The position numbers and the translations under genes are program-made. From Candidatus Binatia bacterium (GTDB lineage Bacteria > Desulfobacterota > Binatia > HRBIN30): 64,000 bases of DNA. The notes beneath the pieces are model-generated. The model was not told the DNA's origin. It worked only from the letters and a program-made list of their open reading frames with translations, and searched no databases. Position 1 is the stretch's first letter. The number at the start of each line of letters is the position of its first letter. Below are positions 1-64,000 of the stretch, piece after piece. Location of the stretch: NCBI GenBank assembly GCA_038245295.1, contig JBBRSP010000002.1, positions 192,001 to 256,000 of the forward strand. The letters are read 5' to 3'.

Positions 1-1202
1 ATGCCGATCTGCAGAAATACTTCGACGACCACGCGGCTGACTTCGCCAAGCCCGAGCAGGTGCACGCGCGTCACATTCTATTGAAGGTCGACCCGGCCGC
101 CAGCGATGACGTCAAGGCAACGGTCCGCAAGAAGGCGGAGGACGTGCTCGCCAAGGTCAAAGCCGGTGGCGATTTCGCCAAACTTGCCGGCGACGTGTCG
201 GAAGATCCGGGCAGCGCCAAGAAGGGCGGCGATCTCGGCTTCTTCAAGCGCGGGCAGATGGTCCCCACCTTCGAGGCGGTCGCGTTCTCGACGGAGCCAG
301 GACAGGTCAGCGACATCGTCGAGAGCCCGTTCGGATTCCACATCATCAAGGTCGAAGAAAAACAGGAAGCCTCGACCCCGACCCTGGCCGACGTCCGCGA
401 TCAGGTTGCGGCAAAAGCCAGGGTTGACGAGGCACGCAACGCAGCGCGCACGCAAGCCGGCAACGACATGCAGAAAGCCAGCCAAGGCGAGGCACTCGCC
501 GGGTTGGCGCAGGCCAATGGACTTTCGGTTGTTACCCCGGCGCCCTTCGCGCAGGGCGGGAGCATCGAAAACCTCGGTCGCTCTCCTCTCGCCAATGCCG
601 CCTTCTCCGTAGACGCCAAACAAGTCGGCCCGCTGATCGACACGCCGACCGGCTTCATCGTTTTCCGCACCCTCGACAAGATCGCGGCGCACGTGCCGGC
701 CCTCGAAGAAATCCGCGCCAAGGTCGAAGAAGCCGCCAAGAAGGAAAAGGCCGGCGAGATCGCCAAGCAGAAGGCGGAAGCGTTCCTTGCCGAGGCCAAG
801 AAATCGGGGATCGAAGCAGCCGCGAAAGCCGCTGGTCGTGAGATCGAGGAAACCGCTGGCTTCCCCCGCAGCGGAGCCTACGTCCCGAAGGTTGGAAACT
901 CCGAGGACCTGAAGAAGGCCGCCTTCCAGCTGACCAAGGAATCTCCGTTGGCGCCGGCCGTTTATGATGTGAACGGCGATTCCTACATCATCGCATTGAA
1001 CGAAAAAATCCCGGCCGACGAGTCCCAGTTCGCGACGCAGAAGGACACCTTGATCAAGCAGGCCGAGGATCGCCGCAAGGGGCAGGTCGCCGAAGAGTTC
1101 ATCAATGGGCTGATCGCCAAGGCCAACATCGAACGCAACGCCGCATTCCTGGCGTCGTTGAGCGGCAACGGCGGCCGCTCAAGCCGTTCGCGTAGCAACT
1201 AG
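1..1202 (+). CDS. ppiD: PpiD/SurA-like parvulin peptidyl-prolyl isomerase (5' truncated by window)
   Basis: Frame is open from position 3; rotamase motifs VHARHIL, GGDLGFF, GQMVPTFE, SPFGFHII followed by degenerate PPIase domains. Confidence 0.8.
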   Translation, partial: ADLQKYFDDHAADFAKPEQVHARHILLKVDPAASDDVKATVRKKAEDVLAKVKAGGDFAKLAGDVSEDPGSAKKGGDLGFFKRGQMVPTFEAVAFSTEPGQVSDIVESPFGFHIIKVEEKQEASTPTLADVRDQVAAKARVDEARNAARTQAGNDMQKASQGEALAGLAQANGLSVVTPAPFAQGGSIENLGRSPLANAAFSVDAKQVGPLIDTPTGFIVFRTLDKIAAHVPALEEIRAKVEEAAKKEKAGEIAKQKAEAFLAEAKKSGIEAAAKAAGREIEETAGFPRSGAYVPKVGNSEDLKKAAFQLTKESPLAPAVYDVNGDSYIIALNEKIPADESQFATQKDTLIKQAEDRRKGQVAEEFINGLIAKANIERNAAFLASLSGNGGRSSRSRSN

Positions 1203-1227
1203 CCGGGCCGGCTCGCGACGTACCGCG

Positions 1228-1980
1228 ATGCAGGCCAAGCCGAGCGATCCGTTCTGTTTTCCAGGCGATCGCACTGGCTGCCTGCTGCTGCACGGCTTCA
1301 CCGCTTCGCCCGAGGAAATGCGTTTCCTCGGCGAGCGGCTGACGGCGTCGCGTTTTGCCGTAACCGGTGTGCGTCTGGCTGGTCATGGGACCACCCTTCC
1401 CGAGTTTGAACGGACCACCTGGCAAGAGTGGTTGGCCTCCGCCAAGGCGGGGCTGACCGAGCTGGCGGCACGCACCGATCGAATCGTCGTCGTCGGCCAG
1501 TCGATGGGGGGCCTTCTCGCCCTCCAGCTCGCCGCCCAACATAGTGACAAGATTGCCGCCCTCGCCCTGCTGGCGCCGGCACTGCGCCTGGCTCGCCCGT
1601 GGATCGAGCGTTTACGACCCGTTCTGCCGCTACTCGCCAGTCGCGGGGTGTGCTTCCCGAAGGGCGGCTCGGACATCTCCAGTGCCGCGGCGCGCCGCGA
1701 ACGCTTCAGTTACGAAGGCACACCGGCCGCCGCTCTGCTGCAATTGTTACGGCTGCAACAAGCGACACGACCGCTGCTCGCCAAGGTCACCCAACCAATC
1801 CTCGCCATCCAATCGGCGCAAGACCACACCGTGTCGCCGCAGGCGATCGACATCTTGAAGCGTGGCGTCGGTCGGCCCATCGAAGAGTTGTGGTTGCGTG
1901 ACAGCTTCCACGTAGTCAGTGTCGATGTTGAGAAGGATCAGGTGGCAGAGGCGCTCGTGGCTTTTGCTGGGCGCATCTGA
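1228..1980 (+). CDS. Carboxylesterase, alpha/beta hydrolase
   Basis: LLHGFT, GQSMGG nucleophile elbow, QDHTV and SFHV catalytic D/H. Confidence 0.88.
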   Translation: MQAKPSDPFCFPGDRTGCLLLHGFTASPEEMRFLGERLTASRFAVTGVRLAGHGTTLPEFERTTWQEWLASAKAGLTELAARTDRIVVVGQSMGGLLALQLAAQHSDKIAALALLAPALRLARPWIERLRPVLPLLASRGVCFPKGGSDISSAAARRERFSYEGTPAAALLQLLRLQQATRPLLAKVTQPILAIQSAQDHTVSPQAIDILKRGVGRPIEELWLRDSFHVVSVDVEKDQVAEALVAFAGRI

Positions 1981-1988
1981 GCCGGCGC

Positions 1989-2891
1989 ATGCGGTTTGGC
2001 CTCACCACACCGATTGTGACCTTGGTCCCTGGCCGTCACGGTGAATGGGAACGTCAGGCAACCATCGAAACGCTGCGTCAGGTGATCGTCACCGCCGATC
2101 GGCTTGGGTACGCGCACGCGACGTGCAGTGACCACGTTGCCATTCCGGAAGGAGTCGCCGCGACACGCGGGGCGCGATATTACGACCCCTTTGCGACGTT
2201 GGGCTTCTTCGCCGCGATCACGACGCGGTTGCACCTCGTCACACACGTTCTCGTCCTGCCGTACCATCACCCTCTCGAGCTGGCCAAACGCCTCGGAACA
2301 CTCGATCAACTCTCCGGCGGGCGTGTCGTGGCGGGCGTCGGCGTCGGCAGTTTGCGCGAAGAGTTCGAGCTGCTGGGGGTCGACTTCGATGCACGCGGTG
2401 CACGATTTGAAGAAGGACTACGGGCTCTGCGTGTGGCGCTCGACGACCCGGCACCCGTATTCGAGGGAGCGCATTATCGCTTCGGCGGCTTCGTCGTCGA
2501 CCCCTGCGCCACTCGGCGTGTGCCGATCTGGATCGGCGGCCGCACGCCGCGATCGTTGCGACGCGCCCTGCGTTACGCTGACGGCTGGGATCCGTTTGGG
2601 CTGACGCGCGATCAGCTCACCGAGCTTCTCTCGCAGGCGCGCCGCTGGCCGGAGTGGGACAGTCGCCCGATACCGTTCGAGATCGTTCTCGCCCCGGAAC
2701 GCCCACTCACACTCGGCACGACCGAGGACATCGGCCGCGCCATCGACGCCGTAGCGGCTTACGAGAAGCTCGGAGCGACCGCGTTGAATCTGCAGTTCCG
2801 AGCCCGGACTCTGGAGGAATGGCAGGAACAGGCCGCCGTCTTCATCGACAAGGTGGCTCGGCGTTGGTCGGGGGCTGGCTCCGCAAGCTAA
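1989..2891 (+). CDS. LLM-class (probably F420-dependent) oxidoreductase
   Basis: SDHVAIP, DPFATLG, LVLPYHHP, TLDQLSGGR, PIWIGG luciferase-like motifs. Confidence 0.88.
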   Translation: MRFGLTTPIVTLVPGRHGEWERQATIETLRQVIVTADRLGYAHATCSDHVAIPEGVAATRGARYYDPFATLGFFAAITTRLHLVTHVLVLPYHHPLELAKRLGTLDQLSGGRVVAGVGVGSLREEFELLGVDFDARGARFEEGLRALRVALDDPAPVFEGAHYRFGGFVVDPCATRRVPIWIGGRTPRSLRRALRYADGWDPFGLTRDQLTELLSQARRWPEWDSRPIPFEIVLAPERPLTLGTTEDIGRAIDAVAAYEKLGATALNLQFRARTLEEWQEQAAVFIDKVARRWSGAGSAS

Positions 2892-2905
2892 AGCTTGCGC
2901 CTACC
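2882..2905 (-). repeat. REP family B (GTAG-footed hairpin GGTAGGCGCAGGCTTCAGCCTGCG type)
   Basis: cgcaagctaaagcttgcgcctacc; related copies at 7703, 14604, 14681, 16771, 19972, 20025, 37521, 39726, 39770 and 40907. Confidence 0.85.
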
Positions 2906-3024
2906 TGCCCACCCTGCTCGCGGATGGTGGGCGAAGCCGTCCGCGTGCGGCAGGCGGCTTCGTTGACTTAGCCATACCTCCACGGTAACCGCTCTTGAGG
3001 TCCTGAATCGCGAATCGAAACGAA

Positions 3025-3834
3025 ATGCCGACCAAGTACGCTTCCGTAGATGGGTTCGCCACCCACTATTTCCACAGTGGCGCCACGAAGCTGCCCGACC
3101 AGGTTCCCGACCTATCGCGCGGCGAGCTGTTGCTCTTCGTCCACGCCGCCGGCTCCAACGGCAACACCTGGAAACCGCAGCTTGCGGCGTTCGGCGACAA
3201 ACATAGCCCGCTGGCGTTCGACTTCCCGGGACATGGGCGCTCCGGCGGCACCGAATCGTTGTGCAGCATCGACGCCTACCGCGACTTCCTGGTCTCCTTC
3301 GCCACGGCGTTGGAGCTGCGGCCGGCGGTCATCGTTGGACGCTCGATGGGCGGCCTGATTGGTCTCGCCTATGCTCTCGCAAATCCGGGGCGTGTTCGCG
3401 CTCTGGTGCTGATCGCCACGGGTGCCAAGATCACCCTTGCTCCCGAACGCGTCGAAACGTGGCGCAACGTTATGCTCGGCCGCGCCACACAGCCGTTCAG
3501 CAACGAGGCCTTCTCTCCCAGCGCCGACTTCGCAACCATGCGCGAGGCTTGGATGGAGCAAGTGAAAACCGATCCGCGCGTGCGCTACTTTGACTTTCTC
3601 GCCTGCAACGAATGCGATCTGCGATCGCGCCTCGGCGAGATCAAAGTGCCGACCCTCATCGTCGCCGGTCGCGACGACACCATCACGCCGGTATCCCTTT
3701 CCGAAGAGCTACAGCGCGGCATAGCCGGCTCGCGTCTGGTGGTCATCGAGAACGCCGGGCACACGATTTCGAACGAGAAGCCGGCCGAGCTCAATGCCGC
3801 CATCGAAGAATTCCTCGGCGGTCTGGCGAAATGA
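3025..3834 (+). CDS. Alpha/beta hydrolase
   Basis: DFPGHG, GRSMGG, GRDDTIT, AGH motifs. Confidence 0.88.
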   Translation: MPTKYASVDGFATHYFHSGATKLPDQVPDLSRGELLLFVHAAGSNGNTWKPQLAAFGDKHSPLAFDFPGHGRSGGTESLCSIDAYRDFLVSFATALELRPAVIVGRSMGGLIGLAYALANPGRVRALVLIATGAKITLAPERVETWRNVMLGRATQPFSNEAFSPSADFATMREAWMEQVKTDPRVRYFDFLACNECDLRSRLGEIKVPTLIVAGRDDTITPVSLSEELQRGIAGSRLVVIENAGHTISNEKPAELNAAIEEFLGGLAK

Positions 3835-3841
3835 GAACCAC

Positions 3842-4993
3842 GTGAGCATCCATCGCAAAGCCGCCGTGGTTGGCGTGTATGAGCATCCGACGCGTTTCGC
3901 GCCGGACAAGACCGCCTACCAGATCCACGCCGAGAGCGCGCGCGGCGCTCTCGAGGATGCCGGGTTGTCGATCAAAGACGTCGACGGCTTCTTCACCTCC
4001 GGTGTCGGGCCGCTCGGCGTGATGACCGTCGCCGAGCATTTGAATCTCAATCCGCGTCACCTTGATTCCACGTCGATCGGCGGTTCGTCGTTCGTCGCCC
4101 ACGTCACCCATGCCGCGGCCGCGATCGCCGCCGGGCTGTGTGAGGTCGCCTTGATCACCTACGGCAGCACCGCGTCCTCGGAACGTTTCGCCGTCGGCAC
4201 CGGCGGCTCGTTTGGCGGCGATCCGCCGGATCACTTCGAGGCGCCGTACGGCCCAACCGTATTGAGCTCCTACGCTCTGGTGGCGCAGCGTCATATGCAC
4301 GAGTTCGGCACGACATCCGAGCAACTCGCCGAGGTCGCCGTAACGATTCGCCGCCACGCCTCGCTCAACCCGGTCGCCAAGTATCGCGATTTGATCACCG
4401 TCAACGATGTCCTCGCCTCGCGCATCGTCTCGTCGCCGCTGCATCTGCTCGATTGCTGCATCATCAGCGATGGCGGCGGCGCGCTGGTGGTGACGAGCCC
4501 GGAACGCGCCAAGGATTGTCGCAAACCCGCCGTGCCGGTGCTGGGTGGCTCCGAGGCCTTATGCCACACGGGTGCCGGTATGCGTGATCTCACCGACATC
4601 GCCGCCAAGCAGTCGGGGCCGCGGGCCTTGGCGATGGCTGGTGTGAAACACGCCGATATAGACATGTGTATGATCTACGACTCGTTCACCATCACGGTGA
4701 TCGAGACGTTGGAAAACCTCGGCTTCTGCCCGAAGGGCGAAGGCGGCAGTTTCGTGCAGAACGGGCGTATCGGCCTTGGCGGCACTCTGCCGATCAACAC
4801 CGATGGCGGTGGCTTGTCGTCGAATCATCCCGGCATGCGCGGCATCTTTCTGGTGATCGAAGCCGTGAAGCAATTGCGCGGCGAGTGCGCGGCGCGCCAG
4901 GTGAAGGATTGCACCATCGCCCTGTGCCACGGCACCGGTGGCATGCTCGGGCTGCGGCATAGCGGCGCGACGTTGGTGCTGGGACGCGAGTAA
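3842..4993 (+). CDS. Thiolase-like protein (SCP-x/Ltp2 type, no catalytic Cys)
   Basis: GTG start 3842; DCCIISDGGGA, YDSFT, PINTDGGGLS; GGSS at the usual Cys position. Confidence 0.85.
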   Translation: MSIHRKAAVVGVYEHPTRFAPDKTAYQIHAESARGALEDAGLSIKDVDGFFTSGVGPLGVMTVAEHLNLNPRHLDSTSIGGSSFVAHVTHAAAAIAAGLCEVALITYGSTASSERFAVGTGGSFGGDPPDHFEAPYGPTVLSSYALVAQRHMHEFGTTSEQLAEVAVTIRRHASLNPVAKYRDLITVNDVLASRIVSSPLHLLDCCIISDGGGALVVTSPERAKDCRKPAVPVLGGSEALCHTGAGMRDLTDIAAKQSGPRALAMAGVKHADIDMCMIYDSFTITVIETLENLGFCPKGEGGSFVQNGRIGLGGTLPINTDGGGLSSNHPGMRGIFLVIEAVKQLRGECAARQVKDCTIALCHGTGGMLGLRHSGATLVLGRE

Positions 4994-4996
4994 ATC

Positions 4997-5416
4997 ATGG
5001 CGGAAAACAACTACAAGAAGCCGTTGCCGCGCATCGACGACGAGTCGAAAGGCTTCTGGGAAGCTTGCCAACGACACGAGTTATACATCCAGCAATGCCG
5101 GGCCTGCGGTAGCCGGCGCTATTACCCGCGCGCTGTCTGTCCGACCTGCCTCTCGGATTCGACCGAGTGGCTGCGCTGCAGCGGGCGCGGCACCATCTAC
5201 ACCTTCACGGTGACATACCAGAACCAGTCGCCCGGGTTTCGCGATGAGCTGCCCTATGTGCTGGCCTACGTTGAGCTCGAGGAAGGCGTGCGTCTGCTGA
5301 CCAACATCATCGGCGGCGACGTCGAGGCACTGCGCATCGGCATGGCGGTCGAGGTGGTCTTTGAAGACGTGACGCCCGAGGTTACACTACCGAAGTTCAA
5401 GCCGCGGGCGGCCTGA
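4997..5416 (+). CDS. DUF35 Zn-ribbon/OB-fold protein
   Basis: CRAC...CPTC, GRGTIYTFT, PYVLAYVELEEG; directly follows the thiolase-like gene. Confidence 0.92.
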   Translation: MAENNYKKPLPRIDDESKGFWEACQRHELYIQQCRACGSRRYYPRAVCPTCLSDSTEWLRCSGRGTIYTFTVTYQNQSPGFRDELPYVLAYVELEEGVRLLTNIIGGDVEALRIGMAVEVVFEDVTPEVTLPKFKPRAA

Positions 5417-5429
5417 CGACGAGCCACCT

Positions 5430-6083
5430 ATGATCCTGGATTTGCATACACACTCCGAAGCTTCGGAGGACAGCCGCGCACCGGTCGAGACGTATCTCAA
5501 ATGGCTTACGAAGAAGCGTGAGCTGTTGCCGATCGACGGGATTGTCCTCACCGAGCACCGGCAGTGGAACCCCGACGTCGACTATCGCGACCTCGAAGAC
5601 AAGTATCAGATTCTCATCCTGCGCGGCGCCGAGGTGGAGACGGACTACGGCCACATCCTCGTCTACGGCGTCAACGACGACATCGCGCAGCGTTTCGATT
5701 TCACCAACGTGCGTCTTTCGGCCCAGGAAGTGGTTCACGAAGTGGCGCGGATGGGTGGGGTGGCAGCACCGTGTCATCCGGGGCGACCGACCATCGGTTT
5801 GTGCGAGCACTACGCCAGCAGGCCGGCGCTCGATGGTGTCGTCACCGTCGAGGCCCTCAACGGCGGCAGTCGGCGCGGCGAGAACGAACGCGTGCAGGAG
5901 CTGATCGACAAGCATGGCTACCGCAGCTTCGGCGGCAGTGATTCGCATCTCGTCAGCTTCGTCGGCATCTGCGCCACTGAGTTCGAGGATGAGGTCCGCA
6001 ACATTGATGAATTGGTGCGTGTGCTCAAGGCAGGCACCTATCGGCCGGTCGACTACCGCGATCGCTTGAAACAGGCAGCCTAG
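5430..6083 (+). CDS. PHP-domain metallophosphoesterase
   Basis: DLHTHS, TEH, CHP, GSDSH motifs. Confidence 0.88.
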   Translation: MILDLHTHSEASEDSRAPVETYLKWLTKKRELLPIDGIVLTEHRQWNPDVDYRDLEDKYQILILRGAEVETDYGHILVYGVNDDIAQRFDFTNVRLSAQEVVHEVARMGGVAAPCHPGRPTIGLCEHYASRPALDGVVTVEALNGGSRRGENERVQELIDKHGYRSFGGSDSHLVSFVGICATEFEDEVRNIDELVRVLKAGTYRPVDYRDRLKQAA

Positions 6084-6488
6084 ATGTCACTTGAGTTTGA
6101 TCGCTCCATCATCGGCAGCGAGTTCGATCGCACGCAGAATGATCCCGTCACGCAAGACGAGGTCGACGCGTACGTTGCGGCTTGCGGCGAACCAGTCGCC
6201 GGGCCGGGGTTGGCGCCGCCGATGTTTGTGCTGGCGCTGCGCTCGGAGCGCTTCATGCCGGAGAATCTGCCGAACCTCGGACGTGCCGCCTTCGATGCCG
6301 GCAAAGACATCGACCTCGGCAGCCCAATCCGGGTCGGCGATCGTCTGTTGTCCGTGAGCACGATTCACGAGATCTACGAAAAGACCGGGCGCACCGGCAC
6401 GATGCGTTTCCTCGTGCTGCGCACGACCGTTACCAACCAGGATGAAGAGTTGGTCGCCGTGATCGATCAGAAGATGATGTTCCGCTGA
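6084..6488 (+). CDS. MaoC-like dehydratase (N-terminal type hot-dog fold)
   Basis: APPMF, PIRVGD, YEKTGRTG, VTNQDEELVA pattern. Confidence 0.8.
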   Translation: MSLEFDRSIIGSEFDRTQNDPVTQDEVDAYVAACGEPVAGPGLAPPMFVLALRSERFMPENLPNLGRAAFDAGKDIDLGSPIRVGDRLLSVSTIHEIYEKTGRTGTMRFLVLRTTVTNQDEELVAVIDQKMMFR

Positions 6489-6512
6489 TGGACCGTATCC
6501 GCGCCCGTATTT

Positions 6513-6824
6513 GTCATTCCGGCGAAAGCCGGAATCTCCCCAGCATTTTTGGCCTTCCACTCGAGGCGATCCCGGCTTTCGAGTGTGTCGATTTACTCGG
6601 TAACCAAATTTGAAACCGAGCAGACCTATCCGTCATACCGGCGAAAGCCGGTATCTCGCCAGCTTTCGAGGCTTCCAGCAGGGGGAGATCCCGGCTTTCG
6701 CCAGGATGACGTTGCTTCATTTCAGTTCATCGACAGACTCGAAAGCCGGAATCCAGTGACGGAAACCCAGCCGAACGCACCGCTTCGATTCCGGCAATGG
6801 GTCCCGGCTTTCGCCGGGACGACG
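6513..6824 (+). mobile_element. REP family A doublets with a chimeric 160-bp MITE (6581-6740)
   Basis: GTCATTCCGGCGAAAGCCGGAATC palindromes; MITE ends GAGTGTGTCGA...TCGACAGACTC; homologous to the loci at 8434, 18068 and 41993. Confidence 0.8.
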
Positions 6825-6838
6825 GCAAAGGCAAACCC

Positions 6839-7255
6839 ATGGCAATTGATTTCGAAGACATCGATCTAGGCTACGACCTCGACCCGTTGCAGGTCACGCC
6901 GCAACCGCAGCAGATCCGCGCCTACGCGCTCGCCGCCAACATGCCGGGCGGCCGCTTCATGAGCGATGCGGCGGCCCAGCGCGAAGGCCTGCCGGGGCAG
7001 ATCGTGCCGGGCAACTTCAGCCTGGCGTTGTTCTCGCGCTTGCTCGGCGAGACCCTGCCGGGAGCAACCTTGCTCAAGATGAGCGCCACCTTCCGGGCGA
7101 TGATTCGTCCGGCCGTGCCGCTGGTGGTGCGCGGCGTGGTCATCGAAAAACACTCCGGTGGTGGCGGCGATGAGATTGAATGCGATCTGGTCGTCGAGAG
7201 TGCCGACGGTGACCGCTTCGTCACCGGCACGGCGCGTTTGCGCCTTCCCAAGTAG
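6839..7255 (+). CDS. MaoC family dehydratase
   Basis: ATG 6839; FEDIDLG, AAAQREGLPGQIVPG hydratase-like segment. Confidence 0.8.
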   Translation: MAIDFEDIDLGYDLDPLQVTPQPQQIRAYALAANMPGGRFMSDAAAQREGLPGQIVPGNFSLALFSRLLGETLPGATLLKMSATFRAMIRPAVPLVVRGVVIEKHSGGGGDEIECDLVVESADGDRFVTGTARLRLPK

Positions 7256-7675
7256 ATGACCGAACGCGGCGTACTGCGCGAGCGTCTGCGCAAGATCGAG
7301 GCGTTGATGGCCGGTGCCGCGACGCCCGGCGAGCGTGATGCCGCGCAAGCGGCACGCGAGCGCCTGATGGCGCGCCTCGCCGAGGCACAACGCGAAGGCC
7401 AGGCGCCGGAGATCAAGTTCAAGATGGCCGATAGCTGGTCGCTGCGCCTGTTCGTCGCTCTGTGCCGTCGTTACAAACTCAAACCGTACCGCCAACCACG
7501 CCAGCATCGCACGACCGTGATGGTCCGCGTGCCGCGAACATTCCTCGACACGGTCTTGTGGCCCGAGTTCAAAGAGCTCAACCGCGCCCTGTTCGAGTAC
7601 CTCGACGAAGCCACCGAACGCATCATCCGCGAAGAAGTCTACGCCGACGCCGGTGAGCCGGACACGATTCCGTAG
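7256..7675 (+). CDS. Conserved hypothetical protein (DUF2786-like N-terminus)
   Basis: LRKIEALMAGAATPGERDAA helix motif; abuts the previous stop codon. Confidence 0.65.
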   Translation: MTERGVLRERLRKIEALMAGAATPGERDAAQAARERLMARLAEAQREGQAPEIKFKMADSWSLRLFVALCRRYKLKPYRQPRQHRTTVMVRVPRTFLDTVLWPEFKELNRALFEYLDEATERIIREEVYADAGEPDTIP

Positions 7676-7702
7676 CGCGGTCGGGTCACGGATGGCGGAA
7701 AC

Positions 7703-7726
7703 GGTAGGCGCAGGCTTCAGCCTGCG
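7703..7726 (+). repeat. REP family B
   Basis: ggtaggcgcaggcttcagcctgcg. Confidence 0.85.
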
Positions 7727-8271
7727 TTCAGACCGCCGGCACTCTGCGCCCGCCGCACCAGTTGCTCACCGCTCAACAGCGGCAATGTATCGCTAACCGG
7801 TCGCCGTCCCTTGAGCTCGCTGTACGTGTGCCGATACCAGCCAGCGCTGACTTCTTCCTCGCTGTAGAGCTGTGCCAGGAATGCATAGGTGGCGGGGTCA
7901 CTCTGCTTGGCGGAATCGCGACCCCGATCGAGCGCCTTCTTGCAGCCGCTCATACGGGCGGCATCGCGCTTGGTGACACGGTTCAGCCCATCGAGCTGCG
8001 CCACAAAGCCCTGCAGATCTTTCAGCTCCGCCAACTGTTCATCCAAGATGGCATCGACACAGGCGGGACCTGGCGCACTACCAAGAGCGCGCAGGCGCTC
8101 GGCCAGCAGGCGCGCATGTGTTGCTTCTCGTTCGGCGATGATCAGATGTCCGGCACGCAGACGCGCATCCGGTTCGAGAGCGGCCCAAGCCACGTAGAGC
8201 CGCGCGCCCCACGCTTCGAGTGCCCGGAAGACGTTCAGACCTTCGAGTATCGCGTCCCGCGCGTTCTCCAT
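7717..8271 (-). CDS. Ferritin-like fold protein
   Basis: Helical protein with LEAWG and EREATH (ExxH) motifs; RBS ggagg upstream. Confidence 0.6.
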   Translation of the reverse strand: MENARDAILEGLNVFRALEAWGARLYVAWAALEPDARLRAGHLIIAEREATHARLLAERLRALGSAPGPACVDAILDEQLAELKDLQGFVAQLDGLNRVTKRDAARMSGCKKALDRGRDSAKQSDPATYAFLAQLYSEEEVSAGWYRHTYSELKGRRPVSDTLPLLSGEQLVRRAQSAGGLNAG

Positions 8272-8433
8272 CGCGACCCTCCACCGTAGATTGGTCGACT
8301 CTGCTTACGCCGACCGGTGGTTCGGTACAATCAGCAAAGGCCGGGAACCGATCTATGCGGTGGTCGCTCGAGGAAGGTAAAGTCGCACCGCCGCCACTCT
8401 TTGTCACAGCTCGCCGTCATAGCTTGTCCACCT

Positions 8434-8600
8434 CCGTCATACCGGCGAAAGCCGGTATCTCGCCGGCTTTCGAGGCTTCCAGCAACCATCCCGGTTTTCA
8501 CCGGGATGACGTTGCTCCACTTTGGTTTTACGACAGTCTCTTTTGCTGGGATGACGTTGCTTCGTTTCAGTTTATCGACAGTCTCCTTCGCCGGGGTGAA
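8434..8600 (+). mobile_element. Partial nested MITE/REP-A remnant with two right ends (8540, 8585)
   Basis: acgacagtctc then tcgacagtctc, in the same order as the nested element at 18068-18391. Confidence 0.75.
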
Positions 8601-8631
8601 GGCATATCCAGAAGTTCTGTTTCAGACCAAC

Positions 8632-11600
8632 TCACTCGCCGATGTCCTCGAGCAGGAACTTGAGGGCATCACGATCGAGGGCGCGGGCGAAGCCTTCTTC
8701 GCCGAGGATGTCGCGCACCATCGCGGCCTTCTTCTGCTGCAGCTCCCAGATCTTCTCCTCGATCGTGCCGCGGGCGATCATGCGATAGGCGATGACCGTG
8801 CGGTCCTGACCGATGCGGTGCGTGCGATCGATGGCCTGTGCCTCGGCCGCTGGGTTCCACCACGGGTCGAAGAGCACGACATAACTTGCCGCCGTCAGAT
8901 TCAGCCCGGTGCCGCCGGCTTTGAGGGAGATCAGGAAGACACTCGCCCGTTTGTCTTCTTGAAAGGCGCGCACGACTTGCTCGCGTTTGGTCGTCTGCCC
9001 GGTGAGTTTGTGATGCGCGATGCCGCGTTTCTCCATCTCGGCTTCGAGCAGTTTCAGACATTGCACGAACTGGGAAAACACCAGCACCTTGTGACCTTCC
9101 TCGAGGAGCGGCTCGAGGAGCTCGAAGAGCGCGTCGAATTTGCCCGACCCGAGCTTTGGGTTGCCGTGCGCCAGGGCAGGGTGGCAGCAGATTTGCCGTA
9201 GGCGTGTGAGCGCGGCGAGGATGATGATCTTGTTGCGACGCAGCTCCTGGGGATCGTCAGCGATGTCGTCGACGATCCGACGGCTGCGGCGCAGTTCGGC
9301 AAGGTAGAGCTGCCGTTGGCCCGGCGTGAGCTCGCAGTCGCGCCGCTCTTCGATACGCTCCGGCAGATCGGCCGCGACGTCGCGCTTGAGCCGACGCAGC
9401 AGGATCGGCCGCAGTTTGGCGGCCAGCAGTGTTCGAGAGTGCGGCGGACCATCGAGGCGATCGAAGCGGGCGCTGAAATCGGTGCGGTCGCCGAGATAAC
9501 CAGGATTGACGAAGTTGGTGATGCTCCACAAATCTAGCGGCCGGTTCTCGAGCGGCGTACCGGTCAACGCCAGGCGGTGTTTGGCATTCAGCTCGCACGC
9601 GGCCTGGCTGACAGCAGCGTCGGGATTCTTGATGTTCTGCGCCTCATCCAGAATCGCGGCGCGCAGGGCGACGTCACGCCATTGGTCGAGGTCGAGACGC
9701 AGCAACGCATAGTTCGTGATCACCAGGTCGTAACGACCGATCTGCTTGCGCAACTCATGGCGCTCGGCGCCGCGTTCCAACAACAACACCTTGAGCTTAG
9801 GGGCAAACTGCTGCGCCTCACGCATCCAGTTGTGCATCACTGAAGTCGGGCAGACGACCAGACTCGGTCCACCCTTGGGGTCGGCCTTGATCAGATGCTG
9901 TAGCCACGCCAGGGCCTGCAGCGTCTTGCCGAGACCCATGTCATCGGCGAGCACGGCGCCGATGCCCATGCGCGATGTGTAGGCGAGAAAATCCAGGCCT
10001 TGCCGCTGATACGGCCGCAGCTCGGCGACGATCCGCGCCGGCACCGGCACCTCCGGCACACCCTTGAACGCGCGCAGTTGCTGGCGCAGCTTCGTGAGCG
10101 CCTGCATGGCTTCACGGCTAGCGCCCATCTGCTCAAGCGCAGCGACGCTCTCAGGGCGAGCACCCGACAGTTGCCACAGGGTGATACGTTGCTCGCCGCC
10201 GCCGATCTCGACACCGAGGTCGGCGAGCACGCCGGCCGTCTCGTCGTGCGCTTCGACGGCGTCACGACGCACCCAGCCGCCCGGTAAGCGCACGAAGCGG
10301 TTGGTCGACGATCGCAGCTTGGCCATGTCGCCATCGGTGAGCGACAGCCCTTCCGCTTCCCATTGAGCGGAGACGGCAAACCAATCGAGCCCGCTGGCGC
10401 TCACCTTCAACTTCGGCCGCACGACTTGCGCTCCAGACAGCAGTCGTCGAACACGTTCGGTACCAACGAAACGGATACTGGTCGGTCGGCTGTCCCAAAG
10501 CTCGGCGAGCGCCGCCATGCGGCGCGCCGACGCTTGCATCCACCAACCGACGTTGCGGTCCGGCTCGTCCGGCGCGTTGGCGCCCGGGCGCGCCTTGGTA
10601 CCGGGCTCGGCGCTGCTTCCCTCCAACCACGCCAGAGCCGGTGCGACGGTGTCGGGATCCGGCTCTTCAATCCACGTCTCGCCGATCGGCAGCGTCATGT
10701 CAGCGACGATCGCAGTCTCGGCGGGATCGGTGCTCGCCGCCGACATGGAGGCGATCGCGTCGTAATCCTCCTGAACACTTAGCGGCGACGACGGTACCCG
10801 TCGCTCCCAGCGTCCGACCGGATTGAACTCGAGGACGACGGCTTCTGCACTCGGCTCCTGGTGTGGCAACCACTCGTCGTCGCCCGAGTAGACAAGGACA
10901 CGGATCTGCAACCAATCGTCTTCACGCAGATCCAGCGCAACAACGGCCTTGCCGCGCACATAGCGGGTGTGAGCGGCCAGGGCGTTGCGGACGTGTGGAA
11001 AATGATGCGCCAGGGGCGCCAGGATCTCGGCAAATGATTCGCGCGGCACGTCGAGTCCGCCGACTTCCAGGAGGCGGTCGCGTATCCCATCGGGAGTCTC
11101 TTCGCTCACCGGGTACAGGCAACCATCGGCGATCACGACGGCCGGCGTGCGGGGAAGACTGGTGCTCGGGAAGTAGATGACTTCGTGGATCGAACGTTGG
11201 TGACCATCGGGCCACAGGCACATGAGTTCGAGACGCGCGCCGTTGGGATGATCGATCGGTGTCGGCAAGATACGCAACGGAATTGCGGCGAACCGCAACG
11301 GCTCGCCCGCCACGATCCCTGCCCGAGTGCTCGCCTCAGGCAGCGAATCAGCCGCCCACGTCATGAGAGGACCGGGCTCGTCAACAACCTTGAGCATCGC
11401 GGTCGCCACCGCCGCACTGACTGTTAAACTGTGCGCCCAATAGCCACTGCCGAAGCGCCCGCTGCTCTCGAGGAAGATCGCCAGAAGCTGCTCCTGATCG
11501 CTGGCAAGACTGCCCGGATTGCGTTGCACGTCGCTGAGCAACTGGCGCAGTTGCTCCCATGTGCGCTGCTCGTCGCGAAACCTGCTGCTCGTCAGCCGCG

Positions 11601-12390
11601 GGCTTACACTCATCGCCATGGCGCCGCGCGGCCCACGCACCAAGCCCCATTCAAAACGTAGAGAGCGGCGGCTCGGCGTCTTGCGGTTGGCGGCCCAGGC
11701 GAGCAGGTCGTTGGTGAGTTGCAGCTCGATGCGCCGGGCATGCAGCATCTGCAGATCGCTGCGCTCGCTGAAGGGCTGCAGCTCGACAGGCACGCTGCCG
11801 CCGTTGAGCTGGGCGATTCGACGGCACAGCTCCCAGCAGAGAACTTCGGGATCGGGCTCGGCCAGCACCTCCTCGAAGAGAGGATCGTAGGCACTCACAC
11901 GCTGGAATTGCGGCAGCGAAAGCAAACGCCGCAGGATGGCATGGCGACTCCAGGTATCGCGGGCGTTGGCAAACAGAGCGGCAACATCCATGGCCGTCGG
12001 CGTATCGCGGGGACCGGGAGTTGGCGTCGGGGCGGAGGGCGCCGGGGCGGAGGGCGCCGGGGCGGAAGGCGCCAGAGGCTGTATGCCCGCCGACTGCAGC
12101 AATAGGCGAAGCGTGGCGTAGATATGCTTGCAATTCGATCCGACGGGGCAGGTGCAGCCGCAGGCCCACTCCCCCTCTATCCATACGATATCGACTTCGT
12201 AGCGTTTGCTGCCAATCACCAGTGCAAAGAGCGACGTTCCGTCCCACTGCAGATTAACCACCCGCCGTTGCTGCAAATACTGTGCACCGCGCTGTTGCGT
12301 GCCGGCGTCGAAATGCGACAGCGCCCCTGCCATGGCAGTGATCTGCTCCGGAGAAAACGTCAGCCTCTTGGTCGTTGGATGTCGCGCCAT
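8632..12390 (-). CDS. SWIM zinc finger SNF2/SWI2 helicase
   Basis: CGCTC...CKH SWIM; LADDMGLGKT, DEAQ, LTGTP, DPWWNPA, QAIDRTHRIGQ. Confidence 0.95.
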   Translation of the reverse strand: MARHPTTKRLTFSPEQITAMAGALSHFDAGTQQRGAQYLQQRRVVNLQWDGTSLFALVIGSKRYEVDIVWIEGEWACGCTCPVGSNCKHIYATLRLLLQSAGIQPLAPSAPAPSAPAPSAPTPTPGPRDTPTAMDVAALFANARDTWSRHAILRRLLSLPQFQRVSAYDPLFEEVLAEPDPEVLCWELCRRIAQLNGGSVPVELQPFSERSDLQMLHARRIELQLTNDLLAWAANRKTPSRRSLRFEWGLVRGPRGAMAMSVSPRLTSSRFRDEQRTWEQLRQLLSDVQRNPGSLASDQEQLLAIFLESSGRFGSGYWAHSLTVSAAVATAMLKVVDEPGPLMTWAADSLPEASTRAGIVAGEPLRFAAIPLRILPTPIDHPNGARLELMCLWPDGHQRSIHEVIYFPSTSLPRTPAVVIADGCLYPVSEETPDGIRDRLLEVGGLDVPRESFAEILAPLAHHFPHVRNALAAHTRYVRGKAVVALDLREDDWLQIRVLVYSGDDEWLPHQEPSAEAVVLEFNPVGRWERRVPSSPLSVQEDYDAIASMSAASTDPAETAIVADMTLPIGETWIEEPDPDTVAPALAWLEGSSAEPGTKARPGANAPDEPDRNVGWWMQASARRMAALAELWDSRPTSIRFVGTERVRRLLSGAQVVRPKLKVSASGLDWFAVSAQWEAEGLSLTDGDMAKLRSSTNRFVRLPGGWVRRDAVEAHDETAGVLADLGVEIGGGEQRITLWQLSGARPESVAALEQMGASREAMQALTKLRQQLRAFKGVPEVPVPARIVAELRPYQRQGLDFLAYTSRMGIGAVLADDMGLGKTLQALAWLQHLIKADPKGGPSLVVCPTSVMHNWMREAQQFAPKLKVLLLERGAERHELRKQIGRYDLVITNYALLRLDLDQWRDVALRAAILDEAQNIKNPDAAVSQAACELNAKHRLALTGTPLENRPLDLWSITNFVNPGYLGDRTDFSARFDRLDGPPHSRTLLAAKLRPILLRRLKRDVAADLPERIEERRDCELTPGQRQLYLAELRRSRRIVDDIADDPQELRRNKIIILAALTRLRQICCHPALAHGNPKLGSGKFDALFELLEPLLEEGHKVLVFSQFVQCLKLLEAEMEKRGIAHHKLTGQTTKREQVVRAFQEDKRASVFLISLKAGGTGLNLTAASYVVLFDPWWNPAAEAQAIDRTHRIGQDRTVIAYRMIARGTIEEKIWELQQKKAAMVRDILGEEGFARALDRDALKFLLEDIGE
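12029..12073. repeat. 15-bp tandem repeat x3 encoding an (APSAP)n linker in the SNF2 gene
   Basis: ggggcggagggcgcc x2 plus ggggcggaaggcgcc. Confidence 0.85.
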
Positions 12391-12498
12391 GCAATCGCTC
12401 AGATTCGCGCAGGATCAGTCGTTAGGCAACGGGCCGGCGCAGGCTGAATGACCTGCGCCTCCCTCCGCACCGCGTCGATGCGGAAGCAGATGCAAGCC

Positions 12499-13590
12499 TC
12501 AGCTTGCGGCGATACGTCCGTCGTCGAGCCCCAGGATTTTCGCCAATAGTTGGGTGACGATGTTGTTGGTCTCGAGATCGGAATCCGGCGGCAGCACTTC
12601 GTACGAGATCATCATCTGCGCCACACGCATCATGACGACGGCGAAGCGGAAGCCGGCGAAGACTTCGTAGAACTTCATGTGGCGCAATTGCCTTTGCATC
12701 AGCTCTTCGTAGCGCGCGATTGTCGCGGCGTGTGTCGGAAAACCTTCAAGGCGCGGTGTGCCGAGACCTTCGCTGTGATGTTTGTCGAGGAAGAGCCACC
12801 AGGCCAGATCCTGTTGCGGGTCGCCGAGTGTCACCATCTCCCAGTCGAGCACCGCCTGCACCTTGTTGTCGCGGAAGATCATGTTGCCGATGCGCGCGTC
12901 GCCCCAGCACAGGCTGACCGGCTGGTCGTCGGGTAGGTTTGCCTTCAACCACTCCCAGGCCTTCTCGGTGATCGGCTGCGCCTTGCCGCGCGCCGCCCAG
13001 CGGAAGTAGTCGTCGTAGTAACGCATCTGCTGCACCAGCCCCGGCGGGCCGAGCTGCGGGCGCTCGAGAAAGTCAAAGCCGAGCTTCTGCCAGTCGAGCT
13101 TGTGGATGCGCGCCATGGCGTCGAGGGCGTTCCACCAGAACTCGGCGCGGTCCTGCGGCGTGATCTCGGTCACCCAGCCGGCAACGTGGTACGGCGGATT
13201 GTCGCCGGGGATTTGCCCTTCGACCTTGCCCATCACGTAGAACGGTGCGCCGAGGACGCTCTCGTCGTCTTCGAACCAGTACATCTTCGGCACCGGCACG
13301 TCGCTCTTCTGCGCCAGGATCTGCATGACGTTGTACTGCAGGCGGAGATCATACTCCGGGAACACGGCGTAACCCGATGGCTTGATGCGCGCCACGAAAC
13401 CTTGCTCGCGGCGTTGGCCGTCTTGGTCCCACGCCGCATCGAACAGGAGTGTGTCGTTGGAGAAACCTGTCGCGGCTGGTGGTGTCAGGCCGGTGATCTC
13501 GAGTGCGCTGGCGCCGGGCATCTGGCTCTGCAGCCACCGCGCCAGCTTGGTGCGCGTTTCTTCAGGATCGCGTTGCTGCGGAATCGGCAT
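12499..13590 (-). CDS. APH-like phosphotransferase (ACAD10/11 N-terminal-like)
   Basis: GAPFYVM, WGDARIGN, VLDWEM, GDPQQDL. Confidence 0.88.
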   Translation of the reverse strand: MPIPQQRDPEETRTKLARWLQSQMPGASALEITGLTPPAATGFSNDTLLFDAAWDQDGQRREQGFVARIKPSGYAVFPEYDLRLQYNVMQILAQKSDVPVPKMYWFEDDESVLGAPFYVMGKVEGQIPGDNPPYHVAGWVTEITPQDRAEFWWNALDAMARIHKLDWQKLGFDFLERPQLGPPGLVQQMRYYDDYFRWAARGKAQPITEKAWEWLKANLPDDQPVSLCWGDARIGNMIFRDNKVQAVLDWEMVTLGDPQQDLAWWLFLDKHHSEGLGTPRLEGFPTHAATIARYEELMQRQLRHMKFYEVFAGFRFAVVMMRVAQMMISYEVLPPDSDLETNNIVTQLLAKILGLDDGRIAAS

Positions 13591-13602
13591 GGATGCAGTG
13601 CC

Positions 13603-14589
13603 TCACTTCAGGAAGTAGTTGAACTCGGCCCAACCAAGCAGCGGCTTGGAGCCGTCGTCGGGGTGCACACGCACCAGGGCGCGGCGATAGATTGGCCGTT
13701 CCGGTGGCACGAAGGTGTGGGTGATGTCGATCTCCATGGCGCTGATGACTTCGAGCTTGCCGCCGAAGGTCGAGCCGTCCTCGGCGACGACGTCGATGTG
13801 GCCGGCGATCGGCTGCAGGACGTTGTTGTTGTCGAACTTCAGGTCATAGTTCACTTGCGTGAGATTCTGGCTGTTGTCGCGATTGATGTAGCCGACGCTG
13901 ATCGGTCCGCTCATGCCCGGCAACTTCACTTGCACACACATCACGCGCAGGTCGTCGCCATTGAGAGCGAAGAACGTCCACTCCATGTTCCACGGCCGCG
14001 GTCCCCACGAGTGATCGCGTTCGCCGCGGCCATCGAAGGGGATGCTCTTACCGTCGACGTGGATCTCGCCGCTGAGTGTCACCGGCTGCTCGAACCGACA
14101 GGCATCGAACTCGTCAGAGATATGTCCGGGGACGTTGTTGCGCCCGGTGGAGTGTGGCGCGCCGATGCTGACGACATCCAGCGCGGCGGCAACCGGCAAC
14201 ATCATGCCGACGCGGCGGCCGGCGGTGACACGACCGAAACCTTCGAAGCGGAAGCGGCCACGGCGCAACGGCTCGATCGGATCGTAGACCAGGCGCAGAC
14301 CCCAACCCTGATAGGCGATGCGCGGTGTTTGAAAGTCGGCCAGCGGCAGGCGCGGTTCCTCGACGACGATCCACTCGCCGTCGACGTAGAGGTGGAACCA
14401 GATCCAGCCGCGTTTCTGCGACGGAAAGTAGCCGACGCGGCAGTGGCCGGCGACGCTGCCATCGTCGTTGTACCAATCCCAAAACCACGACTCGTTCCAC
14501 CACTCGACGCCCGGGTCGAAGGGGTGCATCGTCTCGTCGCGGAATTGAATGCCGAATTTGGTGAGCTCTTCGTCGCTGATCGTGCTCAT
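13603..14589 (-). CDS. Hypothetical protein, AttH/tocopherol-cyclase-like beta fold
   Basis: ATG 14589; NESWFW, FEQ, GERDHSWGPR; paralogous to 39906-40853. Confidence 0.7.
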   Translation of the reverse strand: MSTISDEELTKFGIQFRDETMHPFDPGVEWWNESWFWDWYNDDGSVAGHCRVGYFPSQKRGWIWFHLYVDGEWIVVEEPRLPLADFQTPRIAYQGWGLRLVYDPIEPLRRGRFRFEGFGRVTAGRRVGMMLPVAAALDVVSIGAPHSTGRNNVPGHISDEFDACRFEQPVTLSGEIHVDGKSIPFDGRGERDHSWGPRPWNMEWTFFALNGDDLRVMCVQVKLPGMSGPISVGYINRDNSQNLTQVNYDLKFDNNNVLQPIAGHIDVVAEDGSTFGGKLEVISAMEIDITHTFVPPERPIYRRALVRVHPDDGSKPLLGWAEFNYFLK

Positions 14590-14603
14590 GGGGTGCGTCT
14601 CTA

Positions 14604-14704
14604 CCGCAGGCTGAAGCCTGCGGCTACCTCCGCGCCCTCCGCGCGCGCCTCGTTGATCGCGGGCGCATGTCGGGGCAATGGGTAGGCGCAAGCTTCAGCT
14701 TGCG
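14604..14704. repeat. Inverted pair of REP family B copies
   Basis: ccgcaggctgaagcctgcggctacc (14604) and ggtaggcgcaagcttcagcttgcg (14681). Confidence 0.8.
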
Positions 14705-15354
14705 CTGTCGGCGGCGAACGCACCGACTTCCGGCAACAGCACATCGGCGCCGGCGGCCTCGAGCTCCCCACGGGTTGTCGACGTCAGCACGGCGACCGCC
14801 AACATCCCGGCACGCTTGGCCGCTTCGATGCCGTGCACCGAGTCCTCGATCACCGCACAAACCGACGGCGCCAATCCAAGGCGGGACGCGGCGACCAGGA
14901 ACACCTCGGGATCAGGCTTGCCATGGCTCACATCCTCGGCGGTCACGACGGCATCGAGCATCGACGCGGCACCGAGGATTTCGATCACCAAGGAAATGTT
15001 TGCTGCCGGGCCGCTCGAAGCGATTGCCACCTTGGCGCCGTGCTGACGCAATTCGCCGAAGATCTGCGGCACGCGATCGTAAATACGGATAGCGCCGCCG
15101 CGCACCAGGTCGCGGTAGATGGTCTCCTTACGTTCACCGAGCTCATCGATGCGCTGCGGGCTCGCGTCGGCAATCCAAGCCGGGATGATGCTGGCGTTGC
15201 GTTGACCGAAGGTCTGCTGAAAGCGCTCGGCGGTGAACGGAATGCCGACCTCGTCGCCGAGCTGCGCCCAGGCGCGCCGATGCGCCTCGGCGCTGTCGAT
15301 GAGCACGCCATCCATGTCGAAGATCACACCTTTGGGTGGCTGTGGTCTGGTCAT
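14695..15354 (-). CDS. HAD-family phosphatase (beta-phosphoglucomutase-like)
   Basis: IFDMDGVLIDS, ASS, GKPDPE, IEDSVHG. Confidence 0.9.
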   Translation of the reverse strand: MTRPQPPKGVIFDMDGVLIDSAEAHRRAWAQLGDEVGIPFTAERFQQTFGQRNASIIPAWIADASPQRIDELGERKETIYRDLVRGGAIRIYDRVPQIFGELRQHGAKVAIASSGPAANISLVIEILGAASMLDAVVTAEDVSHGKPDPEVFLVAASRLGLAPSVCAVIEDSVHGIEAAKRAGMLAVAVLTSTTRGELEAAGADVLLPEVGAFAADSAS

Positions 15355-15530
15355 GCTGTCCGGCGATAGCGTCGCTGGTGCATCTCCGCACTTGGAGGCA
15401 TTTGAGGTAGGGGCGTTCTGCGAGGTGTGGGTTGGGTTGCGGGCGAAGCCAGCGTCGTGCACATTGCGGCCCGCGACGTCGCCGTGTAAGACGGCGCCCG
15501 CACGAACGCCCCGAATCCTAGGAGACCCGA

Positions 15531-16175
15531 ATGGATTTGATCCATCAGTTCCTCGATATCTTTTTGCACCTCGACACCAACCTGAACCTATGGGCCGACA
15601 AGCTGGGGCCGCTGCTGTATGTCCTGCTGTTTGTGATCCTGTTCTGCGAGACCGGGCTCGTGATCACGCCATTCCTGCCGGGCGACTCGCTGTTGTTTGC
15701 CGTCGGCGCCCTGGCAACTGTCGAGAACTCGGTGATCAGCTTGCCGATCATGTTGGTCTTGTTGTGTGTCGCAGCGATCCTCGGTGACGCCGTCAACTAC
15801 GCCATCGGCGCGCGTGTCGGGCCGGCCGTTTTCCGCAGCGAGAACTCCCGCTTCCTCAACAAGCAGCATCTGATGCGGACACACGAGTTCTACGAAAAGT
15901 ACGGCGGCAAGACGATCATCCTGGCGCGTTTCATGCCGATCATTCGTACCTTTGCGCCGTTCGTCGCCGGCATCGGCAAGATGGGTTACTCCAGCTTCGC
16001 CATGTTCAACGTCGTCGGCGGTATCCTATGGGTCAGCTCGTTCCTGCTCGCCGGCTACTTCTTCGGCAACATCCCGGTGGTCAAGAGCAACTTCCACATG
16101 GTCATCCTGGCGATCGTCTTCCTGTCGATCCTGCCGCCGGTGATCGAGTACGTGCGCTCGCGGCGGGAAGCGTAA
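15531..16175 (+). CDS. dedA: DedA family membrane protein
   Basis: FCETGL..PFLPGDSLLF, GDAVNY, ARFMPIIRTFAPFVAG. Confidence 0.95.
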   Translation: MDLIHQFLDIFLHLDTNLNLWADKLGPLLYVLLFVILFCETGLVITPFLPGDSLLFAVGALATVENSVISLPIMLVLLCVAAILGDAVNYAIGARVGPAVFRSENSRFLNKQHLMRTHEFYEKYGGKTIILARFMPIIRTFAPFVAGIGKMGYSSFAMFNVVGGILWVSSFLLAGYFFGNIPVVKSNFHMVILAIVFLSILPPVIEYVRSRREA

Positions 16176-16199
16176 ACACAGCGCCGCAACAGGAAGGGC

Positions 16200-16255
16200 C
16201 CCCTCTCCCACCTCGAGCGGAACTTCGGACCGTGGGAGAGGGTCGGGGTGAGGGG
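16200..16255. repeat. REP family D (CCCTCTCCC...GGGAGAGGG / CCCTCACCC)
   Basis: ccctctcccac...gtgggagagggtcggggtgagggg; related copies at 17994-18450 and 44211-44355. Confidence 0.7.
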
Positions 16256-16284
16256 ACTGCACCGCCCCGTCCCGGGCGTGAATT

Positions 16285-16701
16285 TCAGCGCCGTGTCGGT
16301 GTGGCTTTCGCAGAGGGGCGCCGCGGAGCGGCGCGCTCCGGATTCTGAAGCTGCGCCGCGATCTTCTTCGGCGCGGTCATCAAGTATGAATCTTTGACGA
16401 TCTCGGCGACGGCGCTCCAGTCGACCTTGCCGTCGAGGCGCATGCCGATCCAACCTTTGGGGCCGACGTAGGGCGGTACGAAGAAGCGCTGCGGGTCGGC
16501 GCCGACGAGGATTTCCTGGGCTCCTGGTGGTGCTTTGCACCACAGGGCGATGCGGTTGTCGCCGTGGTGGTTGTTGGTGAACATGGTGAACATCTTGGTT
16601 GGGCCGACACGGAAGGTTGGTTCGCCCCAGGCGATCTTCTCTGTGGCCTGCGGCAGGGCGAGGCAGATGGCGCGCAGGCGCTCGAGGGGATCGGCTTTCA
16701 T
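16285..16701 (-). CDS. MmcQ/YjbR family protein
   Basis: ATG 16701; LRAICLALP, WGEPTFRV, FFVPPYVGPKGWIG. Confidence 0.88.
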   Translation of the reverse strand: MKADPLERLRAICLALPQATEKIAWGEPTFRVGPTKMFTMFTNNHHGDNRIALWCKAPPGAQEILVGADPQRFFVPPYVGPKGWIGMRLDGKVDWSAVAEIVKDSYLMTAPKKIAAQLQNPERAAPRRPSAKATPTRR

Positions 16702-16789
16702 GCGGCTCTCCTGGCGCTGATTTTCGGTCTGGTCAAATGCTGAATGCGTTGCCGGTGGCGTAGCCTCGAGCGCAAGCTGAAGCTTGCGC

Positions 16790-17890
16790 CTACCGAGTTC
16801 TGAGCAGAGCGCGACCGGGAACCGGCGAGCGGCCGGCGAAACGCTCCGCCGGCCGGATCTTCGCCCATGCATCGAGTAGCGACGTCATCTCGCGCGGCGC
16901 GCTCGCATGCAGCACCACTCCGGCAGCGCCGGCGTTGAACTGGTCGAGGATGCGCTGGGCGCAATGCGCCGCCGAACCGGTGGCGTTGCTGCTGCTGAGC
17001 CATTCGGCCGGGTAGATGTCGCGGATGCGGCGCAGCTCGTCGTCGGTGAACTCGGTGGCGTCGGCGAAACGTCCTTGGAGCAACTCGTGGCCGCGTAGTT
17101 TGTCGAGGACACCGCGATCCCAGCCGTTGGCGTCGACGATGAGCTCGCCGTAGCCGGGGATCTGCATGTACGTGGTCATGCGGCGCACGACGTGTCGCAG
17201 CTCCACGGATTCGGGGAGATCGCAGGCGGTAACGAGGCAGGACCATACCTGCACGCTCTTCGGATCGCGTCCGGCCTTCTCGGCTCCGGCGCGGGCGCGG
17301 GCGACGCAATCGGCGACGGCTTGATCCGTCCAGTGTGAGTGCAGCAGGATGCCATCGAAGTGTTCACCGGCAAGCTGCTGTGTCTTTGGGCCCAACGCCG
17401 CCATCAGCAACGGCGGCGTGTGCTCGACGGTATGGTCGAGGCTCAAGTAGGCGAACTTGCCGGCCGGACCGTCGTGGCCGAACACCTTCTCTCCAGCCCA
17501 CAGGCGGCGCAGCAGTTGCGCCGTGTCGGCCAGCATCGCCGGCGTGGCGCGTGGGATGCCCCACATGTCGGAGCGCATGTCGAAGCCGCGGCCAAGGCCG
17601 AGGGCGAAGCGGCCGCCGGTGAGTGCGCTCATCGTCGAGGCGATCGAGGCGGTGAGCATGATGTGACGGGTGTTGGGATTGGTGACACCGACAGCAACCG
17701 CCAGCTCGCTGGTCAGCGCTCCGGCGGCTCCACTCAGTGTCGCTGCTTCCTTCACATCGTGGCGTTCGGAGATCCAAACCGAGCCGAGGCCGACCGTCTC
17801 GGCGTCGCGTACCTCTTGCAGCATGGGGCGCGGGTCGGCAACGCGGCCGGGGAGGGTGTAGAAACCAAGCTCGGGGAATCGTGATGGCAT
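16790..17890 (-). CDS. LLM-class F420-dependent oxidoreductase
   Basis: ELGFYTLPG, WISER, TNPNTRH, GGRFALGLGRG, AALGPK. Confidence 0.85.
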   Translation of the reverse strand: MPSRFPELGFYTLPGRVADPRPMLQEVRDAETVGLGSVWISERHDVKEAATLSGAAGALTSELAVAVGVTNPNTRHIMLTASIASTMSALTGGRFALGLGRGFDMRSDMWGIPRATPAMLADTAQLLRRLWAGEKVFGHDGPAGKFAYLSLDHTVEHTPPLLMAALGPKTQQLAGEHFDGILLHSHWTDQAVADCVARARAGAEKAGRDPKSVQVWSCLVTACDLPESVELRHVVRRMTTYMQIPGYGELIVDANGWDRGVLDKLRGHELLQGRFADATEFTDDELRRIRDIYPAEWLSSSNATGSAAHCAQRILDQFNAGAAGVVLHASAPREMTSLLDAWAKIRPAERFAGRSPVPGRALLRTR

Positions 17891-18008
17891 GGCGGTATCG
17901 TTTGCATCGAGTCGGCGGTGCGAGCAACCCCCGGCGCCGGGCTTCGACCCTTATGTTCCCGACTGCACTCGGCTTCTGAGTCCGCAGACCCAACCCTCAC
18001 CCTAACCC

Positions 18009-18435
18009 CAATGTCGTTAAGTTAGCGAGGGTGAGGGCCAATGCGGAGCCTCGTCATAGCGGCGGAGGACACTGTCGATAAACTGAAATGAGGCAACGTC
18101 ATCCCGGCGGAAGAGTCTGTCGTAAAACCAAAGTGGAGCAATGTCATCCCGGTGAAAACCGGGATCTCCCCCTGCTGGAAGCCTCGAAAGCTGGCGAGAT
18201 ACCGGCTTTCGCCGGTATGACGGAAAGGTCTGCTCGGTTTCAAATATGGTTTCCGAGAAAATCGACACACTCGAAAGCCGGGATCTCCTCGAGTAGAAGG
18301 CCGAGAATGCTGGGGAGATACCGGCTTTCGCCGGTATGACGGGGGTGTTTGCGCTGTTTGAAACGATGAATCAGAGAAAGTCGACAGACTCGGAGGCCGG
18401 GACGACGCACTTCTCTTGCTAACTTAACGACATTG
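18009..18435. mobile_element. IS4-like MITE (18-bp TIR CAATGTCGTTAAGTTAGC, 10-bp TSD ACCCTAACCC) inserted in REP-D
   Basis: TIRs at 18009-18026 and 18418-18435; direct repeats at 17999-18008 and 18436-18445. Confidence 0.88.
18068..18391 (-). mobile_element. MITE-1 (TSD GGAG) containing nested MITE-2 at 18113-18272 (TSD GGAA/GAAA)
   Basis: Ends GACACTGTCGA/TCGACAGACTC and GAGTCTGTCGT/TCGACACACTC; each unit is 160 bp once the nesting is removed. Confidence 0.85.
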
Positions 18436-18662
18436 ACCCTAACCCTCTCCTAGATCTTGCCGGACCATTCGAGCTGAGAGAGGGAACCAGTGGCTTCCGC
18501 AGGCAGCTTTTCCAGACCGCCCAGAATGAACGCGGTCAGTTTATGTATAGGAGGCCGCCTACAGAGGGAAGCGCCGGACGGGGGCCGTCTCGAAGGGCGT
18601 CCCAGATACTTCGCCGCGGCGATCACAACTGCTAAGCGACGGCGGAAAGAGGGAGAACCCAC

Positions 18663-19883
18663 ATGAGTAGAATCGTCGTTCTTGGAGGCTGTGGCGCTGT
18701 TGGCAGTGTGGCGGTGAAGACGTTGGCCAACCGGCCCGAGGTATCGCACGTCGTCATCGGCGACATGAACGACGCGCGCGCCAAGGAGCTGATCGCCACT
18801 CTCGGTGCCGAGCGCGTGTCGTTTCGAGCCGTCGACGCCGGTGACACGGCGAGTGTGAAGCAGGCGATTGCGGGCGCCGACCTGGTGCTCAACTGTGTCG
18901 GACCGTTCTACAAGACGGTGAAGACGATTCTTTCCGCCGTGCTCGACGCCGGCATCAACTACGTCGACATCTGCGACGACGTCGATGTCACGCTCGACAT
19001 CCTGAAGATGGACGACGCGGCCAAGCGCGCCGGCATCACGGCGTTGATCGGCATGGGCGCCTCGCCGGGTGTCACCAACCTGCTCGCCAAGTTCATCGCG
19101 GAAACGCAGCTCGACAGCACCGACTCGGTCGACATCTTCCACTGCCACGGCGGTGAAGCGATCGAAGGTCCTGGGGTCATCGGCCACCGCTTCCATTGCA
19201 TGAGCATCGACATTCCGATGTTCCTCGACGGTGAGCTGCGCTACGTGCGCTACTTCGAGCCCGACGGCATCGCGTTGCGTGAGACGTTCGACTTCCCCGT
19301 TCTCGGACCGATGCCCTTGTTCCCCTATCCGCATCCGGAGCAGGTGACGCTGCCGCGTTACTTGAAAGTACGGCAGGTTACCAACAAGGGCTCGGTGATT
19401 CCAATCGAGTATTACCAGCTCACCGCCGAGATGTGCCGCCTCGGCCTCACCAGCAAGGAGCCGCTACAGGTCGGCGGACAATCGATCACGCCGTATGACT
19501 TTGCGACGGCCTTCCTGATCCGCGAGCGTGATCGAATATTGCGTGAGCAGAATTTCGGAATGCAGCGCGGTTGTGTCTCGGTGGTCGTGAAGGGAATCAA
19601 GGCGAGCCAGCCGCGCGAGGTGCGTATCCATATGGCGTCGAGCGCCGGTGGACTCGGTGAAGGTACCGGAATCCCCGCGGCGATTGGGGCGTTGCTGGTC
19701 CTGTCCGGGAAGGCGACGACGCGTGGTGTGATTCCACCGGAGGGTTGCCTCGTGCCGACCGACTTCATCGTATTGGCGGGCGAGATCATGTCGTCGGGAA
19801 TGCATGGCTCCGGGCTTGGGCGCACGCCGCTCCTCGTGGAAATCATCAAGGCCGATGGGTCGGTAGAGAAGATGGAAATGTAG
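18663..19883 (+). CDS. Saccharopine dehydrogenase-like NAD(P)-dependent oxidoreductase
   Basis: VLGGCGAVG Rossmann motif, NCVGPFY, YVDICDD, GASPG, HPEQVTLP. Confidence 0.9.
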   Translation: MSRIVVLGGCGAVGSVAVKTLANRPEVSHVVIGDMNDARAKELIATLGAERVSFRAVDAGDTASVKQAIAGADLVLNCVGPFYKTVKTILSAVLDAGINYVDICDDVDVTLDILKMDDAAKRAGITALIGMGASPGVTNLLAKFIAETQLDSTDSVDIFHCHGGEAIEGPGVIGHRFHCMSIDIPMFLDGELRYVRYFEPDGIALRETFDFPVLGPMPLFPYPHPEQVTLPRYLKVRQVTNKGSVIPIEYYQLTAEMCRLGLTSKEPLQVGGQSITPYDFATAFLIRERDRILREQNFGMQRGCVSVVVKGIKASQPREVRIHMASSAGGLGEGTGIPAAIGALLVLSGKATTRGVIPPEGCLVPTDFIVLAGEIMSSGMHGSGLGRTPLLVEIIKADGSVEKMEM

Positions 19884-20041
19884 GCGGACTGGCGTCCGCC
19901 AGGCGCAGGCATAGGCTTGGGCTGAGGCGGCTTTGCCCATTCATTCAAAGATCGACTGCTGCTCAGCTGACCGCAGGCTGAAGCCTGCGCCTACCACGCT
20001 AAATATGCAGGTGGAATCGAAACCGGTAGGCGCAGGCTTTA

Positions 20042-20198
20042 GAGGCTGTCTCAAAACCTTGCGGAGCCGGCTTCGACAGGCTCAGCCTGAGCGGGTGCTT
20101 GGTTGATTTTCAGCGACATTTTGTCCGCTCGCCCTGAGCCCCGCTCATCCTGAGCTTGTCGAAGGACGAAGGGTGAGCCTATGTTTTGAGACAGCCTC
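20042..20198. mobile_element. 157-bp MITE (16-bp TIR GAGGCTGTCTCAAAAC, TSD TTTA) inserted in the loop of a REP-B
   Basis: ggtaggcgcaggc-TTTA-[element]-TTTA-gcctgcgg; internal cttcgacaggctcag...ctgagcttgtcgaagg palindrome. Confidence 0.9.
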
Positions 20199-20329
20199 TT
20201 TAGCCTGCGGAGTGTTCCGACGCGGATTGTTGGGCAAAGCCGGCACGATCTGAGCCTGAGCCCAAGCCTATGCCCCAGCCTTCGGATCGGGGTGGACGCC
20301 CCGACCCGATTGTGGGTACACCACCCCGC

Positions 20330-21343
20330 ATGATCAACGCCGAGGCGGCGGCCGTCGCGGCAGCGAATTTGGCGCGGTACCAACCTGGGCAGCGCGCCGG
20401 TCACTACGAGAGTTACTTCGTCCGCGCCAATCACCCGACGCGCCGGCTGGCGTTCTGGATTCGCTACACCCTGTTCAGTCCGCATCAGCGCCCTGAACAC
20501 GCCATCGGCGAGTTATGGGCTGTGTGTTTCGATGGCGAGCGTAGTGTTCATGTGGCGGCCAAATCGGAACTGCCGATGGCGCAGTGTTCTTTTGACTGCC
20601 ACGCTTTTCATGCTCGCATCGGCACAGCCGAGCTTGCCCCTGGGCGCTTGCAAGGCAAAGCAACCTCGGGCCTACACGGAATCACCTGGGATCTGACCTT
20701 TAGCGGCGCTGCGGCGCCGCTGTTTCTGCTGCCGCACAAGATGTACGAGGCTTCGTTACCAAAGGCGAAGACCCTGGTGCCATTACCCTTGGCGCATTTT
20801 TGCGGCGCGCTGTCTGTCGACGGAACCGCGCTTGCCATCGACGATTGGGTCGGCAGTCAGAATCATAACTGGGGCACGAAGCACACGGATCTGTACGCGT
20901 GGGGCCAGGTGGCCGGTTTCGACTCGCATCCACAGAGTTTTCTCGAAGTGGCAACGGCGCGCGTTAAACTCGGACCGCTGTGGACACCGCCCCTGACGCC
21001 GATGGTGTTGCGACACGATGGTCGCCAACACGCACTCACGGCGACCGGCCAGGCCTTTAGAGCCCGCGGCGAGTGGCGCTACTTTGATTGGCAATTCGCC
21101 AGCGAGAATGATGAGGTTCGCATCGAAGGCGAGATTCGCGCGCCGCGCGAGGCTTTCGTCGGCCTGCGTTATTACAACCCACCGGGTGGCGAGAAGCATT
21201 GCCTCAACAGTAAGATCGCCGCGTGTGAGGTGACCTTGGCGCACAAGCGCGGTGGCCACGTGGAAAGGCTGACGACGGCAAATCGGGCGGCCTTCGAGAT
21301 CCTTACCGACGCGCGCGATCATGGGATCAAGATTGAAGCGTAA
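20330..21343 (+). CDS. Hypothetical protein, tocopherol-cyclase-like
   Basis: GHYESYF, AFWIRYT, GSQNHNWG, YAWGQ. Confidence 0.65.
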   Translation: MINAEAAAVAAANLARYQPGQRAGHYESYFVRANHPTRRLAFWIRYTLFSPHQRPEHAIGELWAVCFDGERSVHVAAKSELPMAQCSFDCHAFHARIGTAELAPGRLQGKATSGLHGITWDLTFSGAAAPLFLLPHKMYEASLPKAKTLVPLPLAHFCGALSVDGTALAIDDWVGSQNHNWGTKHTDLYAWGQVAGFDSHPQSFLEVATARVKLGPLWTPPLTPMVLRHDGRQHALTATGQAFRARGEWRYFDWQFASENDEVRIEGEIRAPREAFVGLRYYNPPGGEKHCLNSKIAACEVTLAHKRGGHVERLTTANRAAFEILTDARDHGIKIEA

Positions 21344-21367
21344 AGAAGGAGTTGCTCCCTGGGGGAG

Positions 21368-22876
21368 ATGCTGACCGACATCTCCAACGTCCTCACGGCT
21401 GTCTGGTGGATCAACTACATCGTCCTGCCGGTGGCGGCGCTGGTGTGACGGTGCACGATGGCCCATCGCTGCCGCCCGGTTAGATCATTGCGCCGACCGT
21501 CGGTGAGTTGGTGGCGCAGCGCGACACGTACCACGACAACTTTCAGGATCCGGAGCGCTTTTTGAAGGCCGGTGGTTTTCGCGGCCGTCAGCTGCAGGTG
21601 CTGGCTGAAGGGACCTATTCCATCAATCGTCTATTCGCGACCGTCGAGATGATCCCCAAGGCAGTCATCGAGGTCGGTAACGTCGGCGTGGTGATTTCGT
21701 ACACGGGCGAGCTCGGCGCCGATGTGTCAGGCGACGATTACCGCCACGGCGAGTGGGTTGGCACCGGGCACCGTGGTGTGTGGCGCGAGCCGATGTTGCC
21801 CGGCAAGTATGCTTTCAATACCTACGCCGGCAGCATCCTGTCGGTACCGACAACCAACTTCATCCTCAAGTGGAATCGCGCGAAACCGGCTCGCATCGCT
21901 ACGACGAGAACCTTGCCGAGGTGTCGCTGATCACCAAGGGCGAGTTCGAACCGTCGTTGCCGCTCTCCGTGGTGGTGCACAACAGAAGGCGCCGCTGGTG
22001 GTGCAGCATTTCGGCGACATCAAACGTTTGGTCGAGCAGACACTCGATCCCATGGTGTCGGCGTACTTCAAGAACGTGGCGCAGACACGCACGCTCATTC
22101 AATTGCTGCAGGACCGTGCCGACATCCAGAGGCAATCCGGATTGGAAATGAAATCGAAGTTCGCGCACTACAACCTCGAGCTCGAAGAGGTGCTGATTGG
22201 AACGCCGACGGCGGGCAAGGTCGGCAGTCAGATGGAGCAGATCCTCAATCAGTTGCGCTCGCGACAGATCGCCGAGGAGCAGGTCGAGACCTACAACCGT
22301 CAGGAGCGCGCCGCGGTGAAGGAGCGCGAGCTGCGCGAGGCCGAGTCGCGTGCCAAACAGCAGACCGCCATCACCGAGTCGGAGCTGTCGATTGCGATTC
22401 AGACCAACCAGGGCAAAGCCGAGTATGCGCGCGCCCAGCAGCAGGCGGCGCAGATCCAGGCGATCGCCACGGCGGATGCCGAACGCATCCGCATCATGGG
22501 TGAAGGCGAAGCCAAGAAGACCCTGGCGTTGGCACACGCCGAAGCGGAACGCGCGGCGCGTGTCGGTATCGCGCAAGCGATGGCGATCGAAGAGCAGGTG
22601 CGAGCCTACGGCGGGCCGCGCTTGCAGCTGACGCAGCAGGTGATGAACCGCTTTGCCGAAGCGATTCAGCAATCGCGCGTCGATGTGGTTCCGAAGATCG
22701 TCATCGGTGGTAGCAACGGCAGCGATCCGAACGGCGGCGGCAACGTGTTGCAAGCGTTGCTGGCGATGCTGCTGTCGGACAAGGTCGGTCTCGATCTCAG
22801 CACCGTCGCCGCACCGACGAGTCCGGAGGTGCAGGCGATGCGCGACGACATCAAGGCGCGCATGACGCCGACATGA
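21368..22876 (+). pseudogene. SPFH/flotillin-domain protein pseudogene
   Basis: Short TM start, internal deletion, TAG at 21481, frameshifts near 21880 and 21981; FQDPE.FL..GG.RGRQ, PGKYAFN and a coiled-coil tail. Confidence 0.85.
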
Positions 22877-23221
22877 GCGGGTGCACGGCCCGCCCGAAGG
22901 CGGGAGGTGTCGGCCGCCCCAAGGCGGGTGTCAGAATGCACGGCAAACGCGGTTCTTTGACGGCCCTCTGCGCGAATCCCCGTCCGGTAGACCCTCAATT
23001 TCGAAGAAACTCCTTATTTTTCAATAGGTCATTCCGAGAATCGCCGAAAAACGTTGAGTTTGGGTACGTAGGTAAGGTCATCCGGGAGGCTGGGACGCGA
23101 TCCTGGGGCTTCCTGGTGCGTCGTATGAGCGATGTTGCCAGAGGTAAATCCAGATTATCCGACATGGGAGGCTTCTGGATAGGAGAGGTCTACGCCGGTC
23201 GCCGCGGGTGCTGATTTTTGG

Positions 23222-23337
23222 ACTCGATCGGGCCCGGCAGGCGAGAGCGTGTCTTCCTCAGCGCGGCTCGCGCCAAGGCGGCGATCGGCGTTTCGTACAT
23301 GTCGAGGAAGTCTTCCAGCTGCGCTTCGGGCGTAGCG
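23222..23337 (-). pseudogene. Gene fragment (DUF1801-like N-terminus)
   Basis: Minus-strand translation ATPEAQLEDFLDMYETPIAALARAALRKTRSRLPGPIE, then abrupt loss of coding character. Confidence 0.45.
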
Positions 23338-23466
23338 ATCCCCGTGGAGTCACGCCTTATGATCAAGCGATGCGGATACCAAGCGTTGCCCGTGCCCCCG
23401 CCCCTGCCTGAACGCGGGCGGAGGCACGGGCGCGGGAGCTATGCGATGGACCGGAGCGCACGTGGT

Positions 23467-23817
23467 TCATCGCGTCGGTGACAAGGCGACGATCTCCTCG
23501 CCGCGCTGCTCGAGCCGCACTCGGATCAGCACCTTGCCGCAGGGCGGGCCGGAGACACACTCACCGCTGTCTGGTTCGTAGTAGGCGCCGTGTGTGGCGC
23601 ACATGAGGTAACGCTTGTCCTCAGTGAAGAATTGGTTGTCTATCCAATCCATGGTCATCGGCACGTGCATGCAGCGATTGACGTAGGCGTGCAACTCGCC
23701 GGCGTAATTGACGATCAGGCATTCCTCTTCCTGACCATCGACCTCGAGCATGAACTTCTTGGTGGTTCCCGGAGCCAGCTCGCCGACTCGCGTTACGAGG
23801 ACCTCGCTTCTCACCAT
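23467..23817 (-). CDS. Rieske [2Fe-2S] ferredoxin
   Basis: NRCMH and CATHGA motifs, GPPC; start could also be 23856. Confidence 0.92.
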   Translation of the reverse strand: MVRSEVLVTRVGELAPGTTKKFMLEVDGQEEECLIVNYAGELHAYVNRCMHVPMTMDWIDNQFFTEDKRYLMCATHGAYYEPDSGECVSGPPCGKVLIRVRLEQRGEEIVALSPTR

Positions 23818-23917
23818 GCCTCCGCTGGGGCGCTGCGGAGCGGCGCGCTTCGCCAATGCGTTACCGAACCAAGCCGGAGTGCGGCGCTCTCGCGGCGCCT
23901 GTCAGACGTCGAAATGC

Positions 23918-24853
23918 TCATCGCGCCAGACGCTCCAGCGCATCAACGATCGGGATTTCCAGGCGCGTGTGCGACATCTGGTTGATCTGACGCACGGCGG
24001 AAGGACTGGTGATGTTGACCTCGGTAAGCCAGCCGTCGATCACGTCAATCCCCGCGATGGTGATCCGGTGCCGCGCCAGGATGGGCTGCAGCGCCGCCAC
24101 CAATTCGAGCTCACGCGAGGTGATCTCGGTGGCAACTACCGTTGCCCCCTGGTGAATGTTGGCGAGATGCTGCGGCGACTTGGGGATACGATTCACCGCG
24201 CCAATGGCTTCACCCTCGAGGACGATGATGCGTTTGTCACCGGCCGCGACACCTTCCAGGTAGCGCTGGGCCACCACGACCTGATCCGGCTTGGCGCCAC
24301 AGTAGGATCGGATGGTTGCCGCGTCCGCGCTGCCGACAACCAGGATGCCGCGGCCGCTGCAATCACTGAGGGGTTTCATCACGATCCGCTGATGTTCGGC
24401 GGCGAATTGACACAACTCTCCGGGATCACTGGTAATTAGCGTCGGTGGTGTCCACGTCGGCAGCTCCAGCGCCAGCAGCTTTTCGTTCAGCGAGCGCAGT
24501 GCCAGAGGGTCGTTGACGACGGTGGTCTCGCGCGCCGCATGTTCGAGGATATACGTGGCCGCCACGTAGGCGGCATCGACCGGCGGATCCTTGCGCATGA
24601 GGATGAGATCGACCTCGTGAGCCGCCAACCGCTGGGGTTCGCCGACCCGATACGGCGGTGTCCCCCCCAGGTCCACCTCGATCGGCCGTACTCGGAAGCA
24701 GGCACCGCGTTCGGTCAACGAAAGATCCGGTAAGGTGGCAATAAAACAGGCGTTACCGCGATGCTGCAGCTCCTGGGCCAGTAACAAGGACGTCTCCGTC
24801 TCCAGATTGAGATTCGCCAACGGGTCGATGACGAAGAGAAAACGCCTCCCCAT
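23918..24853 (-). CDS. gshB: Glutathione synthetase (ATP-grasp)
   Basis: MRKDPP, NEKL, GDKRI, GIDVI, TEVNITSP. Confidence 0.88.
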   Translation of the reverse strand: MGRRFLFVIDPLANLNLETETSLLLAQELQHRGNACFIATLPDLSLTERGACFRVRPIEVDLGGTPPYRVGEPQRLAAHEVDLILMRKDPPVDAAYVAATYILEHAARETTVVNDPLALRSLNEKLLALELPTWTPPTLITSDPGELCQFAAEHQRIVMKPLSDCSGRGILVVGSADAATIRSYCGAKPDQVVVAQRYLEGVAAGDKRIIVLEGEAIGAVNRIPKSPQHLANIHQGATVVATEITSRELELVAALQPILARHRITIAGIDVIDGWLTEVNITSPSAVRQINQMSHTRLEIPIVDALERLAR

Positions 24854-24973
24854 GGGGCAGAGTTACCGCAGTGGCAACGCCGACGCCATAATCGGCGCGG
24901 TTTTCCGCCAACTATCGTGCTTGTGAGTTCGCCGGGGATCGGTTACCAACGGCCGCCTAAGGAGATCTCTGCC

Positions 24974-27142
24974 ATGCGCCTGCGGTTTGTCGCGCTTCTT
25001 GCGACTGCGTTGTCCCTCTGTTCACTGTCGTTGGCTTCCGTTGCCCCGGCGCAATGCGTCGGTGACTGCAACGGCAGCGGCGAGGTGACGGTCGACGAGA
25101 TCATCCTCGGGGTAAACATCGCCCTCGGCAGCTTGCCGGCATCGGCATGTGTACCCTTCGACCACAATGGCGACGGCGAAGTTACGATCGACGAGATTCT
25201 CGTTGCCGTGAACAACACGCTGGTCGGATGCACGGCGGTTACACCGACGCCGACGCCGACCGGGGATCAGGGCTGGTCGTTCCAGAACCCGTCACCGAGT
25301 GGTGAAGATTTTTACGCCATGAGTTTCATCAGTCCCACCGTTGGCTGGGTCGGCGGCGGATTCTCCGAGATGGAAAAGACGACGGATGGTGGTCAGACCT
25401 GGGAGTCGCAGTTCATCGAGGACGAGTTCAACATCTTCGGTGTCAAGTTTGTCGACGCGTTCAACGGCTGGGCCGTCGGCGAGTTCGGCGAGATCTACCA
25501 CACCAGCGATGGCGGGACGAATTGGGTCGCGCAGCAGAGCAACGTCGAAGATGACCTGACGGGTGTCTCGTTCGTCGACTTCAATAACGGTTGGGCTGTC
25601 GGCATCGGTGGACTGATCCTGCACACGAGCGATGGCGGCGGGGTGTGGTCGCCGCAGAACAGCAACTCGTCGCGCGATATCAATGCGGTGTACTTCGTCG
25701 ATCTCAACAACGGCTGGGCGGTCGGCGCCCGCGGCCTCATTTTGCACACGAACAACGGTGGGCAGACCTGGGCCTCGCAAATCAGCCCGACCGGTAACGC
25801 CCTGTTCGCCGTGACCTTCACCGATTCACAGCGCGGCATCGCCGTCGGCGACAACGGCGTGATCGCCCGCACCATCAACGGTGGCACGACCTGGACCAAT
25901 CAAACCGCGCCGATCGTCACGTCGCTGCTAGGCGTCGGCTTCAGCGGCCCGGCGAATGGCTGGATCGTCGGCGACATCGACAGCGACTCCGGCGAGGCAG
26001 TGATCCTGCGCACCACGGATGGCGGCGATCACTGGGTGGCGCAAGACAGTTTGAACGACAATGCAATCTACGCGGTGCAGCCGTTCGACGGAAACACCGT
26101 GATGGCCGTCGGCGGCGGCGGGTCCCTGCTGCGTACGACGAATAGCGGCGGCGACTGGACGCTGTTGAATCCCGCCAGCACCAACGAAATGTTCGCGATC
26201 GCCTTCGCGCCCGGTAACGCCGACGCCGGCATCAGCGTCGGCGACTGGGGGGCGATCTCGACGACGACCGATGCTGGTGTGACATGGACCGGCCGCGATT
26301 CCGGAACCAACGAAGGTCTATTTGGTGTCAGTGTCGTCGACCCGCAAACGGCGTGGGTGGCCGGTGGTACCGGAACGATCCTTGTAACTCGTGACGGTGG
26401 TGTGAACTGGGCTGCGCAAACGACGGCGACGGAAAACTCGCTGTTCGCCCTGAAATTCGTAAACGCCAACAACGGCTGGGCCGTCGGTGAGAACGGAACC
26501 ATCTTGGTTACGGGCGACGGCGGCACCCAGTGGGCGCCGCAGACCAGCAATACCAGCAATGCGCTGAATGCCGTCTCTTTCGTCGACACGCAAAATGGTT
26601 GGGCCGTCGGTGATAGCGGTACCATCGTGCATACGAGTAATGGCGGCCAGACCTGGGCGATACAGAACAGCGCGACCCAGGAGACGCTCTATGCCGTCTC
26701 CTGCGCCGACGCGCAGAATTGCTTTGCGGTGGGCGGCACTCCGGACGACACGGCGCCGACACAACTGATCCTGCATACGACGAACGGCGGCACAACGTGG
26801 ACGTCGCAAGCCGTCTCGTGCACGACCGACTGTCCCGATCCGTTGTTCTCCGTCTACGCGATCGATGCGAATCGGGCTTGGGCGTCGGGCGACTTCGGGT
26901 TGATCCTGGTGACGTCGAACGGCGGAACGAAGTGGGAGTTCCAGGACAGTGGCGGCCTCGACGCGCTGGATGGGATCTACTTCGTCGATGCGAACAACGG
27001 CTATGCCGTTGGTGCGCGCGGTACGATCATCAACACGACGAATGGCGGTTACGATGCGACGACTACCGCGGCGGTGCTGGCGAACGCGTCACTCGGCGTA
27101 GGCTTCGAGCGTACGCCGCGCGCGCGACACCCCGCTCAGTAA
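24974..27142 (+). CDS. Secreted YCF48-like BNR-repeat beta-propeller with N-terminal dockerin/EF-hand-like domain
   Basis: Signal peptide; [15 protein letters not shown] and [14 protein letters not shown] linker; about 14 repeats of F.D...GWAVG..G.I..T.DGG..W. Confidence 0.85.
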
Positions 27143-28103
27143 TAATTGCGGTGATCAACTCATTCGGCGTTACATCGAACGCCGGGTTGAGGATTTCCAC
27201 ACCGGCAGCGGCGACGCGACGCGCGCCGATGTGGGTCACCTCGCGTGGATTGCGACTCTCGATCGGGATGTGGTCGCCGTTCGGGCAATCGAGATCGATG
27301 GTCGACGTCGGCGCCGCCACATAGAACGGCACGCCGTGGCGCTGCGCCAACACGGCTAGCGTGTAGGTACCAATCTTGTTCGCCACATCGCCGTTGGCGG
27401 CAACGCGGTCGGCGCCGACAATGACACATTGGATCCCGTGTGTACGCATGACGTGGCCGGCCATGTTGTCGGTGATCAGCGTCGTCGGAATGCCTTCCTT
27501 CTGAAGCTCCCAGGCCGTCAATCGCGCTCCCTGCAGAAACGGGCGGGTTTCATTGGCGATGACGTTGACGTTCTTGCCGGCATCATGCGCCGCGCGCACA
27601 ACGCCCAGCGCCGTGCCGAAGCCGGCGGTCGCCAGAGCCCCGGCGTTGCAGTGGGTCATGATGGTGGCGTTGCGCGGCACCAGCCGCGCCCCGTGTTGTC
27701 CCATGGCGCGATTCGCCGCGATATCTTCGCGATGGATCAACTTGGCCTCGCGTAGCAACGCCGCGGCGATCTTGGCGGCGTCTCGCCCGCGCACCGTGGC
27801 GTAGACCTGGCGCATGCGTTCAATGGCCCAGAACAGATTGACGGCGGTCGGGCGTGTTGCCCCGAGGGTTTGACAAATCGTCTCGAACACGGCGTCGGGG
27901 TTGCGGCTACGCCGCTGCATGCCGAGCGCGATGCCGAACGCCGCCGCCACACCAATCGCCGGCGCGCCACGCACGACCATCGTGCGGATGGCCCGCGCCA
28001 CGCCACGATAGTCGTGGTAGGTCTGGTACTCCTCGCGTCCCGGCAAAACCCGCTGATCGATCATCACCACAGCGCCCTTGCGCCATTCGACTGTGCGAAT
28101 CAT
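27063..28103 (-). CDS. mtnA: S-methyl-5-thioribose-1-phosphate isomerase
   Basis: [44 protein letters not shown]. Confidence 0.96.
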
Positions 28104-28398
28104 GGGGCGCAGCTTCGCTGCCTGCTTCTCTAAATGCAATCACAGCGGGGCCGCCAGCCCGGCGAAGGGCTGACCGTCGATCAAGATCAGCGCCATGTTT
28201 GTTCCCCCTCTCCCATACGGTGAGCCAGCAGCACTCCAATTCCTGAGGAGTGCAGCCTTGCCGAGCCTTGCCGCAATGTGACGGCGCGACGCTCTTGGTC
28301 CCGCAAAGTGCAAAGGGCGGATGGTGGGACCACTGCAATTCGCAATGGTCGTCCGGGTTCCGCAATCGCTTCTAGATGACCGATGCCGCCCAGTCTTC

Positions 28399-28415
28399 TT
28401 GGACTCGATCTTGCT
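28399..28415 (+). promoter_or_regulatory. Putative sigma-54 (-24/-12) promoter of the kdp operon
   Basis: TTGGACTCGATCTTGCT = GG-N10-GC with TTGC, 45 bp before the first ORF; a GAFTGA-type activator is linked. Confidence 0.7.
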
Positions 28416-28460
28416 CCCCTCAAGATGATCGCGGGCACTTGAGCCCCCGAAGGAGGTTGT

Positions 28461-28544
28461 GTGCTGGATCTCATCTTCATTGTGGTCACGGTTGGATTCT
28501 TCGCGATTGCGTGGGTCTACGTGCGCAGTTGCGACTCACTGTAG
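28461..28544 (+). CDS. 27-aa membrane peptide upstream of kdpF
   Basis: AGGAGG RBS then GTG; MLDLIFIVVTVGFFAIAWVYVRSCDSL*; absent from the ORF track. Confidence 0.8.
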   Translation: MLDLIFIVVTVGFFAIAWVYVRSCDSL

Positions 28545-28554
28545 GGGACGGCCA

Positions 28555-28644
28555 ATGACTCTCGAATATGGCATCGGCGCAATCGTCGCCGTGATTCTCA
28601 CCATCTATCTTCTTTACGCCCTGATCCGGCCGGAACGGTTCTAG
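28555..28644 (+). CDS. kdpF: K+-transporting ATPase subunit F
   Basis: MTLEYGIGAIVAVILTIYLLYALIRPERF; YLxYALxxPExF signature. Confidence 0.93.
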   Translation: MTLEYGIGAIVAVILTIYLLYALIRPERF

Positions 28645-28653
28645 GAGTCGGTC

Positions 28654-30375
28654 ATGAGTCTCAATGGTTGGCTTCAGATTCTCGTCTTCTCCCTGGTGAT
28701 CTTGGCGGTGACGAAGCCGCTTGGCATCTACATGTTCCGCGTCTTCGAAGGCGAAGAGCGGCCTTGGCCGCGGATATTCGGACCTTGCGAACGAGCCCTG
28801 TATCGGCTGTGTGGCGTTGATCCGCGGGCCGAGCAAAGTTGGCAGGAGTACTCTGTCGCGTTGCTCGTCTTCAGCGCCATGGGAGTGCTCGTCACCTACG
28901 GTTTCGAGCGCCTGCAGCAGGTGTTGCCGCTCAATCCGCAGGGCTTCGATGCAGTGCCGCCCGAGCTCGCCTTCAATACGGCAGCCAGCTTCACGACGAA
29001 CACCAACTGGCAAGCCTACAGCGGCGAATCAACGATGAGCTACCTGACCCAGATGGCTGGGTTGGCTTGGCATAACTTCACGTCGGCGGCGGTCGGCATC
29101 GGTGTTGCCCTGGTGATCGCTCGTGGCCTGACGCGGCAGTTGCGACCCGACGCGCCGCGGACGATCGGCAACTTTTGGGTCGATGTCATCCGCGCCATTC
29201 TATACATTCTGCTGCCGCTGTGTATTCCCATCGCGTTGGCACTGGTCGCTGCGGGGCTGATCCAGAACTTCGCCCCCTACCTCGAGCTGACGACGCTCGA
29301 GGGCGTTAAGCAAACACTGGCGATGGGGCCGGTGGCTTCGCAGGAAGCCATCAAAGAGTTGGGGACCAACGGCGGCGGTTTCTTCAACGCCAACAGCGCC
29401 CACCCCTTTGAAAGCCCGACGCCGTTGACCAACTTCCTCGAAATGGTGCTGATCTTCACGATTCCGGCCGCCCTTACCTACACGTTCGGCCGCATGGCGC
29501 GCGACCAGAAGCAGGGATGGACCCTGTTCGCGGCGATGGCCGTCTTGTTCCTGGTCGGTGTGGGGGTCGCCTACAACGCCGAGGCCGGTGGCAATCCTGT
29601 CGTCAGCGGTCTGGCGGTGGACCAAACCGCCGGCAACATGGAGGGGAAGGAAACCCGCTTCGGGATCGCCAACTCGGCCCTCTTCGCCACCGTCACCACC
29701 GACGCGTCGTGCGGCGCCGTCAACTCGATGCACGATAGCTTCACGCCGCTCGGCGGCCTGGTGCCGCTGGTCAACATCCAGCTTGGCGAGGTCATCTTCG
29801 GCGGCGTTGGTGCGGGTCTGTATGGCATGCTGGTCTTCGCACTCCTCGCCGTGTTCATCGCCGGCCTCATGGTCGGTCGTACGCCTGAATATCTCGGCAA
29901 GAAGATCGAGCAGCGCGAGATCAAGCTGGCGATGTTTTATGTCCTGATCTTCCCGCTGATCATTCTCGGCTTCTCCGGATGGGCGGCCGTCTCGGACTTC
30001 GCGACGTCGTCGCTGAACAACGCCGGCCCACACGGGCTCAGCGAGATCCTCTATGCCTTCACGAGCGGCACCGGGAACAACGGCTCGGCGTTTGCGGGCC
30101 TTAATGCAAATACCTCGTGGTGGAACACGACGCTTGGCTTGTCGATGCTGGCTGGGCGCTTTCTGATGATCATTCCGGTGATGGCGATCGCCGGTTCGCT
30201 GGTTGGGAAGAAGGTGGTGCCGCCTTCCCTCGGTACGTTCCCTACCGACGGAGGTCTGTGGGTTGGGTTGCTGGTTGGCGTCATCGTCATCGTCGGCGCG
30301 CTCACCTTCTTCCCGGCACTCTCCTTGGGTCCGATCGTCGAGCACTTCCTGGCTCAAAACGGCAAGCTCTTTTAG
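28654..30375 (+). CDS. kdpA: K+-transporting ATPase subunit A
   Basis: [27 protein letters not shown]. Confidence 0.98.
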
Positions 30376-30392
30376 CGAAGGACCAAACTCCC

Positions 30393-32441
30393 ATGTCTAA
30401 AGCCACCAAAGATCTATCTCTGTTCGACCGCGACATTGTGCTCGCGGCGACGGTCGAGAGCTTCCGCAAGCTGGCGCCGCGCCATGTTGCCAAGAACCCG
30501 GTCATGTTCGTTGTCGAAGTCGGTAGTGTGCTGACCACGGTCATCTACTTCCGAGACCTGTTCGCGGCACCCGCCGGCGCCGCGCCGACATGGTTCACCC
30601 TGCTGGTGAGCCTGTGGCTCTGGTTCACCGTTCTGTTTGCCAACTTCGCCGAGGCGGTGGCCGAAGGTCGTGGCAAGGCGCAAGCCGCCAGCCTTCGAAA
30701 GATGCGCAAGGAGACCGCGGCGCGCAAACTGATCGACGGTCGCGAGCAGGAGGTGTCGGCATCCAGCCTCAGGAAGGGCGACGTCGTTGTGGTCGAAGCG
30801 GGCGAGCTGATTCCCGGTGACGGTGAGATCATCGAAGGCATCGCGTCGGTGGACGAGTCAGCCATCACCGGCGAATCCGCTCCGGTGATTCGCGAAAGCG
30901 GCGGTGATCGCTCGGCGGTCACCGGCGGCACGAAGGTCCTTTCCGATCGCATCGTCGTGCGCATCACGGCGAATCCCGGAGAGTCCTTCCTCGATCGCAT
31001 GATTGCGTTGGTCGAAGGCGCCAGTCGTCAGAAGACGCCGAACGAAATCGCCCTGCACATTCTCCTGGTCGGCCTGACGATCATTTTCCTGATTGCCTGC
31101 GTAACACTCGTGCCGCTGGCGCTCTATTCAAACATCCCGCTGTCGGCGACGGTTATTGTGGCGTTGCTGGTGTGTTTGATCCCAACGACGATCGGCGGAT
31201 TGCTGTCCGCCATCGGCATTGCCGGGATGGATCGCTTGCTGCGCAAGAACGTTCTGGCGATGAGCGGCCGCGCTGTCGAAGCGGCCGGCGACGTTGATAC
31301 CTTGCTGCTCGACAAGACTGGCACGATCACACTCGGCAATCGCATGGCTTCCGAGCTTCTGCCGGCCACCGGCGTGCAGATCGAGGAGCTGGCCGATGCG
31401 GCTCAGCTGGCGAGTCTGGCGGACGAAACTCCGGAAGGTCGATCGATCGTCGTACTCGTCAAGGAACAATACAATCTGCGCGGCCGCGACGTGCAGCAGA
31501 TCGGCGCTTCGTTCATTCCGTTCAGCGCTCACACACGCATGAGTGGCTGTGACCTGGATGGCCGGATGGTGCGTAAGGGTGCGGTCGATGCGATCTGTAA
31601 CTACGTGACGTCGCTTGGCGGGCATGTGCCGTCCGGCCTCGACGCGATCGTCCACGGTATTTCCGATACCGGCGGCACGCCGCTGGCCGTCTCCGACGGC
31701 AACCGCATTCTCGGCATCATTCATCTGAAGGACGTCGTCAAAGGCGGCATCAAGGAACGTTTTGAGCGCTTTCGCGCCATGGGCATCCGGACGGTCATGA
31801 TCACCGGTGACAATCCACGCACCGCGGCGGCGATCGCGCGCGAGGCCGGGGTCGACGACTTTCTGGCCGAAGCGACGCCCGAAGCGAAGATGCGTCTGAT
31901 CAAGCAGGAACAAGCAAAGGGCAAGTTGGTGGCGATGACCGGTGACGGCACCAACGACGCTCCCGCCCTGGCGCAAGCCGATGTGGGTGTCGCCATGAAC
32001 ACCGGCACGCAGGCGGCCAAGGAAGCCGGCAACATGGTCGACCTCGACTCCAACCCGACCAAGCTGCTCGAGGTCGTCGAAGTCGGCAAACAGCTCCTCA
32101 TGACGCGTGGCTGCCTGACAACCTTCTCGATCGCCAACGACGTGGCGAAGTACTTCGCCATCTTGCCGGCGCTCTTCATGGCCGTGTTTCCGGAGATCGC
32201 GCCGTTGAACATCATGGGCCTGACATCGCCGCTCAGCGCCATCCTGTCGGCGGTCATCTTCAACGCCATCATCATCATCCTCCTCATCCCCTTGTCGTTG
32301 CGCGGTGTGCAGTATCGACCGCTAGGCGCCGCCGCCCTGCTGCGACGCTCGTTACTGATCTACGGGCTTGGCGGCGTGATCGCGCCGTTCATCGGCATCA
32401 AGCTGATCGACGTTCTCTTGACCCTTGTGGGCTTAGTGTAG
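30393..32441 (+). CDS. kdpB: K+-transporting ATPase subunit B
   Basis: [25 protein letters not shown] 30393. Confidence 0.98.
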
Positions 32442-32449
32442 GAGGCACC

Positions 32450-33049
32450 ATGTCGAACATGTTTTTCATTGCACTACGTACGACGGTTGTCACGTTGTTG
32501 CTGACCGGGTTCATCTACCCGTTCGTCGTCACCGGCATCAGCCAGGTTGTCTTCCCTCATCAGGCCAACGGCAGCCTGGTCAGAGACGACCAGGGGCGAA
32601 CGGTTGGATCGAAGTGGATCGGTCAGAGCTTCAGCAATGCTGGGTACTTCTGGTCGCGCCCGTCGGCGGCCGGCAACGACGGGTATGACGCCACCGCGTC
32701 TTCCGGCTCGAACCTCGGCACCACCTCGCAAAAACTGCGCGATCGGATTGTCGCCGACGTAGACAGGTTGCAGGCGGCGAATCCGCAAGCTGGTCGGCCG
32801 GTGCCGATCGACCTGGTGACTGCCTCGGCGAGCGGTTTGGATCCGCATGTTTCTCCTGATGCCGCGATGTGGCAGCTTTCGCGCGTGGCGAGTGCGCGCA
32901 AGGTTGCCCCGGAACGAATTCGACAGGTCGTCGCGGCGCAGATGGAAGGCCGCGATATCGGCTTCTTCGGTGAAGCGCGAGTCAACGTTCTCTTGCTCAA
33001 CCTGGCCCTCGATCGCCAGTTTGGGAAACCGGCCGCGACCACAGAATGA
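32450..33049 (+). CDS. kdpC: K+-transporting ATPase subunit C
   Basis: QANGSL, SRPSA, SSGSN, DLVTASASGLDPH, VNVLLLNLALD. Confidence 0.97.
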   Translation: MSNMFFIALRTTVVTLLLTGFIYPFVVTGISQVVFPHQANGSLVRDDQGRTVGSKWIGQSFSNAGYFWSRPSAAGNDGYDATASSGSNLGTTSQKLRDRIVADVDRLQAANPQAGRPVPIDLVTASASGLDPHVSPDAAMWQLSRVASARKVAPERIRQVVAAQMEGRDIGFFGEARVNVLLLNLALDRQFGKPAATTE

Positions 33050-34203
33050 CATCGCCGACGCGCCCTCGACCGGAAGACTTCCTTGAGCTCGTCGAGCGTG
33101 CCAAGCGTGGTCGACTCAAGCTCTACATCGGCTTCGCCGCCGGTGTCGGTAAGACCTACCGCATGCTCGAGGAAGCACATGTCCTGAAGGCGCGCGGCGT
33201 CGAGGTTGTTCTTGGCTTCATCGAAACACATGGGCGGACGGAAACCGCTGCCCTGGTCACAGGGCTCGAGTATGTGCCCCTCAAGAAGATCGAATATCGC
33301 GGCCTGATCGTCGAGGAGATGGACCTCGACGCGGTTATCCAGCGGGCTCCTCAGGTTGCCGTCGTCGACGAGGTGGCCCATTCGAATTCGCCCGGGCTGC
33401 GCAACCGCAAGCGTTACCAGGATGTGCTCGAGATCCTCGACGCTGGCATCAACGTGATTTGCGCCTTCAACGTGCAACACCTCGAAAGCCTGAAGGATGT
33501 AGTCGAGCGCGTCACCGGCGTCGTCGTCCGCGAAACCGTTCCCGACAGTTTCCTCAAGCAGGCCGACCAGGTGGTGAATCTCGACCTGGCGACGGAAGAT
33601 CTCCTCGATCGTTTGCGGGCCGGTAAGATCTACGACCCCGCCAAAGTCGAATGGGCACTCGACCATTTCTTCAAAGAAGACAACCTGGCGACATTGCGCG
33701 AGCTGGCGTTGCGCGAAGTGGCGGAGAGCATCGATCGATCGAATCCGAATCAGATTGGTCCCGCGTCCGGAGCGCGCACGCATTCCGCCGCCGCCCGGCT
33801 GATGGTGTGTATCTCTTCGTTCAGCCCGCGCGCCGCGACGCTGCTGCGCCGCGGTTCACGAATGGCCGGGCGACTGAACACCGACTGGTTCGTGGTCTAT
33901 GTCGAGACGCCCGACGAAGCGCCGCACCGGATCGATTCCGAAGCGCAACGCCACCTCCTCGAAAACATCCAGAAGGCGCGCGAGCTCGGTGCGATTGTCG
34001 TGCGTTTGCAGAGTGACGACGCCGTCAAAGCTCTGCTCGACTACGGGCGCGTTCACGGTGTCGGACATATCATCATCGGTCGTTCGCACCGGCCGACCTG
34101 GCAAAACTGGTTCCGCAAGAGCTTTGTGGCGCGCATGGTCGAGGCGGCGATCGACTTCGACTTACAAATCGTCGCCCTCGACGACAGCGAGGTGCGAGCA
34201 TGA
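33046..34203 (+). CDS. kdpD: Stand-alone KdpD N-terminal sensor plus Usp domain (no TM or kinase)
   Basis: GFAAGVGKTY, VDEVAH, NVQHLESL, LRELAL, then a Usp domain and stop. Confidence 0.9.
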   Translation: MTSPTRPRPEDFLELVERAKRGRLKLYIGFAAGVGKTYRMLEEAHVLKARGVEVVLGFIETHGRTETAALVTGLEYVPLKKIEYRGLIVEEMDLDAVIQRAPQVAVVDEVAHSNSPGLRNRKRYQDVLEILDAGINVICAFNVQHLESLKDVVERVTGVVVRETVPDSFLKQADQVVNLDLATEDLLDRLRAGKIYDPAKVEWALDHFFKEDNLATLRELALREVAESIDRSNPNQIGPASGARTHSAAARLMVCISSFSPRAATLLRRGSRMAGRLNTDWFVVYVETPDEAPHRIDSEAQRHLLENIQKARELGAIVVRLQSDDAVKALLDYGRVHGVGHIIIGRSHRPTWQNWFRKSFVARMVEAAIDFDLQIVALDDSEVRA

Positions 34204-36053
34204 CGCTACGAATCAAATTGCTGTTGGCGTTGGCTCCCCTGGCCATTGCGCTCGTCGTGGTCAGCATCGTGGCCACCTCGAATGTCTCGTCCCTCGGCTG
34301 GCACTCGGAAGCGATCCTGAAAGACAATTATCGCAGCGTGCTGGCGGCGCAGCGAATGAAGGACTCGGTCGAGCATCTAGAGCACCTCGCGGCGAGTGTC
34401 GTTTCCGGAGCTTCGAATGAGGAACGACCCAGCAAAGCGGAGGATCATCGCCGACACTTTGAGGACGAGTTGCGGGTCCAGGAAGGCAACGTCACAGAGC
34501 CAGGGGAGCTCGATGCGACGCAGCGCCAGCGCAATCGTTGGACAACCTATCAGAAAGAATTCGACGCGTTTCGATCGCTGCGTGATCCGGATCAGGGGCG
34601 AGCCTTCTTTCGCGAACGCCTCGAGCCGGCTTTCGTGGCGATCACCGATGCGGCCGACGCAATTCTCACCGTCAACCTCGATGCCATCGTCCAGAAGAGT
34701 GAGCGTGCGCATCAGGTTGCGGAGCGTCTCAACGTCATAACCCTGGCGGTGTCGATCGCGGCGCTGCTGATCGGCGGTATTGCGTCGACTCTGCTCACCA
34801 GTCGTCTGCTTGCCCCACTGGGTCTTCTCACACGCACCGTGCACCGTATCGGCGAGGGCGACTTCGAGACCCGCGTTGATGTCTCGGGTGAAGACGAAAT
34901 CGCCCAGCTCGCCGGTACGATCAATGCGATGGCCGTGCGCCTGCGCCAGTATCGCAACAGCTCGCTCGGCGAACTGCTGTTGGCGCAACAGGCGTCGCAG
35001 GCCGCTATCGACAGTTTGCCGGACCCGGTTGTCGTGTACGACCTTCAAGGTGGGGTGATCAACGTCAACGAAGCCGCTGAGGCGGTCCTCGGGGTTGGCG
35101 TGAAGCCGCCCGATGAATTGGATCCCGCGGTGCGCGCCACACTCGAACGCGCCAGCACGCATGTGTTGAGTGGCAAGGGGCCGTATCAGGCCAAGAGCTT
35201 TGAGGATGCGATTGCGGTGCGAACGTCGGAGGGAACCCGATACTTCTCCCCACGCGCCACGCCGGTTCACACCGAGAGCGGCAGTATCAGCGGCGTGACG
35301 GTGTTGATGCAAGACGTTACCCGCGCCCGTCTAGTCGACGATCTACGCAACGACCTGGTGGCGACCGTCGCACACGAGTTCCGAACCCCCCTCACCTCGT
35401 TGCGCCTGGCGATCCACATGTGCCTCGAACAGGCCGCCGGACCGTTGAATGATCGTCAATCCGATCTCTTGTACACGGCGCGCGAGGATTGCGATCGACT
35501 CCAGTCGATGGTCGACGAGCTCCTCGATCTGGCGCGCATCCAGGGTGGCCACATGGAGTTGCACCGGCGCCCAACCAATCCGCTGATGTTGATCGACAGC
35601 GCTGCTTCCACGTATCGGCGCGACGCGGAGGATCATCACATCGTGCTGCAGACTTCGGTGGCGCCCGGACTGCAGGAGATTCAAGTTGATCGTGAGCGCA
35701 TCCAGCTCGTGCTTTCCAATCTCCTGAGCAACGCCATTCGACATACGCCGCCAGGTGGCTCGATCGAGATCGGAGTTAAGGCACAGGATGGCATCGTTCG
35801 GTTTGAAGTCGCCGACTCCGGTGCTGGAATTCCGGCCGAGTACCGCCAACAGGTGTTCGGGAAATTTGTGCGCCTTCCGAACAGTGTCGGAGGCGGCACC
35901 GGCCTTGGCTTGTCGATCGCAAAGCAGATCGTCGATGCGCACGGTGGCAAGATTGGCGTCGACGCATCGGTGTCGGGTGGTGCGATGTTCTGGTTCACTC
36001 TGCCGACAGCGGCGCTGGAAGCCGAGCCGCTGGTCCCGGTCGCGACGGCTTGA
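34200..36053 (+). CDS. Sensor histidine kinase (4-helix periplasmic, HAMP, PAS; KinB-like)
   Basis: Two TM helices, DNYRSV, DEIAQLA, AHEFRTPLT, NAIRH, DSGAG, GTGLGL; ATGA overlap with kdpD. Confidence 0.92.
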   Translation: MTLRIKLLLALAPLAIALVVVSIVATSNVSSLGWHSEAILKDNYRSVLAAQRMKDSVEHLEHLAASVVSGASNEERPSKAEDHRRHFEDELRVQEGNVTEPGELDATQRQRNRWTTYQKEFDAFRSLRDPDQGRAFFRERLEPAFVAITDAADAILTVNLDAIVQKSERAHQVAERLNVITLAVSIAALLIGGIASTLLTSRLLAPLGLLTRTVHRIGEGDFETRVDVSGEDEIAQLAGTINAMAVRLRQYRNSSLGELLLAQQASQAAIDSLPDPVVVYDLQGGVINVNEAAEAVLGVGVKPPDELDPAVRATLERASTHVLSGKGPYQAKSFEDAIAVRTSEGTRYFSPRATPVHTESGSISGVTVLMQDVTRARLVDDLRNDLVATVAHEFRTPLTSLRLAIHMCLEQAAGPLNDRQSDLLYTAREDCDRLQSMVDELLDLARIQGGHMELHRRPTNPLMLIDSAASTYRRDAEDHHIVLQTSVAPGLQEIQVDRERIQLVLSNLLSNAIRHTPPGGSIEIGVKAQDGIVRFEVADSGAGIPAEYRQQVFGKFVRLPNSVGGGTGLGLSIAKQIVDAHGGKIGVDASVSGGAMFWFTLPTAALEAEPLVPVATA

Positions 36054-36068
36054 GGGGGAAACGGTGGC

Positions 36069-37433
36069 CTACTCTTGCTCGTACTTCTTGCGTTTGCGCC
36101 ACAGCGTCGAGGAGTCGATGCCGAGGACCTTCACGGCATCTTCCAGGGTCGGCGAGCGGGAAATGACGCGTAGAATGTGTTCGCGTTCGATCGCCTCCAG
36201 CGAGCAATTGCCGCCGAGTTGCGGTGCCGATGTTGGCTGTGCCGCAATCCGTTCGGGGAATGCCGCTGGCTCGATGGTGCGCGCCGGCCACAGAATCACC
36301 GCGCGCTCGATAGCATTGTGCAACTCGCGCAGATTCCCCGGCCATGGATACGAACGCAGTGCTTCCACCGCCGCCGGCGACAACTCCGGGGTGATGCGCC
36401 GCGCGTTGCGCGCCGCGACAGCGAGAAAACCGTTGGCCAGCCGCAACAGATCCTCGGGGCGCTCGCGTAAGGGTGGCAGCGTCACCTCGATCACGTTGAG
36501 TCGGTAGAGCAGATCTTGACGAAAGCGACCGGTTTGAACATCGAGCTCAACATCGCGATTGGTTGCCGTCACAACGCGCACGTCGGCGGTGCGGGTCTTG
36601 GTTTCTCCGAGGCGCTCGAATTGTTTGTCTTGCAGGAAGCGCAGCAGCTTGGCTTGCAGGTTGGGAGAGATCTCGGCGATTTCATCGAGGAAGAGGGTGC
36701 CGCCTTGCGCCGCTTCGACACGTCCCGCCTGGTCCGCGACCGCGCCGGTAAACGCGCCTTTGGCGTGGCCAAACAGCTCGCTGGCGAGGAGATCATCGGA
36801 CAGGGTCGGGCAGTTGACGACGACAAACGGATAGTTGCCACGCGGGCTCTGAGCGTGCAGAGCCCGCGCCAGCACTCCTTTGCCCGTGCCGCTTTCGCCG
36901 CGCAGAAAGACTGGGGCGTCGGAAACCGCCGCACGCGCCACGGTGTCCAGCACGGCGCGCATCTTGGGCGAGTTTGTCGTCAGGTCAGCCTCGGGCAGTG
37001 TTGCACTGAGCTGTTGCTCGAGATCGGCAACGTGTTGCCTCATGGCTTTGCGCTCAGCGACTTGATTGGTCACGTGACGGATCTGCGCCGGAGTGAACGG
37101 CTTGGGAAGGTAGTCGTAGGCGCCCCGTTTGATGGCTTCGACAGCGGTTTCGAACGTCGCGTAGGCCGTAATGACGATGATGGCGAGTTGCGGGCTTTCG
37201 GCCAGCAGTTGCGGGATCAGATCTAATCCATTTGCCTCGGCCAATCGGAGATCGAGGAAGGCGAGGTCGTAGGTTTGAAACCGCAGAGCATCGAGGGCTG
37301 CGGGTGCCGAAGCGGCCGGTGTGACGACGTAGCCGGCGTCGCGCAGGCAGATCGACAGCGTACCGCGGATGTTTTTCTCGTCGTCGATGACCAAGACGCG
37401 AAACGGGGCACGGCTTGGCGGATCGTTGGACAC
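36069..37433 (-). CDS. Sigma-54-dependent response regulator (AlgB/NtrC-like)
   Basis: REC domain, GESGTGK, GAFTGA, FLDEI, WPGNLREL, C-terminal HTH. Confidence 0.95.
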   Translation of the reverse strand: MSNDPPSRAPFRVLVIDDEKNIRGTLSICLRDAGYVVTPAASAPAALDALRFQTYDLAFLDLRLAEANGLDLIPQLLAESPQLAIIVITAYATFETAVEAIKRGAYDYLPKPFTPAQIRHVTNQVAERKAMRQHVADLEQQLSATLPEADLTTNSPKMRAVLDTVARAAVSDAPVFLRGESGTGKGVLARALHAQSPRGNYPFVVVNCPTLSDDLLASELFGHAKGAFTGAVADQAGRVEAAQGGTLFLDEIAEISPNLQAKLLRFLQDKQFERLGETKTRTADVRVVTATNRDVELDVQTGRFRQDLLYRLNVIEVTLPPLRERPEDLLRLANGFLAVAARNARRITPELSPAAVEALRSYPWPGNLRELHNAIERAVILWPARTIEPAAFPERIAAQPTSAPQLGGNCSLEAIEREHILRVISRSPTLEDAVKVLGIDSSTLWRKRKKYEQE

Positions 37434-37605
37434 CGAGGGGTCTTATTCTCCGACCGCCGACGCTGCAAGGCTGCAAGTACGCCGCTTCGCGGTTTCGGGG
37501 GTTTGGTCGTCCGAACTGTTCAAGCTGAAGCTTACGCCTACCGACGGCTGCTTCGCCGAGCGCACGAAGAAGGCGCGGGCTTACACAGAACTAGGAGTAG
37601 ATGAA

Positions 37606-38451
37606 ATGAAACGTCGATGGATCACCCTGGCCGTGGTCGCCTTCACTGTCGGATGCAACTCAGAATCGGCGGGGCCGCGTCAGATGCACAAGCAACGTCT
37701 GCTCGACACGATTAGCCAGACGCTTCTCGGGTCGGTCGAGGCGGAGAAGAGCGCCGTGCTGGCGACGACGGATGAAGAGTCGCGTGCCCTGGCACTCGAG
37801 GCGAAGAAGTTCGCGGGCGAGATCAACAAGCAGCGCGCCGAGCTGCGTCAGCTCATCGCCGCCGACGGCCGACACGAGGAGATCGCCAAGCTCGACGCCT
37901 TCGACGTGGCGTGGGCTCAACTCGAACGTGTCGACGAGCGGCTCTTGGGGCTGGCGGTTGAGAACACCAATATAAAGGCCACACAGCTCCTGTCGCGCGA
38001 GGGGGCGACGGCCCTCGATCGTTTTGTCGACGGGCTGAACCAGATGCAGAAGGTGGTCACTGATCCGGAGATGATCCGCACACTGGCAGGCGCTTCCATC
38101 GCCGCGCTGCACAGTCAGTCGTTGCTCTTCATGCACATCCCGGCGGCCGACGACGCGGAGATGACCCGCTTGGAGAAGCAAATGCACGATCTGAGCGCCG
38201 CGGTGGAGGGTTCGCTGAGCAGCGTACGCGAACGTGCGCAGACCGAGCCGGAACAGCTCGCCGGTACCTCGGCCGCCTGGGCGGAATACCAGCGGCTGGC
38301 GGCCGAAGTCATCCGTTTCTCGCGGCGCAACAGCAACGTTATCTCGTTCGACGTGTCGGTACACGAGAAACGTCAGGCGACGAAGGAGTGCCTCGCGGCG
38401 CTGGCTGCGTTGTCGGCGGCTATCGACGTCGGCCCGCACTCGGCGCGATGA
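37606..38451 (+). CDS. Putative lipoprotein with MCP-type four-helix-bundle domains
   Basis: MKRRWITLAVVAFTVGC lipobox; AEKSAVLA, ENTNIKA, SRRNSN helical repeats. Confidence 0.65.
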   Translation: MKRRWITLAVVAFTVGCNSESAGPRQMHKQRLLDTISQTLLGSVEAEKSAVLATTDEESRALALEAKKFAGEINKQRAELRQLIAADGRHEEIAKLDAFDVAWAQLERVDERLLGLAVENTNIKATQLLSREGATALDRFVDGLNQMQKVVTDPEMIRTLAGASIAALHSQSLLFMHIPAADDAEMTRLEKQMHDLSAAVEGSLSSVRERAQTEPEQLAGTSAAWAEYQRLAAEVIRFSRRNSNVISFDVSVHEKRQATKECLAALAALSAAIDVGPHSAR

Positions 38452-38562
38452 AGCCACGGCTTCAGCGAAAAGGCGCGGGCGTTTCGGCCGACCCCGATCC
38501 GTTGTTCTCGGGTTTTCCTCTCGCATCCGGCGAGCTTTCGTGGGAGAAGAAACGACGAAAAC

Positions 38563-39618
38563 GTGATGAGCAATTCCGACCTCAGCGGCCGCGGCACGAG
38601 CGCCAATCCAGCCAACCGTTACGAACGGGTCCATATCGAGTCGGACCTCACGGACGAGGCGGCGCCGTCACCGGGCACGACGTTCCTTAAGGACGCCAGC
38701 CGCAGCATTCTCTCGGCGAATGACAGTCCCGACGTGCCGTTCACCTATAGCATCAATCCCTACCGCGGCTGCGAACACGGCTGTGTCTATTGCTACGCGC
38801 GGCCGAGCCACGAGTATCTGAGCTTCAGCGCCGGGCTCGATTTCGAGACCAAGATTCTCGTCAAGCACGATGCCCCGGAGCTGCTGCGGGTCGCTCTGCG
38901 CAAACCGAGCTGGCAGCCCCAGGTGATTGCGTTGTCGGGCAACACCGACTGCTACCAACCGGCCGAGCGCCAGCTGCAGCTGACGCGGCGCTGCCTGCAG
39001 GTACTGGCCGAGTTTCGCAATCCGGTTGGTATCATCACCAAGAGCGCCCTGGTGGTGCGCGACATCGACATCCTGCGCGAGCTGGCGGCGGTTGGCGCGG
39101 CGCACGTCACGCTCTCCATCACGACTCTCGATCGCGATCTGGCGCGACGTCTCGAGCCCCGTGCGGCTCAGCCCGAACGCCGTCTCGAGGCGTTACGCGC
39201 GCTCAGCGAGGCAGGCATCCCGACGAGTGTGAACGTGGCGCCGTTGATCCCCGGGCTCAACGACGAGGAGATCCCGCGCATTCTTGCGGCCGCGGCCGAT
39301 GCTGGGGCAGGGCAGGCGGCGTACGTGCTGCTGCGGTTGCCGAAACCGGTCGACGTTTTGTTCGAGCAGTGGGTGAAGGAGAATTTCCCCGATCGCCAGG
39401 CGCGTATCCTCGGCCGTATTCGCGAGTGTCGGTCGGGGTTCATCAACGACCCACGTTTCAAGAGCCGCATGCGTGGTGAAGGTGTGTATGCCGAGCAACT
39501 GGGTTCTCTGTTTCGAGCGGCGGCGCGTCACGCCGGGCTGGATCGACCCTTCGCGCCTCTGAACGTCGAGGCTTTTCGGCGGCCGCCACAGCCGGGCGAC
39601 CAGCTTGGGCTGTGGTAG
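38563..39618 (+). CDS. Radical SAM protein (PA0069/SplB-like)
   Basis: NPYRGCEHGCVYCYAR, TDCYQP, EPRA, APLIPGLND. Confidence 0.92.
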   Translation: MMSNSDLSGRGTSANPANRYERVHIESDLTDEAAPSPGTTFLKDASRSILSANDSPDVPFTYSINPYRGCEHGCVYCYARPSHEYLSFSAGLDFETKILVKHDAPELLRVALRKPSWQPQVIALSGNTDCYQPAERQLQLTRRCLQVLAEFRNPVGIITKSALVVRDIDILRELAAVGAAHVTLSITTLDRDLARRLEPRAAQPERRLEALRALSEAGIPTSVNVAPLIPGLNDEEIPRILAAAADAGAGQAAYVLLRLPKPVDVLFEQWVKENFPDRQARILGRIRECRSGFINDPRFKSRMRGEGVYAEQLGSLFRAAARHAGLDRPFAPLNVEAFRRPPQPGDQLGLW

Positions 39619-39725
39619 CGCGTTCAAAGATGTCTTCGATCTTGCTGCGACGAATTGGTCCCCAGGGTTCATTACGCTGGGTCGACCGTCCTCGGCTTTG
39701 CGCCGAAATTCGCATTGGAGCACTC

Positions 39726-39793
39726 CGCAGGCTGAAGCCTGCGCCTACCGGTCCCCAACTCGCTAGCGTGGTAGGCGCAGGCTTCAGCCTGCG
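39726..39793. repeat. Inverted REP-B doublet (REPIN-like)
   Basis: cgcaggctgaagcctgcgcctacc ... ggtaggcgcaggcttcagcctgcg, perfect 24-bp inverted repeat. Confidence 0.9.
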
Positions 39794-39905
39794 GTGAGCT
39801 GAGCGCCGGCTGTTCGTCGAATTCGCGTGCAAAGCCCGGCATTGGAGAGGTTGCCCCGGACGCCAGTTGGTGTTCTTCTCTCAAGCCTCAGGGAGGGACG
39901 TTCGC

Positions 39906-40853
39906 ATGGCCATCACGGTGAAGCCCGAAGACGACTACATGCACGCCAACACCGGCGAGTCGAATTTCAACGAGAGCATGTACTTCAACTTCTATGATCG
40001 CAAGCAAAAGCTCGGCGGCTTCGTGCGCGTCGGCAACCGGGCGAACGAGAAGTATGCCGAGGTGACGATCACGGTGTACCAGCCCGATGGTACATGCCTG
40101 TTCAACTACAAACGTCCGGAGATCGCCGACAACTCGGCGTTCGATGCCGGCGGCATGAAGTTCGAGGTGCTCGAGCCCTTCAAGCATCTGCGTGTCAGCT
40201 ACGACGGCCATGCCGTGTACTTGAAGCAGCCCCTCGATCTAGAGGATCCGCGCAAGGCTTTCACAAGCAATCCGCACATCCCGGTGCAGCTCAACCTCGA
40301 CTACTACGGCTTGAGCCCGATGTATGGCGGCGAGTCGGATGTGCAGAACACCGAGATGACGTTCGCCAAAGGGCATACCGAGCAACACGTCAAAGCCGTC
40401 GGCAAAATCGTCATCGACGGCAAAAAATACGCGCTCAATGCGCTGGGCCTGCGTGACCACTCCTGGGGGCCGCGTTCATGGCAGTCACCGAAGTACTACC
40501 GCTGGCTAACCTGCGAATTCGACGAGAACTTTGGCTTCATGGGCTCGCAGATCGTCATGCAGAGCGGTCTCGAGGTGCTGTCGGGCTTCGTATTCAAGGA
40601 CGGCCAAAACCATTTCGTGCACTCGCTCGAGCTGCACACCGATTGGAGCGAGGGGAACTACCACGACCACATCAAGACTCGCCTGAAGACCGCGGTCGGC
40701 GAGTTCGAAGTAACAGGACGCGTGATGACGATGCTGCCGCTACGCAATCGCAAAGAAGGCAAGGTCACACGCATCAGTGAGGGCATGACGGAGTGGCGTT
40801 GCGGCGAGCACGTCGGCTACGGTCTGTCCGAGTATCTCGATCAGATCGTCTGA
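39906..40853 (+). CDS. Hypothetical protein, AttH/tocopherol-cyclase-like
   Basis: NESMYFNF, GHTEQ, GLRDHSWGPR, GLSEY. Confidence 0.7.
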   Translation: MAITVKPEDDYMHANTGESNFNESMYFNFYDRKQKLGGFVRVGNRANEKYAEVTITVYQPDGTCLFNYKRPEIADNSAFDAGGMKFEVLEPFKHLRVSYDGHAVYLKQPLDLEDPRKAFTSNPHIPVQLNLDYYGLSPMYGGESDVQNTEMTFAKGHTEQHVKAVGKIVIDGKKYALNALGLRDHSWGPRSWQSPKYYRWLTCEFDENFGFMGSQIVMQSGLEVLSGFVFKDGQNHFVHSLELHTDWSEGNYHDHIKTRLKTAVGEFEVTGRVMTMLPLRNRKEGKVTRISEGMTEWRCGEHVGYGLSEYLDQIV

Positions 40854-40940
40854 CTAGTGTCCGCTCTCCCCGCTCGAGTTGATTCGTCGCATCGGGGAGA
40901 GAAACCGGTAGGCGCAGGCTTCAGCCTGCGAGGTCTTTGC

Positions 40941-41861
40941 CTAGCCGGCGAGGCGTCGCAGGAAGGCGATCGTCGCCGTCGCGGCGTTGTGGGCGGCGAA
41001 GCGATAATACGTGGTGAACTGCTGGAGTGCTCCACCGGGGAGCATCAGCGGATCGCCGTTGCCGTCCGAAACGCCGCGGAAGGCAATGAAAGGCAAGTCG
41101 CGCGCCGCCGCCTCGCGGGCGATGGCGGCAGTTTCCATGTCGATCACCGAGGCGGTTGTGGCGTCCGGGCTGAAGCCTTGATCGCCGGCAGTCGGGTTTT
41201 CATCGGAAGGCGCGATGGAGCGGCGCGCTTCGCTTGCTGGTGCAGGGATGTCGCAGCCGTAGAGATCGTCACCGTGGGGGTCGCACGCGAACGGCGTGTT
41301 GCTGAACGGATCGCTGCTTCGGCCAATGCCGCCGACAACGATGCGGGGCGCCTGCTCGACGCATACCGGGGCAGGCGTAATTTGCGGCAGGTCGGTGCAG
41401 CGCTCGAGCGCCGCGCTGGTCGGTGCGGCGATGGCCGTGGCGATGTCGAGCCATTCTTGGTGCGCCGTGAAGGTGGTGCCGTTACGGAACGTCCACGTGT
41501 CCGGCACCGCCACGTCACCGATGCGCAGGGTGCTATTGGCGACGGCGGAGACGACGACACCATCGACATCGAATTGATCGAGCACCGCGCGAGTCGTGGC
41601 GGTCGCATTGGCCAGCCCGATCCCGGTGAGGCCGATGACCACGGGTACACCGGCCAGGTGGCCGACGCGAAACAGCCGGTCGTTGACCACGACGGTATGG
41701 TCGACCTGCGCTTGCGCCAGGATGGGCACCATCTCGGCGGGGAAGGCGCTCAGTATGGCGAGTCGTGGCGGCGTCGAAGGCGTTGCCGCTTCCTCACCGC
41801 AAGCGCCGAGGCCGAGGGTCGCCACGAGTAGGGTGCATGCACACCGCTTTCGGATGTTCAC
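40941..41861 (-). CDS. MTA/SAH nucleosidase-like (PNP_UDP_1) lipoprotein
   Basis: LGLGAC lipobox; ILSAFPAE, TGIGLANA, IGDV, DMETAA, FRGVSD. Confidence 0.8.
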   Translation of the reverse strand: MNIRKRCACTLLVATLGLGACGEEAATPSTPPRLAILSAFPAEMVPILAQAQVDHTVVVNDRLFRVGHLAGVPVVIGLTGIGLANATATTRAVLDQFDVDGVVVSAVANSTLRIGDVAVPDTWTFRNGTTFTAHQEWLDIATAIAAPTSAALERCTDLPQITPAPVCVEQAPRIVVGGIGRSSDPFSNTPFACDPHGDDLYGCDIPAPASEARRSIAPSDENPTAGDQGFSPDATTASVIDMETAAIAREAAARDLPFIAFRGVSDGNGDPLMLPGGALQQFTTYYRFAAHNAATATIAFLRRLAG

Positions 41862-41992
41862 AGCAGACCTCCGACGATCAGATTGGAACGGGCAGTTCAT
41901 GCCACGTTCGCCGGCGGCTTGGAAAGTCGGATTGCGTTCTCGGTAGTGGTCCGTTTGATTCCCAAGGGGTAGGCAACGTCATCCCGGCGAAC

Positions 41993-42152
41993 GAGACTGT
42001 CGATAAACTGAAATGAAGCAACGTCATCCCGGCGGAAGTCGGGATCGCCTCGATTGGAAAGCTAAAAATGCTGGGGAGATACCGGCTTTCGCCGGTATGA
42101 CGGAGGTGTTTGCGCAGTTTCAAACGATGAATCAGAGAAAATCGACAGTCTC
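41993..42152 (-). mobile_element. 160-bp MITE-1 within a REP-A hairpin
   Basis: GAGACTGTCGAT...ATCGACAGTCTC; flanks gaac/gttc inside gtcatcccggc...gccggaatgac. Confidence 0.85.
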
Positions 42153-42229
42153 GTTCGCCGGAATGACGAATCCTCGCCGCCTCGGTTTTCAAATGGACCC
42201 ACTACCGCATTCTCCGGGCGGAGGCCTGG

Positions 42230-42583
42230 TCACGGGGCTGGAATAATCTTGCGGCCAACAATGCGTCCCTGGTTGAATTCGATGTCGCAGCCGACTCGGT
42301 TCTCCGTCTGTTCATGATTGAGCACGACGACGGCGCCGCGCGCCGCGAAGGCCGACAATCCTGCCGCGTGTGCGCGATCGACAATCTTGTCGGCCGGGAG
42401 GTCATCGGGCAAGGAGTCGCAGAACACACGCAGATTGCGCGTGTCGTCGGTTGAGACTCGCCAAAAGACCAACACGCCGCCGATGACCAACGCGCCCATG
42501 ATCCAGGCGACTCGCCGGCGTCTCTTCGTCACCACGTTCTCAGCCACGCAGCGTGAGGTACGGCGTTGCGACAGCCTGGTCAA
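42230..42583 (-). CDS. Small membrane-anchored hypothetical protein (start uncertain)
   Basis: Basic patch, TM helix and a two-Cys soluble domain. Confidence 0.5.
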   Translation of the reverse strand: MTRLSQRRTSRCVAENVVTKRRRRVAWIMGALVIGGVLVFWRVSTDDTRNLRVFCDSLPDDLPADKIVDRAHAAGLSAFAARGAVVVLNHEQTENRVGCDIEFNQGRIVGRKIIPAP

Positions 42584-42650
42584 CCGTGCGGCCCAGAATC
42601 CTGAGGCATTCAGGCTTGCCCCGCGTGCGCCGATGTCTCATCTATGGGGC

Positions 42651-44135
42651 ATGCGACGATTCGTGTCGGGGACCGTGTTGCTGCTCGTGCTTGGTCTGGT
42701 GGCCGTCGGCATCGGTTGCACCGCGCTGCGTCTGCCGTTTGGGTGGACGGTAAATTTTGCCGGCAGCAGCGGCGAGGCCATTCCCGAGGATCAGCTGGCA
42801 CAGCGTGTCGACTTGGCACCGGGATTCTCTATGACCACGTACGTCACCGGCATTCCCAACGCGCGTGTCATGCGCTTCACCGAGGCCGGCGATATCCTGG
42901 TCAGCGCGCCGCGCCAGGGCAAGGTGTTTCTGGTCAAGCGTGGCAGCGACGTCGGCTACGCCGACGGTGTCGTCGAGTTGCTGCACGATCTGCACAACCC
43001 GCACGGCTTGGCGCTCTCCGGAAACTGGCTGTATGTCGCCGAGAGCGACGCCGTCCTGCGTGTGCGCTTCGACGCGAAACTGCGTCAGGTGCTGACGCCG
43101 CCCGTGAGGATTATTACGGACCTTCCCGATGCCGGCCGGCATTGGACGCGCACGCTGGGCATAGGACCCGACAACAAGCTCTATGTCTCCGTCGGTTCCA
43201 GCTGCAACGTTTGCGTTGAAGAGGATGCGCGCCGCGCCGCCATCAGTGTCTACAATCTGGACGGCACGGGGGGACGCTTGTACGCCACCGGACTGCGTAA
43301 CTCCGTTGGCTTCACGTGGCGGCCGCCGACCGGCGAGATGTTTGCCACCGACAACGGCCGCGACCTTCTTGGCGACGACTTCCCGCCGTGTGAGCTCAAT
43401 CACATTGTCGATGGCGGCTTCTACGGCTGGCCGTATGCCAACGGCGATCGTGTGGTTGATCCCGACGAAGGTAAGGGGAAGGAAGCCCTGGTTGCCGCTT
43501 CGCTGCTGCCGGCACATGCGTTTGCGGCCCACGTCGCGCCGCTCGGGATCACATTCTATGAAGCGAGCGTCTTCCCGGAGCGTTATCGCGGCGCCGCGTT
43601 TGTGGCGCAGCACGGCTCTTGGAACCGGTCAACCAAGAGCGGATACAAGGTGGTCGCCCTTTTCTTCGACGCCGACGGCTCCATTCGTGAAGAGCCGTTC
43701 GCCTCGTTTTTGAAGGGAGAAGAGGTGCATGGCCGGCCTGTCGACGTTGCCGTCGGACCAGACGGTGCCCTGTATGTCTCTGATGACTTTACCGGATCGA
43801 TCTACCGCATCGCCTACGGACCGCCGGCGCCTCGCCGCGCCGTAGCTCCGGGCGGTCCGTCGATTGGCGATCCGCTCGCCGCCCTTAGCGCGTCCGAGCG
43901 CGCCGCGGCCGTCGCTCGCGGCAAGGCGCTGTGGGATGCGAAGCCCTGCACCACGTGTCATGAGCCGGGCGAGGGTCGTCCGCTCTACAAGCCGCTCGAG
44001 CACCTGGGAAGTCGGTACGACATCGAGTCGCTCAGCGCATTCCTGCAAACACCGCAGCCGCCCATGCCATTGTTCCCGTTCACAGACGCCGAGCGTCGTG
44101 ACCTGGCGATCCACCTGCTGGCGACACGTCCGTAG
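42651..44135 (+). CDS. PQQ-dependent sugar/sorbosone dehydrogenase with C-terminal cytochrome c
   Basis: HWTR, SVGSSCNVC, GLRN, DNGRD, YGWPY, HGSWNR, GRPVD; C-terminal CTTCH and PPMP. Confidence 0.9.
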   Translation: MRRFVSGTVLLLVLGLVAVGIGCTALRLPFGWTVNFAGSSGEAIPEDQLAQRVDLAPGFSMTTYVTGIPNARVMRFTEAGDILVSAPRQGKVFLVKRGSDVGYADGVVELLHDLHNPHGLALSGNWLYVAESDAVLRVRFDAKLRQVLTPPVRIITDLPDAGRHWTRTLGIGPDNKLYVSVGSSCNVCVEEDARRAAISVYNLDGTGGRLYATGLRNSVGFTWRPPTGEMFATDNGRDLLGDDFPPCELNHIVDGGFYGWPYANGDRVVDPDEGKGKEALVAASLLPAHAFAAHVAPLGITFYEASVFPERYRGAAFVAQHGSWNRSTKSGYKVVALFFDADGSIREEPFASFLKGEEVHGRPVDVAVGPDGALYVSDDFTGSIYRIAYGPPAPRRAVAPGGPSIGDPLAALSASERAAAVARGKALWDAKPCTTCHEPGEGRPLYKPLEHLGSRYDIESLSAFLQTPQPPMPLFPFTDAERRDLAIHLLATRP

Positions 44136-44210
44136 GAGTCGCGTAAGCGTTGGTGGGACCACAATTTCGTCATGGTCTGCGGTCGCCCATGTGCAATGAA
44201 ACGCCAGCAC

Positions 44211-44355
44211 CCCCTCTCCCACCTTGGACGGAAGCATCGATCGTGGGAGAGGGCCGAGGTGAAGGCCCGCAGCTGTTCTCCGTCCGGATCCGCAGACCTT
44301 CCCTCACCCTCACCCTCTCCCAGACGTGGCCCTTGCGTTGGAGCTGGGAGAGGGG
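44211..44355. repeat. REP family D doublet
   Basis: ccctctcccac...gtgggagaggg and ccctcaccctcaccctctcccag...ctgggagaggg. Confidence 0.7.
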
Positions 44356-44442
44356 ATTCCGGGTGGCTGTCGTTGCTTTTCCAAGTTGGAGTGCGGTGAA
44401 ACTCAGTCGCGATGGTGGCATCTCATTGCCGTGGACACGTCG

Positions 44443-46422
44443 ATGCTGAACCCGGCGCGCCTGAATGCCGAGTGGCTCGAGGCCGACGGGCTTGGAGGCT
44501 TTGCATCGGGCACGGTGAGTGGGGTGCGGACGCGTCGCTACCACGCCCTGTTGCTGACGGCGACCAAACCGCCGGGCGGGCGTATGGTCCTGGTCAATGG
44601 ATTCGAGGCGTGGGTGGAAACGCCCAACGGTCGCTACGCGTTGAGCTCGCAGTTCTACGATCCGGGTGTGCGTCATCCGAACGGTGCCGATTGCATCGAA
44701 AGCTTCTCGGTTGATCCGTGGCCGACCTGGGAGTTCCGAGTGGAAGACGGAACGCGCGTCAGACAGGAAATCTGCGTCGCTCATGAGAGCAGCCGCGCTG
44801 CGGTTACGTGGACGCTGGTGGATCCGTCCGACGGCGTGCGGTTGCACGTGCGCCCGTTGCTCTCCGGGCGCGACTACCATGCCCTGCACCACGAGAATCC
44901 GGCGTTCCGCTTCGACGCGGCCGTGGTGGAAGATCGTGTCGTTTGGCAACCCTATGCCGGCCTGCCGTCGATCGTTGTACATCACACCGGCACCTACGAG
45001 CAGGCGCCCGAATGGTACCGCAATTTCCTCTACACCGCGGAGCGCGAGCGCGGCCTCGACTGCTGCGAGGATCTGGCGTCGCCCGGGATTTTCCGTTTCG
45101 ATCTCGGCGCCAAGAGCGCGACATGGATCCTGGAGGCAACAAGCCGGACGGGCATGGCGGCTAGATCGCGGACGGCGGCAACGACGGTGCTCAAGCGTCT
45201 CCGCGACGGCGAACGCAAACGTCGCCGTGCGCTGCCGACGCGCCTCGAGCGTGCCGCCGGCGCGTATGTCGTGAAGCGCGGCAACGGCAAAACCATCGTT
45301 GCCGGTTATCCATGGTTCACCGATTGGGGACGCGACACGTTCATCGCCTTGCGCGGGTTGTGTCTGGCGACCGGCCGACACGACGACGCGTATGACATCC
45401 TGGTGCAGTGGGCCGGCGCTGTTTCGCAAGGCATGCTGCCGAATCGCTTCGCTGACGCCGGGGACACGGTCGAGTTCAACGCCGTCGATGCATCGTTGTG
45501 GTACGTCGTTGCCGTCTATGAGTTCTTCGTGGCCAGGCGGCAGGCCAATCTCCCGGTGGCCGCGGGCGACGTGCGGGCTCTGCGTACCGCCATCACGGCA
45601 ATCTTGAGCGGCTACAGCGCCGGCACACGCTACGGCATCGCCATGGATTCCGACGGGTTGTTGCGCTGCGGTGAGCCGGGCGTCCAACTGACTTGGATGG
45701 ATGCCAAGGTTGGCGATTGGGTCGTGACGCCGCGCATCGGCAAGCCGGTCGAGGTGCAGGCCTTGTGGGTCAATGCGCTGCGGATCGGGGCTGGGCTGAA
45801 ACAATGGGACCTATGGGACCAAGGCGACGAAGGGGACGGGCGTGAGCGTCAGTGGGCAGATCTGGCGGAGCAGGCGACGCGGTCGTTTCGCGAGCGCTTT
45901 TGGAATCCGCAGCGCCGCATGCTGTTCGATGTGGTGGATGCCGATCACCAGCCTGGAAAGACCGACGCGGCATGTCGGCCGAATCAGATCTTTGCGGTCG
46001 GCGGATTGCCATTCAGTCTACTCGACGGTGAGGTTGCCGCGGCGGTGGTCGAGATCGTGGAGAAGAAGCTTCTGACGTCGATTGGCCTGCGTTCTCTGGC
46101 GAGCGATGAACCGGGATATTGTCCGCGTTATCGCGGCGGGGTGCGCGAACGCGATGCGGCGTATCACCAGGGCACGGTGTGGCCGTGGCTGCTTGGTGCC
46201 TTTGTCGAAGCGTGGGTCAGCGTGCGCGGCAATACATCCGCCGCGAAGGCCGAAGCGCGGTCGCGATTCTTGGAGCCGCTCCTGGGACACCTCGACACGG
46301 CCGGGTTGGGTCATCTTCCCGAAGTCGCCGACGGCGAGCCGCCGCACACGCCGGGTGGATGTCCGTTTCAAGCCTGGTCGGCGGGTGAGGCGTTGCGGTT
46401 GGATCGTCTCGTCCTCGCCTGA
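44443..46422 (+). CDS. Glycogen debranching enzyme (amylo-alpha-1,6-glucosidase)
   Basis: EWLEADGLGG, AGYPWFTDWGRDT, TWMDAK, YHQGTVWPW, FQAWS. Confidence 0.93.
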   Translation: MLNPARLNAEWLEADGLGGFASGTVSGVRTRRYHALLLTATKPPGGRMVLVNGFEAWVETPNGRYALSSQFYDPGVRHPNGADCIESFSVDPWPTWEFRVEDGTRVRQEICVAHESSRAAVTWTLVDPSDGVRLHVRPLLSGRDYHALHHENPAFRFDAAVVEDRVVWQPYAGLPSIVVHHTGTYEQAPEWYRNFLYTAERERGLDCCEDLASPGIFRFDLGAKSATWILEATSRTGMAARSRTAATTVLKRLRDGERKRRRALPTRLERAAGAYVVKRGNGKTIVAGYPWFTDWGRDTFIALRGLCLATGRHDDAYDILVQWAGAVSQGMLPNRFADAGDTVEFNAVDASLWYVVAVYEFFVARRQANLPVAAGDVRALRTAITAILSGYSAGTRYGIAMDSDGLLRCGEPGVQLTWMDAKVGDWVVTPRIGKPVEVQALWVNALRIGAGLKQWDLWDQGDEGDGRERQWADLAEQATRSFRERFWNPQRRMLFDVVDADHQPGKTDAACRPNQIFAVGGLPFSLLDGEVAAAVVEIVEKKLLTSIGLRSLASDEPGYCPRYRGGVRERDAAYHQGTVWPWLLGAFVEAWVSVRGNTSAAKAEARSRFLEPLLGHLDTAGLGHLPEVADGEPPHTPGGCPFQAWSAGEALRLDRLVLA

Positions 46423-46720
46423 CCGCTTTGCACGGCCTTCGAGACGCCGCCAAACTCCCTTCGAGACGGCACAAGAATAAGGTGCCTCCTCAGGAGGCGG
46501 CTCCGCAGGCCGAACGGCTGGAGTGCTGAACTCCGAGCCAAATCTCCGTTTGCCCTGAGGTCGTTACGCCCACCCCGCCCGCGCCGCCGCCAGAAGTGTC
46601 GGAACCGACGGCGGCGTGAGTAAAATATCGGCCGGCTTCGGCGCGGCCGTGGCGATCCAAGGATCGCCACAAATGCCGCAGCGCCACGGCGCTGCGCCAG
46701 ACACTCGATAGAGTGAATTC

Positions 46721-46755
46721 AAAAAGGCGCCGCTCGGGAGAACCCGAGCGGCGCC
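46721..46755 (-). terminator. Rho-independent terminator-like hairpin
   Basis: Minus strand: GGCGCCGCTCGGG-TTCT-CCCGAGCGGCGCC-TTTTT (13-bp stem). Confidence 0.7.
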
Positions 46756-47387
46756 GTCGTTTGGGTCCGCTCGGTCCCCAAGATGCATTGCCGCCTTTTT
46801 CTGCCCATGCCGGTGTCGTTGCGCGATACAAGCGCGCCGACTGTCCTCACTTGGACAACATTCGCTACCTCACAGTGAGAACGAGGGGTGACGAGCTGGC
46901 TGCCGGGAATGGATGCGTTCCTCGGCGTCGATCCCCGGGTCGACTGAACGACTGGCGCAGCCAGTCAGCGCGGACCTGTGCCCGCTATGACAGTGCGCCC
47001 GGCCGCTCCGCGTGCTTCCGGCCCGCGAATTCCTCCGAGCGTCGGCTGACGGACCCTTTGTCCACCCCGTATACGGTCGCCAGTGCATGATTCGACCCTT
47101 CGAACATCGTCCGATACTTACCCTTCATGTGGCTCACGGCCAAATCGGGCTTTAATCCGGGCTATCCGCTGAGGGCGAGATGCGGTGCCGAGCTGTTGGG
47201 GCCCCTTTCGCCGCTCAACAAGCCACCGCAGCGCATGCGTTGGGCTTCGAATGCAGCGGCGTATAGCCGTCGTTGAATTTCCGGGCCGCGCTGAGGCGGA
47301 CCTGATCCATTCCCATGTAGCGGGTCAAGGTGGTGTGGGGCAGACCGGTCTCGCACGCGCCGAGCCCTTGGTCGAGTCGATCGGCGC

Positions 47388-50300
47388 ATGACCTGCTCCG
47401 CTTGCGGACATCAGAATCGGGAGGCCGCGAAGTTCTGAGAGGAATGCGCCGAGCCCCTCAGGCACCAGTGCGCTCGTTGCGGCTCGGAGCTGCGTCTGTC
47501 GGCGAAGTTTTGCGATGAGTGCGGTGCCTCCACGGGAGCCTCGCCCCCCCAGAGAGCACCGGTGTCCTACACGCCCAAGCACCTCGCCGACAAAATCCTC
47601 CAATCCAAGTCCGCTCTCGAAGGCGAGCGCAAGCAGGTGACGGTGCTCTTCGCCGACGTGAAGGGCTCGATGGAGCTGGCGGAGCAGCTCGATCCGGAGG
47701 AGTGGCACGCGATCCTCGACCGCTTCTTCGCCATCCTCTCCGACGGCGTGCACCGCTTCGAGGGCACGGTGAACCAGTACACCGGCGACGGTATCATGGC
47801 GCTCTTCGGCGCGCCGATCGCGCACGAGGATCATGCCCAGCGCGCCTGTTACGCGGCGCTGCAGCTGCGCGACGAGATTGCTCGCTACGCCACCGAGGTG
47901 AAGCGCGAACACGGCATCGGCTTCTCGACGCGCATGGGCCTCAACTCCGGCGCCGTCGTCGTCGGCAGGATCGGCGACGATCTGCGCATGGACTACACGG
48001 CGCAGGGGCACACCGTGGGCCTGGCGCAGCGCATGGAGAGCCTCGCCGAACCCAACACGTGCTACCTGACGGCGACGACGGCAGCGCTGGTGCGCGGCTA
48101 CTTCGCCCTCGATGATCTCGGCGACTTCCGCGTCAAGGGCGTCGGCGAGCCGGTGCGCGTTCATCGCCTCGCCGGCATGGGCAGCGCGCGCACGCGCTTC
48201 GACGTTTCGCGCTCTCGCGGTCTCTCTCATTTCGTCGGCCGCTCGGCCGACCTGCGTACGCTCGAGGACGCGCTGGAGCAGACCGCGGCGGGCAACGGCC
48301 AGGCGGTGGGCGTGGTGGCCGAGGCGGGGACCGGCAAGAGCCGGCTGTGCTTCGAGTTCCTCGAGCGCTGCCGTGCCCGCGGTATGCACGTCTACGAGGG
48401 CCGCGCCGTCGCCCACGGGCGCAACATTCCGCTGCTGCCGATCCTGGAAGTGTTCCGCGCCTACTACGGCATCACGCTCGAGGACGACGATCGCGGCGCG
48501 AGAGAGAAGATCGCCGGGCGCATGGTGCTGCTCGACAACAGCTTCGCCGATGCACTGCCGCTGCTCTTCGACTTTCTCGGTGTTGCCGATCCGCAGCGCC
48601 CCGCACCACGGCTCGACCCGGAAGCGCGCCAGCGCCAGATCCTCGCCGTCATGCGCCAGGTGATCCAGAGCGTCAGCGAGGAGCAGCCGACGATCACGCT
48701 GATCGAGGATCTGCACTGGATCGACGAAGCGAGCGGCCAGTTCCTGGCCCACATGGTCGATGCGCGGGCCGGTAGCCGCAACCTGCTGCTCCTCAACTTC
48801 CGCCCGGAGTACCACGCCGAGTGGATGCAGAAGTCGTGGTACCGGCAGATCCCGCTGACGCCGCTCGGGAAGGACGCGATCGCCGAGCTGCTGGCGGACC
48901 TGCTCGGCACGGACCCGAGCATTGCCACACTGGCCGGCCCGATCCACGCGCGCACCGGCGGCAACCCGTTCTTCACCGAGGAATTGGCGCAGACGCTGAT
49001 CGAGTCGGGGCATCTCGAAGGCACGCGCGGCGCCTACCGCCTGGTGACGCCGATCGAGCGGCTCGCGGTGCCGGCCACCGTGCAGGCGGTGTTGGCGGCG
49101 CGCATCGATCGGCTGCCGGAGCGCGAGAAGCGGTTGCTGCAAGTGGCGTCGGTGATCGGCAAGGACTTCGCCGAGCCGCTGCTCGCGGCTGTGGCGGAGC
49201 TGCCACTCGACGAGATGAAGGCGGCCCTCGCCGCCCTGCGCCGCGCCGAGTTCATCCACGAGCAGGTGATCTACCCGGTGGTCGAGTACTCGTTCAAGCA
49301 TCCGCTGACGCAGGAGGTGGCGCTCGGCAGCCAGCTCAAGGAGCGCCGCCGCCAGGTACACGCCGCGGTGGCGCGGGCGATCGAGCGGCAGCATTCCGAC
49401 CATCTCGACGAGCGCGCGCCGCTGCTGGCGCACCACTGGGAGGAGGCCGGCGAGGCGCTCGGCGCGGCGCGCTGGCACCGGCGCGCCGCCGAGTGGGTGG
49501 GGTACACCGACTTTGCCGCCTCAACCCACCACTGGGGGCGAGTGCGCGCGCTCCGGCGCGAGCTGCCGGACGATCGCGAGGCTGCGGCGCTGGGCTTCGC
49601 TGCGTGCAGAATGCTTCTGAGCATGGGCTGGCGCGTCGGCATGGGACTCGAGGAGGCGCGTACGTTGCTGGACGAAGGACAAGGGCTCGCGAATGCGATC
49701 GGGGATCGACGCTCTTCGCTCTACCTGTCGATGGTCTATGGCCGCACGCTCTGCGGCGCCGGCGAGGTGGCTGCGTATCTCGAGCTGATGATCGAGATCC
49801 GGCGCGCGGCGCTCGAGCTCGACGACTTCGCGCTGCAAGCCGGAGCCTGGGTTTTGCTCACCGACGGCTTCTGCTTCGCAGCACGGTTTCCCGAAGCGCT
49901 ACAAAGCGCGGAGGAAGGGCTCGCGCGCGTCCCCCGTTTCATTTCTCGGGACGGTTGGGTCAACGGCCTCAATCCCTACACCGTGATGTCGTTCTGGCGC
50001 GGCTTCAGTTGCAGCTGGATGGGCCGGCTGCCCGAGGCGATCGAGGAGCTCGCGCGCTGTCGCCGTCTCTGCGAGGAGGACGGCACGCCGGAGATGATCG
50101 GCTATGCCTTCCTCTACGCTGCCGAAGCCCATTATTACGCCCACGACGCAGAGCGGGCACTCGCGTGCGCCCGCCAGGTCGAGGAGATCAGCCGCCAACT
50201 CGGCGAACCGCCTGCATTGGCCGCATACGCGCAGTTCGCCTTTGCCTTGGCACACCTCGCGGCTGGGAGGGTCGCGGATGCGATCGAGGCGGCGCGTAGC

Positions 50301-50747
50301 GTGCTCGACCTGATGGGACGGGTGGAGAAGTTCCAGGCAGGCATGGCCGTGGCCCTGCTGGCCGAGGCCATGCTGCAAGCCGGTGATCCTGCGGCTGCGC
50401 TGTCGGCGGCGGACGAGGCGATCGCGCTTTGCCGCCGTTCAGAGCGCGGCAACTACGAAGCCGCGGCCCATGGCGTCATCGCCCGTGCATTCCTCCGTCG
50501 CGATGGAGCGGCGGCTCGGGGCGCCGTCGAAGTGGCGCTCGCCAGCGCTGCCGCGCTGATCGAACGCACAGGAGCGAAGACGCTCGCACCGGCGCTCTGC
50601 GAGTGGCGCGCCGAGCTCGCCGCCGTGCTCGGCGATGAAGCGACGCGCGTGGAATGGCTGCGCGAAGCTCATCAACTCTACCAACAGATCGGCGCGCCAT
50701 TGCAGGCGGAACGCATTGCCCGGCTGCTAGCGGAAACCACCTTGTGA
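47388..50747 (+). CDS. Double-zinc-ribbon class III cyclase-AAA-TPR protein with in-frame TGA at 47436
   Basis: MTCSAC...KF*EEC...CARC...KFCDEC, in frame with the 47562 ORF; FADVKGS, TGDG, AEAGTGKS, IEDLHW. Confidence 0.85.
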
Positions 50748-53700
50748 ACCTGCTCGAGATCATCCGCGACGCACGGGACCACCTGCGGGAGAACGGCCGC
50801 GTGTCGCTGCGCGTGCTGCGCCGGCAGTTCGAGCTCGACGACGAGGGGCTCGACGAGCTGATCGAGGAGCTCGTCGACGTGCAGCGCGTGGCGCGTCGAG
50901 AAGAGAACGTGCTCGTCTGGGCCGGGAACGAAGACCCGGCGCCGTCCGCCGCCCGCCGTCCACCCTCCGCCTCTTCTCCGGCCAGCCCCCAGTCCCCAGC
51001 CCCCAGCCCACTGAGCTACACGCCGAAGCATCTCGCCGACAAGATCCTGCAGTCCAAGTCCGCCCTCGAAGGCGAGCGCAAGCAGGTGACGGTGATGTTC
51101 GCCGACGTGAAGGGCTCGATGGAGCTGGCCGAGCAACTCGATCCGGAGGCATGGCACCAGATCCTCGACCGCTTCTTCGCCATCCTCACCGAAGGCGTGC
51201 ACCGCTTCGAGGGCACGGTGAACCAATACACCGGCGACGGCATCATGGCGCTGTTCGGCGCGCCGATCGCGCACGAGGATCACGCCCAGCGCGCCTGCTT
51301 TGCGGCGCTGCACCTGCTCGAAGAGGTGCGCGGCTACTCGCGCGAGGTGAAGCGCGCGCACGGGCTCGACTTCGCTGTGCGCATCGGGCTGCATTCCGGC
51401 GACGTCGTTGTCGGCAAGATCGGCGACGATCTGCGCATGGACTACACGGCGCAGGGCCACACCGTCGGCCTGGCGCAGCGCATGGAGAGTTTGGCGGAGG
51501 CCAACAGCTGCTTCGTCAGCGGTGCGACGGCGGCGCTGGCGGCCGGCTATTTCGCCTTCGACGATCTCGGCGCCTTTCGCGTCAAGGGCGTCACCGAACC
51601 GGTGAACGTGTTCGTGCTGCGCGGCCTCGGCGCCGTGCGCACGCGCTTCGATGCGTCGCGGGCCCGCGGTCTCACGCGCTTCGTGGGTCGCGACGATGAC
51701 ATGCACACGCTCGAAGCCGCTCTCGCCCAGGCGCAGGCGGGGCACGGCCAGGTGATCGGCGTCGTGGCGGAGGCAGGAACGGGAAAGAGCCGCCTCTGTT
51801 TCGAGTTCGCCGAGCGTTGTCGCGCCCGCGGCATGACGATCAACGAGAGCCAGGCCGTGGCGCACGGGAAGAACGTCCCGCTCCTGCCGATCCTGCAGGT
51901 GCTGCGCGCCTACTACGGGATCGGCGAACGCGACGACGATCGCATGGTGCGCGAAAAGATCGCCGGGCGCCTGTTGCTGCTCGACGAGAGCTTCCGCGAG
52001 GTCCTGCCGGTGATCTTCGACTTCTTCAGGGTGCCCGACCCGGAGCGGCCGGTGCCCCGCATGGATCCAGAGGCGCGCCAGCGCCTGTATTTCGCCGTGC
52101 TGCGCAAAGTAGTGCAGCGCGACGATCCCTCCGGCCGCCCGCCGGTCACGTTGATCGAGGATCTCCACTGGATGGACCCGGCCAGCGAGGCGTTCCTCAC
52201 CGAGTGGGTGGAAGCGATCGGCGCGTCCGGCCGCTTGCTGGTGGTGAACTTCCGCCCCGAGTACCGCGCCGCCTGGATGCAGAAGTCGTACTATCGACAG
52301 ATCGCCCTCACGCCGCTCGGGCCCGAAGCCATCCGCGAACTGCTCTCGGACCTGTTGGGCAACGACGAGAGCACGGCGGGCCTCGCCGATACGATCCACG
52401 CGCGCAGCGGCGGCAACCCCTTCTTCGCCGAGGAGATCGTGCAGACGCTGATCGAGTCCGGAAACCTGCAAGGGAGCCGCGGCAGCTATCGCCTGACGAC
52501 ACCAGTGGCGCGACTCGACGTGCCGCCTTCCGTGCGCGGACTGTTGGGCGCGCGCATCGACCGGCTCGACGAGTGCGACAAGCAGGTGCTGCAGACCGCC
52601 GCCGTCATCGGCAAGGAGTTCTCCGAGCCGATTCTCCGCCAGGTGCTGGCTGCGACCGCCGGAGACGCTCTGCCCGAAACCCAGCTCGCCGAGGCGCTCG
52701 CGACCTTACGGACGCGCGAGTTCCTGCACGAGACCGCCCTCTACCCGGTCGCCGAGTACACGTTCAAACATCCGCTGACGCAGGAGGTAGCACTCGGTTC
52801 GCAACTGCAGGAGCGGCGCCGGCAGATCCACGCGGCAGTGGCGGCGGCGATCGAAGCGACGCACGCCGACAAGCTCGACGAGCACGCGGCGCTACTGGCA
52901 CACCACTGCACGCAGGCGGGCGAGGCATTGGCGGCAGCGCAATGGCACGCGCGCGCCGCGACATTCCTCGCACGGAGCGACGTCACGGAATCAGCACGCC
53001 ACTGGCAGCAGGCGCGCGAGGTGTTGTGCAAGGTCGCCGACGACCCGCGCGCGCCGGCGCTCGGCGCCAACGCCTGTTTTCACGTGCTCGGCCTCGCGTT
53101 CCGGCTGGGTGTACCGGAGCCCGAGGCGCAAGCCGTGTTTCGCGAAGGGCTCGATTGGGCTGCGCGCACGGACGACCCGCTCTGGGCGGCCCGGTTGCAC
53201 CAAGCTATGGCGGTGTTCGAGAGCGGCAACAATCGGTTCGATGCCGGGCTCCGCCACGGCGTGGAATGGGAACGCATCGTGCGCTCGTTGCCCGACGCGG
53301 AGCGCCGTGCCTGCGCCCTCTGGCCGACTCTTGTGCCATTGCTCGGTAAGGGAGACTTGGCCGCCCTGCGGATCAACTGCCAGCAGCAGATCGCCTGGAC
53401 CGAGACGCATCCCGAATGGGGCATGCGAGATTGGGGCGTCAGTGCACTCGCGGACGTGCTCAACACCCTAGCGTGGGTTGAGTTCCGGGATGGGACTTTC
53501 GAGCAGGCTCGTGCGTTGACCGAGCGCTCGATCGACATCGCACGAGGGCTGAACAACGAGACCGAGGTGTGGGGCTTGGGGGTCCTCGGAGATCTGGGAT
53601 TCCTCGCCGGTGACCCGGAGCTGTCTCGAGCAGCGGTCGAACGTGGCGTCCGAATCAGCGAACCACTGGGGGTGTTGGCACGCCAAATTGCCCACAGTCG

Positions 53701-54199
53701 GCTCGGTCGACAGCTCTTGCTCGACGGGCGGGCGGCTGAGGCGGCGGAGGCGCTCGAGTACGCCCAGTCGTTCTGCAAAGACGGAAACCGCACCCAGGAG
53801 CTGTTCATCGCACAAGCGCTGGCACAGGCAAGGCTCGAAGCAGGCGAACCCGCGCGCGCGCGGGCGATGGCCGAAGCCGCGCTGGAGGACTCTCTCAAGC
53901 TCGGCGCCCGCCTCTGCGCGATCGATTCCGCGCTGGTGTTGTCGGCCGCCCTGCGCGCCGAGACGGGCCTGGGAGCCGCGCCGTGGATCGAAGAGGTGCT
54001 CGCGACCGCCGACCGCCTGATCGCCGAAACCGGCGCTCGAAACATGACCGCATTCGTGCTCGTGGAGCGCGCGGCGCTATCTGCCCTGCGTGGCGACAGG
54101 CGGCAGCAGGCGGAGCATCTCCGCCGCGCCCACGAGGCGTTCACACGGATGGGTGCCACAGGCCAAGCAGCCCGCCTCGCGCGGGAGCTCAGCTCATGA
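50744..54199 (+). CDS. Class III cyclase-AAA-TPR protein with N-terminal HTH-like domain
   Basis: GTG overlapping the previous stop; same cyclase and AAA motifs; divergent helical C-terminus. Confidence 0.9.
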   Translation: MNLLEIIRDARDHLRENGRVSLRVLRRQFELDDEGLDELIEELVDVQRVARREENVLVWAGNEDPAPSAARRPPSASSPASPQSPAPSPLSYTPKHLADKILQSKSALEGERKQVTVMFADVKGSMELAEQLDPEAWHQILDRFFAILTEGVHRFEGTVNQYTGDGIMALFGAPIAHEDHAQRACFAALHLLEEVRGYSREVKRAHGLDFAVRIGLHSGDVVVGKIGDDLRMDYTAQGHTVGLAQRMESLAEANSCFVSGATAALAAGYFAFDDLGAFRVKGVTEPVNVFVLRGLGAVRTRFDASRARGLTRFVGRDDDMHTLEAALAQAQAGHGQVIGVVAEAGTGKSRLCFEFAERCRARGMTINESQAVAHGKNVPLLPILQVLRAYYGIGERDDDRMVREKIAGRLLLLDESFREVLPVIFDFFRVPDPERPVPRMDPEARQRLYFAVLRKVVQRDDPSGRPPVTLIEDLHWMDPASEAFLTEWVEAIGASGRLLVVNFRPEYRAAWMQKSYYRQIALTPLGPEAIRELLSDLLGNDESTAGLADTIHARSGGNPFFAEEIVQTLIESGNLQGSRGSYRLTTPVARLDVPPSVRGLLGARIDRLDECDKQVLQTAAVIGKEFSEPILRQVLAATAGDALPETQLAEALATLRTREFLHETALYPVAEYTFKHPLTQEVALGSQLQERRRQIHAAVAAAIEATHADKLDEHAALLAHHCTQAGEALAAAQWHARAATFLARSDVTESARHWQQAREVLCKVADDPRAPALGANACFHVLGLAFRLGVPEPEAQAVFREGLDWAARTDDPLWAARLHQAMAVFESGNNRFDAGLRHGVEWERIVRSLPDAERRACALWPTLVPLLGKGDLAALRINCQQQIAWTETHPEWGMRDWGVSALADVLNTLAWVEFRDGTFEQARALTERSIDIARGLNNETEVWGLGVLGDLGFLAGDPELSRAAVERGVRISEPLGVLARQIAHSRLGRQLLLDGRAAEAAEALEYAQSFCKDGNRTQELFIAQALAQARLEAGEPARARAMAEAALEDSLKLGARLCAIDSALVLSAALRAETGLGAAPWIEEVLATADRLIAETGARNMTAFVLVERAALSALRGDRRQQAEHLRRAHEAFTRMGATGQAARLARELSS

Positions 54200-55262
54200 A
54201 CTGCCCGGCGTGCCAGCACGAGAACCGGCCAGGTGCCAAATTCTGCGAGGAATGCGCCGCACCGATCAGGAACCTGTGCATCGGCTGTGGCGCGGAGCTG
54301 CGTTTAACCGCGAAGTTCTGCGATGAATGTGGCGCGCCGGTGGGCGCCTCAACTCCGGATGTTGCGGCGGGTTTCAAACCCGCCGCAACAAGGGAGTCGC
54401 GTTCCCCTCGCGCCTACACCCCCAAGCACCTCGCCGACAAAATCCTGCAGTCGAAGTCCGCCCTCGAAGGCGAGCGCAAGCAGGTCACCGTCCTCTTCGC
54501 CGACGTGAAGGGCTCGATGGAGCTGGCCGAGCAACTCGATCCGGAGGTATGGCACCAGATCCTCGACCGCTTCTTCGCCATCCTCACCGAGGGCGTGCAC
54601 CGCTTCGAGGGCACGGTGAACCAGTACACCGGCGACGGCATCATGGCGCTGTTCGGCGCGCCGATCGCGCACGAGGATCATGCGCAGCGCGCTTGCTTCG
54701 CAGCGCTGCACCTGCGCGACCGCGTGCGCCAGTACGCCGACGAGCTGCGCCTCGATCCCGGCGTCAACTTCTCCTTCCGCCTCGCCCTCAACTCGGGCGA
54801 GGTGATCGTCGGCAAGATCGGCGACGATCTGCGCATGGACTACACGGCGCAGGGGCACACCGTCGGCCTGGCCCAGCGCATGGAGCAGCTGGCGCCGGCG
54901 GACGGCATCGCGCTGTCGCAGCACACACAGAAATCGGTCGACGGCTACTTCGCCGTGCGCTCGCTCGGGCCGCTGCGGGTGAAGGGTTCGCGCCAGCCGG
55001 TCGGCGTTTTCGTGTTGGAGGGCGTCGGCAGTCATCGCACCCGCCTCGACACATCGAGGGCGCGCGGGCTTTCGCGCTTCGTCGGCCGCGGCAGTGAAAT
55101 GGAGGCGCTCGAGTCGGCGCTGGCGCGCTCGCTCGAGGGCACGGGCCGCGTTGCCGCGGTCGTCGGCGAGGCGGGGGTCGGCAAGAGCCGGCTCTGCGCC
55201 GAGTTCATCGAGCGCTGCCGCGCCCGCGAGCTCGTCGTCTACGAGGCCCACTGCCCGCACCG
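54196..55262 (+). pseudogene. Truncated double-zinc-ribbon cyclase-AAA paralog
   Basis: ATGA overlap; homology to the paralogs ends after GEAGVGKS...YEAHCPH; ORF runs on as non-homologous sequence to 55428. Confidence 0.88.
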
Positions 55263-55269
55263 GTTTCGA

Positions 55270-55329
55270 GGGACGTGGTTGCGATTCTCGCGATTGTCCA
55301 GAGAATCGCGAGAATCGCAACCGCGTCCC
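55270..55329. repeat. 26-bp inverted-repeat hairpin related to the RAYT-flanking repeats
   Basis: gggacgtggttgcgattctcgcgatt-N8-aatcgcgagaatcgcaaccgcgtccc (1 mismatch). Confidence 0.85.
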
Positions 55330-55424
55330 CGAATCGACGGCTTGCGCCGGGGAGGCGGATGTCCAGCGTTCCCTCCAAGTCAAAGTTGGGCTCTGTCGGA
55401 GAGGTGGACGAGCTGCGGCGCGCG

Positions 55425-55703
55425 TTAGGCGGCGCGGCGCTTGGCCAACGACTCGGCGAGCAAGAGCTTTATCAACGCCTGGTACGGCACATCGCGGGCG
55501 GATGCCGTAGCTTTCAATTGATTGAGCAACTCGGACGGGAGGCGGATCGACACCACTTGCGTCGGAGGAGGTTTGGGAAGCTCGAGGCCGAGGTCTTCAA
55601 AGGTCAACGGGTTGGCCGCCTTGATCATCGCCGATGTGTCGCGAGTATCGTAGTCGCGGATCTCCATACGCCGCGTCCTCGTCGTTCTACGCTTCTGCGC
55701 CAT
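55425..55703 (-). CDS. BrnA/CopG-like RHH antitoxin
   Basis: SIRLPSELLNQLK...VPYQALIK; overlaps the toxin 3' end. Confidence 0.85.
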   Translation of the reverse strand: MAQKRRTTRTRRMEIRDYDTRDTSAMIKAANPLTFEDLGLELPKPPPTQVVSIRLPSELLNQLKATASARDVPYQALIKLLLAESLAKRRAA

Positions 55704-55974
55704 AGATACGCCTTTCCTGGCGCGAAGCCGGCCTTGCCGTGATAATTCGCACCTTGCGGCCGCGAAGGGTGAAGCCAACCATCAACACGCGAGCCTCCAA
55801 GCTGCGACCATACAACAAATAGCGAGCTTCGCTCCGACTCGAATGTCGCCGGTCCTCGAATAGGCGATAGTGGTCGTCGTAGAATGCACTCTCGGCCTCC
55901 AAGCGCGATACGCCGTGTTTGATTTCATTCTTCTGGACATTCCACTGGTCCCAATCGAAAACGATTTCCTTCAT
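55687..55974 (-). CDS. brnT: BrnT family toxin
   Basis: FDWD, KNEIKHGV, HS..EARY, RIITAR. Confidence 0.9.
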   Translation of the reverse strand: MKEIVFDWDQWNVQKNEIKHGVSRLEAESAFYDDHYRLFEDRRHSSRSEARYLLYGRSLEARVLMVGFTLRGRKVRIITARPASRQERRIYGAEA

Positions 55975-55993
55975 TCGTCGAGTTCGAGTCTAG

Positions 55994-56287
55994 CCCCGCG
56001 CGCGGTGTAGCGTCAAACACTACACAATCAAATGGTCGCCCCAGACTCCCCTCGGGCCCCAGATACCGACGAAAACGCCAGCCCCACGCGCGACACCCAC
56101 ACCGACGTCAACGCACCCGGGGACGCCCGCTGTCGATCCAGGCGACACGGACGCTGCCGCGCGAACGAGCCCCGACAGCGGCTGCCAGATCCAGGCCGCT
56201 GATCTGAGCAGCAACGCTTGGTTGATGCTCCCGCTTGTTGTGGTTGCTTGGCGGCGGCGACGACACCGCGAAAACACGGCGCGGTGA
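55994..56287 (+). pseudogene. Orphan C-terminal fragment of a surface protein (PT linker plus MYXO-CTERM-like sorting signal)
   Basis: ...ATPTPTST...SGCQIQ...AWLMLPLVVVAWRRRR*; no start codon before the PT linker, upstream stop at 55991. Confidence 0.6.
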
Positions 56288-56478
56288 CCCGGGTCGAGCT
56301 CGGCTACACTGATCGAATCGACGCGTTGTGCGCCTCGGAACGCGTGGACGGTCACGGACGATCCGATTTGCGCACGCACGCCGGCTGGACGAACGTTGAG
56401 CGTTACGCGCTGTCCGGCGTGATTTTTATCGCGTCCGGACGAACGCCGCGCTGGTGATGAGATCCCCGCGGGCAATTG

Positions 56479-57699
56479 GGGACGCGGGCACAATCCGCAC
56501 AATTCCCCGGTTACATGCGCTGACTACAGGCATTGCAGCGATGTATTGCGGCGATTTCGATTGCCGTGGCTATCTCGTACCTTCCTCGCATGCCGCGTGG
56601 CCCTCGTCTGGATGCGCCTCTGGCGCTGCATCACGTCTGGAATCGCGGCATCGAGCGCTGCGACATCTTCCGCGACGACACCGATCGCCTTGACTTCCTG
56701 GCCCGCATCCAGGCTGCCGTTCGTGCCAAGCATTTTGCTGTGTACGCTTGGGCGCTGATGTCGAACCATTTCCACTTGCTGACGCAAACCGGCAACCTCG
56801 GCCTCTCGGCCGCCATGCGCGTCATCGAGGGCGGTTACGCCACATCCTTCAATAAACGCCACCGCCGCTCCGGTCACCTGTTCCAGAACCGCTTCAAGAA
56901 TGTGCTGGTCGGCGAAGACCCCTATCTCCTCGAGTTGCTGCGCTACATTCACTTGAACCCCGTGCGCGCCGGCATTGTGGCCGGTCTCGACGAACTCGAT
57001 CGTTATGCGTGTACCGGTCACGCCGCGATGATGGGAAATCGCATTGTGCCCTGGCACGACCACAACTTCGGTCTCGTGATGTTCGGCGTCGACTTCACCG
57101 AGGCGCGCAACGCCTATCGCTCCTTTGTAGCCGACGGCCTCAACTACCCCGAGCCGAACCTCGACGGTGGTGGACTGCGGCGCAGCCTAGGATTGTGGCA
57201 GCGCCTCAACCCGATGCGGCGCGGCCGCGAAGCCTGGAGCTTCGACGAGCGCATCTACGGCAGCAGCGAGTTCGTCGATTCGGTGCTCGCCGACATCAAC
57301 GCCGACGACACGCTTGAGCCCCGACCACCAGACGCCGGACAACTGCTCCATCACCTTGTTGAGCAACTGGCTCGTTTGACGGGCTTGCAGCCTGCCGAGC
57401 TGCGCTCCAACAGCAAGCGACCCAGTATCGTTCAAGCGCGCCGGGCACTTTGTTACCTCGCCGTCCGCCACGCGGCGCTCCCGGCGCGCCAGGTCGCCTT
57501 GCACTTAGGTGTCCGACCGTACGCCGTCCTGCGCTGCGCCGCAGGCGGAGAACAAGCCCTCCGCAAGATCGGTTGCAGAGCTGCCGAACTGCTCGCCTCC
57601 ACGGCTCATCCGCGCTGATACCGGCCCCGGCTCGCTCACCTTTCGGGACGATGCTTTCATCACACTCGCCAAGAATTGTGCGGATTGTGCCCGCGTCCC
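56479..57699 (+). mobile_element. RAYT element bounded by perfect 27-bp inverted repeats
   Basis: gggacgcgggcacaatccgcacaattc (56479-56505) and its reverse complement (57673-57699). Confidence 0.88.
56590..57618 (+). CDS. REP-associated tyrosine transposase (Y1 HUH) with C-terminal DnaA_C-like HTH
   Basis: MPRGPR, HHVWNRG, YAWALMSNHFHLL, GHLFQNRF, YIHLNP. Confidence 0.93.
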   Translation: MPRGPRLDAPLALHHVWNRGIERCDIFRDDTDRLDFLARIQAAVRAKHFAVYAWALMSNHFHLLTQTGNLGLSAAMRVIEGGYATSFNKRHRRSGHLFQNRFKNVLVGEDPYLLELLRYIHLNPVRAGIVAGLDELDRYACTGHAAMMGNRIVPWHDHNFGLVMFGVDFTEARNAYRSFVADGLNYPEPNLDGGGLRRSLGLWQRLNPMRRGREAWSFDERIYGSSEFVDSVLADINADDTLEPRPPDAGQLLHHLVEQLARLTGLQPAELRSNSKRPSIVQARRALCYLAVRHAALPARQVALHLGVRPYAVLRCAAGGEQALRKIGCRAAELLASTAHPR

Positions 57700-57722
57700 G
57701 AAATCGCGAAATCGGCCCCCCC

Positions 57723-57922
57723 CGGCAACACGCCGGCCGCGAAGGATGAAGCGCGGTCGCGATTCCTGGAACCGCTCCTGGGACACCTCGACACGGCCGG
57801 GCTGGGCCATCTTCCCGAAGTCGCCGGCGGCGAGCCGCCGCACACGCCGGGCGGATGTCCATTTCAAGCCTGGTCGGTGGGTGAGGCATTGCGCCTCGAT
57901 CGCATCGTCCTCGCCTGACCGC
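57723..57922 (+). repeat. Duplicated 3' end of the glycogen debranching gene (direct repeat of 46227-46426)
   Basis: 200-bp ungapped match with 20 mismatches by manual count, including the stop codon plus ccgc. Confidence 0.95.
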
Positions 57923-58023
57923 CACTGGCGCAAGGTCTGAGCAAGGTCAGCGGAGAATAGTGCGAAGAATGGAGCACCGAGACTCAAGGGACTGCTGCCA
58001 AGGGCCTTTGCGGCGCGCCCGAT

Positions 58024-58443
58024 TTACGGCTTCATGCTTGGCAATGCCACCATCTTCAGTCCGGGGATGTCTTCAAAGTCCTTGAGATTCGATGTCAGGA
58101 GCTTGAGGTCGTGTTGAATCGCCTGCGCGGCCAACCATAGGTCATTGATACGGACGTACGGATCTCGGCCGCTTTTCTTCAGCTGAGCCGCAAGTGATCC
58201 GAATATCTCGGCGGTGTCGATGGTGATTCGGAGTTGCGGCTTGCGCCGTAAGCGTCGGAGGGTGGCACCGGCTCGTTCCTTCAGGGGACCACCGCGTAGC
58301 ACGGCGAAGCCAAACTGTAGTTCGGCGACATTGATCGGCGACAAGTACACCGGCTCCTGGCCGGTGATCTTGTGAATGTCCGCGGCACCGAGCGCGCCGC
58401 GCTCGACGGCGATCCAGATGCTGGTGTCGATTAGCCAACCCAC
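58024..58443 (-). CDS. vapC: PIN-domain toxin
   Basis: LIDTS, AEL, NDLWLAA, LLTSNLKDF. Confidence 0.92.
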   Translation of the reverse strand: MGWLIDTSIWIAVERGALGAADIHKITGQEPVYLSPINVAELQFGFAVLRGGPLKERAGATLRRLRRKPQLRITIDTAEIFGSLAAQLKKSGRDPYVRINDLWLAAQAIQHDLKLLTSNLKDFEDIPGLKMVALPSMKP

Positions 58444-58706
58444 GGGTTCTTCAGCTCGGACACTCGGCCACGCCGGCTCTTGCGCTGCGACGAGATGACG
58501 CGCGACAGAGCCTCGGCGGTCTTGTCGTCGAGCGTTCGATAGAGGTCACCGAAGACCTCCATGGCATCCTGCCGCTGCGCCTCGGGTACGAGTCGCGCTA
58601 CCCGGCGACGGTTACGCACCAGCACGATCTCTTCCTGGTCGCGTTCCAGTCGGTCGAGCACAGAGCTGAAGTTGCGCGCCACCTCGGTTGCCGAGAGGGT
58701 TTTCAT
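58431..58706 (-). CDS. Phd/YefM antitoxin
   Basis: SATEVARNFSSVLD, IVLVRN..VARLVP; overlaps the toxin start. Confidence 0.9.
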   Translation of the reverse strand: MKTLSATEVARNFSSVLDRLERDQEEIVLVRNRRRVARLVPEAQRQDAMEVFGDLYRTLDDKTAEALSRVISSQRKSRRGRVSELKNPWVG

Positions 58707-58952
58707 TGTCGCGACGATATCTGATCGAATCTGATTCTACAAGAATTGGCGTACTGGTTCCGGGCTCGCGCTCTGGATGCGGCTTGGCAGAACCAGAGGG
58801 CTCAGCCGATCGAGGAAGGTGCGGCGGCCATCGTCACAACGCAGATATCGCGTTCGATGCCACGGGCGATGACGTACATCACCTTCGCCCGACGCTTAGA
58901 AGCGAACTGGTTCGCAGTTGCGGCGACCTCTGGAGGATGCAATCTTGTGCAC

Positions 58953-59168
58953 ATGGATACGCCTCTGACCGCTGAGGATCTCTTGCCGTGGCTCCTCAAG
59001 CTGCCACACGATGAGCAACTGCGTCTGGCCAGACTCGCGTTGCATGCAGCTTCAGGCGGCGGGCGCGACGACCAACATGCCTACCAGGTTGCCCCAACCA
59101 CGAAGGAAGAATTTTCGATCGCTGAGGATTCCCTGACATGGGACGGCGAAGGCTGGGACGAGTTTTGA
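58953..59168 (+). CDS. Small acidic protein, probable antitoxin
   Basis: MDTPLTAEDLLP...WDGEGWDEF, 3 bp upstream of the MazF-like gene. Confidence 0.6.
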   Translation: MDTPLTAEDLLPWLLKLPHDEQLRLARLALHAASGGGRDDQHAYQVAPTTKEEFSIAEDSLTWDGEGWDEF

Positions 59169-59171
59169 CCC

Positions 59172-59393
59172 ATGCGCCGCGGAGAGATTCGCTGGTACAC
59201 GTTTGCGCCGCCGAATAAACTGCGTCCTGTGCTGCTTCTCACCCGAGATGCGGTGATCAATACCTTGAATAAGGTTATCGCCGTAGCGGCAACACGAACG
59301 ATCCGGGGACTTTCAGCGGAAGTGCTTCTTTCACCGGACGATGGCATCGGTACCCACGCGCAATACGACGGGATCGACGCGCCGACGATTTGA
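59172..59393 (+). pseudogene. MazF/PemK N-terminus fused to a HigB C-terminal tail
   Basis: MRRGEI...RPVLLLTRD...TRTIRG...DDG then IGTHAQYDGIDAPTI*. Confidence 0.75.
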
Positions 59394-59406
59394 CGGAGGA
59401 GGAGTT

Positions 59407-59475
59407 GTGGCGATCACGCCGATTCGCAGTCGTGCCGACTATCGCAAGGCCCTCAAACGAATCGGGCTGAAGTAG
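59407..59475 (+). pseudogene. HigA antitoxin N-terminal remnant
   Basis: GGAGGAGGAG RBS then GTG; MAITPIRSRADYRKALKRI followed by an early stop. Confidence 0.65.
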
Positions 59476-59567
59476 GGAGCCAAAGATGGGACGCGCGGAC
59501 CTTGATCCGGCGGCTTGGTCGGGGTCGGCGGCCCCGCAAATCAGAAACAGATTCAAGGAGAACGAAG

Positions 59568-60719
59568 ATGATCGATATCGAGCCCTATCGTATTGCCGTT
59601 CCGGAAGACGTGCTCACCGATTTGCGTCAGCGCCTAGCGCGCACGCGTTTCCCCGACGAGATGCCAGGATCGGCGTGGGGCTACGGTGCAAACCTCGCGG
59701 CGGTGCGCGAGTTGGTCGCCTACTGGCAAGACCATTACGATTGGCGTGCCGCCGAAGCACAGCTCAATCAGTGGAACCAGATCAGGGTGCGCGTCGGCGG
59801 TCTCGGCATCCACGCCATCCATCAGAAGGGCGTTGGCCCGAAGCCTCTGCCGCTGGTGATCACGCACGGTTGGCCGGGCTCGGTCAGCGAGTTCCAGAAG
59901 ATCATCGGCCCGCTCACCAACCCGGAGAAGTACGGCGGCGCCGCGGCCGACGCGTTCGACGTCGTCTGCCCGTCGATGCCCGGCTACGGCTTCTCCGATC
60001 ACCCCACCGAAGCGGGCATGGATCCTGAGCGCATCGCTGCCCTGTGGGTCGAGTTGATGCAAGCCCTCGGCTACCGGCGCTTCGGCGCCCAGGGCGGCGA
60101 CTGGGGTGCCATGGTGACGACGTATCTCGGCGCGCGCCATGCGCCGAACCTGATCGGCATACACCTCAACATGGTCGTTGCGTTTCCGCCCAACCCGGAC
60201 AACCCCATCGAAGGAGTCAGCGAGGAGGAACTGCCGGCGTTGATGGAGATGGCGCAGTTCCTCAAGGACGAGACCGGCTACCAACAGATCCAGGGCACCA
60301 AGCCGCAGACCCTCGCCTACGCGCTCAACGATTCGCCGGCGGGCCTGGCGGCGTGGATCCTCGAGAAGTTCCATGGCTGGAGCGACTGCCACGGCGACGT
60401 CTTCGCGCGCTTCAGCAAAGACGAATTGCTCACCAACATCATGCTCTACTGGGCCTCCGAAGCGGCCAGCTCATCGATCCGTCTCTACTGCGAGACCATG
60501 CGTGCTGGAAAATTTCCGCCCACCGGCTTCCGCGTCGACGTGCCCACTGGTTGCGCGATCTTTGCCAAGGAGATTGTGCGCGCACCGCGCGCCTGGGCGG
60601 AGAAGTTGTACAACATCACGCAATGGTCACGCTTCGCCTCCGGCGGCCACTTCGCCGCCATGGAGGAACCGCAGGCACTGGTCGAAGACATCCGTTCGTT
60701 CTTTCGCCCGCTGCGCTGA
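59568..60719 (+). CDS. Epoxide hydrolase (microsomal type)
   Basis: EHN N-terminus, HGWPGS, PGYGFS, GGDWG, GGHFAAME. Confidence 0.95.
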   Translation: MIDIEPYRIAVPEDVLTDLRQRLARTRFPDEMPGSAWGYGANLAAVRELVAYWQDHYDWRAAEAQLNQWNQIRVRVGGLGIHAIHQKGVGPKPLPLVITHGWPGSVSEFQKIIGPLTNPEKYGGAAADAFDVVCPSMPGYGFSDHPTEAGMDPERIAALWVELMQALGYRRFGAQGGDWGAMVTTYLGARHAPNLIGIHLNMVVAFPPNPDNPIEGVSEEELPALMEMAQFLKDETGYQQIQGTKPQTLAYALNDSPAGLAAWILEKFHGWSDCHGDVFARFSKDELLTNIMLYWASEAASSSIRLYCETMRAGKFPPTGFRVDVPTGCAIFAKEIVRAPRAWAEKLYNITQWSRFASGGHFAAMEEPQALVEDIRSFFRPLR

Positions 60720-61063
60720 ACGGATCAGGCAGGCAAATAGGACGAGGGACACCCACCGGTTGAAATCCCCGAGATCGCGTTCGGTGCCGAGCATACGGCG
60801 CACGGACATCAGCACGGCCTCGTTGTCCGCCACGCTCCCATGGATCGCGACCGACAGCGTATCGGCGCGCCGTTGCGTGACACATACGATTGCCGCTTCT
60901 GCGAATCCTCCGAACGCACGCAAGTACTGGCCATTCACCGCGTAGATGTCCACCAGATTGCTCGACAGACGCCGGAGCGCGCTCACCGTGAGATCCAGCC
61001 GGCGCAACGACTGTACGCCGGCAACGGATGAACCTATACCGGATCACAGGAAGCAGGAGATCT

Positions 61064-61282
61064 ATGCCGGCGAAACGATTCAAAAGCGGGGATCACGTCT
61101 CGTGGAATTCGGAAGCCGGTCGTGTCCGCGGCACTATCAGTCGCGTCATCAGATCGGAGATCGAGTTCAAGGGCTACACCGTCCATGCGAGCAAGGACGA
61201 GCCGCAGTACGAGATCAAGAGCGACACGACCGACCATATTGCGATGCACAAGGGATCAGCGCTCACGAAGATCGGGAAGTGA
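61064..61282 (+). CDS. DUF2945 (Tudor-like) protein
   Basis: GDHVSWNSEAG, EPQYEIKSD.T.H.A.HK. Confidence 0.85.
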   Translation: MPAKRFKSGDHVSWNSEAGRVRGTISRVIRSEIEFKGYTVHASKDEPQYEIKSDTTDHIAMHKGSALTKIGK

Positions 61283-61839
61283 GTCGCACGATCTTCACTG
61301 TCGGCCATTCGACGCGGACAGTCGGCGAGTTGGTCGCGCTTCTGCGACAGGTCGACGTGGACCTGCTCGTGGACGTGCGCTCCATCCCGCGCTCGCGCGC
61401 GATGCCGCAGTTCAATATCGACCGGCTACCAGACTCTCTCGCCGTCGAGGGCATCGGCTACCAGCATCTGCTCTTACTGGGCGGGCGGCGTCACCATCCC
61501 AAGGGCGCGCCGCCGTCGACGAATACGCTCTGGCGACTGTTGGCGTTCCGCAACTATGCGGATTACGCGGAAACCGATGCATTCCGCGCCGGCCTCCATG
61601 GCTTGCTCGCGTTTGCGCAACAGCATCGTTGCGCGATCATGTGCGCCGAAGCCGTGTGGTGGCGGTGTCATCGCCGCATCATCGCCGATCACCTGTTGGC
61701 CCGCGGCATTCCGGTGCAGCACATCATGGGATTAGGACAGGTGACGCCAGCGACCCTCACACCGGGTGCGCGTGTGCTGGACGAGACGCCGCGCTATCCG
61801 GCGCCTAACGAAGATGGGTCGACCGCGAGCGGCAGTTGA
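61279..61839 (+). CDS. DUF488 family protein
   Basis: TVGHS, DVRSIP, LGGRR, MCAE..WWRCHR; GTGA overlap with the previous gene. Confidence 0.92.
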   Translation: MSRTIFTVGHSTRTVGELVALLRQVDVDLLVDVRSIPRSRAMPQFNIDRLPDSLAVEGIGYQHLLLLGGRRHHPKGAPPSTNTLWRLLAFRNYADYAETDAFRAGLHGLLAFAQQHRCAIMCAEAVWWRCHRRIIADHLLARGIPVQHIMGLGQVTPATLTPGARVLDETPRYPAPNEDGSTASGS

Positions 61840-61884
61840 GCCGCTACTCGCGCAGCGCGCCCCATGCGCTATCGAGCCACGGCC

Positions 61885-62367
61885 TTATCGGCCGCGCATC
61901 ACGCGTTTGACGATCATGGCAGTAATGCCCGCGAGGGCTGCTCTTGCCAAAGGCGACGCAAGTATATTTGTTAGCGACGATCCGGCTGCCTGCCCTGGTC
62001 CACCATCGCCGCCGCCGAGGATATTCGTCAGCCGGCCCGGTTCCTTGTGCAGATCGGTGACGACCTGGGCCAGGTCCTTGGGGTCCGATCCGACCTGTGG
62101 AGGTAGCGCCACTCCATGCGCCTGGGCGCGGTCCTGCAGCATCTTGACGAATTCAGCGCGCTCCTCCGGCGAAAGCTTCGCCAGGGCTTCCTGGGCCGCC
62201 TGCGCGTACTGGTCGGGGGGAACCGCGTGCGCCACATCCTTATAGCGGTCGACAACCTCCTGGTCCGAGTAGCCCTCGGACGGATGGCCTTGATCGAAGC
62301 GCTTCACGAAATCCTGGAACTGGCGCTGAATTTGTCCGCTACCGAGCAGGTCATCGAGAATGCCCAT
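61885..62367 (-). CDS. Hypothetical protein
   Basis: GGAG RBS; helical protein with a C-terminal hydrophobic helix. Confidence 0.7.
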   Translation of the reverse strand: MGILDDLLGSGQIQRQFQDFVKRFDQGHPSEGYSDQEVVDRYKDVAHAVPPDQYAQAAQEALAKLSPEERAEFVKMLQDRAQAHGVALPPQVGSDPKDLAQVVTDLHKEPGRLTNILGGGDGGPGQAAGSSLTNILASPLARAALAGITAMIVKRVMRGR

Positions 62368-62451
62368 GATGTTTACTCCTTCATTCCTATCGACGGCTGT
62401 CGCCCGTTACGCCGATCACGCTTGCGACTTTGAAGTACCGCTTACGTGGGC

Positions 62452-62706
62452 CTAGGCCTTCGCTGACCTCAGCCTCGCGTAGGCGAACAGCACGATGAGG
62501 GCCCCGACGATGGACGCGATGAACCCTGCTCCTTCCCCGGGCCCGTAGAGACCGAGCATACGGCCCAGCATAGTAGCGACGACTGCTCCGACCATGCCGA
62601 GGATCGCTGTTAAGAAGAAGCCCCCGGGATCTGGCCCGGGCATAATGAACTTTGCCAAGGTACCAACTACGGCGCCAATCAGGATGATCCAAATGAGCTC
62701 AAGCAT
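62452..62706 (-). CDS. GlsB/YeaQ/YmgE transglycosylase-associated membrane protein
   Basis: G..AKFIMPG.DPGG, ASIVGALIVL. Confidence 0.92.
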   Translation of the reverse strand: MLELIWIILIGAVVGTLAKFIMPGPDPGGFFLTAILGMVGAVVATMLGRMLGLYGPGEGAGFIASIVGALIVLFAYARLRSAKA

Positions 62707-62756
62707 CGCGTCCTCCCTCTTCTGCCCGCTTCCGTACCGAACGAGGTGCAGCCGGC

Positions 62757-63170
62757 TCAGTCCAAAAGATCCTTTGGCACATTGCCGCCGTTTGCAGCGA
62801 TGCGTGCGAGTACTGTCTTGTGCAGCCAGGTATTCATCTTCGCCGAATCCCCCATGAGATCCGCCGGGCAGGCCAGCTCGGTGGCCAACTCCTTGCGGGC
62901 CGTAAAGCTGCTGTCGATATCGAGCAGCTTCAGCAGATCGACAATGGAGGTACGCCAGTTGAGCTTCTGCGGGTTCGCTTTCGCGCGCTGTTCCAGTTGC
63001 GCAACGACATCGACGAGAGCGATCGGACTAGGAGGCGGCGCTGCCGTTGGAGCTACCGCTGCACTCGCGGGTGCGGCCGTTGGTGGGGCGCTGGAGCCTG
63101 GACTGGGGGCGGTAGCTGCAGCGGCGCTACCCATTCCGAGCTTGTCGAGAATCTTGCTGAAAAATCCCAT
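62757..63170 (-). CDS. DUF3597 protein
   Basis: LNWRTSIVDLLKLLDIDSS, DSAKMN.WLHK, NGGNVP. Confidence 0.9.
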   Translation of the reverse strand: MGFFSKILDKLGMGSAAAATAPSPGSSAPPTAAPASAAVAPTAAPPPSPIALVDVVAQLEQRAKANPQKLNWRTSIVDLLKLLDIDSSFTARKELATELACPADLMGDSAKMNTWLHKTVLARIAANGGNVPKDLLD

Positions 63171-63390
63171 CGTCTCTCCTCCGCGTGGCTAGCAGGACGA
63201 CGCATCCCGGCCGGATTGCAGGAATACGTCGCACCCGAAGACGCTGTTCGTGGCAGCGCTCGCAGCCTAACTGGCATCGGCCGGATAGCAATAATCTATC
63301 TGACGTGCCCCGACGATTCCGAAGGGGCGAAGCCACCGAGCTTGGCTTCCGTATCGTGTGGAATGGGCTTTGCTCTGCCCGGCAATCGCG

Positions 63391-64000
63391 TTAGCGCAGC
63401 TTGGCGAAGAACCGTTCGATGCGCGCGGCGTTGGCGCCGGCGTCGCCCTTGCCGTCGCGCGACTTGGAGCGCATTTGCACGATGCTCCCGGTTCCGAGTG
63501 GGCGTACCTCGATGACGAAGTCATCTTGGAATCGGAAGAGGGCGGTTGTGTCGACCCCCTCCATGGCACGTGCGGTTGGATCGACGCGGCTGATCTCCCA
63601 GGTGTCCATCTGTCGCGCGACAGTCTCGACGCGCTTGAACGCGTCGTCCGGCGGCACCGGCAACGCGAGCGGCTGGAGGTTGGGGTAACCGGCTTGTTGC
63701 TGCTCGGTGAACTCCGGGGGGTGCGCCATGTTGCGGTCGCGGTTGGCTGCGAGCGTTCCGGCGTGAACGAATTGTGGCGGGTTGGCTGTGTCCGTAGTGA
63801 TGTCGTTGATACGCGGCACTTTACCGCCCGGCATCGCGGCCATGATGAAGACCAGGGCGAGTGCTGCCGAAATCGCGAGGGGGGCGATGGTGCCGCCGCT
63901 GCCATGGCGGGCAAGGCGGACGAGACTGGCGACCAGCGCAATCAAGCCGAGCAATCCACCCAGCCCAAACATGGCGAAGCCGGCGAGGGCTGGAACGATT
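63391..64000 (-). CDS. DUF1499 membrane protein (5' end beyond window)
   Basis: PRINDITTD, YPNLQP, FRFQDD, MRSKSR.G.GD.GAN..RI; frame is open to the window edge. Confidence 0.88.
   Translation of the reverse strand, partial: IVPALAGFAMFGLGGLLGLIALVASLVRLARHGSGGTIAPLAISAALALVFIMAAMPGGKVPRINDITTDTANPPQFVHAGTLAANRDRNMAHPPEFTEQQQAGYPNLQPLALPVPPDDAFKRVETVARQMDTWEISRVDPTARAMEGVDTTALFRFQDDFVIEVRPLGTGSIVQMRSKSRDGKGDAGANAARIERFFAKLR

What the first reader, a model, noticed from the sequence alone, without database searches (positions are those of the whole stretch)
17994..18450. Three-level nest of MITEs, each inserted in a REP hairpin
Seen: a REP-D (ccctcaccctaaccctctcc) is split by an element at 18009-18435 with 18-bp TIRs and a 10-bp TSD. 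Inside it, a REP-A hairpin is split by MITE-1 (18068-18391, TSD GGAG). MITE-1's internal REP-A loop is split by MITE-2 (18113-18272, TSD GGAA/GAAA). Both inner units are exactly 160 bp. Known: some IS elements target REPs; CAATG/TAATG ends with ~10-bp TSDs fit IS4-type elements, and GAGxxTGTC ends with 4-bp TSDs fit IS5/IS1182-type elements. Inference: MITEs that both carry and target REPs create their own landing sites, giving a self-nesting repeat system that spans at least two transposase families.
Basis: partly seen in the sequence, partly recalled or inferred. Interest (0 to 1): 0.78.

Follow-up and report, generated by a model that had tools for sequence, protein, structure and literature searches.

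The report
Two transposon families nested in hairpins
Three small gene-less DNA elements sit inside one another here, each in a short repeat; their ends match two different jumping-gene families, which likely moved them, and because the inner ones carry the same hairpin they land in, they likely multiplied most copies of that hairpin in this bacterial genome.

Summary
The nest is real at the stated coordinates. The outer 427-bp element has IS4-subgroup ends and a 10-bp duplication inside a BoxC-like repeat; paralogous empty sites hold the 10-mer once. The two inner 160-bp units belong to an 81-copy family. Their ends match complete IS1182 elements of related genomes, and they sit in the 4-base loop of CGTC-type (Ssn-related) hairpins: 240 of 291 ends against 1% at random, with 4-bp duplications well above a permutation control. 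Each unit carries two such hairpins, and nesting occurs in both loops and both orientations. Corrections: the outer element does not carry its own target and is not in a hairpin loop; internal hairpins are not preferred targets; outer element plus MITE-1 likely jumped together as one composite. At least 423 of 515 hairpin arms lie inside four kinds of repeat carrier. No matching transposase was found in this assembly, and no empty allele of this locus in a relative. The scan noted the IS1182 self-nesting twice before in this genome and IS4-in-BoxC in other genomes. Verdict: a new variant of known repeat-targeting transposition.

The parts
17969..18008 (+).
   Evidence: Same flank joined to a single 10-mer at paralogous loci such as C63:6853 and C56:251; two C-rich blocks with a 3-base spacer as in the BoxC/TM consensus
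18009..18435 (+). Outer IS4-subgroup MITE, here as a composite; inverted ends 18009-18026 and 18418-18435
   Evidence: each end matches the corresponding end of a complete IS4 element of G029 at 17 of 18 bases; a 167-bp version without inner MITE is at C11:196102
18052..18067 (+). Left half of the CGTC hairpin carried by the outer element, with loop GGAG (first duplication copy, 18064-18067)
18068..18391 (+). MITE-1, beta subtype of the 160-bp IS1182-type MITE, interrupted in its first hairpin loop
   Evidence: closest to beta copies inside other IS4 composites, 117 of 119 and 40 of 41
18097..18112 (+). Left half of MITE-1's first hairpin with loop copy GGAA (18109-18112)
18113..18272 (+). MITE-2, alpha subtype, intact 160 bp
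   Evidence: right end matches the left end of a complete IS1182 element at 16 of 19, left end matches its right end at 12 of 14; folds at z = -4.07
18142..18222 (.). Intact head-to-head pair of CGTC hairpins inside MITE-2; free loops at 18154-18157 and 18207-18210
   Evidence: Both match the published Ssn-related-motif pattern
18273..18341 (.). Second loop copy GAAA (18273-18276) and the rest of MITE-1's hairpin pair; free loop at 18326-18329
18392..18407 (+). Second GGAG copy and right half of the outer element's hairpin
18436..18484 (+). Second copy of the 10-bp duplication (18436-18445) and the rest of the BoxC-like repeat, with a 24-base spacer before the G-rich block
16790..17890 (-). 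Neighbouring gene, luciferase-like monooxygenase (context, not part of the nest)
   Evidence: PF00296, E 3e-41
18663..19883 (+). Neighbouring gene, saccharopine-dehydrogenase-like oxidoreductase, divergent from the first (context)
   Evidence: PF03435, E 4e-20

Best explanation
This is a stack of three gene-less elements from two transposon families, likely built by transposition: an IS4-type element sits in a BoxC-like repeat and carries a CGTC hairpin, and two IS1182-type elements sit in the four-base loops of such hairpins while each carries two more. Inferred order: (1) an IS4 MITE that carried a CGTC hairpin pair received a beta IS1182 MITE in its GGAG loop; (2) that 263-bp composite was copied as one unit to several BoxC-like sites, this one included, with a 10-bp duplication; (3) an alpha IS1182 MITE then entered the first loop of the beta copy. 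The IS1182 transposase most likely recognises the hairpin and cuts on both sides of the loop, duplicating it. Every jump adds two new loops, so the family supplies most of its own remaining targets. Shown: anatomy, copy numbers, targeting statistics, shared ends with complete elements. Inferred: the enzymes, the order of events, structure-based recognition.
For: Targeting: 240 of 291 ends directly follow a hairpin stem plus 4 bases, 1.05% at random positions. Duplication: 34 of 81 units have an exact 4-bp repeat, permuted mean 11.6, maximum 22 in 5000; no excess at 2, 3 or 6 bp, and 1 against 0.1 at 5 bp (p 0.08); 15 of 39 with uncommon left loops against 2.0 expected. Nesting in loop 1 (offsets 45/119), loop 2 (97/66) and in inverted orientation. 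Complete IS1182 element with these ends in the same kind of loop: G001:C570:5-1762, 544 aa, NF033551 311.6 bits over cut-off 270; the clade is in 9 of 401 genomes of the class, all in the window's order, and most of its loci show like ends. Complete IS4 element with the outer ends, an exact 10-bp duplication and the same site in a BoxC motif: G029:C251:56-1496, NF033592 154.5 over 115. Outer family: 12 of 16 loci of the hairpin-carrying type have a BoxC flank by pattern, 0.115% at random (my count); 7 of 13 paired copies have a 10-bp repeat with at most 1 mismatch. Composite: 15 of those 16 loci hold an IS1182 MITE or part of one (my count); a diagnostic left-end variant is in 5 of 6 beta ends beside the IS4 arm and 0 of 52 elsewhere, a right-end variant in 10 of 12 against 6 of 73; the 99-bp empty form was not found. 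Census: 339 of 515 hairpin arms, and 251 of 337 intact ones, lie inside IS1182 MITEs.
Against: No close IS1182 or IS4 transposase in this 96.6%-complete assembly; best matches 29%. No empty allele at an orthologous locus: no genome of the same genus was among the 30 relatives offered, and two read layings showed no joint across unique flanks. 30 of 81 units lack a direct duplication (17 inverted flanks, 13 other). Only 2 of 13 outer copies have an exact 10-bp repeat. The tree of 21 beta copies has 1 well-supported branch and needs 3 changes for the 'inside IS4' label. Internal loops are less often occupied than outside ones.
Confidence: 0.8

Rival explanations
1. The levels exist, but recombination or gene conversion between repeat copies, not transposition of a composite, placed MITE-1 inside many outer elements and built part of the nests.
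For: Alpha/beta mosaics are common in the alignment; partial architectures such as two left ends with one right end (11 of 122 clusters) and 45-bp tandem left ends occur; 17 of 81 units have inverted flanks.
Against: Inverted nests with loop duplications and insertions in loop 2 cannot come from simple unequal exchange; composites sit in both orientations at distinct BoxC-like sites with their own 10-bp repeats. The diagnostic variants do not separate this reading from composite transposition.
Confidence: 0.12
2. The hairpins spread mainly through their own small nuclease (an Ssn-type GIY-YIG protein), invading MITEs as they invade any DNA; MITEs only follow them.
For: A single-domain GIY-YIG gene at C22:5444 is flanked on both sides by these hairpins; the hairpins match the Ssn-related motif; the Ssn paper raises this hypothesis (PMC11893778, passages); MITEs with the same ends in other genomes carry other hairpin repeats.
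Against: Inside the 81 units the hairpin pair sits at one fixed offset with shared spacer sequences, so it was copied with the MITE. This reading can explain how the cargo was first acquired and the up to 92 unassigned arms, not the majority.
Confidence: 0.05
3. This particular nest is a chimera made by short-read assembly of near-identical repeats.
For: The genome is in 129 contigs; public contigs break at the nest and none listed spans it.
Against: All three duplications match across the junctions (one with a mismatch); both halves of MITE-1 point to the same sub-lineage; the two outer flanks continue one paralogous repeat; five same-orientation 323-324-bp nests with four ends exist elsewhere or here.
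Confidence: 0.03

Closest known systems
REP-targeting insertion sequences: IS1397, ISKpn1, ISPsy8 (IS3), IS621, ISPa11, ISPpu9/10 (IS110), ISRm22 (IS4 family), ISRm19 (PMC1525189; parts 1-2 of 6 read)
   Same: Insertion at a fixed point of a palindromic repeat, often at its axis, with a short duplication; mismatched flanks ascribed there to recombination or adjacent deletion.
   Different: Those are transposase-coding elements; in the parts read none is said to carry the repeat it targets or to nest in itself, and IS1182 is not among the five families named.
IS1272 (IS1182 family) of staphylococci (PMC5678879; passages)
   Same: IS1182-family element that targets stem-loops of differing sequence; tandem duplication of a terminal segment is reported; their model pathway c predicts duplication of the loop only.
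   Different: IS1272 removes the stem-loop and leaves no duplication; here the stem is kept and the 4-base loop is duplicated, and the mobile unit is non-coding and carries its target.
IS4 subgroup of the IS4 family (PMC2266710; passages and Table 1); ISPa1635-family proteins are 37% identical to the G029 transposase
   Same: End signature -AATR--------WTW----, 10-13-bp repeats, 1400-1650 bp, YREK motif; marked target specificity is noted for some members.
   Different: Target here is a BoxC-like repeat; the non-coding derivative carries a hairpin pair and a nested element of another family. The target figure of that paper could not be seen and its text supplements held none of four motifs searched.
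CGTC-tagged REPs (PMC3733652; passages) and NTS / Ssn-related motifs (PMC11893778; passages)
   Same: CGTC tag, short stem, 4-base loop, inverted pairs; match to the published pattern; a flanked single-domain GIY-YIG gene in the genome.
   Different: The first paper says CGTC REPs appear to lack a dedicated transposase; the second has no occurrence of 'MITE' and offers nuclease-driven expansion as a hypothesis. Here most copies are cargo of MITEs.
BoxC / PIT / TMECO intrastrand triplex motif (PMC4666352; passages)
   Same: Two C-rich 9-base blocks separated by 3 bases, then a complementary G-rich block.
   Different: Spacer to the G-rich block is 24 bases in 81 copies here, not 3-6; that paper found no transposase remnants at E. 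coli sites, whereas here the motif is an IS4 target.
Pneumococcal BOX, RUP and SPRITE clusters (PMC3049150; passages)
   Same: Small repeats of different families inserted into one another.
   Different: There it is ascribed to shared site preference or tolerance; no carried target or fixed insertion point is given in the passages read.

Membership tests
MITE of the IS1182 family (inner units) | Short, non-coding, multi-copy, terminal inverted repeats | tested here: met
   81 copies of 150-166 bp; 291 ends, 0 in control
MITE of the IS1182 family (inner units) | Ends shared with an element coding an IS1182 transposase | tested here: met
   G001:C570, NF033551 over cut-off; 16-17 of 19 and 10-12 of 14 end bases identical
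MITE of the IS1182 family (inner units) | Target-site duplication and palindromic target | tested here: met
   4 bp, 34 of 81 exact against 11.6 permuted; 240 of 291 ends at hairpin loops
MITE of the IS1182 family (inner units) | Cognate transposase present in the same genome | tested here: not met
   Best match 29% over part of the protein; the assembly is incomplete, so absence is not shown; not required for MITE status
MITE of the IS1182 family (inner units) | Mobilised in trans by that transposase | not testable with these tools
   Needs a transposition assay
MITE of the IS4 subgroup (outer element) | End signature -AATR--------WTW---- and 10-13-bp direct repeat | tested here: met
   Read against Table 1 of PMC2266710; ends and 10-bp repeat
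MITE of the IS4 subgroup (outer element) | Ends shared with a 1400-1650-bp element coding an IS4 transposase with YREK motif | tested here: met
   G029:C251, 1441 bp, NF033592 over cut-off; Y-R-E-K spacing read from the translation; 17 of 18 end bases
MITE of the IS4 subgroup (outer element) | Mobilised in trans | not testable with these tools
   No close transposase in G000
   3 matches in the nest; 300 in the genome against 29 reversed
   Flanked PF01541 gene of 117 aa or less at C22; cd10448 itself is not in the libraries; NCBIfam and PDB gave nothing specific
   115 in the genome against 1 reversed
   24 bases here and in 81 copies; 1 strict match in the genome. Filed as BoxC-like only
   Needs CD or NMR
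REPIN / RAYT system | Tyrosine transposase gene flanked by the cognate repeats | tested here: not met
   None of 5 PF01797 loci has arrays of either repeat; at most 2 loose single arm matches per locus

The most novel reading that the evidence does not exclude
A relay of mini-transposons from several unrelated families is the main way CGTC/Ssn-type hairpin repeats multiply in this lineage: each family picks up a hairpin pair as cargo, the IS1182 family lands in the loops it carries, and other families carry the resulting stacks to new sites as single units. This would steer insertions into already neutral DNA and give a DDE-transposase route for a repeat class described as lacking its own transposase.
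Probability: 0.5. Interest if true: 0.65.

Novelty: new variant of a known kind. Interest (0 to 1): 0.5.

Why it matters
How CGTC-type hairpin repeats reach hundreds of copies is open in print (PMC3733652; PMC11893778). Here at least 423 of 515 arms sit inside repeat carriers, 339 of them in one IS1182-type MITE family, and complete candidate transposases are in hand, so the question becomes a simple assay. An IS1182 clade that appears to aim at hairpin loops and an IS4 element that aims at BoxC-like repeats would also be useful for understanding, and perhaps exploiting, structure-guided insertion. No effect on the host's genes is shown; each ingredient is of a known kind.

Tried and rejected
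Rfam: no match in the window at gathering thresholds. Nine DDE transposase loci of G000 checked for the ends: none. A loose 14-base end pattern was too noisy, 125 and 92 control hits, and was replaced by weight matrices; the first hairpin census had 167 control hits and was replaced by a stricter one with 2. Collection scans for the junction gave MITEs or chance hits, no complete element; complete elements came from family and pattern searches in relatives. The joint 18004 to 18436 in runs X1 and X2 looked like an empty allele, but the same runs show two letters of the paralog on C63 beside it and it is treated as that paralog. A second laying on C53 showed no joint across a MITE with unique flanks; contigs cannot show absence. 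A 2012-bp pair of GGTAG-type ends on C13 encloses an ordinary gene, not a transposase. No IS1182 relative in plasmids at 1e-40. Of five plasmid IS4 relatives, ends were located in four and none had a BoxC flank. RAYT as the driver was rejected. One review on IS families was not held, so the general statement on IS1182 targets rests on PMC5678879's citation of it. Ten literature searches listed no paper on a bacterial MITE that carries its own target; the word 'mite' drew much noise and most subscription papers are not held, so absence from print is not established.

Full report
Observation. The window lies at C2:192001-256000 of a 6.63-Mb, 129-contig assembly of 62.6% G+C. The nest sits in the gap between two divergent genes, a luciferase-like monooxygenase and a saccharopine-dehydrogenase-like enzyme. 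The only two genome-collection hits for the inner junction pattern are titled uncultured Candidatus Binatia, so the host is likely in or near that group (inference).

Inner family. Pairing the inner ends genome-wide gives a sharp peak at 160 bp (52 pairs). Of 83 pairs of 150-172 bp, 81 align to one family with two subtypes, alpha and beta, and many mosaics. MITE-2 is alpha and MITE-1 is beta. Each unit is a 29-bp left end, a head-to-head pair of CGTC hairpins, and a roughly 50-bp right end. Weight matrices built from the ends alone find 291 ends and none in the reversed genome; 240 of them directly follow a hairpin stem plus four bases, against 1.05% of random positions. Flanks of the 81 units: 34 exact 4-bp direct repeats, 17 with one mismatch, 17 inverted, 13 other. 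Because most loops read GAAA, I permuted flanks: expected 11.6 exact repeats, maximum 22 in 5000; among 39 units with uncommon left loops 15 are exact against 2.0 expected. The duplication is therefore real and 4 bp long. The inverted flanks fit deletion between the two loops of one hairpin pair, by intramolecular transposition or recombination (inference; PMC1525189 gives the same reading for ISRm22); assembly error cannot be excluded for them.

Self-nesting. Among 122 clusters of ends, 50 are simple units and 40 hold three or more ends. Offsets of 45 and 119 bases mark insertion in the first internal loop, 97 and 66 in the second; inverted nests occur at C31, C33 and C19. Tandem duplication cannot give inverted nests with loop duplications.

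Inner transposase. None of nine DDE loci of this assembly has these ends, and a search with the partner protein gives 29% at best. In G001, same family, a 1758-bp element has the same ends, sits between GAAA and GGAA in a CGTC hairpin, and codes a 544-aa IS1182 transposase over the curated cut-off. Close homologues are in 9 of 401 genomes of the class, all within the order; most loci show the same ends, and some sit in loops of other GC-rich hairpins. That favours recognition of structure over sequence (inference) and agrees with IS1272, which targets stem-loops of differing sequence but deletes them (PMC5678879, passages).

Outer family. The 18-bp end occurs 34 times: 13 pairs and 8 single ends. 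Sixteen loci are of the hairpin-carrying type and five of a 203-bp type without it (my sorting). The ends fit the IS4-subgroup signature of PMC2266710. G029 holds a complete 1441-bp element with matching ends, an exact 10-bp duplication at the same place in a BoxC motif, and an IS4 transposase over cut-off. The target is two C-rich blocks with a 3-base spacer, 115 copies against 1 in the control; the duplicated 10-mer spans that spacer. The spacer to the G-rich block is mostly 24 bases, so I file it as BoxC-like, not BoxC. Paralogues on C63, C56 and others continue both flanks of the window with one copy of the 10-mer: these are the empty sites. Twelve of the 16 loci have a BoxC flank by pattern. 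Of 13 pairs, 2 have an exact 10-bp repeat, 5 one mismatch, 3 two mismatches, 1 three, 1 fits 9 bp, and 1 has inverted flanks. Two more distant IS4 relatives of nine loci examined also abut BoxC-like sequence on one side; four plasmid relatives do not.

The composite. C11:196102 is a 167-bp outer element with an intact hairpin pair and no inner MITE; the other 15 loci all contain IS1182 MITE sequence, in at least four arrangements. The commonest is 259-263 bp: a shortened single hairpin with beta in its GGAG loop. The window's copy is this form plus 164 bp. Both halves of MITE-1 score best against the beta copies inside those composites. Diagnostic variants are confined or strongly enriched there: 5 of 6 against 0 of 52, and 10 of 12 against 6 of 73. 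The empty 99-bp form was not found. The tree is weak: 21 rows chosen as beta-like from the 81, one starred branch, three changes needed, clustering beyond 499 of 500 shuffles, and one row mislabelled because its outer right end is lost. Best reading: one insertion of beta, then IS4-driven copying of the pair, then alpha. Gene conversion is the rival.

Who carries the hairpins. A strict census gives 515 hairpin arms, 2 in the control. By context: 339 in IS1182 MITEs, 20 in IS4 MITEs, 18 in a third MITE (154 bp, GGTAG ends, mostly 8-bp repeats), 46 in a fourth repeat of unknown kind, 92 unassigned, some of which are chance or decayed MITEs. Interrupted arms: 88 of 339 inside IS1182 MITEs, 40 of 92 unassigned. 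So internal loops are ordinary targets, not preferred ones, but they are 251 of the 337 intact loops left. 'Interrupted' includes tandem left-end arrays that may have arisen by slippage. The hairpins match the Ssn-related motif of PMC11893778, and a small GIY-YIG gene flanked by them lies on C22; a DUF559 gene flanked by BoxC-like pairs lies on C24. These nucleases may be the original sources of the two repeats (inference, untested). Tyrosine transposases of the genome are not flanked by either repeat.

Limits. No same-genus genome was among the relatives offered. Five runs from two studies hold the stretch; the best may be the source sample. Contigs break at the repeats and show no strain-level empty allele. 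No RNA data and no effect on neighbours were examined. Cluster midpoints fall in long reading frames at 28 of 122, against 81% genome coverage by the same crude measure.

Literature. What I saw: parts 1-2 of PMC1525189; passages of PMC3184786, PMC3733652, PMC10969869, PMC2266710 (plus a search of its text supplements; its target-site figure was not visible and may bear on the BoxC claim), PMC4666352, PMC5678879, PMC3049150, PMC11893778 and 10.1101/2024.06.02.596822. IS targeting of REPs, IS1182 targeting of stem-loops, IS4-subgroup specificity and small repeats inserted into one another are all in print. A MITE that carries its own target, and a second family that moves the stack, did not appear in ten searches. 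Earlier notes of this scan report the IS1182 part twice in this genome and IS4-in-BoxC in other genomes; they are not independent support.

Verdict. Real; transposition nest of an IS4-type and two IS1182-type MITEs, confidence 0.8; new variant of a known kind; interest 0.5.

Noticed in passing
G000:C22:5090-6150 (L187:1150-2210): Small single-domain GIY-YIG gene, Ssn-like, flanked on both sides by CGTC hairpin arrays that are themselves invaded by IS1182 MITEs and bounded by ends of two other repeat carriers.
   Followed up: partly
G000:C24:25890-26560 (L191:1300-1970): DUF559 nuclease gene flanked by two near-identical inverted pairs of BoxC-like repeats.
   Followed up: partly
G000:C5:63980-64133, C7:26074-26227, C13:33671-33824 and others: Third MITE family, 154 bp, GGTAG-type ends, mostly 8-bp repeats, carrying the same hairpin pair and often invaded by IS1182 MITEs; 15 end pairs listed, transposase family not identified.
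   Followed up: partly
G000:C13:25470-25680, C25:40990-41200, C41:41150-41350 and others: Fourth carrier of the hairpin pair, about 28 left ends and 14 right ends, without obvious inverted ends; often preceded by another short repeat.
   Followed up: no
G000:C26:9117-9319, C28:2648-2850, C70:1202-1366, C5:155858, C24:31101: A 203-bp IS4-type MITE subfamily with the same ends and different cargo; five of its ends lie in the stem arm of CGTC hairpins, so IS4-type elements hit both repeat classes.
   Followed up: partly
G000:C9:157975-158110 and C10:213088-213221: Four MITE left ends in tandem at a 44-45-bp period, reminiscent of the tandem terminal duplication reported for IS1272.
   Followed up: no
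L020, L035, L047, L058, L059, L064, L070: MITEs of 131-327 bp with the same IS1182 ends, mostly in CGTC loops, in other genomes and metagenomes, several carrying unrelated hairpin repeats as cargo.
   Followed up: partly
window 6581-6740, 8540-8585, 41993-42152: Further copies or ends of the 160-bp family inside this window.
   Followed up: yes
L172, L173: IS4 elements of another family of the class, 33-35% identical to the G029 protein, with BoxC-like sequence on one flank and no duplication.
   Followed up: no
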